A DNA stretch of 64,000 nt from an uncultured Chloroflexia bacterium (GCA_963765765.1 CAVXYC010000032.1:267882-331881), one strand, 5' to 3'; counted from the stretch's first letter, positions 1 to 64,000 are shown. Program-made: numbers and translations. The notes: generated from the sequence alone by a model not told the origin.

Positions 1-943
1 CGGCCACGGTTGTCAGGACGGGATTTTCTGAGGCGAGATGCTTGCCCACGAGGATCCGGCCATAGATGTCCAGCGCGCGCGGCGCAAAGCCCGCCGGGCC
101 GCCATCGGCCGCAGCATCGGCAACTGCGTCGGTAGCTGCATCGCTTTGAGCAAGGAGCGTCACGAGCGGCAGCAAGATGGCGAGGAACACCGCGATCGAG
201 ATCGCGGACCAGCGGAAGAACGCCCCGCGGGCCGCGTGTCCCGATCTGCCCGCTCCGGCCCGAAGCTCCAGGAACCAGGCCATGGCCGCCGCCGGCAGAG
301 CAAGGACGGCGGCGTAATGAAGGTGGAGCGCGACGGCAAGAAGGATTGCCGCCGGAAGGTACCAACGTGGATTAGAGTCACGGTGGGCCCGGAAAATCGC
401 CCAAACCGCCAGCAACGCGAAGAAGGGAAGCAAATTAGGATTCCAGGCAGTGCGCGCACTAACGATGCCGATGGCCGAAACCGCATACACCAGAGCGCTC
501 GTGACTGCCGCTGTCCGGCCAAACCAGGTGCGTGCCAGTGCGTAGACCAGTCCCACGCTGGCCACGCCCAGGACGGCTACCATGCCAGCGCCCGCGACCG
601 GGCTGAGCCAGAAGAGACCCATCGGTATAGCCAGCACGTAGTAGTACGCCGGGCTGAAGTGAAGCCCTGCCAATGTGGTGGGCGGGCCAACAAGCGGGAG
701 CGCGCCGGCGGTGAGCATGCGCTTGACCTGAAGCGCGTCCCGTCCCTGGTCTCCCAGGAACGTCAGGTATTCCTCGAGCCGCCAGAATCTCAGGGCGGCT
801 GCGATCGCCAGGATCACGAGGCAGGCCAGCAGGTCGATATGACGGCGTGCCTGCTGGGCATGGTTAACAGCCCTGGCCCGGGAAGAGGCCGAAGCGCCCG
901 CACTGCCGTAGTAGCCGCTGGTGACCCGCAAAGGGGCGCTCAT
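1..943 (-). CDS. GT-C (ArnT/PMT-like, family 39) membrane glycosyltransferase; 3' end runs off the window
   Basis: Manual translation from ATG at 943: ...LAIAAALRFWRLEEYLTFLGDQGRDALQV...GLHFSPAYYYVLA...ARTAWNPNLLPFF; polytopic hydrophobic protein. Absent from the ORF track because it has no stop in the window. Confidence 0.8.
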   Translation of the reverse strand, partial: MSAPLRVTSGYYGSAGASASSRARAVNHAQQARRHIDLLACLVILAIAAALRFWRLEEYLTFLGDQGRDALQVKRMLTAGALPLVGPPTTLAGLHFSPAYYYVLAIPMGLFWLSPVAGAGMVAVLGVASVGLVYALARTWFGRTAAVTSALVYAVSAIGIVSARTAWNPNLLPFFALLAVWAIFRAHRDSNPRWYLPAAILLAVALHLHYAAVLALPAAAMAWFLELRAGAGRSGHAARGAFFRWSAISIAVFLAILLPLVTLLAQSDAATDAVADAAADGGPAGFAPRALDIYGRILVGKHLASENPVLTTVA

Positions 944-1401
944 CTAGTGCTCAGGACGCGACACGCGTCTTAGCTGTTTGTCGATCCGAGGCATGAGTCT
1001 CCATTGGCGCGTCGAGCGAACGCTGTCCGGGTTGGTGTCGCGTGGGGAAACATAAGAATCGCGTGGGCCGTCGTCGCACCACCCGTACCCAGCGGCATAT
1101 TTACCAAACCGTTGTTCGCTAAGACGTTGGGGCGAGGGGCGCTTGAAACACCTGGAAAAGTGTCCCACATCCGGACCAGGGATGAGTCACCGGGTACGAC
1201 CCGATCAGGCGATTCAGGTTGCCGACGGCATCAAGATCGGGCGCACCCGGGCAGGCGGGTCGAACGATCGGCGCATCGGCCGCGCGTGAGGCCACCGGAG
1301 TTCGAGAGTCTGCTGCGCAGCCGGAACCGACGCCGACGGCACTGCGCTCCTGGATTAGCTGTGGCGTAGCCCTAGATGCCCGATAGCCCACCTTGTTGGC
1401 C

Positions 1402-2100
1402 TCAAGCATCCGTACGGCGGACGGTCAACACACACCGCTCCAGAGCGTCGACCAGCTGTTCAGGGTGGGCAAGGAACGGGCAGTGACCGCCTGGGATCTC
1501 GATCGGCTCCACGCCCAGCCGATCCCGAGCGGCTCGCCGCGCCCACGCGGGAGTGGCCGTCCGGTCGTCGGCGCATAGGATGTACTCACTGGGAACCTCG
1601 GGCCACGCACGCAGCGGCGTCACTTCACTGCCGAGCGCTCCGGGTTCAGGACGCAGCCGATGAAAGGCCTCGCGTGCAACATCAGGTGGACAATCGTGAA
1701 ACAAGAAGCTGGCCGCCACTGCTTCACTTTCCCAGAAAGGCGCCTGGGCGGTGAACATCTCGGGATTGAACATGTCGGGCTCGCTGGCGACCTGGTCAAC
1801 CACGCTCTGGCCAGGTCGGGGCAGCAGCGAGTGGAGGAACACCATCTTCGTCACCGGCCTCTGCGCCGCAACCAGCGGGATGATCAAGCCCGCGATGGAA
1901 TGTCCGACTAACACCAGCTCATCGATGGCACCGAAGTCTCGCGTGATCGCCTCGGCGCAGCGAGCCGCACCGGCCGCAAGGTCATCCGTCGTGAGATCCG
2001 TGGTTACGCCTCTGTGGCCGCGCGCCACCAGCTCCGGTGTCACCCGGTCCCAGCACCACGCGCCGAATCCGCCGCCATGAACTAAGCCGAACGTACTCAT
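1402..2100 (-). CDS. alpha/beta-fold hydrolase (Abhydrolase_6/esterase-like)
   Basis: LVHGGGFGAWCW, GHSIAG nucleophile elbow, DD acid, GGHCPF catalytic His. Confidence 0.9.
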   Translation of the reverse strand: MSTFGLVHGGGFGAWCWDRVTPELVARGHRGVTTDLTTDDLAAGAARCAEAITRDFGAIDELVLVGHSIAGLIIPLVAAQRPVTKMVFLHSLLPRPGQSVVDQVASEPDMFNPEMFTAQAPFWESEAVAASFLFHDCPPDVAREAFHRLRPEPGALGSEVTPLRAWPEVPSEYILCADDRTATPAWARRAARDRLGVEPIEIPGGHCPFLAHPEQLVDALERCVLTVRRTDA

Positions 2101-2463
2101 CTGGTAGCTCCATCAGTGAGTGTCACGTGAGTGGCGTGCTCATGCCGGTAATTGTCATATAGGTGAGGGTGAGGGGATGTAGATGCCGCTGCTCATTGCG
2201 TCGCCGAGTCCAGGCGAATGATTGGCATCGCTTTCTTGTGCGGGCTGTCGGTGCGTGGAGTCAGCATCCGAGTCAGTGGAGCCACAGTACCTCTCCTGCG
2301 TCCACGCCCCGCCGGGCTGAAGCACTCCTGGACGAAGCGCTTCGCGCGCAGCTAGGCGGACGGCCAAGGTTTTCATTCTCGGAGGCGATGCATCGCCTCG
2401 TGAGAACTCCACCGAAGCCGCCCAACCGTACCTGGGCCGCTGGTAGTAACGTGATGTCCTGCC

Positions 2464-3211
2464 CTACCGCACCCCCACCGGCGAGCTGAGCAGCCGCCGC
2501 ATCATCTCGTTCAGATCCCGCAACGCCTGGCGGCCGTCGGCTGTGAAGCTCGAGCCGTGCATCACCGCAAACGTCGATGGCTCAAGGTCGGCCAGCCCGT
2601 AGAGGATCTGCTCGGTCTGTGTTGAGTACGGGAGGTAGTTGGCCAGCGGCCCGGCTTGAAAGCTGGCCAGCGATTGCTCGGCGCGGTCCAGCACGCTGCC
2701 ATGGAACAGTGGCTCGTTATCGCCGAGCTGGTGGAACAGGTCGGAGCACAGCAGCGTGCGCGTCGTCTCATCGAAGAGCATTCCTGCCTCCCAGCAGTGC
2801 GGGACGTGCGGGGTCAGGCGGAAGCGGAACCGGTGCGCGCCCGTGACGAGCTCTTCGTCTTGCACCATTCCGCGGGCCGCGGTTGGCGAAGTCGTTGACG
2901 CTCACCAGCGCGCCCACCAGGCTACAGACCGGCTCAGCGTTCGGCGCTACCTCCAGCCAGTCGTTCAGCGAGCCGCACTCGTCGGCCTCGTAGTGACTGA
3001 ACGAGATCCAGCGGATCTGCGCCGGATCGAGCACGCGGGCCACTGCGTCACGCACCAGCGGGAACATGCTTCGGCTGGCGGTGTGGAACAGCAGCGGCTC
3101 GTCATCTTTGACCAGGAACTGACAAAACGGGAAGTCGACCTCAGGCACGTAGGTAGCGATGCGGTAGATGTCAGGAGCGACTTCGTCGACCGTGGTAGAG
3201 AGCGGCATCAT
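2464..3211 (-). CDS. Stand-alone MBL-fold, flavodiiron-like di-iron protein (frameshift near 2870)
   Basis: Two overlapping ORFs join: [32 protein letters not shown]; no flavodoxin domain. Confidence 0.85.
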
Positions 3212-3227
3212 GGAACCTCGCAACTCA

Positions 3228-3311
3228 GTGATCAGTCGTGTACACTAACTGTATCGGCAGTCTAACGCAGTGGGAGATGAATGTCAATACTCAGTGAGCA
3301 CGAATGTTCAC
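3228..3311. promoter_or_regulatory. Two palindromic operators GTGANCA-N4-TGTNCAC flanking a minus-strand sigma70-type promoter
   Basis: GTGATCAgtcgTGTACAC at 3228-3245 and GTGAGCAcgaaTGTTCAC at 3294-3311; minus-strand TTGACA (3287-3282), 17 bp, TAGACT (3264-3259); lies between the divergent MBL and TetR genes. Confidence 0.7.
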
Positions 3312-4042
3312 CGACTGATGAAATTGGTTTGCAGACTGAGCCGGCCGCGGACGCATCGCCTCTGCAGTCTTCCGCCGCCGTGCCCGCCCGCAAGCTCCGC
3401 CTCAAGGCTCGTGCCGAGCGGATGGGCGAGACCCGCAAGCGGATTGCCCGCGCCACCTACGAGCTCCACGCCTCGGTCGGCCCGGCGCGTACCACCATCA
3501 GTGCCATCGCCGAGCGCGCCGGCGTCCAGCGGCTCACCGTGTACAAGCACTTCCCGCATGAGCGTGATATTTTCCAGGCCTGCACCACCTATCACCTGGA
3601 GCTCGACCCCCCGCCCGATCCGGCTAGATGGCAACAGATCGTCGATCCCGAACAGCGGCTCCGCCTGGCCCTGGCCGAGCTGTACCCTTACTACCGCCGT
3701 AACGAGACGCTATTTGCCAATACCGGGCGCGACATAGCGCTGGTCCTGGAACAGATGGACGGCGCGCCGCCGGCCGGGCTGCGGGCGTTCATGGACCTAC
3801 CATCCCAGCTGCACGCCGCGCTCGCCGTTGGCTGGTCGGAAGACGACCAACAGGCGACGCTCCGCAACGCGGCGCTCGCGCTAGCGATCGACTTCGCCAC
3901 CTGGCGCACGCTGGCGCGTGGTCAGCACCTCGAGGATGCTCAGGCCGTCGAGCTCATGGTCGCTCTAGTCACCTGCGCTCGGCGCGAGCTGATCTGCGAC
4001 ACCTCTAGGGCCCCGAAAAAGCGTCGACGGACTTCCGTTTAG
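3281..4042 (+). CDS. TetR/AcrR family transcriptional regulator (true start may be downstream)
   Basis: HTH segment TRKRIARATYELHASVGPARTTISAIAERAGVQRLTVYKHFP. Confidence 0.9.
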   Translation: MSILSEHECSPTDEIGLQTEPAADASPLQSSAAVPARKLRLKARAERMGETRKRIARATYELHASVGPARTTISAIAERAGVQRLTVYKHFPHERDIFQACTTYHLELDPPPDPARWQQIVDPEQRLRLALAELYPYYRRNETLFANTGRDIALVLEQMDGAPPAGLRAFMDLPSQLHAALAVGWSEDDQQATLRNAALALAIDFATWRTLARGQHLEDAQAVELMVALVTCARRELICDTSRAPKKRRRTSV

Positions 4043-4140
4043 GCATTCCGCTGAGACTGCTGACCCCGCAATCCCGTCGCCACCCCGACTTCTAGAGACC
4101 TCTGAAAAGAAGCTCACTGTGGCGATAGAGGGCAGTAGCT

Positions 4141-5207
4141 GTGCCGAGCCGCTCATATTTCCACCGTCTGCGGTTGAGAAATATCCAGGCCCTAGGCGCT
4201 TTGGGGCGTCTGCCGCTGAGTCCCTCGCAGTTTCAAGTAGGCCGGTCTGCAACTTACCTACGGGAGTTCCTGGAAGTATGGATGTACCGGGTCCCGGTTT
4301 CGGCACGCGCTAATCTCATCGGACGGCTGCGTGATCGAAACGACATCAACCATCGCGCCGCTAAATACGAGTTGCTGCTATACGCGTTCTGGCGGATCGC
4401 GGTTACCATGTCAACCTAAATGAGCCAGTCGGGGTTGGAGATGCTGATCTTCTGGTTTCGAACGGAGCCAATTTTCTAATTGAAGTTGCCACGGTGTTTC
4501 CCGATCCAGAGGAGGAGCGGCGTTACCGTCATTTACACGACATCTGCGCCGCCATCGACGGGCTCCGTGACGATGAGTTCGTCGCGGAGGTCGATGCTAA
4601 CTACGGATGGCCACCGGTCAACCTTACTCCGCGAGCCGCCAAGCGGGACGTGCGCGACTATCTGGAACGCGTGAAGCGCGATGAGGTTTCCCCGCAATCA
4701 GGCGTCAGGCTCGGAAAGGTGACCGTGAGATTATTACCCGCCTACCTGTCTGACGGATTTGTTGGAGCAATCAGTTACCCGGTCGAGTGGCGTAGTACAC
4801 CAGAGCAAGCGCGGTCCGCCGTGGAGAAAAAGGTGCAGAAATTCAAGTCCATTAAACACTCGGGGCAGCCGCTTGTTGTGGCCTTATGTGATGGTGGGCT
4901 ACACCAAAATTTTCATCAGGCGATTGATCGAGTGCTGTTCGGCTCTCCTGGCGTGATGACCATGCGAAACGATGACCGAGTCATTAGTCGGGGAGTGCGC
5001 TCGTCAGAAGGGTTCTTCGGTCCGACGGGAGCGAGCACTCGATTGAGCGCGGTGCTCGGCTGCTCGTATCAAATGACGACTCGTAGCATTGAACTACGCA
5101 TGAGGGTCTGGCATAACCCACGCGCGCTCGTCCCGATAGCGATCGCTGAGTTCGAGCCGCTGCCACAGTTGGCCACATTCCGTACGGCGTCCGGGACAAA
5201 GTATTGA
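4141..5207 (+). CDS. Hypothetical protein, possible PD-(D/E)XK nuclease-like fold (frameshift near 4400)
   Basis: Joined frames give AAKYELLLYAFW..HVNLNEPVGVGDADLLVSNGANFLIEVATVFP; visibly lower GC than its neighbours. Confidence 0.55.
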
Positions 5208-5434
5208 AATGGACGAAAGAGGACCGCCGGTCTTGTTCGGCTACGGATCTGACGGAGCCCTCTCGCCTAAAGTTCGCTGACTCAATTTCGTTAATCCGGC
5301 GTTTACGCTCAAAATTGCCTTAACTTGTTCGCGGAGGCCAAATGACCATCTCGTCCGGCCGATTAAGCCACGCCGAGCAAGCTCTCCGGAGTGAACCGGA
5401 TCAGCCGTTGGGTCCTCCTGCGCCGTAGCACCGC

Positions 5435-5535
5435 CACGCACCGCACGTGGTAACTCTGCAATATCGGACTGTCAACGCTGTGACAGCCTGTTCCAGAGGC
5501 TGAGCAAAAGCTGTTCCCTTATCGTTGTCGAGAAA
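5435..5535 (-). repeat. About 100-bp diverged repeat, copy 1, containing a TTGACA-17-TACCAC promoter and a CTGTCA-N6-TGACAG palindrome
   Basis: cacgtggtaactctgcaatatcggactgtcaacgctgtgacagcctgttccagaggctgagcaaaagctgt aligns with 10487-10585. Confidence 0.75.
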
Positions 5536-5592
5536 GACAGCTTTGGAAATGCAATTGTCGAGAAGCACTGGCCTAACCGGCAGATCGTCCCG

Positions 5593-6693
5593 TCATCTAG
5601 CGCCCCGTACTGACTCAGCGAGCAGTTCCGCCAGGGGCTTTACGAATTCCGCCTCGTTATCCCAATAATTGTGTGCCGACAATCCGCTCGCCTCAACCCG
5701 GGCAACGTTGTCAACCTCACAGTCCTCGATTCGGGCCGAGGACACCACACCGGTTTCCGGGTCGACGGCTCGGTACAGGCCGATTGTGTCGGGCTCGTTG
5801 ACTGGCCGGGATCCCGGTCGCCACCACTTGGGCGGCGCCAGTGGGTCGGCCACCGGATCACGCTGGTCCCAGAAATTGACCCAGCGCCCGATCTCCGCCA
5901 GGCAGCCGATGTCGCGACCCCAGTAGAACAGCGCCGAGTACTTGCGCAGCGGGCTACCGGCGGTAACGATGAGGCGCACCTTGGGTGCGATGAACGGCGG
6001 CAGTTGCCGCAGGACGTCAAAGGCGAGCACCGTACCCTGGCTATGGGCATTGATGATGACGCTATCCACATCATCGCGAGAGCAGATCCGCAGCAGTGCC
6101 TCTCGGATGAATCCATGGACGCGCTCGCGCAGGTCGTTTCGGGAGATGTAGGTCGTGACGTCATCTTCAAGTTGCCGAAGTGTCGCCAGGAACTCGGGTC
6201 CCACCACGGTCAATGCGTCCTAACGGACACGCAGGCTGGGGGACGATGCCCGACCGTCCTGAGCTGGGCGTCGCATGGTCGCCCGCGCATCCACGATGGC
6301 CATCCGCAGCAGCTCCGGGAAGGAGGCATACTGAGGGAGCGAGAACAGGGCCTTCGCCAGTGCGTCTATTGTGCTGCCTGGATGGCGGCGACGGGTGTCC
6401 TGCAAACGTGAGTACACCAGAGCCACATGGGCGATGCGCCCCTGTCCGTCAGTCAGATGCGCTCCGAGGTGTCGACAACGCGTTCCGGACGCGAGGCCCA
6501 TTGGCCCACCCGTCGGAGGCCCTCCTCGATCTGGTGTGATGCGGGCGGCCGTTCGCTGGCGACATAGACGGACCATTCTGACCGCGCCGGCACGCTTGCG
6601 ATGGGGATCATCGCCGAGAAGGGACGCGTCGAGATAGTGGCTCAGCCGCTCGTGTAGCGTATCGGCATATTCGGGTGGTCTACCGGGCGCCAT
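5593..6693 (-). CDS. Lipase-like alpha/beta-fold hypothetical protein (frameshifted)
   Basis: INAHSQG elbow, TAGSPL, WVNFWDQRDPVA, SAHNYW; the upstream ORF 6220-6693 appears to be the N-terminal part. Confidence 0.65.
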
Positions 6694-6785
6694 GAGCGGG
6701 CACCACTGGACACCGCGTGTGGACTTTCTGTTAACCTACGAATCCTTTTTCGATGGGCGAGGCTGCAGCGCGTTGAGCGCTGTGC

Positions 6786-9700
6786 GTGAACGGGCGCGCC
6801 GCATCGAGGCATGGCGCGTGCGGAATTCGCAGAGGAGCCTCGTCAGTGACCAGCGGAACAGCGGTGCGGTGGGGGACCACCTGGGTCCGTAGGAGTCTTC
6901 GTCCCGGAGCGGTGCTCGGCTTGCTGGTGGCGCTTGGTTTCAACCAGCCAACCGCGATCGCGGCTCGAGATCTCTCTGGCACGGGCAGCAGCGGGTTCGA
7001 GGCCTCGGTACGCGCGCCAATCTGGGCGGACACCAAACCCGATCCCACCAAGGCGTCTGCAAAGGTCGGAAGCAACGCCGCGCAGCCGACCGCCACAGCC
7101 CCCAAGCCGACCGCCACGTCGCAGCGAGCGACGGCGACTCCACAGGCAACCGCCACGGCACCGAAGTCCACAGCCACGACCGTGCTGCCCACGGCCACAT
7201 CCGTGAAGGCGACCGCCACACAGTTCCCAACAACCGGGACGGTGGGAACGGCACCGATTTCAGCGGCCGCCGATGGCGCGACCGCAACTCCAACGAGGGC
7301 AGGGAGCCAGTCGGCCACCACCGGGACCTCCACGCCCGGAGGAGGGTCCGCCGAGTCCTCGACACCGACGAAGGAGCCCTTGCCGTCGGCGTCGCCGCCA
7401 AGCCCGACACGGACGGCTACCCCGCGCACATCCAATGCCTCGCGCTCGTCATCGTCGGACGGCTCCTCGTCGTCGGAGAAACGGCCGCGCGAGTCCACCG
7501 CCACCCCGAGCCCGACAAATATCGTGCAGGCTATTGCCACACCCACGTCTCAGCCCCCCACGGCAATGCCGAGCCGTTCCCCGACCGCCCCACCGGTGCC
7601 CACGATCTCGCCGAGCCCTTCCGCCCAGGAGACGGACCTCGATGATCCGGCCTCCGAAACTGTCGGCATGTCAGCGAGCCAGGAGGTGGACGCCGGGCCG
7701 GCGCTCGTCATCGCGCCGTTTAGAGGCGCGTCAGTCGCGAGTATTGGTCCCGTTTACGGCCCCGCGTCCTGCCTGCGCGCGTTCACTTACTGGGAGCCGC
7801 TGGAAGCTGCGGCCCAGGCCGCTGGAATCCCGCCGGAGATCATGGGCGCGCTCCTCGTGGTCGAAGGGTCCGGCGAGCGGGCGGTCTCACCGGCGGGGGC
7901 CATGGGGCTGATGCAGCTTATGCCCGACAAGTTCCGTCCGGACGATGACCCCTTCCACGTGCCAACGAACCTCCGCCGGGCCGCTGAATTCATCGGCCGC
8001 CTGAACGCGCGCTATGGTAGCGGCGAACAGATCGCTGCCGCGTATTTCGGCGCAATCGACGGGGCGGGGAACATCACCGGCGCCTCGGACGGCAACGTCG
8101 ATGGCTTTGAGTATGTGCGCCGCTTTCAGGCGGCGCAGAGCTGCTTACTGGCGGGGCTGGGAGTGCCGGGCGCCGAGGTGGGCCTGCTGGTGTCGCCACT
8201 CGGCATACCGCTCAACCGCGCCAACATATCATTCGGCTTCCTGGACGATTATGGCTCAGCTCTAGCCCGCCTTATCCGCGGGCCAATCGACGTGGCCCGC
8301 TACGGGACTCTCCACTTCGCCTGGGATCTCATTGTGCCGGGCGCTCAGAATAATGGCCGCGGGTCACCAGTGTTCGCCCCGGTTGACGGTACGATCATCC
8401 GGACCAGCGACCCCGTCGGAGGCCCGAACGGAATCTGGATCGAGAACACCGGATCGGACCTCCGCGTACGGCTCATGCACATGGACGCGTTAGCGCCCGC
8501 CATCGCTACTGGCACGCGAGTCCAGGCGGGGCAATGGGTTGGCGTCCTCGGTGGTCAGGGCACCGAGGATTTCCCGCACCTGCACGTGTCGTTCGAGCGG
8601 CTCTCAACCGGCGAACGGATCGATCCGGCGCGATTCTATTTCCGGCCCAATCCGGAGATGCCCATGCCCACCGCAGGGGCGGCCTATCGATCCGCCGCGA
8701 CAACCCCGCTCGCTGTCACACACACGGTCACGCAAAACTTGAGCATCCCGACGAACGGCGACATCGAACGTCTCGCGGTCGACGGCGAAGTCCTCGTCTG
8801 GTCCGCCGTGGAGGGTGGCAACCGCCGGGTGCGCGCGCTGGACATTGGAACAGGCTGGACGTTCTCACCGGGAGATCCGTCGCCGGCGAGCAGTTTTCGC
8901 CGGTTGTTAGCGGCGAGCGCCTCATGTGGCTCGACACCCGCGAGTCCTGGGCCGGCGGCAAGGGCCGAGCGGACTCAACGATTGCCGACGTCTATCTGTT
9001 CGATCTCGCAACCGGGACCGAGCGTCGACTCACTTCGGTTCCGGGCAAGTACACCAGTCTCGCCGTGGGCAGAGGGACTGCAGCCTGGGTAAGCCAGGCG
9101 GGCGACCTGCAGACGCTGCACGTTATCGACCTCGGGAGCGGGCGCGACGCCGTGGTGGACTGGAGCTTTAGCCGCATCGAATCCGTGACGATGGCCGAAG
9201 ACTCGGTCATCTACGCGGTAGTGCCGGATCAGGAAACCACTTCGGGCGAACTGGAGATCCGCCAATACACGATCTCGACGGCGGGCACCGCTGTCCTCCA
9301 CAGAGGCCGAGTTGGGCGCCTTTCCGGGGACGGACACATCGTGGTGTGGGAGGAACCGACTCCAACGAACTTAGGCAGCGTCATCCGCTCCCTCGATATC
9401 CGAACGGGCCAGCTTCAAACCGGCGTTCCTGAGCCGACGGTCCGTGGCGGCATGTCGATCTCGGGTGGCACGTTGCTCTGGCAAGAAGCACAGCCCGATG
9501 GATCAAGGTCGCTGGTCCTGCGCGGCCTCACTTCCGCCTCGACGACCCGTCTCGCTGACGGGACGCTGGACATGAAGGTCGCGGCCGCGCTAGGCCACGG
9601 AACGCTGGCCTGGAAGACAGAGTCGGGAGATCTCGGTGTTGCGCGGCTCCCGGCGTGGGACATCGAGGGCGGTCAATTCTTCTCCGAATTGGACCGAGGA

Positions 9701-10305
9701 CAGAGACTGATCGGGAGCCTCGGGTACCGCATCGCCGACGATGGGGGAATCCCGATGTGGAGCGAATTCCTGCGACTCGGCGGCGAGGCGGTCCTGGGTC
9801 GCCCGGTGACCGACCGGGTGCAGCTCGCGGACGGCCAGGTGTATCAAGTGACCGAGCGAGCGCTCCTCCAGTGGAATCCAGTCCGTGGCCGCGCGGAGCT
9901 CGTCAACGTCCTGGACGCCCTGTCCGGTGCGGGCCAGGACGGCCAACTTCACAGCCGCTGGCAGATTCCTCCGCAGATGCCGCCGGAGGATGGCGGCGAC
10001 CCGGTCCGTGCTCGCGAGACTCGGCTCGAATGGCTCACCGATCCTGCCATTCGGGCGGCCTTCTTGGCCCCCCGGTGGGGGCACCTGTGTCTGGGTGGGA
10101 CACTGAGGCGGCCATTGCCCGGTACGGCCTGCCGACGTCGCCCCCCGAAGATTTCGGCCCCTTCGTCGCCCAGCGCTTCCAGCGAGCGGTACTGCAACAC
10201 TGGAACCCGTCCATACCCGGCGCCCAGGAGAACCCAGTGACACTGGTTGATATCGGCCTACTGTTCCGCGAGCTCATCTCCAACGGCAGCGTCGCCAACG
10301 AATAG
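6786..10305 (+). CDS. Secreted multidomain cell-wall hydrolase: T/P/S linker, SLT lytic transglycosylase, M23 peptidase, beta-propeller-like repeats, Chloroflexi-type surface domain (2 frameshifts; start uncertain)
   Basis: ALLVVEGSG..AVSPAGAMGLMQLMP (SLT); HFAWD and PHLH (M23 zinc motifs); xDLxTG repeats; FLRLGGEAVLGRP..YQVTERALLQW and ARYGLPTSPPEDFGPFVAQRFQRAVLQHW. Confidence 0.8.
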
Positions 10306-10486
10306 ATTTAGTCGAATCAATCACCCGGGCAGCGACCTGGGGGTCGGTGCGCGGAGTAATTCCACCAGAGGGCGGCGAACAGCAGAAGCACGTCATTCGA
10401 CTGACCGTAAGCGTGCAGCGTCGAATTAGGATGCCCGGAGGGCACTGCTGAAACCTGGCCGCACTTAACTAGCCCCGCGGTACTGA

Positions 10487-10585
10487 CACGCACTCGACGT
10501 GATACGTCTGCGGTATCCGGCTGTCAATGCTGTGACAGCGAGTTCCAGAGATCGAGCGAAAGCTGTCCACTCATCGATCGAGATA
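10487..10585 (-). repeat. About 100-bp diverged repeat, copy 2, containing a TTGACA-17-TATCAC promoter and a CTGTCA-N6-TGACAG palindrome
   Basis: gacgtgatacgtctgcggtatccggctgtcaatgctgtgacagcgagttccagagatcgagcgaaagctgt. Confidence 0.75.
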
Positions 10586-11131
10586 TCCAAGGTCAACGAG
10601 TTGCTGACAGCCTAGTAGACATGGTGGATCGAATGGGTAATCTGGTTTGCTTTGATCTGGCTAAGTACCCGGAGCTGGCGGCCCAGGGCGCACTCGCATG
10701 CAGCAACCCCTCCCACGTGGCATCGGGGGCAAGTCGGTGCAGCAACCACTCATCAAGCGAGTGGCGGCGCAGCCCGAGGCTCGGCACCTGGACAGCTTCA
10801 TGACCAGCTCCGCCTATCGCGACCACGCGGACTTCTGAGCGCGGAATGTCGTCGGTCTGCTGAGCCCATACGGGCCACGATAGGCGCTTGCGACCGGCCA
10901 CCGGTCGCCGTGATGACCGCGCAGGCTATACGTGCACCGGCTCGCTGACAAGGGTCGCGTTGACGCGCCCCTCCGGTGGCACCCCGGCCCACCTGGATGG
11001 CGTTTGCCGGTACGCGCCTCCCGTCCTGATCTGGTGACCGACGACGCTTGCGTCTCGTCGGGGGCTGTCTGCTACACTGCGCCGGCCGCGGCACGATGAA
11101 TGACCGACCGCGGTGCTCCCGTTGAGAGACA

Positions 11132-13991
11132 ATGCCACCGCGTCGATCGGGGGAATCCATGCGCGTCAGTGCGTGGCGCTACCGTGGGCCGCTGCTGGTC
11201 GCCGCCCTCCTGCTCGTGCTTTCGTTGTTGCCGCTCCACGAGGAACCTGGCCCCGCCCGCGCCCAGGAGCGTGAACAAGTCCAGGACCGGGCCGAGAAGC
11301 AGGGGGACCTCGAGCGCGCGCTGCGGAATGGCGGAATTTCCACCAACCGGCTGATCGTCGTCTACGCCCAGGCCGTCCCGCCCGATCACCCGGACCGTCT
11401 CCGCGCCCGTCAGCGCGCCGGCGGCCGATTGCTGCTGGCCGATGTGGCGCTCCAGCAGGATCTGATTCGCCTCGCCGGCGATGATGCCGTCGCGGCGGCG
11501 GCGGAGATCAGGGCCTACCCCGGCGTGCTCGACGCGCTCCCGGACTCCGTGGTCCGGGCCGACCTGCTCACCAACGACCCGCGCCTGGGCGAGGCCTACG
11601 GCCTGGCCAGGATCCGCGCCCCGGCCGCCTGGGACATTACCCAGGGCCACGGTGCGGCGGTGGCCGTGGTGGACAGTGGGATCCATACCGGCCATCCCGA
11701 CCTGGCCGGCAAGGTGGACCAGGAGGAGAATTTCTCTCCCAGCCCGACGCTCGACGACCTGTCCGACCACGGCACCCGCGTGGCCGGGACGATCGCCGCG
11801 GCCGCGAACAACGGCGTCGGCGCGGCGGGCGTGGCACCCGGGGCAACGCTCCTCAACGTGAAGGTGCTGGGCGATAGTGGGACCGGTTTCTCGTCCGACG
11901 TCAACCGAGGCATCAAGTGGGCCGCGGAGCGGGGCGCGCGCGTCATCAATCTGAGCCTGAGCTCGGCCAGCGGCTGCGGCACCGATCGACAGCAGGCCGT
12001 CGACTACGCCTGGCACCAGGGGGCAGTGGTGATCGCCTCGGCCGGTAATGGCGCTTCGGCGGGTGCGACCTCGCCGGCAAGCTGCCGCAACGCGATCGCG
12101 GTTGCCGCCACCGACGCGAATGACGCGACGGCCGCCTTCTCGAACTACGGGGACGGCGTGGACTTAGCCGCGCCCGGCGTCGACATCCTCGCCCCGGTCA
12201 ACCCGAGGCTGAACGGCGGTGCCGAGTACGCGCTCGGCAGCGGGACTTCGCTGGCCGCGGCGCACGTCTCCGGGGCGGCCGCGCTGATCTGGTCGACGCG
12301 CTACGGGACGGCACCCGCCGCGGTGCGAGAGCGGCTCTTCAATGGTGCCGACGAGATCGGTGGGAGCCGGAGCCTGTGGGCGCGCGGGCGGGTTAACGCC
12401 GCCGGCTCCGTGGCGGGAGCCTCAGCCACGCAGGCGCCGACGAGCACGCCCATCCCGACCGACGGGGGGCCCACGGCCACGCCACTCCCCCGGCCGCCGT
12501 TCGATCCGTCCGCTGAGCAAGAGGAGCCACCGGAGGAGGAGCTGCAAGCCGCCGTCTCCGCGATCTGCCCGAGCCGCTTCACCGTGAACGCGTCCGGTAG
12601 CGCGCTGAAGCTCGCGTACTGCACAGACTCGGGCCGGTCGCTCGACACGCCCAACGAAGCGATCAGCCGGGCCGTCGTCGTCATCCACGGGAGCAGCCGC
12701 AACGCGGACGACTACTACAGCTACGTCAGGAACTCGGCCGCTGCCATCGGCGTGGCGGGCAACACGCTGGTCGTCGCCCCCCAATATCTGTACGAAGAGG
12801 ACATCAACGCGTTCAAGACGGCGAGCCAGCCGCTCAGCGACCTCCTCTACTGGGATGGCGGGTGGCGTGAGGGCGAGAACTCCCGCGACACCGCCAAGAA
12901 TGATCGGCCTGCAACGATCAGCTCCTTCGCCGCGGCGGATCAGATCATCGACCGGCTCGCCAATCGGAATTACTTCCCGAATCTCCAGAACATCGTGGTT
13001 GCCGGACACTCGGCCGGCGGACAATTCACCAACCGCTTCGTCGCCGCCAGCGGGGCCGAGCCGTGCGGGGGTTACTCGTCGCTACGTGCCCATGAACCCC
13101 TCCTCCTGGCTCTACTTCAACAAGGAGCGCCGTGTCGGCAACACGCTCGACCAGTTCGCCATCCCGACGTCCGCCGAGCAGCAAGACTGCTCGACGTTCA
13201 ATAACTACAAATTCGGCCTCGATAACCTGGCGCCGTATCCGTACGTCGCCACTGTCGGTATCGAACGGCTCAAGGACCGCTTTGCGTCACGGAACATTGC
13301 CTACCTACTGGGCGAGCGGGATAACGCGAACACAAACTCCCTGGACACCGGGTGCGAGGCCGAGCTCCAGGGCGATTACCGGCTCGACCGCGGGAATCGC
13401 TACTACAACTTCGTCGGGCACTTCTTCGGCTCGTCCGTGTACGACCGACACGTGAAGGAGATCGTCCCGGGCGTCGCGCACGACGGGAATGCGATGATCA
13501 ACTCCGCCGCCGGCCGCAGGTACCTCTTCGACCACGGCCTGGCCGCGACCCCGACCCTCACGCCCACCGGCACGCTGACACCAACACCCGCCATGACCCT
13601 GACCGCCTCGCCCACCCCAACGGTGAGTTCGACGCCAACCGGCACACTCGCGCCGATCGCGACAGCGACGGTCACCCCGCCGACGCCCACGTCAACGGCG
13701 CCGAGGAGCGTTATCCTGACGGCGCCGACGGGTCTCACGGCGACCGCGGTCTCGCCCGGCCAGATCGACCTGGCCTGGTCGGACAACTCCGCCAGCGAGG
13801 ACGGCTTCGAGATCGAGCGTTCGACGGACGGGCGAACCTTCCAGTCGATTGGCATGGTGGGGACGAACGTCGAGACTTACTCGGATATGGGCCTTGCCGG
13901 GAACACCTGGTACCGCTACCGCGTGCGTGCTTTTAGCGCAGCCGGCCCATCCGCCTACTCGAACACGGCCAGGGAGAAGACGCCCAGGTAG
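11132..13991 (+). CDS. Secreted S8 (thermitase-like) protease fused to an alpha/beta-hydrolase domain and a C-terminal FN3 domain (frameshift near 13060)
   Basis: Signal peptide; triad motifs VAVVDSG, HGTRVAG, SGTSLAA; then VIHGS, GHSAGGQF, VPGVAHD; TPT linker; APTGLTATAVS..IDLAWSDNS..YRYRVRA (FN3). Confidence 0.85.
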
Positions 13992-14530
13992 CATCGCCAC
14001 GCCGAACCTATGCACCCGTCGGCCAAAGTGAGGGCAACGGGAGCTCGGGAACCTTCAGCTCGGGTAAATCATCCAAGGCCCTTAGGGAAGGAGCGGCCCA
14101 GAATCGTCTCGGGATCGCCGTTTCCCTATTAGGTCGGGCAGCTGGTTCGATGCCTGCTGCGCCAGTCGGAAGTGAGCTGCCGTTCCGCCGACTCCCAATG
14201 CCGAGAACTCGGCCGTCTCCCCTCCAGACGGACTCGAAGAGCAACAGGCTGCCCTCTTGCGACTCAGGTCGAACCCCTGGATTCCTGCCGGATCCGTTGC
14301 CTATCTGGTCGGTGACTGCGCCGAGGCCCTCAGCGTTGGCCGAAGGCCAACTCGACCCCGTAACCCGGGCCCGCATGGAACTGCTCCTGCATGACTTGGA
14401 GCGCGTGCGTCAACAGGTGGACGCTTAGCGCATCGCGCCGCGGGCTGCGGATGTGATCTCCGGATCCAGTTACGGTGGCTGGTGCGAATCCTGCTCTTGG
14501 ATCGATTCAGCAACCCCGGAGGAGACCTGC

Positions 14531-15679
14531 ATGACGCTGCCCGGTCCGCTGCATCTGATTACGGAGTCGTTCAGGGAGTGGCAGAAGGACAAGGCGTCAC
14601 GCCTGGCCGCTGCGCTCGCCTATTACACCGCGTTTTCCATCGCTCCGATGTTGTTGCTCATCATCACCATTGCGGGGATGGTGCTGGGTGAGGAGGCCGC
14701 TCAGGGGACGATCTTCGCGCAGCTCCAGGGACTCCTGGGGCCCGAGGTGGCCGGCTTTCTCCAGTCGGCCGTGGCGCACTCGCGCGAGCCGGGAGCCAAC
14801 GCAATCTCCGCCGTCATCGGACTCGCCACCTTGGTCTGGAGCTCGTCGAATGTCTTTGGTCAGCTCCAGGATGCACTGAACACCATCTGGGAGGTGCAGC
14901 CAAAACCCGCCGGCATTGTCGGCTCTGTCAAACGCCGCATTGTGCCCCTCTCCATGGTCCTGGGAATTGGTTTCATCCTGCTGGTCTCACTGGCGCTCAG
15001 CGCCGGATTGTCGGCTGTGAGCGCATTCATGGGTGATGTATTGCCGGGATCCGCGCTCCTCTGGCAGATCGTGAACAACGTGCTCTCCTTCGCCGTCGTG
15101 ACGCTGCTCTTCGCGGCCATCTACAAGGTGTTGCCCGACGCCGAGATCCGCTGGAGCGACGTCTGGATTGGCGCGGTGGTGACATCGGTGCTGTTCGTCA
15201 TTGGCAAGGCAGTCATCGGTCTGTATCTCGGGCACGCCAGCGTCGGATCCACCTACGGGGCCGCCGGCTCACTCCTGGTGTTCCTGGTGTGGGTGTATTA
15301 CGCGGCGCAAATCCTGTTCTTCGGGGCGGAGTTCACGCAGGTCTACGCGCGCACGCGGGGCTCTCGAATCGTGCCGAGCGCGGATGCCGAGCCGCTGACC
15401 GCCGAAGCCCGCGGCGAGCAGGGGATGGCCGCCAGGGAGGACCCCGCCACCGCCGCCACCAAGCCGGTGCACCCAACGATCGCCGCCCCGCCCAGGTCCG
15501 TGAGCCGGATGGATGCCCCCGAGGCGCGACGCCATGGCGGGCGGGACGCTGGTCCGATCAAGAAGCTACTCTGGACCGGCGTCTCCGCCGCGTCAATGGC
15601 CTTCACCGGCCTCATCGCTCAGAAAGCGACCTGCGCGCTCTGGTCGAGCGTCGTCCACGAGCCTCCGCCTGACCGGTAA
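14531..15679 (+). CDS. YihY/virulence factor BrkB family membrane protein
   Basis: LAAALAYYTAFSIAP, LQDALNTIW, STYGAAGSLLVFLVWVYY..FFGAEF; GGAG RBS before ATG 14531. Confidence 0.92.
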   Translation: MTLPGPLHLITESFREWQKDKASRLAAALAYYTAFSIAPMLLLIITIAGMVLGEEAAQGTIFAQLQGLLGPEVAGFLQSAVAHSREPGANAISAVIGLATLVWSSSNVFGQLQDALNTIWEVQPKPAGIVGSVKRRIVPLSMVLGIGFILLVSLALSAGLSAVSAFMGDVLPGSALLWQIVNNVLSFAVVTLLFAAIYKVLPDAEIRWSDVWIGAVVTSVLFVIGKAVIGLYLGHASVGSTYGAAGSLLVFLVWVYYAAQILFFGAEFTQVYARTRGSRIVPSADAEPLTAEARGEQGMAAREDPATAATKPVHPTIAAPPRSVSRMDAPEARRHGGRDAGPIKKLLWTGVSAASMAFTGLIAQKATCALWSSVVHEPPPDR

Positions 15680-15724
15680 GTCTCGGGTCGCGTTCGATCA
15701 CAACGCCGCTTCGAGTTCTGAGAC

Positions 15725-15967
15725 GTGGCGGCGAACATGATCGTGTTGGACCTGCCGAACGTGATCGTGTTGGACCTGATGATGCCGGAGGTGGATGGCT
15801 GGGAGTTCCGCTGTCGGCAGCTGACGAGTCCGAGCGCCGACGTACCGGTCGTGATTCTGTCCGCGGCTCGGGAGCAGCGGCTCGAAATGCTGCGTCCGGC
15901 GGCGGTTGTCTCGAAGCCATTCGAATTACTCGCCCTTCTGGATACCGTCGAGGCTCTCGCCCGCTGA
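15725..15967 (+). pseudogene. N-terminally truncated single-domain response regulator
   Basis: IVLDLMMPEVDGWEF..VPVVILSA..SKPFEL present; first acidic strand missing; 24-bp tandem duplication at 15732-15779. Confidence 0.7.
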
Positions 15968-16144
15968 TGAGTCCAAGACGCCAGACGGCGAGTGGGCGAG
16001 CCTATCCCGACGTCCCTGCCCGATCCCAGAACCTGCGGTTCCTGTAACCCCCATTCTTATCGGCCTGGGCGAGCCAACCCGGGGTGCTCGACTTGCCCCA
16101 GGCCCGCCGCTGCGTCACAATGCCGGCCGAAGGAGGGCTGAGCC

Positions 16145-16954
16145 ATGGGCGAGCACGTACGCGCCGACGACCTCGACATCTGGACCGAGCAGGTCGGCGC
16201 GGGCCCGGACGTCCTGCTGATCGGAGGCCTGGGCGACACCGTCGAGTCGTGGCAGTTTCAGCTCGACGGGCTCGCCGACCGCTATCGCCTGACCGCCTTC
16301 GACAATCGCGGGGCGGGACGAACCGCCATGCCAAGCGGGCCCGTCTCGGTGGAGATGATGGCCGATGACGCGGCCGGGGTCCTGCGAGCGCTGGCGATCC
16401 CCGCCGCCCACATCGCCGGCTTCTCGGGAGGGAGCATCGTCGCCCAGGAGCTCGCGCTCCGCCACCCAGAACTCGTACGCAGCCTCGTCCTGCAGAGCAC
16501 CTGGCCGGTGCTGGATCCCTATTTCCGCACGTGGCTCCGGTTCCTCCGCTGGCTGGTCGAGGTCGCCCCGAGCGAGCGCGCGTTCCTGGAGGGGTTCTAC
16601 CTCGACATCTACACCCCGCGGGCGCACAACGACGGCACCGTCGACCGGTTCATCGAAGAGATGCTCGCCTTCCCGCACAAGCAGTCGACCGAGGACGTGC
16701 AGCGCTACATGGACGCGTTCGTCGACCACGACACGACCGACCGCCTCCCCGAGATCGCCGCCCCGACGCTCGTGCTCGCCGGCGGGCGGGACGTCACAAG
16801 TCGTCCCGCGCTCGGCCGCGCGGTCGCCGAGCTGATCCCCGGCGCCCGCTTTGAAGTGCTGGAGGAGGAGGCGCACCAGCCCTTCCAGGAGATCCCGGAC
16901 GCGTGGAACGCGCGCGTCGACGCCTTCTGGCGGGAGGTCGAAGCGCGGGCCTGA
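16145..16954 (+). CDS. alpha/beta-fold hydrolase (enol-lactone hydrolase-like)
   Basis: FDNRGAGRT, GFSGG elbow, GGRD, EAHQP; GGAGG RBS. Confidence 0.9.
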   Translation: MGEHVRADDLDIWTEQVGAGPDVLLIGGLGDTVESWQFQLDGLADRYRLTAFDNRGAGRTAMPSGPVSVEMMADDAAGVLRALAIPAAHIAGFSGGSIVAQELALRHPELVRSLVLQSTWPVLDPYFRTWLRFLRWLVEVAPSERAFLEGFYLDIYTPRAHNDGTVDRFIEEMLAFPHKQSTEDVQRYMDAFVDHDTTDRLPEIAAPTLVLAGGRDVTSRPALGRAVAELIPGARFEVLEEEAHQPFQEIPDAWNARVDAFWREVEARA

Positions 16955-17133
16955 GCCGCACCGGGCGGGAGCCGCGCAGACGCTGCCGCGGGCCACGAGG
17001 TACGCGAACGGCACGCCCTTCCTCTCGACGCCCTCTTCTGTGGATGAGCTCTTCCCACCTCTCCGGTGTGTCCGGGGGCGCTGGTCTCACGGATCTCGCC
17101 GGTCACGGTGGCTGTGGCACTCGTCAGCGCGGT

Positions 17134-18510
17134 TTACCCAATCAAGCCCCGCCGCGACCGGAAGAGATTGCCCGGATCGTAGTGCTTCTTGACCGCGACG
17201 AGCCGCGCCAGGTTCTCGCCGTAGGCGGACGCCGTCGCATGAGCGTCATCCGGGTCCTCGAAGTTCATGTACGACCCGCCAGTCGAGAACGGCGCCAGCC
17301 GCTCGCCCACCTCGCGCGCCCAGGTGACGTTCGCCGTGTCCGCGGCCGGATCGTCCCAGTTCGACTCGATGCCGATGAGCCAGGGGGCGCCCCGCTGCCC
17401 GGCGGCCGCGTCGGCCGGCCCGTGGCGGTCGATTTCGCCGCCCAGCCGCCAGAGGTCGAGGCTGGTCAGCGGCGACGGTCGACGCAGCGCCAGCTCCATG
17501 AGCGTCTCGAGCGCCGGGTCGGGCAGGTCGCGGAGGTAGCTGGAGCGCCAGTAGTAGCGGCGGCCCCGCGGGTAGTCCTCGTCGAAGAGCACCGACTGCG
17601 CCCGGACGTAGGGCATCGGGCCGCTGAGGTCGCCGAGGACGGTCCCGAGCGATTGCAGCGGTTGCGTCATCTGCTCGCCTTCGGCCACCGATCCGACATA
17701 TGGTCCGACGATCACCACGAAGGGCTCGCCCCACGCCGCGCGCGGGAAAGCCTCCAGCTCGGGGACGGTCCAGCAGACGCACAGCGCCCCGAAGCCTTCC
17801 GGTGCGGTCGCGGCAAACTCGCGGAAGCCCTGCATCACCCGTTTGGCCTCGACCCACGGATAGCCCAGGAAGCTCACCCAGACATCCGGACCCAGCGGAT
17901 GGGCCCGGTACTCGAACGACGTCACCACGCCGAGGTCCCAGCCGCCGCCGCGGAGCGCCCAGAGCAGGTCCGCGTTCGCATTCGTGCTCGCGTGGATGAG
18001 CCGGCCGTCCGCGGTCACGACATCCGCCGACAGGAGGTTGTCACAGCTCAGACCATGCTTGCGTCGCAGCCAGCCGAGCCCACCGGCGAGCGTCAACCCG
18101 GCGACACCGGTCTCCGACACGACCCCGAGCGGCACGGCCAGACCAAAGGCCTGCGTCTCCCGATCGAGGTCGCGGAGCAGGGCGCCGCCCTCGCAGCGCA
18201 CCGTGGCCGTCGACGGGTCGACCCGAACCGACCGCATCCGGGCGAGGTCAATGACGAGCCCGCCGTCGACGACCGAGGAGCCGGCGACGTGGTGCCCGCC
18301 CCCGCGCACCGATACCGCGAGTCCCTGCTCGCGCGCGTAGTTCACGGCGTCGACCACGTCCGCGACGCCCTGGCACTGCACGATCAGCGCCGGCGTCTTG
18401 TCGATGACACCGTTCCAGACCATCCGGGCCTCGTTGTAGGTCGCATCGCCGGGCGCGATCGCGGCGCCGCGAAGGCGAGACAGCAAGCGTGTCAGTGCTT
18501 CGTGATCCAT
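17134..18510 (-). CDS. FAD-binding oxidoreductase (berberine bridge enzyme-like)
   Basis: RGGGHHVAG FAD-attachment motif, GLTLAGGLGW, LLWALRGGG, YGENLARLVAVKKHYDPGNLF. Confidence 0.93.
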   Translation of the reverse strand: MDHEALTRLLSRLRGAAIAPGDATYNEARMVWNGVIDKTPALIVQCQGVADVVDAVNYAREQGLAVSVRGGGHHVAGSSVVDGGLVIDLARMRSVRVDPSTATVRCEGGALLRDLDRETQAFGLAVPLGVVSETGVAGLTLAGGLGWLRRKHGLSCDNLLSADVVTADGRLIHASTNANADLLWALRGGGWDLGVVTSFEYRAHPLGPDVWVSFLGYPWVEAKRVMQGFREFAATAPEGFGALCVCWTVPELEAFPRAAWGEPFVVIVGPYVGSVAEGEQMTQPLQSLGTVLGDLSGPMPYVRAQSVLFDEDYPRGRRYYWRSSYLRDLPDPALETLMELALRRPSPLTSLDLWRLGGEIDRHGPADAAAGQRGAPWLIGIESNWDDPAADTANVTWAREVGERLAPFSTGGSYMNFEDPDDAHATASAYGENLARLVAVKKHYDPGNLFRSRRGLIG

Positions 18511-18861
18511 GTCCCTCACCGCACTTTCCGGAGCTCCGCGAGCTGCTGCCCGAGCCGGCCGAATTCGGGCGCGGGGATGCCGCGGGCATCGGGAGCCGCC
18601 GCCGGTGTCCCCGCCGACCGCCTCCCGGCCATAGTCTGCCAGCATGCATGGCGGGAGTCCAGCGTAGGGTAGACCCGTGCCGCGCCAGCGCGATCGTCCC
18701 GATCCTCGGCCACCGGGTCGGAGGGCCTGCCGGCCCGGGGAATTCCCCGGGCCGATCCCCGTTGGCGGTCCGCGCGGGGCGTACTAGACTGGACACGACG
18801 GATGCGTCATGCGCGAACGGTCCGTCGGAGTTCGATCCGCGATCCCAGAGGGAGGATCCCC

Positions 18862-19700
18862 ATGCCCGCACGACCGACCGCTCCGCAACCTCGATTCGCG
18901 ACCACGCGCCTTGGGACGGGCCCGCTCGTGCACTACGCCGAGCAGGGCGACCCGAGCGGCGAGGTGCTGCTGTTCATTCACGGCTGGCCCGACTCGTGGT
19001 TCTCGTTCAGCCGCGTCCTGTCGCTGCTGCCGGCCGCGTACCACGCCTACGCCCTGGACCAGCGCGGCTTCGGCGACTCGGAGCGTCCGACCGGCGGCTA
19101 CACGATCGACCAGTACGCCGGTGACGTGGTGGCCTTCCTGGATGCGGTCGAGGTGGAGCAGGCCACCCTGGTGGGACATTCCTTCGGGACCTTCGTCGCG
19201 CGACGGGTAGCCGAGACGTGTCCGGAGCGCGGTCACTCGATTGGTGCTCATCGCCTCCGCCATCACGCCGGTCAACACCGTGTTATTGGAAGTCCAAGAG
19301 GTCGCTGCGGCCGCTGGCCGACCCCCTCCCGCTGGAGTTCGTGCGCGAGTTCCAGGCCAGCACGCTGCACCGGCCCGTCCCGGACGAATTCTTCGAGAGG
19401 CTCGTGGCCGAGAGCCAGAAGGCACCGGCGCGCGTCTGGCGGGAGGCGTTCGATGGCTTGCTCGCATGCGACGACGCGGGCGAGCTCGGACGGATCGCGG
19501 CGCCGACGCTCCTCCTCTGGGGTGAGCAGGATGCGCTCTTCCCGGGTGAGGCTGGGCAGAGCGCCCTGGCGGCCGCGATCCCGGGCGCCCGGCTGACGGT
19601 CTACCGGGACACGGGGCACTCGCCCAACTGGGAGCGCCCGGAGCGGGTCGCTCCGGACCTGGAGGCGTTTCTCGGCGGGACGCCGTCCCCGCCAGGTTAA
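18862..19700 (+). CDS. alpha/beta-fold hydrolase (frameshifted)
   Basis: FIHGWPDS, LDQRGFGDS, GHSFG, WGEQD, TGHSPNWE. Confidence 0.88.
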
Positions 19701-19745
19701 GCGGGGCACACCACGGCAACCGATAAACGAAATCTAATTGAGGTA

Positions 19746-21148
19746 GTGATGATGGCGAAAACAATTGTCGTTCCCGTAGACGGGTCGGAACTTGGTGAGC
19801 GCGCAATACCTTGGGCGTCGCAGCTCGCACGACAGCTTGGGCTTTCCGTCACCCTGGTGCGGGTCGTTCCCTGGCCCGACATTCCCGCGAGCGAATTCGG
19901 CGGGTACATATCTCCGGAGACCTACGACCAGGTCATCGCGGCGGAGCAGGAAACGGCACGCGAATACCTGGACCGGCTCCAGTCCCAATGGAGCAAGGAT
20001 GGATTGACCGTTTTGACGGTGATCCGTCATGGCAAGGCTACCGAAGGCATCCATGATGTGGCGGACGAGCTCGGTGCCTACGCAATCGCGATGGCGAGCC
20101 ACGGGCGCGGTGGTTTTCAGCGCCTGGTTTTGGGAAGTGTGGCGGAGCGCTTGATCCAGCAGGCGACTATCCCGGTGTTGCTCGTTCGCGCGGGGAAGCG
20201 ACCCGACCGATTTCGCTCCATCAGATTCTGGTGCCGCTGGACGGGTCAATCCTCGCGGAGCGGGCGATCGACCAAGCACTCGAGGTCCTGGAGCCCGGAG
20301 GCGAGCTCGTGCTCCAGAGGGTGGTGGAGCCGGAGCTAAAAGTCGTCGGAGGCGGCGACGTGACCACGTTTATCGTCGATGAGGAAGCGATGGGCCCGGA
20401 GGAAGCGAAGGCGAGAGAGTATCTGGACGAAACGGTCAGTCGGTTCCGTTCCAGAGGCGGGAATGTGGTTACTCAGTTGCACCGGGGACGGCCAGCCACG
20501 CAGATTCTCAATTCGGTCAATGAATCGAACGTCGATGCGATCGTTATGACCACGCACGGGCACACCGGTCCCACGCGTTGGCTCATGGGAAGCGTCGCGG
20601 ATGAGGTGTTCCGTAATACCGATCGCCCCGTGCTGCTTATAAGCGTCCGAACGGTCGCTTCACGAGTGACGGGCGGGTACGAGGTGCGGGACCTGATGAC
20701 CCGCGACGTCGAAGTCGTCATGGAAAATGAGACGGTGATCGCGACCCTTCGGAAGCTGCTGCGGCGGCGTGTCGCAGGTGCCCCGGTGATCAACGCAAGC
20801 GGCGAGCTCGTCGGTGTTATTACCGAGCATGATCTGCTAGCCTGGCACAGCCGCACGCTGGAGGCACTTTCCAAGAACGAGTCGGACCTGGATCCGGCCG
20901 CGTATGGAGAACGTATTGAAGCCGACACCATCGCGTCGGTCGTATCGCGCCCCGCGATAGCGATTGATGCGGATACCAGTCTGACCTCGGCAATCCGGAT
21001 GATGCTAGATCGAAAGCTCCGACGGCTTCCGGTCACGGACGGCGGTCGGCTCGTTGGCATCATCTCCCGCGCGGACATCTTGAAAGGCATGGGCGAGCAC
21101 TGGCGCTCCGCCAAAGAGGCGGTTGACGCCTCGAGCGGCCAGGGCTGA
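19746..21148 (+). CDS. Tandem universal stress protein (USP-USP) fused to a CBS pair (frameshift near 20200)
   Basis: IVVPVDGS..MASHGRGG..LGSVAE; VPLDGS..MTTHGHTG..MGSVAD; VRDLMTRDV..LVGVITEHD..LVGIISRAD. Confidence 0.88.
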
Positions 21149-21153
21149 GGTCA

Positions 21154-21510
21154 GTGCAGGAAGATACGGCGGTGTCCGCGGTTGTCATGACTCAGCACGG
21201 TCTGGTGCGCGGTCGACGTGCGGATGGAGTCTTCTCATTCAAAGGGATTCCGTACGCGGCACCGCCGTTTGGCGTCAATCGATTCCGTTCGCCACAACCA
21301 GTCGAATCCTGGAGCGGAATACGCGACGCCCGCACCTTCGGCCCGAAGTCGCCGCAGCCGATGTATCCGCCCCAAATAGCGTTGCTGCTCAACGAGCGTG
21401 TTGACTCCGGGCAAGACTGCCTTACGCTGAATGTCTGGTCACGAGATCTGGGATCCAGCCGTCAGCCGGTGATGGTCTGGATACCTGGTGGCATGTTCTG
21501 CTGCTCTTAG
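21154..21510 (+). pseudogene. Type-B carboxylesterase, N-terminal fragment only
   Basis: FKGIPYAAPPFG..RF, DCLTLNVW, PVMVWIPGG, then an abrupt end; the catalytic domain is absent. Confidence 0.85.
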
Positions 21511-21695
21511 CGGCGGTCGTCCCCAGGAGAACTACGTCCATTCACGGCACCCCGAGGTCACGCTTTCCTTCGGCATCCTGGCAGACGATCAACCGCAGCA
21601 CGATGAAGTGCGGGCCAATCGGGACGCCATCATCGCCTGCTTCGGGGCAGTGCTCTAGGGACCTGTGGGCAACTGCTCGATCACCGCACCCCGCA

Positions 21696-21800
21696 CCGAG
21701 ACATTGATTTTGAGACGCGTTGTGAGACGCGACTACTCGTGAGGCCGCATGGACAACAGCTCCGGAGGAGTTGTCTCAGAAACGGACGTTTCTGAGATCG
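21696..21800. mobile_element. Orphan res-like site of a serine resolvase or Tn3-type element
   Basis: Perfect inverted repeat TCTCAGAAAC-ggac-GTTTCTGAGA at 21774-21797 plus tandem TGAGAC half-sites (ttttgagacgcgttgtgagacgc); no resolvase gene in the window. Confidence 0.55.
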
Positions 21801-22019
21801 AGTCGGTCTAAGACTCCGTCACACGCCGATTGACGGGTGGCACCGTCCGTTGGGGGCTTGACAGAGGTCGAGCGCCAGCCTATCGTCGCCCTGAGGGCTT
21901 AACCATACAGGCGGAGATGCGATTCGCCAGGAGAGGCGATGTCCACATCGCCTGCCAGGTGGTCGGGTTCAGCCCGGCGGCGTTTCCTTACATAGACGCC
22001 CCGCAAAGGGAGGCACCTT

Positions 22020-22376
22020 GTGGCCGGATCAACCGAGAGCGTCCTTGATCATCATCTGCAGACATTCGGTGCAGGAGATTTGCCAGGCCTCCTGGCGGAC
22101 TACAGCGATCGGTCGGTGGTGATACTGCCCAGTGGCGCCGTCTTGCGCGGCGTCGAGCAGATCACACCGCTGTTCGTGGGGCTGTTGGCCGAGTTCGCCA
22201 AGCCGGGCGCCTCCTTCAACCTGAGCCAGAAGGTGATCGACGGGGAGATCGCCTACATCACGTGGTCGGCGGAGACGGCCGACAACGTCTACGAGTTTGC
22301 GACGGACACCTTCGTCATCCGCGGCGGGAAGATCCTCACGCAGACGGTCGGCTTCAAAACGACCGCCAAAGGCTAG
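22020..22376 (+). CDS. NTF2/SnoaL-like protein
   Basis: VLDHHLQTFGAGDL..LADYS..IAYITWSA..ATDTFVIRGGKI; GGAGG RBS. Confidence 0.85.
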   Translation: MAGSTESVLDHHLQTFGAGDLPGLLADYSDRSVVILPSGAVLRGVEQITPLFVGLLAEFAKPGASFNLSQKVIDGEIAYITWSAETADNVYEFATDTFVIRGGKILTQTVGFKTTAKG

Positions 22377-22619
22377 TGGACCGTCACGCGTGGATTGACG
22401 GACAGAGCCTCTTCAATGTGATGCGCGCACCTTGGCGCGGCACTGACGCCATACCTCGGGCACTGACCCGCTCAATACGACCTGCCTAATGAGCACCCCG
22501 ATGTGGCTCAGGGCATGGTTGACCCGCATCCGGTGGGACAGTATCCTGGTGCTCGGCAGGATGGTCGACGGACTGCACGCCATTCTGCCGAGCGGAATCT
22601 CGTTCTCTGGAGAGGGTCG

Positions 22620-22934
22620 ATGAGACGAACGCTTGGAACACTGACCATCGCCGGCACGCTGCTCGTGGCCAGCGCGATTGCGCCCGCGGCCGGCCCCGTC
22701 GCCGCCCAGACGATCCCGCCGCCGCCGCCAGAAGCCCGGGAGTATTGTGAGCGGACCGGTAACGTCTTCGGCGCGTTCGAGTCGCTCAACGAGTGCGTAA
22801 GCGCCGTGGTCACGTTGTACAACCAAGGCTTTTCCGAGGGCGTCGGTACGTGTAAGTTCCTCCGGTCGCAGCTCGACCTGACCAAGGAGCAATACGGCCG
22901 CTGTGTCCGCAAGGAGCAAGCGGGCCAGATCTAA
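22620..22934 (+). CDS. Small secreted Cys-containing hypothetical protein
   Basis: Signal peptide MRRTLGTLTIAGTLLVASA..AAQ; four Cys; followed by a hairpin. Confidence 0.6.
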   Translation: MRRTLGTLTIAGTLLVASAIAPAAGPVAAQTIPPPPPEAREYCERTGNVFGAFESLNECVSAVVTLYNQGFSEGVGTCKFLRSQLDLTKEQYGRCVRKEQAGQI

Positions 22935-23158
22935 CCGCGCTACTGCACCGGGCAGGCCGGGCCCGCGGCGTCTGCGCCCGACAGAGTTCACAGAAATTGC
23001 GTATGTGCCGTGATTCCGAGTGGGCCGGCCGCGACCTCCGTAACTCCGCCGGACTACCCATACGGCCTCCGACGACGACCTCTGTCGGGGGCTCTTTCAT
23101 GCCCGGTGGTGAGATGCCGGGTTCTGCGCGACGATACGCGGCGGAACGGATGCTGGTT

Positions 23159-23216
23159 CCCCGGCCCGTCACCGCGCGAGCCCTCGTTTGCTAACCCTAC
23201 CGGGGGCTTCGCTCTG
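23159..23216 (+). repeat. About 58-bp hairpin-containing repeat, copy 1
   Basis: ccccggcccgtcaccgcgcgagccctcgtttgctaaccctaccgggggcttcgctctg matches 25088-25147. Confidence 0.75.
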
Positions 23217-23383
23217 TCCCAACCCAAGCCTGAAGGTCTCCGGGACCGGTGATCCTCAGCCGAGCCCGCACATGCCCAGAATCGCGTCCACGTGCGTCTG
23301 CTGATAGGTGGATTTCTGCTCCGGTCTCTTGACCGTCGTATACTACGGCACCGGCGGGTGGACGCCCCGATGGAGGTACGAGT

Positions 23384-23671
23384 ATGGCGTACGGAATCGT
23401 GCATCACTTCCCTGGCGGGACGAAGGACCAGTACGAGGCGACACTCGCGGCAGTGCACCCCGGCCGGGACCGCCTCCCCGAGGGTCAGATCTTCCACGCG
23501 GCGGGCGCGTCGGCGGGCGGCTGGACGATCGTTGCCATCCACGAGTCGAAGGAGAGCTGGGAGCGGTTCCGCGACAGCACCCTGATGCCCCGTCTCCAAC
23601 AGGGCGTCAGCGGCGGCTTTTCCGGGCCACCCCAGGAGACCGCCTTCGAGGTCCACAACCAGCAGCCGTAA
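23384..23671 (+). CDS. Small ferredoxin-like (ABM-like) hypothetical protein
   Basis: MAYGIVHHFPGGTKDQYEA..FHAAG..WTIVAIHESKESWERF; GGAGG RBS. Confidence 0.75.
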   Translation: MAYGIVHHFPGGTKDQYEATLAAVHPGRDRLPEGQIFHAAGASAGGWTIVAIHESKESWERFRDSTLMPRLQQGVSGGFSGPPQETAFEVHNQQP

Positions 23672-24122
23672 TCGCCTGCCTCGGGCCAGAGGCATGCTCA
23701 TCATGCCGTGAGCGGCAATTTCATTATGTTGTCGTGCTTCGAAAGCGTGCTGTAGCTGCTGTGAACTCTGCTTCATCGATGGATGCGACCGGCCAAAGAA
23801 GACTCGTGGTGGGTGCGCCGCACACTACGGCCGATGGCGGAGGCGAGGTTCGACCACCGATCCTCCGTCCCCGTACGCCCCAACATGCTCCGTTCAGGGA
23901 TGATGGAGCGAGGCTTCCTGGCGCCGAGGCTCGGTCGATTCCTCACTCGTTGAAAAGAGTGAGGAGGATGTTGCTTCCTCGACGCCGCTCGGGCCTTTGT
24001 TGAGTCGTTCTCGCTCGCTGTCGAGCCTGTTACAGCGCCACTCAATGCCTCGGTTTCCTAGTGGAACGGCTCGGGCAGCTCAATGCTTTCACCCCCCATT
24101 TTCCCCTCTGAGTTAGGTCGCT

Positions 24123-24980
24123 ATGCCCCTTGCGTTCTCACCCGATATCCTGCTGCCCTCCGCCGAATTGAAACCCGTGCCGGTATCGCCACGCGCGTGG
24201 GAAGAGCTGGCCATCTCCGATGCGGGCAAACAGTTTGTGGACCACAAGATTGTCCTGCCTCTCCAGCGATCCGAGCTCGCAGGCAAGCATGGTCTTGCCC
24301 CGCCTCGGGCTGTTTTACTTTTCGGACCGCCCGGCACGGGCAAGAGTCAGCTCCCGCGGGCGATCGCATCCCGCTTAGGATGGAGTTTGATCGAGGCGGA
24401 TTTGAGCACAGTCGTACAGGATCCGGTTCGGCTGGCTGATCTCTTTCGTGAATCCTTTCAACGCGAGGGTGTGGTGGTGTTTTTTGATGAGTTCGAACAC
24501 CTCGGCTTACGTCGGGCGCCCGAACGGACAGACACGCGAGTCCTCACCAACGAGTTCCTGAAATCCGTGGACGCGCTCAGGGCCGATGGTCAGCTCCTCC
24601 TCGTCTGCGCAACGAATCATGTCGCGTTGCTCGATCCGGCCCTTCTCCGGCAGGGGCGGTTTGATTTCATCGTCCCGGTAGGTCCCCCGGACGGAGCGAC
24701 TCGACAGCAACTTCTCCAAAGTCGCGTCCGCCGCAGCGATGGTGCACGGGTCGACGTGGATCGAGTCGCGGCAGCGACCGATGGACTGACTGCGGCGGAT
24801 ATTACGGAGCTCTGGCAGCGTGCTGCCCAGCAGGCATTTGAGCGGGAGTTGTTTACTGGCCGTCCAACGCGCGTCGGGACCGATGATCTGCTTGTCTCCA
24901 GCGAAAACCTTCGACCGACGCTGAGTGACGAGGATCGCGCGGCATTCGAGCGTGACGTTCGAGCGTTTGCCCGGCTGTAG
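24123..24980 (+). CDS. Stand-alone AAA+ ATPase
   Basis: Walker A GPPGTGKS, Walker B FFDEFE, SRH ATNH..LDPALLRQGRFD. Confidence 0.9.
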   Translation: MPLAFSPDILLPSAELKPVPVSPRAWEELAISDAGKQFVDHKIVLPLQRSELAGKHGLAPPRAVLLFGPPGTGKSQLPRAIASRLGWSLIEADLSTVVQDPVRLADLFRESFQREGVVVFFDEFEHLGLRRAPERTDTRVLTNEFLKSVDALRADGQLLLVCATNHVALLDPALLRQGRFDFIVPVGPPDGATRQQLLQSRVRRSDGARVDVDRVAAATDGLTAADITELWQRAAQQAFERELFTGRPTRVGTDDLLVSSENLRPTLSDEDRAAFERDVRAFARL

Positions 24981-25087
24981 ATTCTCGAGCATTCATTCAT
25001 TGCTGCTACATCTTTCGGGGGCTCTTCAATGCCTATTGACGGGTGCCGGTTTCCGTGCGACGATGCGCACGGACCGAGGTCTACAGG

Positions 25088-25147
25088 CCCCGGTCCATCA
25101 CCCCGCGAAGCCCTCGGCCGTGCTAACCCACCGGGGGCTTCGCTCTG
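25088..25147 (+). repeat. About 60-bp hairpin-containing repeat, copy 2
   Basis: ccccggtccatcaccccgcgaagccctcggccgtgctaacccaccgggggcttcgctctg. Confidence 0.75.
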
Positions 25148-25611
25148 GGAATCGCAGGTGCTGTACCACGTCCGCTCGGGCGCGGGCTGTAGTGCCGCTG
25201 TGGGCGTCTCCGAGCGGATCACGCCGAGGCGACCGGCAGAATCGCTGGCATGCGGTTGTGGATGGCTTCATGAGCTCGTTGGGCTGGGCGTAGCACTCCG
25301 CCACGAGCGGAAGATGTGCAATTCCACCGAGTCGCACGGCCTCGGAGCGGAGCTATCCTGTCGGACACTCCTTCCGAGCGGTGCTTTTCGGATGGAGCGC
25401 TGAGCAAACCAGGGGATACGGAACGCACGGATCACTTGAGTCGCTCAGCCCACACGTGCCGATGCTCCGGGGAAAGAGAGATACCCGGAGCATCGCAATC
25501 CAACCCGCCACGCGAGAAGCGGCCTAGGGGGCGCCCCTAATGGCCCTGGAGTAGCTTTCTGAGCACGCCGCGCATCTCGTTTGCATCCCTGATGCGGACC
25601 CACAAGGGGCC

Positions 25612-25648
25612 AGCGCAGAGGAGCGCCTAGCTCTCGCTCCTCTGCGCT
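25612..25648. other. Perfect 14-bp stem-loop in non-coding DNA
   Basis: agcgcagaggagcg-cctagctct-cgctcctctgcgct. Confidence 0.7.
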
Positions 25649-25957
25649 ACCTGTCTGAAGGCAGTCCGGACGTCCCTTGCCATAGCGAAATAGGGCACAA
25701 TCGCTCAGATTTTACGCTACAGCGCTCTGGTGAGGAATGGCGACATAGGCTAGTTGGCCTTTACAGACCGAGGCGAGAGGCCTATTATGGGCGACCGGCA
25801 CGAGGACTGCCGATACTTTGATGGGTAGAGCGGTTCTTATCGTTCATTGAAAGTTGACAGAATAACTTGCTCAGAACGTAGCGCCGTGGCGTATGGCGGG
25901 CGCACCATGCCGATGACATCAGCGCCGCCGAGGTCCACTAGCTCCAGTGCCTGGATC

Positions 25958-26290
25958 TCACGCGACTGCGGCGCCTGGTGGACCTGAGCGAGAACGGCGT
26001 TCTGAGCTGGACACCGGCTGAGCGGCGGCTCCTGGGGCACGTGCCAATGGCGTAGGTACATTCTCCAACAGTCGCTCGGCCACGTACCGGTGCGGCAGGT
26101 GCAACGCCGCGGCGATGCGGGCGATCCGAATCGCATTGAGCGCCGAGCGCTCGGTCTCCCAGAGGTACCACGCCTGTATCGCGATGCCGAGATCCTAAGC
26201 GATATCCTCCACCGTCCGCTCGCTCTCGATTCGCAAGCTCTTCAGTTGGGCACCCATCTGCTGTGAACGCGGCGTGATCATCCTCAGCAT
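25958..26290 (-). pseudogene. XRE-family HTH regulator with an in-frame TAG
   Basis: MGAQLKSLRIESERTVEDIA*DLGIAIQAWYLWETERSALNAIRIARIAAAL; stop at 26195-26197; GGAGG RBS. Confidence 0.75.
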
Positions 26291-26810
26291 CCGCCCTCCC
26301 TGGACTTGACCGGAATGGCGGGGCGACCTATCGTGGGTTCCCATACCGCCGCTGCCCTTCCGTCGTCCGACACGCCACGAACTGCAATACTTGTACCTGG
26401 CCCGACTGCGGCGTCTGGTAGAGCTGCGGCGCTCCTGGGATCCGTCCTGGACGCTGGCCGACTGGCGCCTGGTCAGGCACGCAGTCAACCCAACAGTCCA
26501 GGATTGGGAGCGGGCCGGCCTGTGCACTGTGGCGGCCACCCTGCACCGAGTGTGAGATGCGACGGAGGCGATTCTGTCTTTATCCGGGGCCACTTGTGCT
26601 CGCAGCACCGCTCGCGGTTCTCGGCCGTGTCCCGGATCACCCGACCGTAGCGGCCACCAGCCGTTGTGACGCTCCCGTGATCCCCACCCGCTGGACCGTG
26701 GGGTACGACTGTAGGACACTCCGACTATCTCCCCGGTGATGCCATCGGGGGGTTGCGGGTACGGCCGGTACGGGCAGCTCCGGGTGCGCGAGACGGCCTG
26801 CACGAGCGTT

Positions 26811-26849
26811 GACGAGCCCCGGAGATTCGAAGCATCTCCGGGGCTCGTC
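26811..26849 (-). terminator. Terminator-like hairpin with a perfect 16-bp stem
   Basis: gacgagccccggagat-tcgaagc-atctccggggctcgtc, immediately downstream of ORF 26868-27143. Confidence 0.65.
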
Positions 26850-26867
26850 GATCATTCCGAGCTGCAC

Positions 26868-27143
26868 TCACGTCATGTCGTTCCACTTGAGGCGACCGGG
26901 GATGTAGTGCTCCGCCACTTCGGGCGCCCAGTCGCACTCGCAGCGGTCAAGCGTTGCGTCCGGTTCCTGCAACCAGAACCGGAACCCACGGGCACCCTGG
27001 TGCCGCGCCGGCCGGACGTGGTTGTGCACGAGGACCTGCCCATCCGTCACACCGCGGGGGATCTCCCGCGGATAGGTCAAACCGAAGAGATGCAGCGCCG
27101 TCTTCTCCGCGTCATCACCCATCATGCCTCCCATCCGCACCAT
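26868..27143 (-). CDS. Small hypothetical protein, phage/mobile-element-like, with HxH and CxC..H motifs
   Basis: VLVHNHVRP..GFRFWLQ..RCECDWAPEVAEHY; GGAGG before an internal ATG; hairpin follows. Confidence 0.6.
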   Translation of the reverse strand: MVRMGGMMGDDAEKTALHLFGLTYPREIPRGVTDGQVLVHNHVRPARHQGARGFRFWLQEPDATLDRCECDWAPEVAEHYIPGRLKWNDMT

Positions 27144-27619
27144 ACTCTTACCAGATGTCTGAGCAACAGGACGGCAGGCTGGATACCTGAAACGACGCGC
27201 GTGCGCCGAAGTTCAGACGCAGTTCGGACAGATCGCGCGCGCGTAGATCGGCCGATTCAACCAGACTACACGCGTGCGCGTAAGTTCGCACATTGTTCGC
27301 GGTCCGGGGGCGCTACACGAGTTCCTGGAACACCTCGTCCGGCCCGATCCCCGTCACTCGCTCCAGAACCGCCACCAGGGCCGCTGCTGAGCGCGCGCCA
27401 GCTGCTCGCGGAGCTTCTCAATCTGAATCTGTAAGGTGTCTCGCTCCACGCGGAGCTCCCCGATGAGGTCGTCTCGTGCGTCCAGCAACTCGTCTTTCGC
27501 CGCGAGGAGCTGACGATGATGCTCACGGAGCCGTTCGAGTTCCCGCTCGTGAGCATCGGCCTGGTGGTGGAGGAGAACGAGTACCGTGTTGGGCTCTGTT
27601 TGGGGTGTACCCCGTTCTG

Positions 27620-28060
27620 TCAGGCGTTCAGACGGGGGACAACCGTCGTCATCACCGCCACGGTCCGCCCCGGTTCAGGAGCTGGCCGCCTAGCCGCCCA
27701 GAACAACAGAAGGGGCACCGCAAAGGCCAGATTTGGGATGCCGGTGTACCTGGAGACCCCAATAGCCACGGCGCCTCCAGAGAAAATCAGCCCCAGCCAT
27801 ATCACCGTTTCAACAGCAATACCTGCCCATCTTCTCCACCTTCGGTCTCCTGGCCTACTTACCCGCCCCGTCACCCAAATCTTCCCCGGCCAGAGACGAT
27901 TAAAGATGGCAAGCTGGGCAATCCACACGAACGGCTGCAACATCATCATCAGCATCAACGCGTCCAGGGATTGCAGCATGATGATCCCTGGAATCAGCGT
28001 GACCGCCAGGGCGACACCGATCCTAACGAGGTTCGCTACCCTCAGGTGTCTAGACATCAA
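27620..28060 (-). CDS. Hypothetical membrane protein
   Basis: Four hydrophobic segments. Confidence 0.5.
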   Translation of the reverse strand: MMSRHLRVANLVRIGVALAVTLIPGIIMLQSLDALMLMMMLQPFVWIAQLAIFNRLWPGKIWVTGRVSRPGDRRWRRWAGIAVETVIWLGLIFSGGAVAIGVSRYTGIPNLAFAVPLLLFWAARRPAPEPGRTVAVMTTVVPRLNA

Positions 28061-28355
28061 CCGCCATCACCCCCCTCACCAAGGCGCGATGAAACACTGT
28101 CATCCGCACCTGCTCAACCCACCCCATCCAGCGATGGCGTCGCGGGATGCTGTAACGAGCGAACGGATGCAGACGCGTCCGCGCGCATCGTTTCATGTCC
28201 CCGCGAGTCGGTTCCTGTAGCCCATTCTCAGAAGGCTTCGTTTCGATAATCCGCACAGCTGACTGTCAAGGTGGTTCCGTACCGGGGGCCAGGCGGATCG
28301 AGACGACGATGGGCAATCCGAATCAGAGTTATTGCGGTCCGTTTGTGGAGTCGAA

Positions 28356-28571
28356 CTACCCGTGCCGCCGCCGTTCGACAACTCTGGTGAGCGAGGTGAC
28401 CAACCCGTCTAGTTCGAGCGGCTTCCGCACCACCGCGGCTGCCCCCACCGTTGAAGCCGCTCGGTGGTGCTGGGCATCGCGTGCGGTGAGGACGATTGGA
28501 ATCGCCGATGTACGCGTGACCTCCGCTACCAGGCCACGACCATCCATAGGCTCCCCCATTCTAGGAACCAC
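28356..28571 (-). pseudogene. Response regulator receiver, C-terminal fragment
   Basis: PMDG..IPIVLTA..GAAAVVRKPLELDGL. Confidence 0.6.
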
Positions 28572-29453
28572 ATCATCCGATAATCCGCCTTCCCAGACAA
28601 CCGCGCGCCCCGTTTAATCTCACTTCCCCAGTTTTACCGTCCAGATAATTGCCCGTTGACAGGGTTATAGGACTATGTTTTGCTGGTCCTGCTGTCGTTG
28701 AACATCCGTTGGAGGGATGTCATCCCGAATGCACCAGCCACGGATTGAGGCAGCACCCTATGACGACATCACCCATATCATCGCGAGCCCGACCCGGGAA
28801 GAGGCCCTAGAGCGCTTCCACCAGGAGCTCGTCGCGCACAACCGCAGTCCGGGGTGGGGCTGCTGCGATCCCGAGCGATAACCCCGCGGAGTGCATGCGT
28901 TCAACTGCCAGACGCCTCACCCCTCACGCCGCTCGGAGGGAAAACGTGAAGCTGAAGGGGAGTGACCCGCTCCGCGCCTCATTGCTATTGCTGGCGTAAT
29001 AGTCATCCCGATGCATATTGCCCGGTAAATGAAAAACGTGCCTCGAGTCTCCCGTTCCAAGTGACAGTGGCGTTCTAACAACGGCGACTCCTGCAGGCAG
29101 AGCGGCACAGCAGGCAAGCGAGCGTCTGGATTGTCGGTCAAAATCACCCTCGTCCTCGCCCTTTGCTCCCGATCAACTCGTCGCTGCCGACAATGTCGAG
29201 TTGCGCCGACCTGGACGGTCTGGCTCGTGAACGATTCGACAGTCCGCAATCGCCAACCGTCCGCTGAGCCGACTGTAGCGTTGCTGCGCACCCAGCGTGG
29301 CATCGTCCAACCAGGAGTCGTGCCTGTACGCTTACCATTGAGCATGCACCTGAGGACAACATGTGTACCTGAGTGATCCGGTTGAGGCACTGAGAAACGT
29401 CATATCAGTCCGATTGGCGCACTCCAATCCGACAGCGTGGCGATTGTCACGGC

Positions 29454-30950
29454 ATGCCTGACCTCACACCTAGCGACGTGCTCCTCACCGGGGCGGCGGG
29501 TTTCGTCGGGAGCCGGCTTTGGCCCGCACTGAATGCCGCCGGACTGCGAGTGCGCTGTGTGAGTCGGGACGCCGATCGTGCGAGCCAGCGCTGGCCAGAT
29601 CGGCAGTGGGTGCAGGCTGACCTGGCGGAGCCTGGCGACCTGAGGCGCGCGCTCGACGGCTGCCGCGTCGCGTACTACCTCGTCCATGGGCTGGCCGAAC
29701 AGCAGCGTGACTTCCGATCTCGCGAGGTCGCGCTCGCTCAAGCGTTTTCCGACGCGGCCGCCCGTGCGGGACTTGAGCGAGTTATCTACCTTGGCGGCGT
29801 GGCCCCCCAGGGGCCACCGTCCGAGCACCTGCGCAGCCGGCTAGAGGTCGGCGAAGCGCTCCGTGCTGGGATCGTGCCAACCATCGAGTTGCGCGCCGGG
29901 ATGATCGTCGGTGCAGGTAGCACCTCGTGGCTCATCGTCCGGGATTTAGCCGCGCGCTTGCCCGCGATGGTCCTGCCACGCTGGATGCAGACGCGCTCGC
30001 AGCCAGTCGCGGTCGACGATGTAGTCGTGGCTCTGGTGGAAGCTGGCCGCGTGCCACTGCAAGCGAGTGCCTGGTACGACCTCCCGGGACCCGAGGTAGT
30101 CACTGGCCGGGAGATCCTTGAGCGGACGGCTGAGGCCCTGGGGCTGCGCCGGCCGTTCATTCTCGCTGTGCCACTCCTGAGTCCGTCGTTGTCCTCCCAT
30201 TGGGTTCGGCTGGTTACCCGTGCCAACTGGTCGGTCGCACGGGAGCTGGTGTCGGGCCTCGCCTACGACTTGGTCGCGCAGGACGCACGCTACTGGGATC
30301 TCATCGGTCACGAGCAACTCTTGTCGTTCGGCGAGGCCGCCCGGCGGGCTCTCACCGAGGACCGGGCAGAGCGCCCGATGAACGGTTTCGAGCGGGCAGT
30401 CGAGTGTGCCGTCGGTCGTCTCGGGAACGCTGACCTCGGGAAACAAGGATCTTGGTTGACTACCAATGGTGTCCACTCGGTCCAGGGGTCGAGTTGCCGC
30501 TGGATCTCGACGTCATTCGAGCACTGGGGGCAGCCTGCGATGCTGCGCCGGTTGCTGGACGCTTACTTTCGGCTCGCGGAACGGAGCAGTGGCGGATTGA
30601 TGCGGACACGATGGGCGCCCGACGGGCACACCGTCGCCCTTCGGGGGCTGGGGCTGCCACTGATCGTCATGGGGCCACCAACGGTAGCATGCGATAGCGT
30701 GCGACGGTCCATCAGCGTGCCCGTAACGGGTGGATTAGTGGCCGCACCTGGAGGTTCGGCTTGGCTGGCAATCGTCCTGACCCGCCACGGCACGAACGTG
30801 CGGCTCAGCGTCGAGCTTAGCGGTTACCAACCACGGGGCGCACACATCTGGCTCGTTCCGTGGATCTACCGGCTGCAGGCCAGGCTTCATGACCGCGTGG
30901 GTCAGCGGTTCGTGCGACGCTGCGCGCGAGCCTGGGATAGTCCGTCGTGA
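29454..30950 (+). CDS. Atypical SDR / NAD(P)H-binding protein with a C-terminal extension (possibly two merged genes)
   Basis: LLTGAAGFVG, AYYLVHG, VIYLGG, SEHLRSRLEV, ELRAGMIVGAGS. Confidence 0.85.
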   Translation: MPDLTPSDVLLTGAAGFVGSRLWPALNAAGLRVRCVSRDADRASQRWPDRQWVQADLAEPGDLRRALDGCRVAYYLVHGLAEQQRDFRSREVALAQAFSDAAARAGLERVIYLGGVAPQGPPSEHLRSRLEVGEALRAGIVPTIELRAGMIVGAGSTSWLIVRDLAARLPAMVLPRWMQTRSQPVAVDDVVVALVEAGRVPLQASAWYDLPGPEVVTGREILERTAEALGLRRPFILAVPLLSPSLSSHWVRLVTRANWSVARELVSGLAYDLVAQDARYWDLIGHEQLLSFGEAARRALTEDRAERPMNGFERAVECAVGRLGNADLGKQGSWLTTNGVHSVQGSSCRWISTSFEHWGQPAMLRRLLDAYFRLAERSSGGLMRTRWAPDGHTVALRGLGLPLIVMGPPTVACDSVRRSISVPVTGGLVAAPGGSAWLAIVLTRHGTNVRLSVELSGYQPRGAHIWLVPWIYRLQARLHDRVGQRFVRRCARAWDSPS

Positions 30951-31099
30951 TTCATGCCCGCGCTCGACGACGCCGGCGGTGATAGCGGGACGGCGCGGGT
31001 CGTAAAGCAGCAAGCCGTTCACGGGCTTCCCCTCTGCCGATGCAAGTGCCCGTTAATTGAAAAGGGTTGTGTATGTCTCCCATTCGGGGTACCGTGGCG

Positions 31100-31380
31100 T
31101 TGGCCTAAGCCGCCTAGTCCCAGTGGACCTTGTATACCCGCTGTCGTCCGGGTAAGCTTTTGAGCTGCTTGCGCCCGGCATCACGAGTTCCACCCCCGGA
31201 CAGCGATCCCACGAGGGTGCGGAGCATCTCCAGACCAGAATCTGCCCACCCTCGGCCTTCTCAGCGATCCGCGCGGCAGTGATCACACTGGTTCCGTAGA
31301 AATCCTCTCCCTCACGGATCGCCTCGCCGGTGTGCAGGCCAATACGGACGCACAGGCCGTGCTCTGCGAGCTTACGATCG
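31100..31380 (-). pseudogene. Class III adenylate/guanylate cyclase, C-terminal fragment
   Basis: LCVRIGLHTGEAIREGEDFYGTSVITAARIAEKAEGGQILV; N-terminal half absent. Confidence 0.8.
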
Positions 31381-31889
31381 GCGGCAAGAGGCCAAATGGA
31401 TGTGTCTGAGTATGCCGAGCGTCTGAAGGATGAGAACGCCTTTCTCCGCGTCTCGTCGAGCGCCGGCACGCCGAAGTGCTCCGGCTCCATCAGACCCTGG
31501 CTGAGTCTCCGTACCCTACCGGCGGCCGGGAAGCGGGCCTCAGCAGCCACCACGGCGTCGCCGATAGCGAGTGCGGGGGATGGTTCGGTGTCCTGGTCGG
31601 GGTGGCCGTCTGGGTCGGGGTGCGTCGGTCACGGAAGTCGGAGCAGCGCCCCTCGTGGAGGGGCTGGTAGGACTGACCGGGGCCGCAGCCCCCCACGCCC
31701 CGGTGGGCGGTGAAAACCTTCGGGGGATTTTCCCGGAAGCGGTCAGGCATTCAAGAGCTCAGGAGCAGATGGAGCGGGCCATCCTCTTTACCGCTGCCGC
31801 CAGAGGATCACCCCGTCCCGCGCAGTCAGTCCCATGGTCAGCAGCCTGGCGATGGGCGGTCACACGGAACAAACGGACCCAAGAATTCG

Positions 31890-32159
31890 TCTCACACAGT
31901 GGAGGCACTGATGGAGACCATCCGGGTGCTCAATAACCGGCTCGAGACGGCGCAACGACACGCAGAGCCGTGGCAGAATGAACGATCGTGGTATCAGCGG
32001 GAGCTGGCCCACGCCGGCGCACTCCCGGCAGCGGTGCAGGAGGCCTTGGCGGAGCAGGGCACGTCCGTTGATGCGACCCCCGCACCGGGTGTGCGGAGTC
32101 CGCGGCAAGCACCGCGAGAGTCCCCGCGCCCCTGGTGGCGCCGCGTGCTGGGCCACTAG
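31890..32159 (+). pseudogene. C-terminal fragment of a coiled-coil protein ending RPWWRRVLG, a tail typical of plasmid/ICE HTH proteins
   Basis: VEALMETIRVLNNRLE..RELA..ALPA..RPWWRRVLGH; no HTH visible upstream. Confidence 0.45.
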
Positions 32160-32183
32160 GCGTCAACACCGGCACTCCACTAC

Positions 32184-32678
32184 GTGATGGCTGTCCTCGT
32201 CGTGCTTCTGGGCATGTGGGTCCTGGTCGCTTCAATGCGAGCGCACCGGGCTGAGCGGGAATGCGATGAGCTCCGGGCTCAGTTCCTGCGGTGGTGGGGC
32301 GAGTCCGTCAAGGCTGAAGAGAGGCGGACGCGGGAGCAGCATCGCGCCGACGCGGCCGAGGCCCGCGCAACGGCGCTGCGGCAGGCGATGCAGGAGGGCC
32401 GGGGGGCGTTGCGCAAGCTCCTCCGACATCATCGGGATAAGCATCACGCCGGTACGCAGCCCTACGACCAGGAGGTCGCGATGGGGCTCTGGCATATGGA
32501 GATGGCTCTTGCTGACGAAGGCCTTCCGCAGCAGCGGCACTCCAGCACGAGATACGAGCCTTCTCCCCCCTGCGTGCGACGGATGCACCTCGGAGGCTTT
32601 CAGACTCGGTGCGCCGAAGTCAGCAGCCTCGCACGCGTGCCTGCGCGACGGGCGCGGCGAGAACGTGCGACACGATGA
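32184..32678 (+). CDS. Hypothetical protein with an N-terminal TM helix and coiled coil (phage-like)
   Basis: MAVLVVLLGMWVLVA followed by an E/R/A-rich coil. Confidence 0.5.
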   Translation: MMAVLVVLLGMWVLVASMRAHRAERECDELRAQFLRWWGESVKAEERRTREQHRADAAEARATALRQAMQEGRGALRKLLRHHRDKHHAGTQPYDQEVAMGLWHMEMALADEGLPQQRHSSTRYEPSPPCVRRMHLGGFQTRCAEVSSLARVPARRARRERATR

Positions 32679-33328
32679 TCCTCCCCCGGCGTTGACTGGT
32701 CGGGGTTTTACCAGGAGTGACGATCCCTCTGACGCGTACTGTGCTCGCGAGCGAGCCGTTCAAAATACCGGGCGCCTTCGCGGAGTCGGTCGGGGTCGCC
32801 GGTGAGCTTCTCCAGGCGATTGAGCGGCGGCAATTTCGCGCTGGGTGGCGGCTCGGCTGGTCCCCAGCCGGAGCAGCGGGATCAGGGGATCTTCGAGTGC
32901 GAACAGTTCCGCGCCCAAGCCTGCAAGCTTCGATTTGACGCCGTCGCGTTGTGCCCGGAGGGACAGCCGTTTCGCGATGGCGCGGCAGTAGGCGACGAAA
33001 GGCAGGGGCTGCGCCGGCTGTTTGCGGGGTACGTGAAGAAAGGTCCACCGGCGTGGGTCTAAACGGTCTGGAGTGATCCAGCGTAGCCGGTAATCGGAGG
33101 ATCCGGACGTTCTCTCCCGAGGCGCCGACCACTCAGCGCTGCGAGGCCAAGTGCTCATTGCACCGCACCGCTGATCTCCAACTCCGAGAGCAGTCGGCGG
33201 AGACGACATCATTTCTCTAGCTGTCTTCGGGTTCGTTCATCAGTTGGTCAGCTAACCCAGCCCATCTTGGCGATCCGTCACGCCCGCGCCCGATCGCCGC
33301 GGACCGGCTCAGCGTTCGCACGAGCGGC

Positions 33329-33544
33329 CTAGGCCGTGTCTTGGTGGATCAATTCCAGCTCGTCAGCAGTCGCTCTGACCGCCTCCACGTCTTTCCATCG
33401 TTCCCCAATCTCATCATCGCCTACCAAGCGGTTCGAGATGACATATACGGACTCGCCTCCCGACGTATCGATACTCTCGATCACCCCGACGAGGTGCTTG
33501 GAGATAATTCTCACACTGGCGCCGATCTCGAATTCTTCAGTCAT
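33329..33544 (-). CDS. Small SH3/KOW-like hypothetical protein
   Basis: FEIGASVRII..GVIESI..VYVI..ADELELI. Confidence 0.6.
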   Translation of the reverse strand: MTEEFEIGASVRIISKHLVGVIESIDTSGGESVYVISNRLVGDDEIGERWKDVEAVRATADELELIHQDTA

Positions 33545-33611
33545 GCTTCAACCCCATCTCGCCGGTGGTGCTGTGCCCACAGCCGCTGCAGCACCTTCTG
33601 AGAATAGCACG

Positions 33612-33636
33612 AAGCCCCCGAAATCTCCGGGGGCTT
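33612..33636. terminator. Terminator-like hairpin
   Basis: aagcccccg-aaatctc-cgggggctt. Confidence 0.55.
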
Positions 33637-33946
33637 TGCTCAGGCGGTGTCGATGCTTCCCAGGCCCGCCCGCGCTCGAGCGCCAATTGCTTTGAGTTAG
33701 CTGCGGAGCGTTCCCAGACCGAGTTGTGAAGAGACCAGGGTGCTGGTCGAGATCATCCCTAATGGGCCAATTGATGCTCTCCCAGGTCATGCCTAACCAA
33801 CCGCCGCTTAATGTGTGTCGGTAGTGAAGAACAGCCATCGGTGCCTGCGAGAAGAAGCTCAACTCCGGGCGCGCCCCTCATGGCCCCGTGTCTGCGATGA
33901 TTCCCACTACACGAGCGGGCGCACCGGTATCAAAGGAGCCGGGACC

Positions 33947-35095
33947 ATGGCTAAGCATGCAGTTCTCCGCAGGCGGTTCGCGATCATCGTCTCGTTGGGC
34001 CTGATCGTTGCCTTCAGTCTCACCTTCCTTAGCGGCTTCGTCGCCACCGCGCTGGACCTCAACCGCTTTATCTACCACAAGTACGCCGCCTACCTAGCAC
34101 TCGGGCTGGTCGCCGCGCACCTACTCCTGCACTGGCGGAGCCTGGTCGCTCAGGTGCGCCTCTGGCTGCTCAGCCCGCCAGTTGCCAATCGATCGGCCGC
34201 ACGGCGCCCCGCGGTACCAGAACCCGGCACACGGCTGACCCGGCGCGCCTTCCTGCTGCCTGGCCTGGGCGCCGCGGCAGGAGCTGGACTGGGGCACCTG
34301 GCGACAGTCCGAGCCTCGCCGCTGGCACTTGAGCCAGGTGAGGACCTCGGGCAGATCTATCACCAGTGGAGCACTCCGAGCTACGTTGGGTTGCTGGCCA
34401 AGTCGCTCCATGTCGGGGCCCAGCCGGATCCGTACAAGAGCTATTCCACGGCGCCCATGGTCGAGCTACCGTCCATTCCGCCGGCTGCCGGCCCGCCGTT
34501 GCAGGCGGTCATCGCCGGACGACGCTCGGTGCGCGAGTACGCCGAGCGCCGGGTCACCCTCGAGGAGCTCTCGCGGGTGCTGCACTGGAGCGCCGGCATC
34601 ACCGACCGGCGCGATCCGAGCCTGCCTTTTCGCGCCCTGCCCTCGTCTGGCGCGCTCTATCCGGTCGAGGTCTATCCCATCGCCTTCGCCGTGGCCGACC
34701 TGGAGCCGGGCGCCTATCACTACGACGTGCGCGAACACCGTCTCGAGCTCGTCCGTCCAGGCGATTTCCGCCAGGAGGTGTTCCGGGCGGCCGTCTCCCA
34801 GGAGATGATTCTGCACGCCTCGTTGGTGCTCGTCCTCACTGGGATCTTCGGTCGCGTGCAGTGGAAATACGCCGACCGGAGCTATCGCTACCTGCTGCTC
34901 GAGGCTGGCCACCTGGGCCAGAACGTGTACCTCTCGGCTACCGCCACCGGCCTGGCGCCGTGCGGCATCGGTGCTTATTTTGACGATGATATCCATCGGC
35001 TGCTCGGCCTTGACGGGCGGAACGAGATGGCGGTGTACCTGTTGGCCCTTGGGGTAGCACCAGGGGAGCGCGGCTTGACCGAAGCATCGTCCTGA
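33947..35095 (+). CDS. SagB/ThcOx-type nitroreductase with two N-terminal His-containing TM helices (DUF4405-like) and an internal twin-arginine motif
   Basis: HKYAAY..AHLLLHW; LTRRAFLL followed by a hydrophobic stretch; RRSVREY, PSSGALYPVEVY, KYADRSYRYLLLEAGHLGQN, GIGAYFDD; AAGGAG RBS. Confidence 0.9.
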   Translation: MAKHAVLRRRFAIIVSLGLIVAFSLTFLSGFVATALDLNRFIYHKYAAYLALGLVAAHLLLHWRSLVAQVRLWLLSPPVANRSAARRPAVPEPGTRLTRRAFLLPGLGAAAGAGLGHLATVRASPLALEPGEDLGQIYHQWSTPSYVGLLAKSLHVGAQPDPYKSYSTAPMVELPSIPPAAGPPLQAVIAGRRSVREYAERRVTLEELSRVLHWSAGITDRRDPSLPFRALPSSGALYPVEVYPIAFAVADLEPGAYHYDVREHRLELVRPGDFRQEVFRAAVSQEMILHASLVLVLTGIFGRVQWKYADRSYRYLLLEAGHLGQNVYLSATATGLAPCGIGAYFDDDIHRLLGLDGRNEMAVYLLALGVAPGERGLTEASS

Positions 35096-35310
35096 GTAGC
35101 GTGCGTGGTGGCTCGCTCCACTTATTCAGCTCGCATCCGAAGCGCGTGCGCCGCTCGCCGGGTATCTCCGAACTTCGCGGAACGTGCTGGAGATGTGAGG
35201 GAGTCCCCAGCACGCCACCCGATTGTCGAGTAGAGCCCGCCCGCCTTTTAGGACAATATGAAGACTGGTGCAGACGCGCGGGACCCAGCCTACATGAGGT
35301 CGCGATACGC

Positions 35311-35592
35311 TCAGATACGCCGGTCAGTGGCGGAGTCGGGTCGGCCACCGAAATACCGGTCGAGCACGTGCTCGAATAGCGGTTCGTGGGGAGCGGCTCG
35401 CTGGAACAAGGTCATGCACGAACGCAGCTTCTGCGCATCGATGCCACCGAAGATCTGCTCTGCGCTCTGAGCTTGCGTCTGCACCACGAGGCCCGCGCAC
35501 TCTCTCAACCGCGGTCCGAGCACCGGGTGCTCCAGATATTCCCTTGCTTCCTACAAGGACGAGATCGCCAACCGTCGCGACATGTCGCTACG
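35311..35592 (-). pseudogene. DUF1810 family fragment
   Basis: SDMSRRLAISSL*EAREYLEHPVLGPRLREC..IFGGIDAQKLRSCMTLF; N-terminus missing; TAG at 35551-35553. Confidence 0.8.
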
Positions 35593-35644
35593 TCTGGTGG
35601 GCAAGGGTTTGGCCGTCTTGGGGCACGGCTGCCTCCGTCCGAGT

Positions 35645-35960
35645 TTAGCGGACCGCTGTCCCGTAGACGGCCTCGCTCATGAAGTGGAGCCTCTCACCAC
35701 GCCGGTGCTCGGCGAGTGCGGCCATCATCTTGCCCCTCAGCCGCTCGCGTTGCTCGGTGGGCATACGGGCCACAGCGGCGCGCGCTTGGTCGGAGAAGAC
35801 CTGGTGCCACCAGTACGCCTCGAAGCTCTCGTAGGTGGTCTCGAGCGTCTGGCGATCCATGCCGATCTCACGGAAGCCTGCCTCCGCCACGAGGCGCTCG
35901 AGCGAGACCGGCCTCACCCAGCGAGGCTCCCGGGTGAGATGGTCACCCTGGTCATCGCAC
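35645..35960 (-). pseudogene. Class I SAM methyltransferase-like C-terminal fragment
   Basis: LERLVAEAGFREI..YESFEAYW..; the SAM-binding N-terminus is absent. Confidence 0.55.
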
Positions 35961-36124
35961 GGCATGCCTTTTTTGAGATAGTCAGTTAGTAATAATCGAG
36001 CTGCATCAGCAAGCGACCTAACGCCGTGTCGGCGAGATCGACGGAGTGACGAGGCTCGCCCGGGTATCATCTCCGGAGGACGCGGTCAGCTTGCCCTGGC
36101 GGCGAACGCGTTCCGGCGGGGGCC

Positions 36125-38006
36125 ATGGCACATTTTCGGGCAACCACAGCGGGCTGCGTGCTTCTCCTGGTAATACTCATCGCCTGCACGCCGTCGGGTC
36201 CGCCAGCCCAGCCGTCGGCCACGCCGAGCTCGGCCTCCGTCCCAACCACAACAGCAGTCTCGGAGGCCGTCGCGACCGCGACAACGGTCGCCGAGGTCGT
36301 CCCCCCATGCTCCCAGCCGCGACAGCGTTGCCCACAACGCCGCCGGCGCCTGCGCCGAGTTTGACACCCGGACCGACCGCCGCGCCGACTGAATCGCGGC
36401 CTCCGCTGACGCCCCGCTGGGTCTACGAGCCGTGGGTTTGGGAAGACGAGAAGCACACCACCGAGGCCGTGCTCGACCTCCTGGATGGGTACCGGCGAGA
36501 GGGCATCCCGGTCGGGGCCGTGCTGCTCGACAGCCCGTGGCAGACCAACTACAACACGTTCGACTTCGGCCCCGGCGACCGAGACCCGGAAGCGCTGATT
36601 CGCAGGCTCCACGAGCGCAATGTACGGGTGGTTCTCTGGGCAACGCAGTATGTCAACGTCTCGTCGATCGACGGCCCGGAGCGCGGAAAGGCGCCCCACT
36701 ATGATGAGGCGCGCACGGCTGGCTACTTCATCGACGGCGGGCGAGTGTACGAGTGGTGGAAGGGCCAGGGGAGCGCGATCGACTTCTTCAACCCGCGGGC
36801 CGTCGCCTGGTGGTATCAGCGGATGGATCGCGCCTTTCGCCTGGGCGTGGACGGCTGGAAGGCGGACAACGGGGAGCACCGGCTGCCGGACACCGTCCAG
36901 ACCGCGGCCGGCCCGAAGAGCGAGCTGGAGTACGGCGCCGCGTACTATCGTGCCTATTACCGTTACGTTGCCGAGCGGAACCCGGAAGCGATTGTCCTCG
37001 CCCGTCCGTACGAGGACGGGCGCCTGTACGCACCAGTCGAGGCCGAATCCCAGCCGGCTGGGTCGGCGACCAGCAGCCGAACTGGGAGGGGCTGCGCGAG
37101 GCGCTCGAGAACATCCTGGTTTCGGCCGAGCGCGGCTACGCGGTCGTGGGAAGCGACATCGGCGGCTACGGCGACGGCAAGCGCGACCAGGACGTCTTCA
37201 TTCGCTGGACCCAGCTCGGGGCCCTGAGCCCCCTCATGGAGAACGGTGGCCTGGGGGAGCACCGGCCCTGGGAGATCGGTCGAGACGCGCTCAGGGCCTA
37301 CCGCTACTACGCCAAGCTCCACCACCAGCTCGTCCCGTATCTGTACGGCGCGGGTGTGGAGGCCCACCGCACCGGGCGGCCGATCATCCGCGACCCGGAC
37401 CGCTCGGCGCGCCAGTACCGCCTCGGCGAGGACCTCCTGGTCGCCCCGATCACGTCGGACGATAAGCGACGTGAGGTCCGCCTACCGGGCGGCTCGCGCT
37501 GGTACGACTACTGGGACGACGATCGCATCCATGACGGGTCGAACACTGTGCGCTACAACGCCCCGACGGAGCGGGTGCCGCTGTTCGTCCGCGCGGGCGC
37601 CATCATCCCGATGCAGGTCGACGATGGCGAGACCGGGCACGGTGGTGGCGGCTCCGCCGGCCGTCTCACCCTTCTTTTGTATCCCGAGTCCGAGAGCGCC
37701 CGCACCTACTTCCTCGACGCCCAACGCTCGCTCGAACTACGAAGTCGGCGACAGGCGAGCGGAGTGACCGTCGAGATCGGTCCGCACACCGAGCGCTACG
37801 TCTTGCGAATCAAGGAGCCATCCAGGCCGTCTGTCGCTCGGCTGGATCGCGGAGGCGCCGAGGCCGATCTGAAGGCGCTGTCATCCTGGGAGGAGTTCGA
37901 CCGAGCCGACGAGGGTTGGTACTACGATTCGAAGCTCCATTACGTATGGGCCCGCTTTGCCACGCGGGAGACCGCCGCGCGTCTGACGTACACGACCGCC
38001 CGCTGA
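36125..38006 (+). CDS. GH31 glycoside hydrolase lipoprotein (2 frameshifts)
   Basis: Lipobox LIAC; IPVGAVLLDSPW, IDFFNP, GVDGWKADNGE, WVGDQ, GSDIGGY, FIRWTQLGA, PLFVRAGAIIP. Confidence 0.88.
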
Positions 38007-38331
38007 GTACACGACACCAACCCAGACATGAACGGCATCACGCCAACGCCTGGATGCCCCGGTAGTGGAGTAGCCTTAGTGCCGGCACCTATAGGGCCCG
38101 AGATCTTCCCGAAGGACGTGCGAGAGAAGCGCGCCTAGCCCCACAGGCCACATTCCGAAAGGCCGCATTGATGGCGGTGGGACACCGAGTCCGGCGCCCC
38201 GCCACTCTGCGCATCGACCGGAGCTGTCGGCTCTCTCCTGTCAAGTCCCGCTGCACACATATCGTGTCGAGTAGCGCTGTGGCAGCCTGCTTCGGGCTGC
38301 CTGAGGTGTCCCGGCCCGTCCACCAACTCAG

Positions 38332-39628
38332 TCAGCGTCGCACGACGGCGACGCATTCTGTGTGGTAGGTCTGCGGAAACATGTCAAGAGGCTGGACGGA
38401 CTCCAGCGTGAAGCCGCGGTCGCGGAGAATGGCGAGATCGCGAGCTAGGGTGGCGGGGTCGCAGGAGACGTAGACCAGGCGTTTGGGCGCCATGGCGGCG
38501 AGGGCCTCGAGGGCGGGGAGCTCGCAGCCGACGCGAGCGGGGTCGAGGACGACGGAGGTCGGCGTTATTTCTAGCTTCGGTAGGAGCTTTTCGACTTTGC
38601 CGGAGAAGAAGTGGGCATTCTGAAGATCCCGCGGCGTTCAATTTGGCATCGTCGATCGCGGCGGTGGATTCCTCGATGCCGACCACCTGGCGTACGTGCC
38701 GGGCGAGAAGAATGCTGAACGTGCCGACACCGCAATAAGCATCGAGCACGACGTCGTCGGGTTTCGGATCGAGACCGTTGAAGACGAGCAGCGCAAGGAT
38801 GTCTGCGATGGCGAGTCCATCCTCAGGCACCAAGTGGGCCCAGCGCTCGAGACCATCGGGAATCGGGCGTTGCTCGCGCCGGGTGTTCACCTGGAAGAAA
38901 GCGGCTGACGCCACTCGATAGCGCTGATTGAGGATCTTCTCATCGACGTAGGTTTGACCGCTGGGGATCTGAGGAAAGTCCGGCAGGGGTGGACCAATCA
39001 ATCGGTCGTCGGTGTTGGCGCCGACGCGGATAGCGAGCTGGTGACCGCTAAACCCGACCAGTTTTCCCTGAAGCTCATGCAGGACTTCATTCACGCGCGG
39101 ATGCATCAAATGGCAGTGCTCGATCCGCAAGAGTCGCCGCGTGTTGCGCTGGGTGAAGCCGAGCTCACCATGTCGGCGACCGACGGAAAATCGTGCGTGG
39201 TTGCGATACTCCCAGGGATTCACCATACCGATGGTGGGTCGGGTCAGTGCATCTGCATCATCGAAACCGCCGATACGTCGGAGTTGCTCCATCACCATGT
39301 GTCGTTTCATTTGTAGCTGCGCTTCATAGGTGGCGTGCTGAAGCTGGCAGCCGCCGCATACGCCAAACATGGGGCAGACCGGCTCCGTGCGATCCGGGGA
39401 TGCCTCAAGAATTTCCACGATATCGGCGCGGGCGAAGTCCTTCTTCTCTTCGGTCAAGCGAACCCGCGCGGTCTCGCCCGGCAATGCGTACGGGACGAAC
39501 GTGACTCGGCCGTCCACGCGGCCCAGGGCTTCGCCGCCGAAGGCGAAACTTTCGAGCTGGATCTCGACCGGCGGGGAATCCGAAGGCGCGTTCGAGGGGC
39601 GCTGCAGGCGGCGGCGTCTATGTGACAC
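38332..39628 (-). CDS. rlmD: 23S rRNA (uracil-C5)-methyltransferase, RlmD/TrmA family (frameshift near 38625)
   Basis: TRAM domain, CPMFGVCGGCQLQH, FFQVN, LDAYCGVGTF; second frame gives VLDPARVG, YVSCDPATLARD, DMFPQTYHTE. Confidence 0.93.
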
Positions 39629-39749
39629 GGCGAGGTGTTTCGGAGGTCGCGAGACGCACCGCTGCGCTTGCTCTAGGGCAATCAGGAAAAAGCGCTGAAG
39701 CGCTCACTACCGCGAGTGAAAGCGATCGGCTGCGAAAGAGGGAGGACGA

Positions 39750-39831
39750 CCCTACCACCAGCCCCTCCCCGTGCGCGGGAAGGGGAGTTGGGAAATCTGG
39801 GTGCTGGTACACGCGGGGAGGGGAGTTGGGA
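39750..39831. repeat. Degenerate REP-like element with a 20-bp direct repeat
   Basis: cccctcccc..gggaagggg hairpin; cgcggg(a/g)aggggagttggga at 39774-39793 and 39812-39831. Confidence 0.55.
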
Positions 39832-39841
39832 TGCCAAAGTC

Positions 39842-40288
39842 TCACTGCGCGACCTCTGAGCCTTCGTAGCTCAGGACGGCGGAGCGGAAGACTTCGGGCA
39901 GCGCCATGGGGCGCAGAGTTTGGCGATTGAGACAGGCGTGCGATGTGTTGCCCTTCGTCAGAAGCGATGAGTCTTCGTCTCGCCAAACTTCGTAGCTGAA
40001 GCTCATGGAGACTTTGCGGAGCCGCTCTATCCTGACGTAGATCGTCAAAAGGTCATCGAAACGAGCCGGCGCGAGGTACTTGCAGTGCGCCTCCGTAACC
40101 GCGGCGACGATACCGGACTCTTCCATCTCACGGTAAGAGCAGCCAATGGCCCGGATGTACTCCACGCGGGCTGACTCAAAAAACGCCAGGTAGTTGGCGT
40201 AGTAGACCACACCCATAGCGTCCGTGTCGGCGTAACGCACGCGGACCTGGCAGGCGGCGCGGAAGCGCGAATCGCGGGGCGGGGTCAC
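39842..40288 (-). CDS. Acyl-CoA thioesterase (YbgC/FadM, 4HBT family)
   Basis: VRVRYADTDAMGVVYYANYLAFFESAR, YLAPARFDD. Confidence 0.93.
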   Translation of the reverse strand: MTPPRDSRFRAACQVRVRYADTDAMGVVYYANYLAFFESARVEYIRAIGCSYREMEESGIVAAVTEAHCKYLAPARFDDLLTIYVRIERLRKVSMSFSYEVWRDEDSSLLTKGNTSHACLNRQTLRPMALPEVFRSAVLSYEGSEVAQ

Positions 40289-40341
40289 GGCCTAATTATA
40301 AGGAGCGGCGGACGCTATGACTGGACGGACCGAGCCGCCGC

Positions 40342-41058
40342 TCAGGCGGTTCGAGCGGGGGCCTGGCCGATGAGTTTGCCAAAGAGCAGACCCATCGTGG
40401 CCCAGAAGATCGTCAGTCCAAGGATAGACATGACGCGGAACGAGTTGAGCAGGTCGCCCGGGAAGCTGCCCACTTCCGAAACCCCGGGCATGAGCAGGAA
40501 GAGGAGCAGACTCACTCCGATGATCGCCGCCCAGCCCAGGCTCGTCGCCCGCGTGCTATTGGCCAGTCGAGCCTCCAGCGAACGAATGAGCCAGATCCCA
40601 AACAGCACCGTGATGACCGACAGCGCCAGGAATCCCGCGTACAACGCCTGTCGCTGACCAATGGTTTCCGGATCGCCGATACCAGGCGGATTCGCCGGAT
40701 ATTTCAAGAATGGCAGCAGTGCCACTGCCCAGTAGGCGAATAGCGCCATGGTGGCACCCTGCTTGAACCGACTCATGGGCGGGAGCCAACGCTGAGCCGC
40801 CTGGAACGCCACGCCGAACACCATGGCCCAGGAGATCCCGAGCAAGACAAAGCCTACGACGAGGCCCTTCTTCTGCATGTCGCGACTCACCAGCGCAGGC
40901 CCATGGTCACCATCATGATGAGAGGCTTCTTCGAAAGTGAGAGCGCGGTCGATGAGCGGCTCAGTAAAGAGGAGATGGAAGATCGCGGCGGTAAGTCCCG
41001 CCGCCAAGCCCGCGATAAGGGCAGCCTTAAGGACTGTGCCGAACGTTAACGTGCCCAC
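40342..41058 (-). CDS. cbtA: CbtA family probable cobalt transporter subunit
   Basis: LIAGLAAG, EPLIDRALTFEE, His-rich HHDGDH, PFLKYPANPPGIGDPETIGQRQ. Confidence 0.9.
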   Translation of the reverse strand: MGTLTFGTVLKAALIAGLAAGLTAAIFHLLFTEPLIDRALTFEEASHHDGDHGPALVSRDMQKKGLVVGFVLLGISWAMVFGVAFQAAQRWLPPMSRFKQGATMALFAYWAVALLPFLKYPANPPGIGDPETIGQRQALYAGFLALSVITVLFGIWLIRSLEARLANSTRATSLGWAAIIGVSLLLFLLMPGVSEVGSFPGDLLNSFRVMSILGLTIFWATMGLLFGKLIGQAPARTA

Positions 41059-41066
41059 AGGTTGAT

Positions 41067-41270
41067 TTAGTGGCAGGGGAATGCGGCCGCGTGACGCGCG
41101 TCGTGTACCAGCTCATGAATAAGGTTCTGGTCAAACGCTACCTGACCCTGTGCAATGCTCAAAAGGAAACCCTGATCCAGCCCGAAGAGATAGAGCGCAA
41201 ATGCTCCGAGGACGCCCACGAGGATTTGTGGGCCTAATCGCGGGATAGCTACTGTGATCGCGCCAGGCAT
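41067..41270 (-). CDS. cbtB: CbtB family probable cobalt transporter subunit
   Basis: GLDQG..IHELVHDARHAAAFPCH. Confidence 0.92.
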   Translation of the reverse strand: MPGAITVAIPRLGPQILVGVLGAFALYLFGLDQGFLLSIAQGQVAFDQNLIHELVHDARHAAAFPCH

Positions 41271-41306
41271 ACGTGCCTCTTCAAAAACGCAGAATTCGCG
41301 AAGCTG

Positions 41307-41326
41307 ACCCGATCATATGATCGGGT
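41307..41326. promoter_or_regulatory. Perfect 20-bp palindrome upstream of cbtB (candidate operator)
   Basis: ACCCGATCAT|ATGATCGGGT. Confidence 0.6.
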
Positions 41327-41437
41327 GACCGCGCCTTGCAACAGGCGGCTGATTTACGTTGAACGTTGCCCCATCGATCAGTCCCAGCCATAATCGAGGT
41401 AGACTGGAACATTCAGTCGGCTGGAGGGATTGGACCC

Positions 41438-43052
41438 GTGCAGGGGTCGGAGCGGTTCGAGGATCTAGCACGCGACTATTGTGCTATGTGGGATCGATTG
41501 AGTCCCGTGAGCGCATCCTGGCTCGGTATTCACGACTACGACGATCGCTTGGGCGATTTCAGCGAAGCCGGTCTTCGAGGAGCAATCCGGCGAGATGCTT
41601 GAATACGAAAATCGCCTGAGCTTGATTGATTCGTCAACCTTATCTGCCGACGAGCAGATCGACTACGCAATCCTGCAGGCTGACATTCGGTCCAATCGCT
41701 GGTCCATCGAGAAGGTCGCAGACTGGCGCAGAAATCCCGCGATGTACGTGCAGGTGCCGCTCATGGGTCTACTTGCGCTGGTGTCTCGCGATTACGCGCC
41801 GCTACCGGAGCGATTGCGAAGCATCATCGGGCGCCTGACTGAGCTGCGAGAAGTGCTGGAAGCCGGCCGCGACAATGTGGAGGAGCCGCCGCGCGTCTTT
41901 ACCGACGTTGCTATGCAGGCCGCCCACGCTGGCATGGGTTTTGTCCGCTCAGCGCTGCCAGCCCTGGCCCGCCGCGAGCCGGATATGGAGGATGAGCTGC
42001 TGGAGGCGCTGGATGACGCGGAGGCCGCCCTTGAGTCACACCTCCATTATCTACGGGCGGATCTGCTCCCCGAGTCCACTGGCGACTTTGCCATCGGACG
42101 CGAGCTATTTGACGAACGTCTGCGCGATTGGCACATGCTTGATGTGGACGCGGATGGGCTTCGAAGCATCGGCCAGAAGCTGCTCGCCGACACGCGGAAG
42201 GCCATCGAGGAAGTAGCGAAAGAGATCGATCCGAAGACCGATTGGGTCACGCAGGTGGAACAAGGCAAGCGGGACCACCCCACAACTCCACTGCTCCTGA
42301 GTGTCTACCAGCAGGAAGTGGAGCGTCTGAAACGATTCCTCACCGAGCGGGGGCTGGTCAGCATCCCGCCGGGTGAGCGATTGTTAGTGGTGGAGACACC
42401 GACATTCGAGCGCTCCGTGGTTCCCTACGCGGCCTACATGCCACCCGGTCCATTTGACGCGGATCAGACGGGGCAATTCTGGGTGACCCCCGTGAGCCGT
42501 GAGACATCCCCCCGTGAGCAGGAGTCACAGCTCCAGGAGCATTGTCTGCCGCACATCCCAATCACCACGTTGCACGAGGGCTACCCGGGTCATCATCTTC
42601 AGCTCTGTGTGGCAAACCGCGGTGGCAGCATGATGCGCAAGCGAGCCAGCAGCGATCTCTTCGCCGAAGGCTGGGCGCTGTACTGCGAGCAAATGATGGG
42701 CGAGCAGGGCTACTACACAGACCCGCGCACACGCCTATTTCAACTCAAGGACATGCTCTGGCGCGCGGCGCGCGTGGTTATCGACGCGGGCCTGCATACC
42801 GGTGAGATGAGCATGGAAGACGCCGTGGACTTCCTTGTCAACGAGGCGAAGCTAGCGCGTCCGCAGGCCGAGAGCGAGGTGCGGCGCTACACCATGAGTC
42901 CTACCCAGCCGATGACCTACGCCATGGGCAAGCATGCCATCCTGGAGCTTCGGAAAGAACATTCCAAGCTCCCGCTTCGCGAGTTCCACGATCGTCTTCT
43001 CAGCCACGGCACCATCCCCTTAGCCCTGGTGCGGCGGGCGATGGGAGAGTGA
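41438..43052 (+). CDS. DUF885 family protein (frameshift near 41590)
   Basis: SPVSASWLGIHDYDDRLGD, HEGYPGHHLQ, EGWALYCE, WRAARVVIDAGLH, FHDRLLSHG. Confidence 0.92.
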
Positions 43053-43059
43053 TATCTCC

Positions 43060-43275
43060 GTGAGATCGTTTACCGCGGTCGTCGAGTTTGATCCTGAGAC
43101 TCACCTCTACGTTGGAGTCGTGCCCGGGTTACCGGGCGCGCACACCCAGGGCGAAACTCTTGACGAGCTTCAGGAAAACTTGAAGGAAGTTGTGCAGCTC
43201 TGCCTCGACGAGTACGAAGGCGACGTTGCGGATCTTCCGACGGTTGTTGGAACGCAAAAAATCGTTGTTGTCTGA
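43060..43275 (+). CDS. hicB: HicB family antitoxin (short form)
   Basis: YVGVVPGLPGAHTQGETLDELQENLKEVVQLCL. Confidence 0.9.
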   Translation: MRSFTAVVEFDPETHLYVGVVPGLPGAHTQGETLDELQENLKEVVQLCLDEYEGDVADLPTVVGTQKIVVV

Positions 43276-43507
43276 TGCCTCGCGTTCCAACGCTGGATTA
43301 CCGAGCGATGGACCGGGTGCTCTGATATCTCGATTTCGCGGTGACTCGTGAGCGCCGAAGTCATGTGTTCTATCGGCATACCGATGGGCGCACGACGACG
43401 GTTCCGAATCACGGCGCCAAGATCTGGCCCGACCACTAGTGCGCGAAATGCTCAGGGAAATTGAGCTCACCCAGGACGAGCTCGTGGAAGCACTCGGCCA
43501 ATCATGA
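43275..43507 (+). pseudogene. hicA: HicA family toxin, disrupted
   Basis: MPRVPTLDYRAMDRVL*YLDFAVTRERRSHVFYRHTDGRTTTVPNH; TGA at 43323-43325, GSH motif reads RSH, later frameshift. Confidence 0.85.
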
Positions 43508-44250
43508 GTAATGAATCGGCCACCGCTTACGCAGACGGCTCTTGCCTGGGGAATCCCGGCCCCGGGGGCTGGGGTGTGCACGTCCAGTTCGGCAACGGCC
43601 AGATAGTGGACCTGGGCGGCGGTGAACAGCACACCACCAACAATCGTATGGAGCTGCGGGCAGCAATCGAGGCCGTCAGAGCCACACGTGAGTGCGATGC
43701 TGTCACGATCATCGTGGATAGCGAGTACGTCAAGAAGGGCATCACGTCGTGGGTGGCCGGCTGGAAGAAAAAGGGCTGGCGTACTCAGACCGGCAGTTCG
43801 GTTGCCAACCAGGAGCTGTGGCAAGAGCTGGACGCTCTGGCTGACAAGCGGATCACCTGGCAATGGACACGAGCACACGTCGGCACCGTGGGCAATGAGC
43901 GTGTGGACACCATCGCCCGTTGGTTCGCCGAAGGCATGGGACGCAGCCGCAGATCAACAGCACCGGCGACAGCCCAGCTCGCACCCGCTGCCGCGCCCCG
44001 GCGAGCACCGGAGCAGCGGGCCACCCGAACGCCCGCGCCCGGCACTCGCTATCTCAGCTTGATAGATGGTGTTGCCATGCGCCACCGCACCTGGAAAGAG
44101 TGCCAGGATCGGGTAAACGGCGTCGCCCGGGCGCTCTACCGCAAAGTCACCAGCGATGAAGAAGAACGAAAGCTTCTCAAAGAATGGGGCGTTCGCCAGG
44201 AGCAGGTGGTAGAGCTGGAATTTGAGGTGAAGCAATCACGGCGAATATAG
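43504..44250 (+). CDS. rnhA: Ribonuclease HI with a C-terminal viroplasmin-like hybrid-binding domain
   Basis: YADGSCLGNPGPGGWG, TTNNRMEL, DSEYV, HVGTVGNERVD; HRTWKECQDRVNGV. Confidence 0.93.
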   Translation: MSNESATAYADGSCLGNPGPGGWGVHVQFGNGQIVDLGGGEQHTTNNRMELRAAIEAVRATRECDAVTIIVDSEYVKKGITSWVAGWKKKGWRTQTGSSVANQELWQELDALADKRITWQWTRAHVGTVGNERVDTIARWFAEGMGRSRRSTAPATAQLAPAAAPRRAPEQRATRTPAPGTRYLSLIDGVAMRHRTWKECQDRVNGVARALYRKVTSDEEERKLLKEWGVRQEQVVELEFEVKQSRRI

Positions 44251-44268
44251 CCGAGCCTCGTTTGGCAG

Positions 44269-44472
44269 CTAGGCGCGGATCGGCAAAGCAACCGTGTCGA
44301 TACGCGTGAGGTCCATGCGCTCTGCGGCGTGCTCAATGTCAATTCCGACAACCCGCCCATTCGCATCCAGATCCACGACGAGTCCATCGGACACCTCGAC
44401 CGAATCTGCACTTGGCTGTCCCTGGAGCTCGATGTAAAGACTGTCCGTCTCAGGATAGTAGTGAAGCTCCAT
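44269..44472 (-). CDS. DUF2283 family putative antitoxin
   Basis: YYPETDSLYIEL..DSVEVSDGLVVDLDANGRVVGIDIEHA. Confidence 0.9.
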   Translation of the reverse strand: MELHYYPETDSLYIELQGQPSADSVEVSDGLVVDLDANGRVVGIDIEHAAERMDLTRIDTVALPIRA

Positions 44473-44723
44473 AAGCCCGCCCTCACTTTGCTTATATCAA
44501 AGTTACGGTCCGGAAAGGCGTTCAGCACCGTCTCGCCATCTTCCAGCGTGACCACCCTCAGCGCCCTGCCTTCAAATTCGTCGATATAGCCCCAGTGGCG
44601 AATTCGCCCGTCCGGCTGCACGACTCGTGCGACCGGATGAGCAAGGACATGCTCACACCACTCACGCTTGATGTATGGACGTTTTCGTAAGACCTGCTCC
44701 TCGAAATAGCGGGTAGTCTTCAG
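44469..44723 (-). CDS. RelE/BrnT-like putative toxin paired with DUF2283 (CTG start; expected stop lost)
   Basis: KTTRYFEEQVLRKRPYIKREWC..QPDGRIRHW..LRVVTLEDGETVLNAFPDRNF; the frame stays open to 44136. Confidence 0.75.
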
Positions 44724-44735
44724 TGGACTCTCACC

Positions 44736-46514
44736 TTACTTCACCGTCACGCTCTTCGCTAGATTTCGCGGTTTATCCGGGTCATGGCCGCGCAGAAGCG
44801 CCAGGTAATAGCCCAGGAGCTGCGCTGGCACCGCGTTCACAATAGCGGTTGCCGGCCCAACGTCCGCCACGGGAATGTGGTGGTCGAAGGCCTCGTTTGG
44901 CTGAGGTGAGACGCCGATGATCAAGGCGCCACGCGCCTTCACTTCCATGGCCCCTGAGATGATGTCATCGTAGGTCTCATCTCGCGGCGCGATGACCAGG
45001 CAGGGAGTACCTTCCTCGATGAGCGCGATCACGCCATGTTTCAGCTCACCGCCGGCGAAGCCCTCCGCGTGAACGTAGCTCACTTCCTTCACTTTCAGGG
45101 CCGCTTCCAGGGCAAGCGGATAGCTGGGGCCACGGCCAATGACGAAGAGATGCTCCTTGAGATAGATGCGTTCGGCGATCATTCGGATCATGTCGCGGCG
45201 CTCGTCGTCCAGCATGAGCTCGATCTCGTCGGCAGCGCGCTGGATTTGAGCGGGTCCAAGCTCAGGGCGGTCGCTCAGCTCGTACGCCGTCATCAGTAGA
45301 ATGGCCAGCTTGGCCGTGAACGTCTTGGTGGCCAGCACGCAACGCTCCGGCCCGGCGCCCAGCGGCACCGCCTGGTCCGACATGCGCCAGAGCGTGGAGC
45401 CTTCCACGTTCACCAGCGAGCCAATGGTTGCGCCACGACGTTTTGCCGCCTTGATCGAATCTATGACATCGATCGTTTCACCGCTCTGCGAGAGCGCCAC
45501 GATCAGCGAGCCTTCTTCGATAAAGTCCTCCATGTAGGAAAACTCCGAGCCGTTGGCGTAATTCACGTGGCGGCCGGCGATGCGGGCAAAAAGGTACTGC
45601 GCGGCAATGGCAGCGTGGCTGGCGGTGCCGCAACCGACGAAGTATGTTCCACGGGATTTCTGGATGGACACCGCAAGTCCCTTAGTGTGCTCCCTCCAAT
45701 CACGACTCAGACGACGGAGCACAGATGGCTGCTCGTGAATCTCCTTGGTCATGAAGTCTGGGTAGCCGACTAGCTCAGTTGCCTCGGCCTCCCACTCCAC
45801 TTCCGTCACTTCCGGAGTCATCTCATCGGACGTCTCGACATCAAAGATGCGGATGCTGTCCGGGGTAATGAGCGCGGCCTGATGATCCTCGACGAACGTG
45901 ACCTTGCGGGTGTGATCCAACAAGGCGCTGTAGTCGGAGGCCATGAGATTGCCTTGATCGCTCCAGCCGAGCACCAGCGGCGATCCGCTCTTGGCAGCAG
46001 CAATTTGACCGCTCTGGACGTCCAGCACCGCGATGGCATTGAGTCCATCGAGCTTACGGAAGGCGCGCATGACGGCTTCCACCAACGCGTCTGGGCCATT
46101 CTCGACCTTCTCGAGCTCATCGGCTACAAGGTGCACGACGACTTCACTATCGGTCTCGGAGTAAAAAGTGTGGCCGGCCTTGATGAACGGCTCACGTAGC
46201 TCGCGATGGTTGTGCACGATACCGTTGTGAATAAGCGCTAGGCGACGGCGCTCATCGAGATGCGGATGCGCGTTTGGCTCCGTGACGCCACCATGAGTGG
46301 CCCACCTGGTATGTCCCAGGCCTGAATGGCTCGCTGGAAGATTGGTACATGCTTGACCAATCTTGCCGACGCTCTTCTCGATTTCCACGGTGCCGTTGTG
46401 AGCCACAGCAATGCCCCACGAGTCATAGCCGCGGTATTCGAGCTTTTTCAGGCCGCGCAAGACGATGCCAGACGCATCGGTGTCGGCCCCAACGTAACCA
46501 AAAATGCCACACAT
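44736..46514 (-). CDS. glmS: Glutamine-fructose-6-phosphate transaminase (isomerizing)
   Basis: MCGIFG, LEYRGYDS, GHTRWATHG, SQSGET, DKPRNLAKSVTV. Confidence 0.98.
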   Translation of the reverse strand: MCGIFGYVGADTDASGIVLRGLKKLEYRGYDSWGIAVAHNGTVEIEKSVGKIGQACTNLPASHSGLGHTRWATHGGVTEPNAHPHLDERRRLALIHNGIVHNHRELREPFIKAGHTFYSETDSEVVVHLVADELEKVENGPDALVEAVMRAFRKLDGLNAIAVLDVQSGQIAAAKSGSPLVLGWSDQGNLMASDYSALLDHTRKVTFVEDHQAALITPDSIRIFDVETSDEMTPEVTEVEWEAEATELVGYPDFMTKEIHEQPSVLRRLSRDWREHTKGLAVSIQKSRGTYFVGCGTASHAAIAAQYLFARIAGRHVNYANGSEFSYMEDFIEEGSLIVALSQSGETIDVIDSIKAAKRRGATIGSLVNVEGSTLWRMSDQAVPLGAGPERCVLATKTFTAKLAILLMTAYELSDRPELGPAQIQRAADEIELMLDDERRDMIRMIAERIYLKEHLFVIGRGPSYPLALEAALKVKEVSYVHAEGFAGGELKHGVIALIEEGTPCLVIAPRDETYDDIISGAMEVKARGALIIGVSPQPNEAFDHHIPVADVGPATAIVNAVPAQLLGYYLALLRGHDPDKPRNLAKSVTVK

Positions 46515-46714
46515 AGCCAGGAGTGCTCCTCAATCGTCACAAAGACGGCGGAAGGCGGCGAACCACGCCGTTCGCGCCGCAGAGAAGGATCGACAAGCGT
46601 CGCGCCCGCCGGCCGTCAGGAGGCCACAGGCACCGATGCGAAGCCACAGTGCTTCGCAAGCGAGCTATCGATCGGTAAGTTGGTGGGAGTAAATAGGAGG
46701 GTGCACGATACCCT

Positions 46715-46860
46715 CTGCATGGTGGATGGCCTTTGTCAGTGCGTTGCCGCGCTGGTTTGCTCCATCCATGTCGACTATGCAGGCCGAGGGACTATCCGCC
46801 GAGTGTTTCGATGAGTCCCTACCTCGTCATCCGCCGAAGGGCGGACCTGGCGCTCGAGTT
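46715..46860 (-). ncRNA. glmS ribozyme (GlcN6P-activated)
   Basis: Minus strand reads AGCGCCAG..GACGAGGTAGGGACTCATCGAA..CGGCGGATAGTCCCTCGG..CTGCAT..GCAAAC..GGCAAC..ACAAAG..ATGCAG, matching the conserved core and pseudoknot pairing, upstream of glmS. Confidence 0.92.
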
Positions 46861-47009
46861 CTGTCCTACTCCTAGTTAATACTCGGTGCGGTGCACCTCC
46901 ACATAAGAATCGGCTTCATCGTAGCGACTTCGAGAACAGTCGGGCAAGAGCTAATCGGTTGAGACTTGCGACTGAAAAGTGAAAACCGTCGTCATGATTT
47001 CGACACTCT

Positions 47010-47495
47010 TCACTGCTCAAGCGCGCCTCGCACCCGTTCCCAGGTCTGTTCCAGCGACTCAGGTAACACCTTCGTGTCCGCGGTCACAGGCATGAAGTTC
47101 GTATCGCCGCCCCATCGGGGGACCACGTGGACGTGTAGGTGGTCTGGTATGCCCGCGCCGGCAACTCGGCCAAGGTTCATGCCGATATTGAAGCCCTCCG
47201 GGTGGTACTCGCCATCAATGGCGCCCACGATGCGCTGTGCCGTGTGCCACATCTCGGCATTGACCTCGATCGGCAAGCGCGTGAGATCGCCGTTGTGCTC
47301 GTACGGCACGATCAATGTGTGCGCGGTGTTATATGGGAAGAGATTGAGCACCGCGAATACGTTGTCCCCGCGGAGTAGAACCAGCTGCTCACGATCGTTC
47401 GTTGACGCGGCGATATCGCACAGGACGCAGTCAGATGTGGGCTCCAGGGTGCCCGACACGTAGCTCATCCTCCACGGAGTCCAGAGTCGTTCCAT
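47010..47495 (-). CDS. HIT family hydrolase (Ap4A phosphorylase/FHIT-like)
   Basis: MERLWTPWRMSY, CVLC, LNLFPYN, HLHVHVVPRWGGDTNFM. Confidence 0.93.
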   Translation of the reverse strand: MERLWTPWRMSYVSGTLEPTSDCVLCDIAASTNDREQLVLLRGDNVFAVLNLFPYNTAHTLIVPYEHNGDLTRLPIEVNAEMWHTAQRIVGAIDGEYHPEGFNIGMNLGRVAGAGIPDHLHVHVVPRWGGDTNFMPVTADTKVLPESLEQTWERVRGALEQ

Positions 47496-47580
47496 TGGTT
47501 GTGAGGGTATACCGGAAACGGACGGAGCAAGGATCAATCAGGACACCGTCCTTCCTTTCACATTCCCATATAATCGCTCT

Positions 47581-47781
47581 GTGAACCAGCACGACCTCTC
47601 CGGACTTCAGCGAACAATTCTCGAGATTGAAGCGCTCGGTTTGCCTCTGCGAGAAGCCGTTCGACTTGCCAATGCACGAGTTGGCTTCTTCGTTGGCCAG
47701 CAGCGCTACAAGGAAGAGCTCGAGCGCGCGCTCGAGATCATCGGCGCCGATCAGCCAGAGACCGCCGAAGCCACGGGCTAG
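47581..47781 (+). CDS. Small hypothetical protein
   Basis: Protein-like composition; TATAAT just upstream; ends 3 bp before the next gene. Confidence 0.55.
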   Translation: MNQHDLSGLQRTILEIEALGLPLREAVRLANARVGFFVGQQRYKEELERALEIIGADQPETAEATG

Positions 47782-47784
47782 CTC

Positions 47785-48582
47785 GTGGCCTACCCGGACG
47801 TTCCGGGTCTCCGGATCACGCAGGACGGGCCGATCCTGACGATCGCGTTCGACCGGCCGGCGCAGCGGAACTCTTTCACCCCTACCATCGCGGCCGCCCT
47901 TCGCGACGCTCTCATCCTGTCGGCTCGTGCGGCAGACCTTCGCGTCGTATTGCTCCGAGGCAGCGGCAATGAAGCGTTCTCGGCCGGCTATGACATCGGC
48001 GCACTCACAGAGCTTGCTCAACAGGGTACGCGTCCACTCGAAGCGGCCGATCCCTACGAGCAAGCGAACCTCGCGCTACTGCGACATCCCTTGCCCACAG
48101 TGGCCATGCTGCAAGGCTGGGTGATGGGCGGCGGCTGCGCTCTTGCTACCGGGTGCGACATACGAATCGCCGGCGAGAGCGTCAGGATGGGCATGCCCAC
48201 GGCAAAGCTTGGCGTACTCTACGGCTACCATGACTTCGCCCCGTTTTTGGACGCCATTGGCTACGCCTGGACGAAGCACATGTTCATGACCGGTCGGGTG
48301 ATCGATGCGACGACGGCGCTCCGCATCGGCTTAGTTCATGAGCTGGTTTCGGATACCGAGCTAGAGGATTCCACACAACGACTGGTCACTGAGCTGGCCG
48401 AGAACGCGCCCCTCTCCGTTCAAGGAACCAAGCGAGTCCTGAGCTTGATGCGCCCCTCGCTGGACGCTCCGGCTCGAGCCGACATAGAACGGCTCATGCG
48501 CCAGGCACAATCGAGTGTCGATATCGAGGAGGGTCGCCGGGCGTTTCTCGAGAAACGTCGCCCCAAGTTTCAGGGGCACTGA
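47785..48582 (+). CDS. Enoyl-CoA hydratase/isomerase family protein
   Basis: FSAGYDI, MGGGCALATGCDIRIA, EGRRAFLEKRRPKFQG. Confidence 0.92.
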   Translation: MAYPDVPGLRITQDGPILTIAFDRPAQRNSFTPTIAAALRDALILSARAADLRVVLLRGSGNEAFSAGYDIGALTELAQQGTRPLEAADPYEQANLALLRHPLPTVAMLQGWVMGGGCALATGCDIRIAGESVRMGMPTAKLGVLYGYHDFAPFLDAIGYAWTKHMFMTGRVIDATTALRIGLVHELVSDTELEDSTQRLVTELAENAPLSVQGTKRVLSLMRPSLDAPARADIERLMRQAQSSVDIEEGRRAFLEKRRPKFQGH

Positions 48583-48620
48583 GCGGGGACACGGCATCGT
48601 CCCTGCCTCAGACCTTCACA

Positions 48621-49076
48621 ATGCACATGTCCCGACCAGATGACAGTTCGAGCCTGCCGCCGTGGGACGGGGTGGCTCCCGTCGCGGTGCTCGATCGGGT
48701 ACGGCGAATCAATCGGGCGGTCCTGAATCCGGTGGTTTCTCGATTCGCCGGCCGAGTCCCGGGCGCCAGCGTGCTGATTCGACACAGAGGCAGAGCGAGC
48801 GGTCGCATATATGTCACGCCGCTCATCGCCCAGCGCGTTGATGACGGATTCGTCATTCCTCTGACTTACGGGGATCGAGCCGACTGGGTGAAGAACGTCA
48901 TAGCCGATGGGAGAGCTCAGATTCGCCACCAGGGCATCGTCTACACCGTGGGCAAGCCCGTGATGCTGGACGAGCAGACGGCACTGCCGATGCTCTCACC
49001 TTTTCTACGCGTGCCGGTGCGCTGGTTTGGCATGAAGCGCTTCCTATACCTGACCATCGCCTCACCACGGGACTGA
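48621..49076 (+). CDS. Deazaflavin (F420)-dependent nitroreductase family protein
   Basis: IRHRGRASGRIYVTP..LTYGDRADWVKNV. Confidence 0.85.
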   Translation: MHMSRPDDSSSLPPWDGVAPVAVLDRVRRINRAVLNPVVSRFAGRVPGASVLIRHRGRASGRIYVTPLIAQRVDDGFVIPLTYGDRADWVKNVIADGRAQIRHQGIVYTVGKPVMLDEQTALPMLSPFLRVPVRWFGMKRFLYLTIASPRD

Positions 49077-49355
49077 AGCGAGGGCCGCTCTCAGCGATCT
49101 GGTCCAGACGCTATCCGGGTGGGGAACAGGACTCGCCACGCCATCGGGTGTGAGAAAGCGTGCTCGTGCGTACCACCGCCGTTGTGCGACCGGTGGCGCT
49201 GTGGCGGCGCTATCAGGCTGCTGCAGCACGGAGTCGCCAATCGATCGGGCGTTCGAGACTACCAGGCCACCTCCCAGCATGATCGTGGTCAAAGCCAGGA
49301 TCCCTCCCACAATCAGGGATCTACGCAGCCGGCGGTGCGCGGCTGGGAATGCCAC
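49062..49355 (-). CDS. Hypothetical protein with an N-terminal TM or signal segment
   Basis: RRLRRSLIVGGILALTTIMLGG; AGG RBS. Confidence 0.45.
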   Translation of the reverse strand: MAFPAAHRRLRRSLIVGGILALTTIMLGGGLVVSNARSIGDSVLQQPDSAATAPPVAQRRWYARARFLTPDGVASPVPHPDSVWTRSLRAALASVPW

Positions 49356-49361
49356 GCCATC

Positions 49362-49568
49362 CTACCTAGCAACCGGCGACGGCGCTGCCGCGGGCGAGGC
49401 AACGGCACTTGTGCCTGGTGAAGCTACTGGAGATGGCAACGGCGAGGTGACCGGCTTGGTCGCCTCAGCCGGACGAGGTGTGGGCGGGAGATTTTGCGGC
49501 GCCGGCTGACAGGCCAGCACACTCAGACCAAATACGAGAATCAGGCCGAACGATCGATTGACCGCCAT
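49362..49568 (-). CDS. Small Pro/Ser/Ala-rich lipoprotein
   Basis: Lipobox VLAC followed by SPxxSP repeats. Confidence 0.65.
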   Translation of the reverse strand: MAVNRSFGLILVFGLSVLACQPAPQNLPPTPRPAEATKPVTSPLPSPVASPGTSAVASPAAAPSPVAR

Positions 49569-49768
49569 GTATCACCCACCGGATCACGCGATGACTATTA
49601 AGATCCGACCAGAGAATCTTAATATGAAAGTGGTGATTGGCGCACGGGCGATGGCGGATGATACAGACCCGAGGCGCGGCGTAGGAAGACTACAGGGACG
49701 GCATCTTTGTCGTTGACGTCCTTGCTGTCCCTTTCCCTTCGAGCTGCAAGGCATAATGAGCGGGGAGG

Positions 49769-50251
49769 ATGCCCGTCTTGACAGCCCCGGATGAATCCAT
49801 ATTCCTCAGGCTCCGCGATGCACGCATCACCGAGAGCCGCTTGAGCGCCGAGCTCAAGAGCGCCCGCGAAGCCGCTCAGTCTGAACGCGTTACCGAGATC
49901 GAACGCGAGCTAGCGGCGGTGGGACGCGAAATTCGCGAAGTGCAGGCTTTCCTGGATCTGGGAATGCTACCTCCCGAGGCGCGGATGATGGTGTCGCATT
50001 ACTACGGTATGGTGGCGACCGACCTCACGCAGCGGGCTCAGGTGGCCGAGCTGAATCGATATCTACCCAACCCTCAGACGCCGCGAAATCAGGACGCCAT
50101 GACCTACCTGTTTCAACTCTGGGAGCAGCTACGCGACGCGGGTGTCGATGTGCTGCCGGTTGGACCACTGGCGGCCACAAGCGATCCCGACGAGCTGAAG
50201 AGCGGTGCTGAGCTGTTCGGCCGGCTCGCCATTTTCGCCGCCCGCGGCTGA
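49769..50251 (+). CDS. Hypothetical protein
   Basis: GGGGAGG RBS, coiled-coil N-terminus, coding-like codon usage. Confidence 0.65.
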   Translation: MPVLTAPDESIFLRLRDARITESRLSAELKSAREAAQSERVTEIERELAAVGREIREVQAFLDLGMLPPEARMMVSHYYGMVATDLTQRAQVAELNRYLPNPQTPRNQDAMTYLFQLWEQLRDAGVDVLPVGPLAATSDPDELKSGAELFGRLAIFAARG

Positions 50252-50284
50252 TCCGCTCTGACACCCGACACCGCTCCACCGGCT

Positions 50285-51855
50285 GTGGGCACGCTCGCCT
50301 ATCGAGCTCGAATCGCCCTCTTTGGTCTGGCCGTATTCGCGGCAGCGCTGTATGCGCGCTCCCCTGGGTTGGATCTCTATCCAACCCAGGATGAAGACAA
50401 CTGGATGGACCGCGGCTCCGCGTTTAGCACGGCGTTGCAGCGTCAGGATTGGCGAGCCACCTACCGAAGCGGGCACCCCGGGGTCACCACCATGTGGCTG
50501 GCAACACTTGGCATGGGAAGCTTTGCCGAACCGTTGGTGAATCGAACGGACAGGCAAGTCACGCATGCGCCCGAGTTCATGCCCGCGCTGGAGGCAGCAC
50601 GACACGCGATGATCGTGTTCAACGCCGGTATGATCGCCGTCATCACGCTACTCACGGGCCGACTGTTCGGTTGGGCGCCGGCCTTCTTCGCTGCTGGGCT
50701 CCTCGCCTATGAGCCGTTCCTCGTTGCGCATGGACAAGTCGTCCACCTGGATGCGCCAGTGGGCGGACTCATGGCTGTTTCGATGTTGGCCGCCGCGGTC
50801 CGCTGGCTGAGCGGCGGCCAGCATCGGCTTCCTGATCCTCTCCGCGCTAGCGGGCGGATTGGCATTTGTTACCAAGTCACCGTCCGCATTTCTGGTACTG
50901 GCCGTTCCGGTCATCGCGCTTACGGGTCGTCGTCCATGGCGCGATCTGGCCACCGCCAGGAGCTGGTTTTTCGACGTGGTGACGTGGGCTGCCATTGCCC
51001 GGAATCACCTCATTCATCGTCTGGCCGGCGCTCTTTACCCAACCAGTCGACACCATCGGCCGAATGGTCCGCTTCACTCTGGCGGAGGGCGGCCAGCCAC
51101 ATGGACCGGGCAATTTCTTCATGGGGCAGCCCGTCCCGATACCAGGGGCGCTGTTCTACCCCGTAGCACTGCTTTATCGCCTGACGCCCCTCACGTTGCT
51201 CGGAATCGCCAGCCTCGTGGTCTTCAATTGGTGGCGCGTCGGCGTGCTAAGGTCAGCGCGCCCTGCGTGGCTCTTGATTGGCCTGGTGATCGCGTTTGCG
51301 ATCTTCATGAATCTGGGCGCCAAGAAGCTCGACCGATACATCCTTCCCGCGGTGCCGCTGATCGACGTACTGGCCGGCTGCGGGCTCTGGGCTGCCACGC
51401 ATGCATTGCTCATGCGCATCAAAAATCTTGAGGGCAATGCCCGCCTGGTTACAGCAGCGCCGTTGATTGTGCTGCTGCTCCAGCCGCTTTCCTGGCAGAG
51501 CGCGCTTCCCTACCCACTGTCGTACTACAACGCGCTTCTGGGCGGGGGCGCCGCGGCACAACAAATGGTCCTGGTGGGCTGGGGCGAAGGACTGGATCAG
51601 GCGGCTCACTTCATCAACGCTCAGCCTGACGCCGCGAGTGCAACGGTGGGTGTGTATTACCCGCTGACCGTGAACTTCCAGGCGCTGCTCAACGGAACTG
51701 CCGTCTCGTTCGGCCCCAACGTAACACCGACGTATATTGTGGACTACATCAACGCGCGCCAGCGTGGGCAGATTCCAGCGCAGGTGCTGGGTCGCACGCC
51801 GAACTATTCCGTCTGGATCAACGGAATAGAATACGCGAGAGTCTATCGTCTGTAG
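50285..51855 (+). CDS. GT-C (family 39-like) membrane glycosyltransferase (2 frameshifts)
   Basis: TQDEDNW, GHPGVTTMW, EPFLVAH, LAFVTKSP, KKLDRYILP, PYPLSYYNALLGG..GWGEGL. Confidence 0.85.
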
Positions 51856-51868
51856 GCTTTTCGGATAG

Positions 51869-51900
51869 AAAAAGAAGGCCACCGGATTGGTGGTCTTCTT
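51869..51900 (-). terminator. Intrinsic terminator
   Basis: aagaaggccacc-ggatt-ggtggtcttctt with an A-run on the plus side (U-tract on minus), between convergent genes. Confidence 0.7.
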
Positions 51901-51921
51901 CATCCATTCACTGATGACTGT

Positions 51922-52128
51922 CTAAGGTAATGATGGTGGGCCTGCGATTCCTTCACCCACGGCCTGAGTCAACGCCTCCCAACCGACATTAAGCTCGAGC
52001 GCTTGCTCCATCAAGCTCACTCCATCGTGAACCTGCTTTGCGGCAAATGCCGCTCGGATGTCATCGAGAAGGCGACCAACCTGGGTCACCTGACCGATCA
52101 AGGGGGAAGTGGGCTCCATTGCCTGCAC
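51922..52128 (-). CDS. Small hypothetical protein
   Basis: GAGGTG RBS-like sequence, helical composition, terminator downstream. Confidence 0.55.
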   Translation of the reverse strand: MQAMEPTSPLIGQVTQVGRLLDDIRAAFAAKQVHDGVSLMEQALELNVGWEALTQAVGEGIAGPPSLP

Positions 52129-52702
52129 CTCTTGGAAGCGGATGGTCGGATTGTAATGACTCGGTCACAACAACGCCACAATTAGCGACATCAAAATAAC
52201 AAGGTTTTGGCGAGAATCGTTATCAAGGCTGGATGGACTAATCCGCTCTCCGCGCGGCACGTTAGCCTTTGGCAAGCTGGCGACAGGCAGCGTCAAACTC
52301 AGCATTGCTTCCTTTCCGAAGCTCGGCTGGGGCGAAGCTGTCATCCGGGTCGGCCCTACTCACCGGACGCACTGGGCGGAAGCCGCCATCTGGATCAAAC
52401 GGATTCTCGTTCGATTGAAGTGTGATGGATTGCCCGCTCCAGACACCTGTGAGCATCATGTTCAAAGCGCTCTGGCTGGGGTCCCCGTACTCTCAGGAGC
52501 CAGGCCCACGGTCGCTTCATCGCGCGAGTTAGCCAGGCGGTCACAACACAGCATGCCTTGAGCGACTTTTGGACTTTTAGATGTCGACAAGTCGTCTATC
52601 AGCACACACAATGAACTCGCTCAGGCCGTTGGACGAGTCGGAGCGTGAAGCGCTCCGACGTTCAGTCCTCGTCGCCTTCGTTCTTGTAACGAACGGAGAC
52701 CT

Positions 52703-53833
52703 TCAGCTCAATTGGGCAACGCTCTCTGTCTGAGGGATGGCGTAGGCCGCTATGGGCCGGCGAAAACCCTTGAGCGTGAGCTCGGGCAGCTCGTCCGCGC
52801 TGATTCGGTCTTCAACAAGAGTGTAGGCGCGCTGGCTGATGAGGATCTGGCCAGGCTGGGCCTCGTCGCACAGTCGGGACGCGAGGTTCACCACCGTGCC
52901 GATGACGCCATAGTCTTGCCGGCCTTCGAACCCCAGAACGCCGAGGGTGGCATAGCCGTAAGCGATGCCAACACCAAAGCCCACGTCCCAGCCTTGCCGT
53001 TTCCAGCCGATACTGAGCTCCGCCATACGGTCACGCAGATCCAACGCAAGCCGAACGGCCAACCCGGTCGGGTCATCGCAGGGAAATGGATCGTTGAAAA
53101 AGATCATGAGCCCATCGCCGGCGAAATGCCCCACAGTGCCCTGGTATTTGGTGATCAGTGGTCCCGCCGCATCGTGGTACTCACGAAGCACGGTCATGAC
53201 TTCCTCGGGCTCGGCGGTCTCTGCAAAAGCAGTGAATCCGCGTAGGTCGCAAAATAGCACCGCGATCTGTCGCCGATGGGTGCCCAGAGCGCTCTCATCA
53301 CCCGAGTTGACAATCGCCTCGGCAACCTGCGGCGATAGAAAGCTCTGCAAGCGTGCCATGCGCCCAATCTGTTCTACCTGTGCCTGTACGCGGTCCTCGA
53401 GCGACCGATTCCAGGAAGATAGCTCGGCCGATTGCGCCTCGATAGTGTCGTGATAACGCTTGATCCGCAACAGCGATTTGACTCGAGCCAGAAGCTCGGC
53501 CTGGTTGAAGGGTTTCGAAATAAATTCATCCGCACCCGCCTCGAGCGCCTTGAGCTTTTCCTGGTCGCCCGCGGCAGTAATCATGACGACTGGAAGAGCG
53601 CGGCTCGCGGGATCATCCCTGAGTCTGCGACACACCTCGTAACCGTCCATGACCGGCATCTGGATATCCAGAAGAATCAGGTCAGGAGGCGAATCGGCCA
53701 CGATATTGAGTGCTTCCAGGCCTGACGTCGCGGGAATCACCGCGTATCCACGCGGACTGAGCACTGCGTCCAGCAGTCTGATGTTTTGAGGCGTGTCATC
53801 CACGACAAGAATGCGCGGCGATTCTTCAGTCAT
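52703..53833 (-). CDS. Response regulator receiver fused to a class III adenylate cyclase
   Basis: ILVVDD, LLDIQMP, SKPF; FCDLRGFT, GDGLM, DYGVIGTVVNLASRL. Confidence 0.95.
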   Translation of the reverse strand: MTEESPRILVVDDTPQNIRLLDAVLSPRGYAVIPATSGLEALNIVADSPPDLILLDIQMPVMDGYEVCRRLRDDPASRALPVVMITAAGDQEKLKALEAGADEFISKPFNQAELLARVKSLLRIKRYHDTIEAQSAELSSWNRSLEDRVQAQVEQIGRMARLQSFLSPQVAEAIVNSGDESALGTHRRQIAVLFCDLRGFTAFAETAEPEEVMTVLREYHDAAGPLITKYQGTVGHFAGDGLMIFFNDPFPCDDPTGLAVRLALDLRDRMAELSIGWKRQGWDVGFGVGIAYGYATLGVLGFEGRQDYGVIGTVVNLASRLCDEAQPGQILISQRAYTLVEDRISADELPELTLKGFRRPIAAYAIPQTESVAQLS

Positions 53834-53848
53834 CGAAGATACCGGTAG

Positions 53849-53948
53849 CCGAGCCGCGACCGTCAGAGAGCCGTTCCTCTTGCGAATACGTCACGCCACG
53901 CAGCGATGAATTCTCGGACAGAACCGCTCTCTGACGGTCGCGGCTCGG
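53849..53948. repeat. REPIN-like inverted REP pair (28-bp arms, 1 mismatch, 44-bp spacer)
   Basis: ccgagccgcgaccgtcagagagccgttc ... gaaccgctctctgacggtcgcggctcgg. Confidence 0.8.
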
Positions 53949-53965
53949 AGAAGTGACAGGGGGCA

Positions 53966-54349
53966 TCACGCGTCACCCTCGCTTCTCAGGAAAGACCGCA
54001 CCTGGTTGCCGAACTCGCGTACGTCGATGGGCTTGGTGAGGTAGCCGTCGAATCCAGCGGCGAGAAAGCGCTCGCGATCTTCGCGCATCGCCGACGCCGT
54101 CAACGCAACGACCGGGGTCTCCGCCATAGAGGGATTTTCGCGCAGCCGTGCCAGCGCCTCAACACCGTTCATACCGGGGAGCTGGTAGTCCATGAGCACG
54201 AGGTCAGGCTTATGCTCAATGGCCAGCTCGATTCCCCGCTCAGCGGTCGATGCCTCAATGGTCCGGAAGCCGCGGAACTGCAGCACGTCGCGGGCGAGCT
54301 TGAGATTCTTTTCGTTGTCTTCCACGATGAGGATCAGCTCACCGGCCAT
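53966..54349 (-). CDS. Single-domain response regulator (DivK-like)
   Basis: ILIVEDNEKN, LMDYQLP, ALTASAM, YLTKPID. Confidence 0.95.
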   Translation of the reverse strand: MAGELILIVEDNEKNLKLARDVLQFRGFRTIEASTAERGIELAIEHKPDLVLMDYQLPGMNGVEALARLRENPSMAETPVVALTASAMREDRERFLAAGFDGYLTKPIDVREFGNQVRSFLRSEGDA

Positions 54350-54399
54350 GGGGTGCTCCCCCGCCAACAAGGTTCGGGCTCGATGATAAGCAGACAGGA

Positions 54400-56851
54400 T
54401 CACCCACGGTTAGCCCTCGCGATCTCCCCTGGCTTTCCGACAGACGCAGCGCCATTCCGAGACCTCTGTCGGCTCGGAATAGCAAACGTAAACGTGCTTC
54501 CCACACCGACCTCACTCTCCACCCAGATCCGGCCTCCGTGCAGCTCGGCGAAACTCCGCGTGAGAGCAAGCCCCAGCCCCGTTCCTTCCGGACGACCGCC
54601 TCCATGCCCCTCGGTTGACTGACGAAACTCCTCAAAGATGAGCTCGCGATCCTTCTCCGGAATACCGATACCCGTGTCTGTCACGGCTATGTGAACGTCG
54701 TTACCGATCGTGCGAGCGGAGAGTGTGACCGACCCACCGTCCGGGGTGAACTTCACCGCGTTGGCGAGCAGATTGAACACCATTTGCTTCAATTTGCGCT
54801 CGTCCGCTTCGACAACGTCGATCTCAGGGTCCACCTCGAGGCCCAAAGCAATACCGTGCCTGCCCGCGCGCTCCTTCACCATGGTCAGGCCGTTCTCGAG
54901 CGATTGCGGGAGCGAAAACTCGCTCAGCTCCAGCTCCATTCGCCCGGCTTCTACCTTAGAAAGGTCCAGGATGTCATTGATCAATGACAGGAGATGCTGG
55001 CCTGACGTCAGAATGTCGTTCAGATACTCTTCCTGCCGCTCGTTGAGCTCGCCGAACATCTTCTCCGATAGGACTTCGGAAAAGCCGATGATCGCGTTGA
55101 GCGGCGTACGGAGCTCATGCGACATGTTGGCCAGAAACTCTGATTTGTGTTGACTGGCTATCTCCAGCTCAAGATTCTTTTGTTCGAGAGCCTGGAACAG
55201 ACGGACGTTTTCGAGCGCTATGACAGCCTGATCTGCAAACGTTCGGAGCAGGTCGATCTGTTGGTCCGTGAACGGTCGCACCTCGAGCCGCCTGATCATG
55301 ATGGTCCCGAGTGGCACGCCCTCGCGCAGGAGTGGCGTCGCGAGCGTAGTACGGTTGCCGATGTGCTCACTCAAGGCACGACCTTGGGGGAATTCCGTGG
55401 CCGGTTCTGCCGCAAGGTCTCGGACGTGGATCGTCTGCCTATCAATCACCGCGCGACCATTCACCGATCCACGCGTGAGGGGAAGACCCGCCATCCGAGC
55501 GGCCGTCGGCATGCTGCCGTACGCTGCGACCTCCTTCAGCACGTCTCCTTCAACGCGAAAAATGACGGCATCCGTAGCGTCGCACAGGCGCGCGGCGCTC
55601 TCAGCAACTGCCGCCAACACCGGCTCTAGCTCATTCGGCGAGCTGGCGATGACTCGCAGGATCTCGCTTGTGGCTGTCTGCTGATCGAGTGACTCGCTCA
55701 GCTCATGAGTGCGTTCTTGCACGCGACGTTCCAGGGTCGCATACGACTCGCGCAGCTGAGCAGTCATCCGATTGAACTCCTCGGCCAGCGTCTCCAGCTC
55801 ATCGCCCGTGCGAATCTCGATGCGCTGGTCCAGCGCGCCCGCTCCAATCTGAGCCGCGCTCGCCTGAAGCGCGCGGATGGGGGTGACCATGCGTCGAGCC
55901 AGAACGAGGCTCGCCACAATTGAGAGTCCGATACCCAGAAGAACTAACACGATGGTGCGAGCGATGGAGGCGTACAGCCCGCTCAGCGCTTCTTCCAGTG
56001 GCTGGTCCACGAAGACGAACCAACCAGGGGGCTCAACAAGGGCGAACGCCGTGAGCATTTGACGCCCCTGGAAGTCTCGAGTGATCGTGGGCTGCTCGGT
56101 AACGCCGAGTACCCGCCTCGGAGCAGCACGCGCCTCCTGCACGTGGCTGAACCCCGAAAGATCTGTCTTTCTCAGCACCATGCTGATATCGGGATGAGCG
56201 ACTAGCTGCCCGGCCTCGTCAACGACATAGGCATAACCAGCCGTGCCCACGCGTATCTGCGTCACCACGTCCCAGATGAGCTTCAGATTGACCTCGGCGC
56301 TGATGACGCCGTTTGGGTCGTCCCTTCGCGAGATGGTCATGTACGGCTCGGACTCGTTGCGGAAATAGACCGGGCCCAAAGAACGGGCGATTAGGTTTCG
56401 GCTCGGTGAAACGCGGATCGGTGCTGTAGTCGATGCCGCTCCCCACGACGTTCATCGCCAGGCGTGAGACCCGAAGCTGTTCCAGACCCACGGTGTCAAG
56501 AAAGCTGACGTCAGTGATTACCGGTGCAAGACGCAAGAGTCGCGTGAAATCGTCCCGCCGCTGCGACGGGTTGGGAGCACCGGCGGCCCAGCCAAGCGCC
56601 CGCTCCTGGTCGCTCAAAAAGTCGCGAATTGTGGCGGCTGCGCCCTGCGCTTTTTCCTGCTGAAGCCGCGCCAGCGCCGTCTCGTTCTCCCTATAGGAGA
56701 AATACAGCTCCACGAGTCCGCTGACGATGAGCGCGCCGCTGACAAGCAGCACGATGAGCATGACGTACTTACGAAACAGGCGGCCATGCTGCCGCCCGCC
56801 AAGCGCATGATCGCCCAACTTGTGTTCGCCGGCTACACCGGTCGCCGCCAT
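54400..56851 (-). CDS. Membrane sensor histidine kinase, Cache-HAMP-GAF-HisKA-HATPase (frameshift near 56375)
   Basis: Two TM helices, GYAYVVDEAGQLVAHPD, GDELETLAEEFNRM, FADQAVIALEN, SHELRTPLN, NAVKF, DTGIG, GTGLGL. Confidence 0.93.
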
Positions 56852-57493
56852 AGTGAACGTAAGGATCGCCCGATTCACTCAAATCTGCAAGTGAGACGGC
56901 CGAGATGAGCTCGGCCCTCACCGGAAATGCGGATCGCCGTCGTTCCGGCGAGCACCTCGCCCGATGCCCCAACGTGAATTCAGGGGGATTCCCCGACGTG
57001 ATGCTGCGCCGTCGAAATCCCGCGGAGATTCCGCTCGAACTCGCGCCGACTTCAGTTCACGGTGAACATCTCAGCAGCTCGCTGATTGCGCTCACGCTTC
57101 TCCGGCCGTACACGCTCAGGTAATTCAGGTGATTGATAAGCGCCGACAGCAGCTCCGGAAATTGACGACATGTCCGCCCATCGTTGCTCAGGCGACGCAC
57201 ATCATTAAGTGACCCGGAGCAGGTGAACGACTGTCTTCTCTCAAATGGTTTCGGTACTGTCACGCTTCGCGGGGCTCCTCTCAGCGCATCGACCCTCCGC
57301 GGCTCGGCGATAAGCCACCGTTTATCGATAACTGATCATCCGTTCATCGATGATTCCGAGCAGTATTAGCTGCGGCCGATAGACTGGACCCCAGATCACG
57401 TACCGCTGAATCCGGAGGTCCGAGTGACAGACTCTTCTCACAACCTTTCGCGCCGACAGGACATTGCCACAATCCGCGGTCGGGTCCACAACA

Positions 57494-58276
57494 ATGTCTG
57501 AGCTGGAATCCATTGGGCGACCTGAGCTTGGACGCCGCATTCCGCTGCCCGGGACTCACAATCTGCGCGATGTTGGCGGTTACCCAACGGTGGACGGACG
57601 TGAGACTCGCTGGCGAACGCTCTTCCGACCGATAGCCTGCACAAGCTTTCCTTGCTCGCTCAGCAGGAGCTCATCGCATACGGCGTTCGAACGGTGCTCG
57701 ACCTGCGTCGCGACATCGAGGTGGAGCATTGGCCAAACGTCTTCGCCAGCTCATCGAGCCTTCGTTATGCACGTGTCGATCTGGCCCCGATTGGCGGTGT
57801 AACTGAGATCACTGTCGCCTCTCGAGTCGATCTACCGAGCTATCCTAAACTTCCGGCAACGCGAGATTGCCGAGGCGTTCATGATTCTGGCCGAAGAGAA
57901 GGGCTTCCCGGCGGTAATTCACTGCACGGCGGGCAAGGATAGAACCGGGTTACTGGTAGCGTTGCTGCTCAGCCTGGCAGGCGTGGACAACGAAACTATT
58001 GCATTGGACTACGCCTTGAGCTCCGAGTATCTGGGGCAGTCATACTTCAATGAGGCCAGGGAGCGAGCTGTGGTTGCCAACGTGCCATGGGAACGCTATC
58101 GACTCAACCTCGTGTCTCCGCCGGACTACATGCTGCGTACGCTGGACTATGTGGACAGACGCTATGGTGGCGTAGAGCTCTATCTACGCACCATTGGCCT
58201 CAGCGAATCGGACATGTTCAATCTACGATCGGCCATGGTGCGATCGTATAAGCTCTCGCTCGTTCCATCGCGGTAG
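57494..58276 (+). CDS. Protein-tyrosine phosphatase (Y_phosphatase3/PtpB-like), frameshifted
   Basis: GTHNLRDVGGY, VLDLR, HCTAGKDRTG, DYALS. Confidence 0.9.
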
Positions 58277-58319
58277 GATTTGCTGGTCTCTCCACCGGCG
58301 GTGGGGAGCCACGCCGTGA

Positions 58320-58712
58320 CTAGGCCGCGAACAGCTTCCAAAGCCAGACGCATGCAAGCGCGGCCAGACCCAGCCAGACCGCCACGATGGTGACCGCGGC
58401 GGCGAGGCTGCGTGGTCGATGTTCCGATAACGTATGATCCGCGCGAGCGCGCGCGTCCGACATCACTTCACCGGGGACCATTTTCAAGAGCAGCGCCAAC
58501 CCGAGCGGAATCAGTACCAGATCATCCAGGTAGCCCAGGACGGGAATAAAGTCAGGGATCAGGTCAATTGGACTGAAGGCGTACGCCAGGATAACCGCCG
58601 CCAGAACCCGCGCGGGCCACGGTGTGCGCCGATCGCGCGCTGCCAGGTAAAGAGCATAGGTGTCGCGCTTCAGCGCACGAACGCGAAGGCGCCAGCTTTG
58701 CAACAAACCCAT
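58320..58712 (-). CDS. YkvA/DUF1232 family membrane protein
   Basis: YAFSPIDLIPDFIPVLGYLDD. Confidence 0.92.
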   Translation of the reverse strand: MGLLQSWRLRVRALKRDTYALYLAARDRRTPWPARVLAAVILAYAFSPIDLIPDFIPVLGYLDDLVLIPLGLALLLKMVPGEVMSDARARADHTLSEHRPRSLAAAVTIVAVWLGLAALACVWLWKLFAA

Positions 58713-59094
58713 GCGCTCGATGGTCCCACAGATGCGAGCTTCCCGGCGGGAGCCCACTTATGCGGAGGCTACGCCAGAAGCCGAAAGCGCAGGGCTTAGT
58801 GCGCGCGTTCTCAGCGCGGTCAAAACGGCCTCGTCAGCCATAATCGCCTCGATGAGTGTCTGGGAACGTTGTGAGCAGGCCACCGAAAAATTGTTGTGCG
58901 ACGGCCGTCGCACCGGCGTCTAACAAAGCGGGAGCGACCAACCAGGCAAACGCGCATCAGCGATCGTACGCAGACGACCGTCGCGATCAGGAAGAGGTAA
59001 GCGAGGATTAACCGCCGAGGGGTTGGGGACGCGGATTTGACTCGCGTCCCAGCCCTATCGGAATTGGAACTGCGCACCGCGATTCGCGCGGCGC

Positions 59095-59783
59095 TCAGCC
59101 GTTGGTCGGATTCGCCGGCGGCGTGTCGAGCGCGACCAGCAGCCGATAGCGCTGCCCGGCGTCCCGGTGTGGCAGGCAAGACGTTGCCCGTCCCCACGCT
59201 GATCGGCTCGTGATCCGTCTGGTCTCCGTGCGGCCCGGTGATCGCATAGCGACCTGAGATCGACGCCACTTCTCCGGGCGACAGGAGCTCGGCTTCGACC
59301 GGCGCCTCCGTTCGACTGGTGCGGGACTTTCGGCGACGTTGCGGGCGCGCTGTCGCCGTCAACCGTTTCAGGGCGGTCTGCCAGGCCGGCTCGGTTTGTC
59401 ACCGACGGGTTGTCCGATGCATCGCGCCGACTAACGTCCTCCGGTCGCGCGGCGATCGCGCTTGAGCCGGCAGCATGCTGCGAGTCGAACTCGTCTCGGG
59501 CTTCCCGGTACAGGTCACCCCACGCCTGGGTGACACCGCCGAGTGGATTGACGCGGTCCCTCGGGCAGCGGACCCCGCCGACTGCGCGCCTCAGCCTACC
59601 CGCGCCGGCACCCGCGGCGGCGGCCATCGGCGACAACACGTGCCGACGACTTCCGTATTCCCCCATTTCGCTCGGTGCGGCCCGGCGCCGGCGCAGCGCC
59701 GCGATGGTCGCCACCCCCGCGCCCACGGCAAGACCCCACGGTCCCAGAGCCGATTCAATGATGTCATCGAGTACGAACGCCAT
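59095..59783 (-). CDS. Small membrane protein paralog A (DUF5132-like N-terminus, YjzC-like C-terminus), frameshifted
   Basis: MAFVLDDIIESALGPWGLAVG..GVTQAWGDLYREARDEF; PGEVASISGRYAITGPHG..VLPATP..GQRYRL; AGGAG RBS. Confidence 0.6.
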
Positions 59784-60135
59784 GATTTAACTCCTGTCAG
59801 TATGTGTGGCGCTGATTGATCGTCGCCTTCCCGCGGGTGAGCACTGCAGGAGCTATGCCGCCCGCTCACCCACCAGGGAGCGCGCGCGCTCATCGCTCGA
59901 TAAGCAGCCGTTTAAGCAACGCTCGGATAGCTGCCCGTATTCCCCCATTGGATTGTGAGCATTGAATATCATGCACAGGGCACACTTGATGCACTACTCT
60001 CCGCGGACGTTTGACAGGCGTGTCGCTCATGAATTTTCCGCCTTCTCGAACTTAACGTTGGAGCCCCACCAGTTGACGGCCCTCTACGGCCGTAAAGATT
60101 CGTCCCGATTCAATCGTAATGCAGGAAGTACTGAT

Positions 60136-60393
60136 GTGAGTCACCAACCCAGCCCGGCGGGTGTCCGCCGCGATCGGTTTCATGATGCAGGATCAAGAAC
60201 TAAGCGCGCTATAAGCATCGTCGAAGAGCGACTCACCGAGGAGTTCGGTGACCGTGTCTCGTCGGAGGAGATCACCAGCCGGACCCGCGCATCACTGCAC
60301 CGGTATCACAATGCGCGGATCAAGACGTTTGTTCCCGTCCTGGTCCACCGCGAAGTGCGCGAAGACGTCCGCGCGGCGCTCCATCATCGCTGA
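60136..60393 (+). CDS. Small three-helix-bundle protein (DUF3562-like)
   Basis: ERLTEEF..YHNARIKTFVPVLVHREVRE. Confidence 0.7.
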   Translation: MSHQPSPAGVRRDRFHDAGSRTKRAISIVEERLTEEFGDRVSSEEITSRTRASLHRYHNARIKTFVPVLVHREVREDVRAALHHR

Positions 60394-60713
60394 GTCTGTA
60401 CCCTTTCACTCGTTCGAATCACCGAGCTGGGTTCAGCAATCGCACCGCAATTGCTTTGGCGAGCCAGAATGTTTCCCTCAGATCAACACCTCCTGGAAAT
60501 TATCGGTCCGACCACGGTGCCGATCGGTGATGGGATGCGTCACGGAATCAACCGCTAACCACGGCTAGCTAATTCGAAGGGAAGAATGCTTGCCCCGGAC
60601 GTTGAGCTTTAGTTTGACCAACGGTAAGGTCGCGTTCAGGCTCGCATAAACGATCGCGGGCGGCATTCGAATAGGATCGGGGCGAACGCGGTGCCTTTTT
60701 CCGGCATCCAAGG

Positions 60714-61802
60714 GTGGATATCATGCTGCCGATCCGAACAGCCTTATTACGATGTATGGGGCTTGCTCTCATGATGGGCGTGAGTCAGGTGCCGACTCTC
60801 ACGCTCGCGCAGTCCACAAACCCGTGGGGTGGCGTGCAGCAAGAGGTCGCCCACGGAGTCCGCGGCCAATCGTTTGCCTTCGCGCTTTGGGGAGACATGC
60901 CGTATGCGCGCAATGGCGACGTGCCGAAGATGCCAGCGTTGCTTCAGAGCATCAACCAGTCGGGCTCGCTCTTCTCAGTGTTCATCGGCGACATCAAGGA
61001 CGGCGCATCAGTGTGCACCGATGACCAATTTGAATCGGCCATCGAGCGCTTCAATAGCCTGGTTGCACCGGCGGTCTACGTGCCGGGCGACAACGAGTGG
61101 ACCGACTGCCACCGCACAAACAATGGTGGATACAACGGACTAGAACGGCTGGATCACATACGAACGACGATGTTCAACGTCTCCGAAACGTTGGGTCAGC
61201 GTCGAATGATCGTAGACCACCAGGGCCCGCTCGGTGGGAAGTTCGCCGAAAACGTGCGCTGGGTGTACGGCGATATCGTCTTTGTGGGGCTGAACGTTTC
61301 CGGAAGCAATAACAATAAAGTCAACACGCCGGAGGAATGCACGCTGCTTAGCGCTCGCACGCTGGACGATTGTGACGCGACGAATGCGGAGTACCTGGAG
61401 CGTGACGCGGCGAACGTCGCCTGGCTCGCAGATGCATTCCGTCTGGCGAAAGCGCGAGGGACTGCAGGCGTGATGGTGCTCGTCCAGGCAGACCTTGGCT
61501 TCGATCGACCTGAGACCGCGACGGTTAACGAGCGGATGCTTCCAACAAATGACGGCTACACCAACTTCGTTGATGCGCTCGTCGCCGAGACGAACGACTT
61601 CGCGGGCCAGGTGATGCTCGTGCACGGCGATACGCACTACTTCACGCTGGACAAGCCCCTGATCGACGTGAACAACCCGATTCGTAACTTGACACGGTTG
61701 GAGCTCTTCGGAAGTCCGAGCATCCACTGGGTACGCGTGGAGGTGAATCCGAGCAGCTCCAACGTGTTTCGCATTGACCCCGTGTATGTGCCTGGAAATT
61801 AG
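60714..61802 (+). CDS. Secreted calcineurin-like metallophosphoesterase
   Basis: Signal peptide; GDMPY, IGDIK, PGDNEWTDC, VHGDTH. Confidence 0.85.
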   Translation: MDIMLPIRTALLRCMGLALMMGVSQVPTLTLAQSTNPWGGVQQEVAHGVRGQSFAFALWGDMPYARNGDVPKMPALLQSINQSGSLFSVFIGDIKDGASVCTDDQFESAIERFNSLVAPAVYVPGDNEWTDCHRTNNGGYNGLERLDHIRTTMFNVSETLGQRRMIVDHQGPLGGKFAENVRWVYGDIVFVGLNVSGSNNNKVNTPEECTLLSARTLDDCDATNAEYLERDAANVAWLADAFRLAKARGTAGVMVLVQADLGFDRPETATVNERMLPTNDGYTNFVDALVAETNDFAGQVMLVHGDTHYFTLDKPLIDVNNPIRNLTRLELFGSPSIHWVRVEVNPSSSNVFRIDPVYVPGN

Positions 61803-61820
61803 CGTGGGCACTTCCGACCA

Positions 61821-62224
61821 TTGACTTACGGATTGAATTCGTGGATCGGCCAGGTAAAGCCATGGAACCGATATGCCGTCGCACTGCTACTCATCGGAGC
61901 CGGAACCGTTACCGCATCTGCCACCCAGGCAACAACGGACACTGAGGAACCTGGCGGTGATCGCTGTGGACTACGGTTTCGAGCCTTCTGAACTCACCTC
62001 CCGTCGGAGACTCGACTGTTCGATTGATCAACGCTGGTATCCGTCGGCACAACCTCATAGTGTTGCGGCATGCCGACGGCGTGGAGATCGCGTCAGACAC
62101 GATTCGATCGGGGCAGGAAACCCAGTGGACCGTCACATTCGACCGCCCTGGTCGGTATCAATTCTGGTGCAATGAGTACAGTCACCTCGAGCGAGGGATG
62201 ACTGGCTACATCGTCGTCAACTAG
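61821..62224 (+). CDS. Exported cupredoxin (type-1 copper) protein, frameshifted
   Basis: AVDYGFEPSELT, INAGIRRHNL, PGRYQFWCNEYSHLERGM (His, Cys, His, Met ligands). Confidence 0.8.
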
Positions 62225-62329
62225 CACCACGGTTGAACAATCTTGCTCCGCAATACCTGGGCGCCCCGACGATTCAGCGGCGTTACATCTGAACCGGCAA
62301 GAATTGGCGCTCGTAATTCGTTCGAGGTC

Positions 62330-62808
62330 AACAGCCTCCTCGCGCTTGATGAATCGGCCGTGCTCATCGCGCTTGGGCCGCTGACTGCACAATGTCATCC
62401 ACGCGTTCGCCATTCACCCAGACTGAGTTGGATTCGGATGGGTGGGAACCTTCGAACTCGGATTTCGCCTCTGCGTACAGATCGCTCCAGGAACGCGTCA
62501 CACCCATCAAGAGAGACTGGCTGGCGTTCGCGATTTGAGTCGGACGCGCGCGGCTCGCGATTTGACCGGCTCTGGTACACCGGCGCCAGCAATAGCCGCG
62601 GCGGGTGCCAGCATTGCCATACTTGCGTGCGTCTTCTCTGAGCCCGATGCACTCAGGGTGTCGATCCTTGCCTTCCCAGCCGCGGCGCCTGAGGCGAGCG
62701 CCGGCAGAACGGCTCTCTTCGAGCGACAAGAGCACTAACGCCCAGTCCCAACACGATGCCCCAGGGCCCGAGCGCGCTTTCAACGATATCGTCTATTCCG
62801 AATGCCAT
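62330..62808 (-). CDS. Small membrane protein paralog B (DUF5132-like), frameshifted; end approximate
   Basis: Manual translation: MAFGIDDIVESALGPWGIVLGLGVSALVARR..GVTRSWSDLYAEAKSEF..RDEHGRF; GAGG RBS. Confidence 0.6.
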
Positions 62809-62946
62809 TGTGCTGTCCTCCGTTGGGTGCGCTCGTCTTTTTCAAGCGGGAAAGGAGGAATAGTAGCACGGGACTCTACCATCCCGAGTTTCTTCCGGCT
62901 TCCGGTGGGTGAATCAATAGAGCCCGGCAATGGCCTCGGCGGAAAT

Positions 62947-64000
62947 TTACGAGCGGACGAGGATACCCGCTGCTTTTGGAGGTTCTCCACCGAGTCGAGC
63001 AGCTCCCACGGAAGGTCGAGGTCGGTGCGGCCAACTGCCCGCCCACACTCAGCTCGCGGTAGAACCGGCCACGGCGCTGCGCGGAAGCGTCCAGAGTCGG
63101 AAGTGCTCAGCAATGGCGCCTGGCCGCAGGTCAAACACGTCACGAACGATCTCCGAGAGCCGTTCGTTGGGGATGCGCTCCTGCCAAATGTCCGCGCCCA
63201 GACGGTAGTTGGCCGCGCTTCACCTACCGCGTAGGAGAGCTGAGCTCACACTCGCGAGCCAGGCCGGCAGCCACGATGTTCGTCGCAGCTGCCGCGCGGC
63301 ATAAGCGGCGAGTCTATCGAGCCGGGTGGGGTCCTTACCGCTCAGTGCGCCGTCGCCATGCCGAGCAGCTGCGCCATAGGTGTCCGACGCCTGCTTCCGC
63401 CCCGGTCTGGCCGGCGTTGCGAGCCGGCCCGCCAACAAGCAACGCGCCCTCCGGATTGATGATGAGACGGGTGGCGCCGTCGAAGGCAATCGAGTAGCCG
63501 TGCGAGGGCAGCTTCGCCAGCACATCCTGAACGGCGTCGTGCAAGTCGGCCGCCTTTCCGCTGAACTGCGACTCGATCACCACCGTATCAAGTCGGATCG
63601 GTCGATCGTCGTCGTACTCCACCGTAATCTGTACGCTTCCATCTGGACCGAGGCCCGGCAGTTGCTGGCTGAGCGCGAGCTGGTCAAGCGCGCCGGCGGT
63701 AAGATGCGCCAGGCGTATCGCCAGCGGCATCCGCTCGGGCGTTTCTTCGCATGCGTATCCGAAAACTGTGGTCTGCTCCTGGGCCGGCACGTCGCGGAGT
63801 GCCACATCGGTGTCCGGTGGCACGGCCCAGGGAGGGGTCATCACGCTTGACTGAGCCAGAATTGCACAGTGCTCTGGATCCAGATCGTCGCGGTTATAGC
63901 GCGTTTCGGCCAGCGTTGCCCGAACGACCCCGGTGATGTCGACTTCACCGTGCACTCGCGCATCCGTCACGACGAAGACAAATTGGCCTGCCGCGGCGGT
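62947..64000 (-). CDS. Divergent methionine adenosyltransferase (MetK)-like protein; 5' end outside the window; several frameshifts
   Basis: [86 protein letters not shown]. Confidence 0.88.

Follow-up and report, generated by a model that had tools for sequence, protein, structure and literature searches.

The window analysed here, a stretch of 64,000 nucleotides from an uncultured Chloroflexia bacterium (G000:C32:267882-331881), ends where its contig ends (C32; 331,881 bases), and a gene runs off that end. The minus strand between 62947 and 64000 encodes residues ∼45–395 of a protein with the fold of MetK, the methionine adenosyltransferase (MAT). The 5' end of the gene is missing, and the first ∼44 codons, to which GHPDK and E42 belong, fall outside the contig. 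A single open frame of 221 aa runs from 64000 to 63338 on this strand, and its residues 72–186 match the central MAT domain (S-AdoMet_synt_M, PF02772, at 63443..63787; Pfam E 8e-25). Beyond 63400 the homology to MetK goes on while switching between frames. A frame-aware alignment to P0151, the 395-aa ortholog from the same genus, extends the coding fragment over 62947..64000, covers residues 45–394 of the ortholog and ends on a TAA stop codon at 62947-62949, so that the start coordinate of 62947 given in the initial annotation is exact.

The fragment falls into two parts. An uninterrupted frame of 200 codons (63401..64000, minus strand) takes in the central domain and what remains of the N-terminal domain, is identical to P0151 at 157 of 199 residues, and holds the altered positions equivalent to E55, Q98, D118, K165, F230, and D238. 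The C-terminal domain (62947..63400, minus strand) is interrupted by seven frameshifts, is identical to P0151 at 118 of 145 residues, and includes a stretch of 20 residues, a family-specific insert, LPR..GRFY, which in the window is read across a frameshift, and a stretch of 10 residues.

Every motif quoted in the initial annotation is found in the window, all on the minus strand and numbered here by MAFFT alignment to the E. coli K-12 metK sequence. VTDAR stands at the position of GGEIT and E55 (63956-63970), VMTPPW at that of KQSPDI and Q98 (63827-63844), and PAQEQT at that of GAGDQG and D118 (63770-63787). PDGSVQ (63629-63646) keeps D163 and has V for K165, EGALL (63437-63451) takes the place of GRF with F230, and GGPARNAG (63410-63433) has N for D238. 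Past the first frameshift and in another frame lie two 10-residue motifs, one keeping R244 and K245 (63373-63402) and one, which includes TRLD, keeping K265 and D271 and having R for K269 (63313-63342). The methionine-binding positions E55, Q98, D238, K269, and I102 therefore read D, M, N, R, and W in the window. The placement of M at Q98 is the same by MAFFT and by HMMER against PDB chain 7r3b; the invariant Gln of AQSS was considered as the equivalent of Q98 and set aside as less likely, as both methods put the Met there.

The frame-aware alignment needs seven one-base frameshifts, all within the last third of the fragment (∼450 bases). A search of sequencing runs gave only small shares (0.05–0.08), in four soil runs, and no RNA run. 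The window was compared over 61800-64000 with Logan contigs from four soil-metagenome runs belonging to four studies (X1, X3, and X4 among them). At all but one of the inferred sites (six of seven), near-identical contigs from these runs carry single-base insertions. The exception is the first frameshift, an extra base within a run of four C (plus strand, 63400..63403), which is placed by the ortholog alignment alone, the contigs of other runs giving no coverage there. The remaining six are missing bases. Runs X1 and X3 have an extra A behind 63289 (site 63289..63290, placed near 63290 by the alignment), with 0 other differences over 149 bases, and another A behind 63240 (63240..63241). An extra T behind 63175 (63175..63176) and an extra C behind 63078 (63078..63079; alignment near 63077) are present in X3 and X4, and X4 has an extra T behind 63035 (63035..63036; alignment near 63033) and an extra C behind 62972 (62972..62973; alignment near 62974). 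Two contigs of 151 bases (X1 record 4 and X3 record 9) differ from the window solely by two such insertions each. A counter-case is a short X1 piece (63031-63070, 40 bases, with 5 other letters changed) that is without the insertion at 63035.

Seven breaks within ∼450 bases, with adjacent genes broken as well, might be expected of a pseudogene decaying in this organism. That reading is extremely improbable and was rejected, since six of the missing bases are supplied by contigs from other runs that are near-identical to the window in all else, identity to P0151 is the same on either side of the first frameshift, and Nei–Gojobori dN/dS is as low after it (0.084, 144 codons) as before it (0.098, 199 codons). 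The breaks also span three adjacent genes, as they would in a poorly polished stretch. The seven frameshifts are thus errors of assembly or consensus and not decay, because six are absent from near-identical contigs and dN/dS is equally low in the broken part. The initial annotation had noted the many indels at this end of the window, suspecting base-calling error, and held that the coordinated substitutions are hard to explain in that way; the first point accords with the contigs of other runs, and the substitutions recur in 85 full-length members of the clade described below. Contigs of other runs also reveal missing bases downstream of the MetK-like gene, at 62939 and 62576, and two neighboring genes are likewise split between frames, which delimits a badly polished stretch of ∼1.6 kb.

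The window gene is not the housekeeping SAM synthetase of the cell. The suggestion to that effect in the initial annotation came with a proposed search for a separate canonical metK, and an intact one lies on another contig of the same genome (G000:C6:8603-9760, 406 aa), with all canonical motifs and 567.5 bits on TIGR01034 (cut-off 309.4). The window protein is 30 per cent identical to it (84/276), and its pieces reach 100.8 and 53.7 bits on the same model. The full-length ortholog P0151 carries all three MAT domains (PF00438, PF02772, and PF02773) and scores 301.7 bits, just below the cut-off. A canonical metK is likewise the second match in five related genomes with a close ortholog (G001, G008, G010, G016, and G024), and canonical genes coexist with relatives of the window gene in Nostoc and Desulfobaccales genomes.

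Close orthologs occur in those five genomes and in the unpublished G006, out of 41 related genomes searched. They are 51–79 per cent identical over the 221-aa fragment and have open frames; the remaining matches are canonical MetKs at no more than 45 per cent identity. The paralog is present in 7 of 66 genomes of this Chloroflexota class, the present one included. Among the best 120 matches to P0151 in a collection of 5.8 billion proteins, 94 rows are at least 57 per cent identical or are fragments, and 26 rows are at most 47 per cent identical; the 94 are mostly unnamed or named 'methionine adenosyltransferase' or 'S-adenosylmethionine synthetase', and are from Chloroflexota where the organism is given. 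In a library of representatives at 50 per cent identity, 2 of 2447 matches reach an E of 1e-30, and a search of the ESM Atlas returned MetK clusters only. Ten pairs of orthologs gave dN/dS of 0.10–0.29, with dS near saturation. A MAT phylogeny and a dN/dS below 1 had been proposed as a check on the initial annotation, and the outcome of both is that the substitutions, changing together, mark out a conserved clade on which purifying selection acts.

In textbook terms the MAT fold has a single function. K165 is required for SAM formation by the E. coli enzyme, and we take K165, R244, K245, K265, D16, and D271 to have roles in handling the triphosphate, as in E. coli work. Across 85 full-length members of the Chloroflexota clade, numbered as in E. 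coli K-12 MetK, residues H14, D16, K17, D163, R244, K245, K265, and D271 are each kept in 85 of 85, and E42 in 84; H14, within GHPDK, belongs to the part of the gene that in this genome lies outside the contig. The changed positions are nearly as uniform. E55 is D in 82 of 85, Q98 is M in 73, S99 is T in 50, I102 is W in 71, D118 is E in 79, R229 is P in 72, and K269 is R in 84. K165 is S in 49, D in 15, N in 8, and E in 7 (together 79/85), F230 is L in 54, F in 12, and W in 10, and D238 is N in 41, D in 29, and S in 10 (together 80/85). Both parts of the residue pattern noticed in the window thus extend to the clade, namely that the methionine-binding positions are all changed and that the equivalents of D163, R244/K245, K265, and D271 are retained.

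Passages of two studies of MetK assign roles to most of these residues. The acid responsible for cleaving C5'–O5' is His14, the adenosine ligands are Asp163, Arg229, Phe230, and Ser99, the amino and carboxyl groups of methionine are bound by Gln98, Asp238, Glu55, and Lys269, and Ile102 touches the methionine side chain (PMC1282579, PMC3853416). Read against these published roles, the pattern of kept and changed residues in the 85 members shows a rewritten acceptor half of the site, beside which the catalytic His, most of the phosphate ligands, and those for ribose and metal are retained.

The overall architecture is that of bacterial MetK (EC 2.5.1.6; TIGR01034; PF00438/PF02772/PF02773; E. coli structures 1RG9/1P7L and 7LL3). 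An AlphaFold2 model of P0151 (pLDDT 88.2, pTM 0.89; least confident at the gating loop and the 240–270 loop) matches MetK structures with a TM of 0.88 at 38–41 per cent identity, and the three-domain fold is common to both. Also shared are the GHPDK catalytic His (in orthologs), D16/D271, E42, D163, R244/K245, K265, DTYGG, and SGKDP. The paralog differs from MetK in the replaced methionine ligands (E55, Q98, I102, D238, and K269), in the Chloroflexota clade also in K165, F230, and R229, in the change of GAGDQG to PAxEQT, and in the extra insert LPxxxxGxFY, which sits between E. coli positions 347 and 350 and is present in paralog rows, with a similar one in P0248.

The family extends beyond Chloroflexota. 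The next-best matches, again non-canonical, are proteins of a Desulfobaccales MAG, of Nostoc minutum and Dendronalium, and many metagenome proteins, which have the LPxxxxGxFY insert and K269→R in common, keep K165, and at positions 55, 98, 118, and 238 have R/H, L/H, N/Q, and H. In a careful IQ-TREE analysis of 52 rows (31 paralogs, 20 canonical MetKs, and P0248), one branch with 100/100 support separates the 31 paralogs from 21 canonical rows, among which P0248 was placed only after the first tree on account of its canonical active-site signature and in spite of its similar insert. The Chloroflexota clade itself has 100/100 support, the window fragment is sister to P0151 (SH-aLRT 100), and the groups from Cyanobacteriota and Thermodesulfobacteriota are sisters on the paralog side of the dividing branch. 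The distribution figures derive from genome searches: with 151 genomes sampled in each phylum, 10 from Cyanobacteriota and 14 from Thermodesulfobacteriota carry the paralog. A related-locus search of contigs confirmed only four loci.

The paralogs of Cyanobacteriota (Nostoc, Dendronalium) and Thermodesulfobacteriota, together at loci L018-L020, L036-L045, and L066-L079, resemble the Chloroflexota clade in their side of the branch, the insert, and K269→R, and like it have a pump gene directly upstream. They are only 40–45 per cent identical to it, keep K165 and often F230, where the Chloroflexota clade does not keep K165, and at positions 55 and 238 have R/H and H, respectively, as against D and N/D. 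Cyanobacterial and Desulfobaccales members also exceed the TIGR01034 cut-off, unlike P0151. The family is sister to canonical MetK and is undescribed in the literature searched. Passages of earlier work list two divergent metK genes of Methylococcus capsulatus merely as redundancy (PMC517821), and the 'metK2' of a passage on Halorhodospira is an ordinary SAM synthetase (PMC8092242).

The upstream gene is a P2-type ATPase of ∼1010–1110 aa resembling SPCA and LMCA1, and the paralog lies directly downstream of it on the same strand in 28 of 28 evaluable loci. These comprise 5 of 5 loci from Chloroflexota (G001, G008, G010, G016, and G024; the unpublished G006 agrees and is uncounted), 11 of 11 from Cyanobacteriota, and 12 of 14 from Thermodesulfobacteriota, the other two of which begin at a contig end (12/12 evaluable). 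In the control set, the pump was upstream of 0 of 20 loci with canonical cyanobacterial metK. Of 13 loci analysed, 8 have an ATGA overlap of the pump stop with the MetK-like start, among them all four Chloroflexota loci in the set, and the same-genus ortholog P0151 has the pump directly upstream with a four-base overlap. In its gene order the MetK-like family is locked to a single type of cation pump. The association is close in the other direction as well. A search with the Nostoc pump found orthologs in 12 of 151 cyanobacterial genomes, and 10 of the 12 are exactly the carriers of the paralog. One other cyanobacterium (G069) has a pump with the N-terminal CoBaHMA domain and no MetK-like gene, so that such a pump can exist without the paralog; G168 has a relative of the pump without the N-terminal domain, and has no paralog. 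The pairing, the strongest functional clue to the family, was invisible to the initial annotation because it lies past the end of the contig.

In the genome under study, the 33 contigs gave 0 matches to PF19991, the N-terminal domain of the pump (genome 91.8 per cent complete; 4 of 4 positive-control genomes matched), and a tblastn search with the same-genus pump gave no match at 45 per cent identity or more. The pairing in this organism would accordingly be that of its same-genus relative, from which it is extrapolated. A search for longer forms returned two fused ATPase–MetK-like proteins among 20 matches; each is a single sequence, and both were rejected as assembly or indel artefacts, since the junction in P0276 falls on a short shared motif and the C-terminal membrane part of its pump is missing, and P0294 ends in out-of-frame sequence. 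The two do show the pump and the paralog adjacent on two more contigs.

The pump has the domains E1-E2_ATPase, Cation_ATPase_N/C, and HAD, and an N-terminal HMA_2 domain (PF19991) in all four pumps scanned with Pfam, L018 and L019 included. Its best models are the PMR1-type and SERCA-type Ca-ATPases, with scores below their cut-offs. Among solved structures human SPCA1 and Listeria LMCA1 come closest to it, and both PEGL (M4) and the M6 Asn/Asp are kept. The cation is probably Ca2+ or Mn2+. In the alignment of the HMA_2 domains no Cys is conserved and G-R-x-R is. As described in passages of earlier work, HMA_2 corresponds to CoBaHMA, a domain without CxxC and with a conserved basic patch, which was first described in calcyanin, a marker of intracellular amorphous CaCO3 formation (PMC8890360; bioRxiv 10.1101/2024.07.07.602159). 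A passage of a 2026 preprint calls a regulatory or lipid-binding role of the domain possible. The pump thus begins with the same domain as proteins such as W-type calcyanin, without CxxC and with conserved basic residues, and the comparison with calcyanin differs in that CoBaHMA here sits on the pump, the MetK-like protein being without it. The literature passages searched connect CoBaHMA with no MAT-fold protein. The full-text literature searched, outside which falls the defining 2024 CoBaHMA paper that could mention the pump architecture, yielded no description of a MetK paralog paired with a P-type ATPase.

The accessory partners of P-type ATPases that are known include copper chaperones docking on HMA domains, KdpC, FXYD, and phospholamban. 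By a working analogy with these the paralog, a separate polypeptide encoded with the pump, could dock on the N-terminal HMA-superfamily domain of the pump; neither a MAT fold nor a triphosphate site is present in any of them. We know of no P-type ATPase with a MAT-fold partner. Adjacency of two genes is by itself no proof of physical contact between their products.

Taken together, the reading we lean toward, with moderate confidence, is that the window gene is an intact and selected MetK-fold paralog that is probably a partner of the pump, binding triphosphate or a nucleotide, and not a SAM synthase. The family parted from canonical MetK and kept the catalytic His, D163 as ribose ligand, both Mg/K ligands, and the Arg and Lys residues that bind triphosphate; it replaced the methionine ligands E55, Q98, I102, D238, and K269 and, in the Chloroflexota clade, K165 and the adenine contacts F230/R229 as well, and it gained the LPxxxxGxFY insert. 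In relatives the paralog is predicted to be co-transcribed with the CoBaHMA P2-type pump, and often to be translationally coupled to it through the ATGA overlap. From the residues kept and the gene order we infer ligand binding and a partnership with the pump: Mg-triphosphate or a nucleoside triphosphate would be bound by that half of the former active site which is conserved, methionine would no longer be bound, and the protein may act with the pump, be it as a subunit with an accessory or regulatory part or as an enzyme that has a substrate or product linked to the cation of the pump. The strict conservation of the catalytic His and of the metal and phosphate ligands speaks for an active enzyme no less than for a subunit that only regulates. 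Within the active site, the strict conservation of D163 and H14 leans toward a retained nucleoside chemistry, and the loss of K165 in the clade leans against it.

Other functions have to be weighed against this. The protein might have remained a methionine adenosyltransferase, as a divergent second isozyme of SAM synthetase; public annotation names members accordingly, and the three MAT domains are complete and members from Nostoc and Desulfobaccales reach 399.8 and 366.6 bits, above the TIGR01034 cut-off. This is nonetheless very improbable, given that a canonical metK stands alongside in every genome checked, that the 100/100 branch splits the family from canonical MetK, that K165 is lost in the Chloroflexota clade, and that the methionine ligands named in passages of PMC1282579 and PMC3853416 are all replaced. 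An enzyme restricted to the second half-reaction of MetK, that is, a stand-alone tripolyphosphatase or NTP triphosphohydrolase whose place beside the pump is a regulatory convenience, would explain why the triphosphate/Mg site has kept its residues and why the methionine site is gone. It would not readily explain a pairing as tight as that of 28 of 28 loci in three phyla, ATGA overlap included, which is hard to account for without a functional link; H14 and D163 are also kept though hydrolysis of PPPi alone should not need them, which suggests that a nucleoside is still bound, and we regard this alternative as distinctly doubtful.

An active adenosyl or nucleosidyl transferase, which would use a nucleophile other than methionine, release triphosphate as MetK does, and make a product linked to the function of the pump, is unlikely though worth serious thought. 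H14, D163, and the triphosphate/Mg set are invariant across 58 paralogs in three phyla, the family is under purifying selection, and only positions that contact methionine have been rewritten, differently by subgroup (E55→D as against R/H; D238→N/D as against H). Against it, K165, which SAM formation by E. coli MetK needs, is lost in 79 of 85 clade members, the adenine contacts F230 and R229 are changed as well, W102 may fill the former methionine pocket, and no candidate nucleophile or biosynthetic neighbors are conserved beside the pump. A bolder form of the favored reading, in which the MetK-fold protein is a partner of the pump, can be stated only as speculation and is itself quite unlikely: the protein would serve P2-type cation pumps of a new class as an obligate, soluble subunit, would dock on CoBaHMA, and would carry out ATP-derived adenosyl or triphosphate chemistry on an acceptor other than methionine, yielding a new adenosylated metabolite or handling Ca/Mn-triphosphate, and would so couple a MAT-type reaction to ion transport or to the intracellular handling of calcium mineral.

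Public records name members of the family 'methionine adenosyltransferase' or 'S-adenosylmethionine synthetase', and the cyanobacterial and Desulfobaccales members pass the TIGR01034 cut-off, so that reconstructions of metabolism include as a SAM synthase a protein that probably is not one. With its catalytic His and triphosphate site kept under selection beside a rewritten acceptor pocket, the sister family is also a natural experiment on what else the MAT fold can do. The pairing occurs in about 7–11 per cent of sampled genomes (10/151 and 14/151 in two phyla, and 7/66 in this Chloroflexota class), and the presence of CoBaHMA on the pump ties the pair to a domain family that has so far been discussed for calcium carbonate biomineralisation. 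In culturable strains of the Nostoc type, the pairing of a MetK-fold protein with a P2-type pump is a directly testable hypothesis.

The MetK-like gene at the right end of the contig (window 62947-64000, minus strand) shares a common indel-rich stretch with a copper-binding gene of the plastocyanin/azurin type (window 61821-62224, plus strand; PF00127), which is broken into at least three frames and whose final 66-aa piece matches PF00127 with an E-value of 3e-5. Between them, downstream of the MetK-like gene, lies a minus-strand gene with the N-terminus MAFGIDDIVES (window ~62250-62808), recognized by homology to a 203-aa protein, one without a Pfam family, in the same-genus relative. Its reading frame is also split between frames, and within it a contig from X2, one of four soil-metagenome runs compared, carries an extra A behind position 62576.

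The match of a 157-aa plus-strand ORF (window 57803-58273) to the Y_phosphatase3 profile, which is 240 positions long, is confined to positions 103-239; the N-terminal part of the ORF may have been lost through a further indel. On another contig, C29, a permease homolog is likewise broken across two frames, and thus sporadic indels occur in other parts of the assembly.

In one metagenome protein (P0248, 425 aa), the MetK active-site signature is canonical throughout. This protein clusters with cyanobacterial canonical MetKs, yet it carries an LPxxxxGxFY-like insert, a trait typical of the MetK-like paralogs. Possible explanations are an intermediate form, recombination, or a coincidence of alignment.

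In this genus, as seen in the same-genus relative G001 (L017 746-1400), the pump partnered with the MetK-like gene bears two tandem CoBaHMA-like repeats at its N-terminus; in G016, Nostoc, Dendronalium, and Desulfobaccales it has a single one. A cyanobacterial genome (G069:C6:1-7000) encodes a CoBaHMA-bearing pump ortholog with 64-65% identity to the Nostoc pump; a MetK-like gene is absent downstream of it and elsewhere in that genome.

In the Desulfobaccales MAG (L018 1-9833), the pump/MetK-like pair is surrounded by three stand-alone CoBaHMA (HMA_2) genes, with a DUF5132 gene also nearby and an MntP-like gene, for putative manganese efflux, directly downstream. DUF5132 and CoBaHMA genes also neighbor ccyA in Microcystis, as a preprint describes (bioRxiv 10.1101/2024.07.07.602159).
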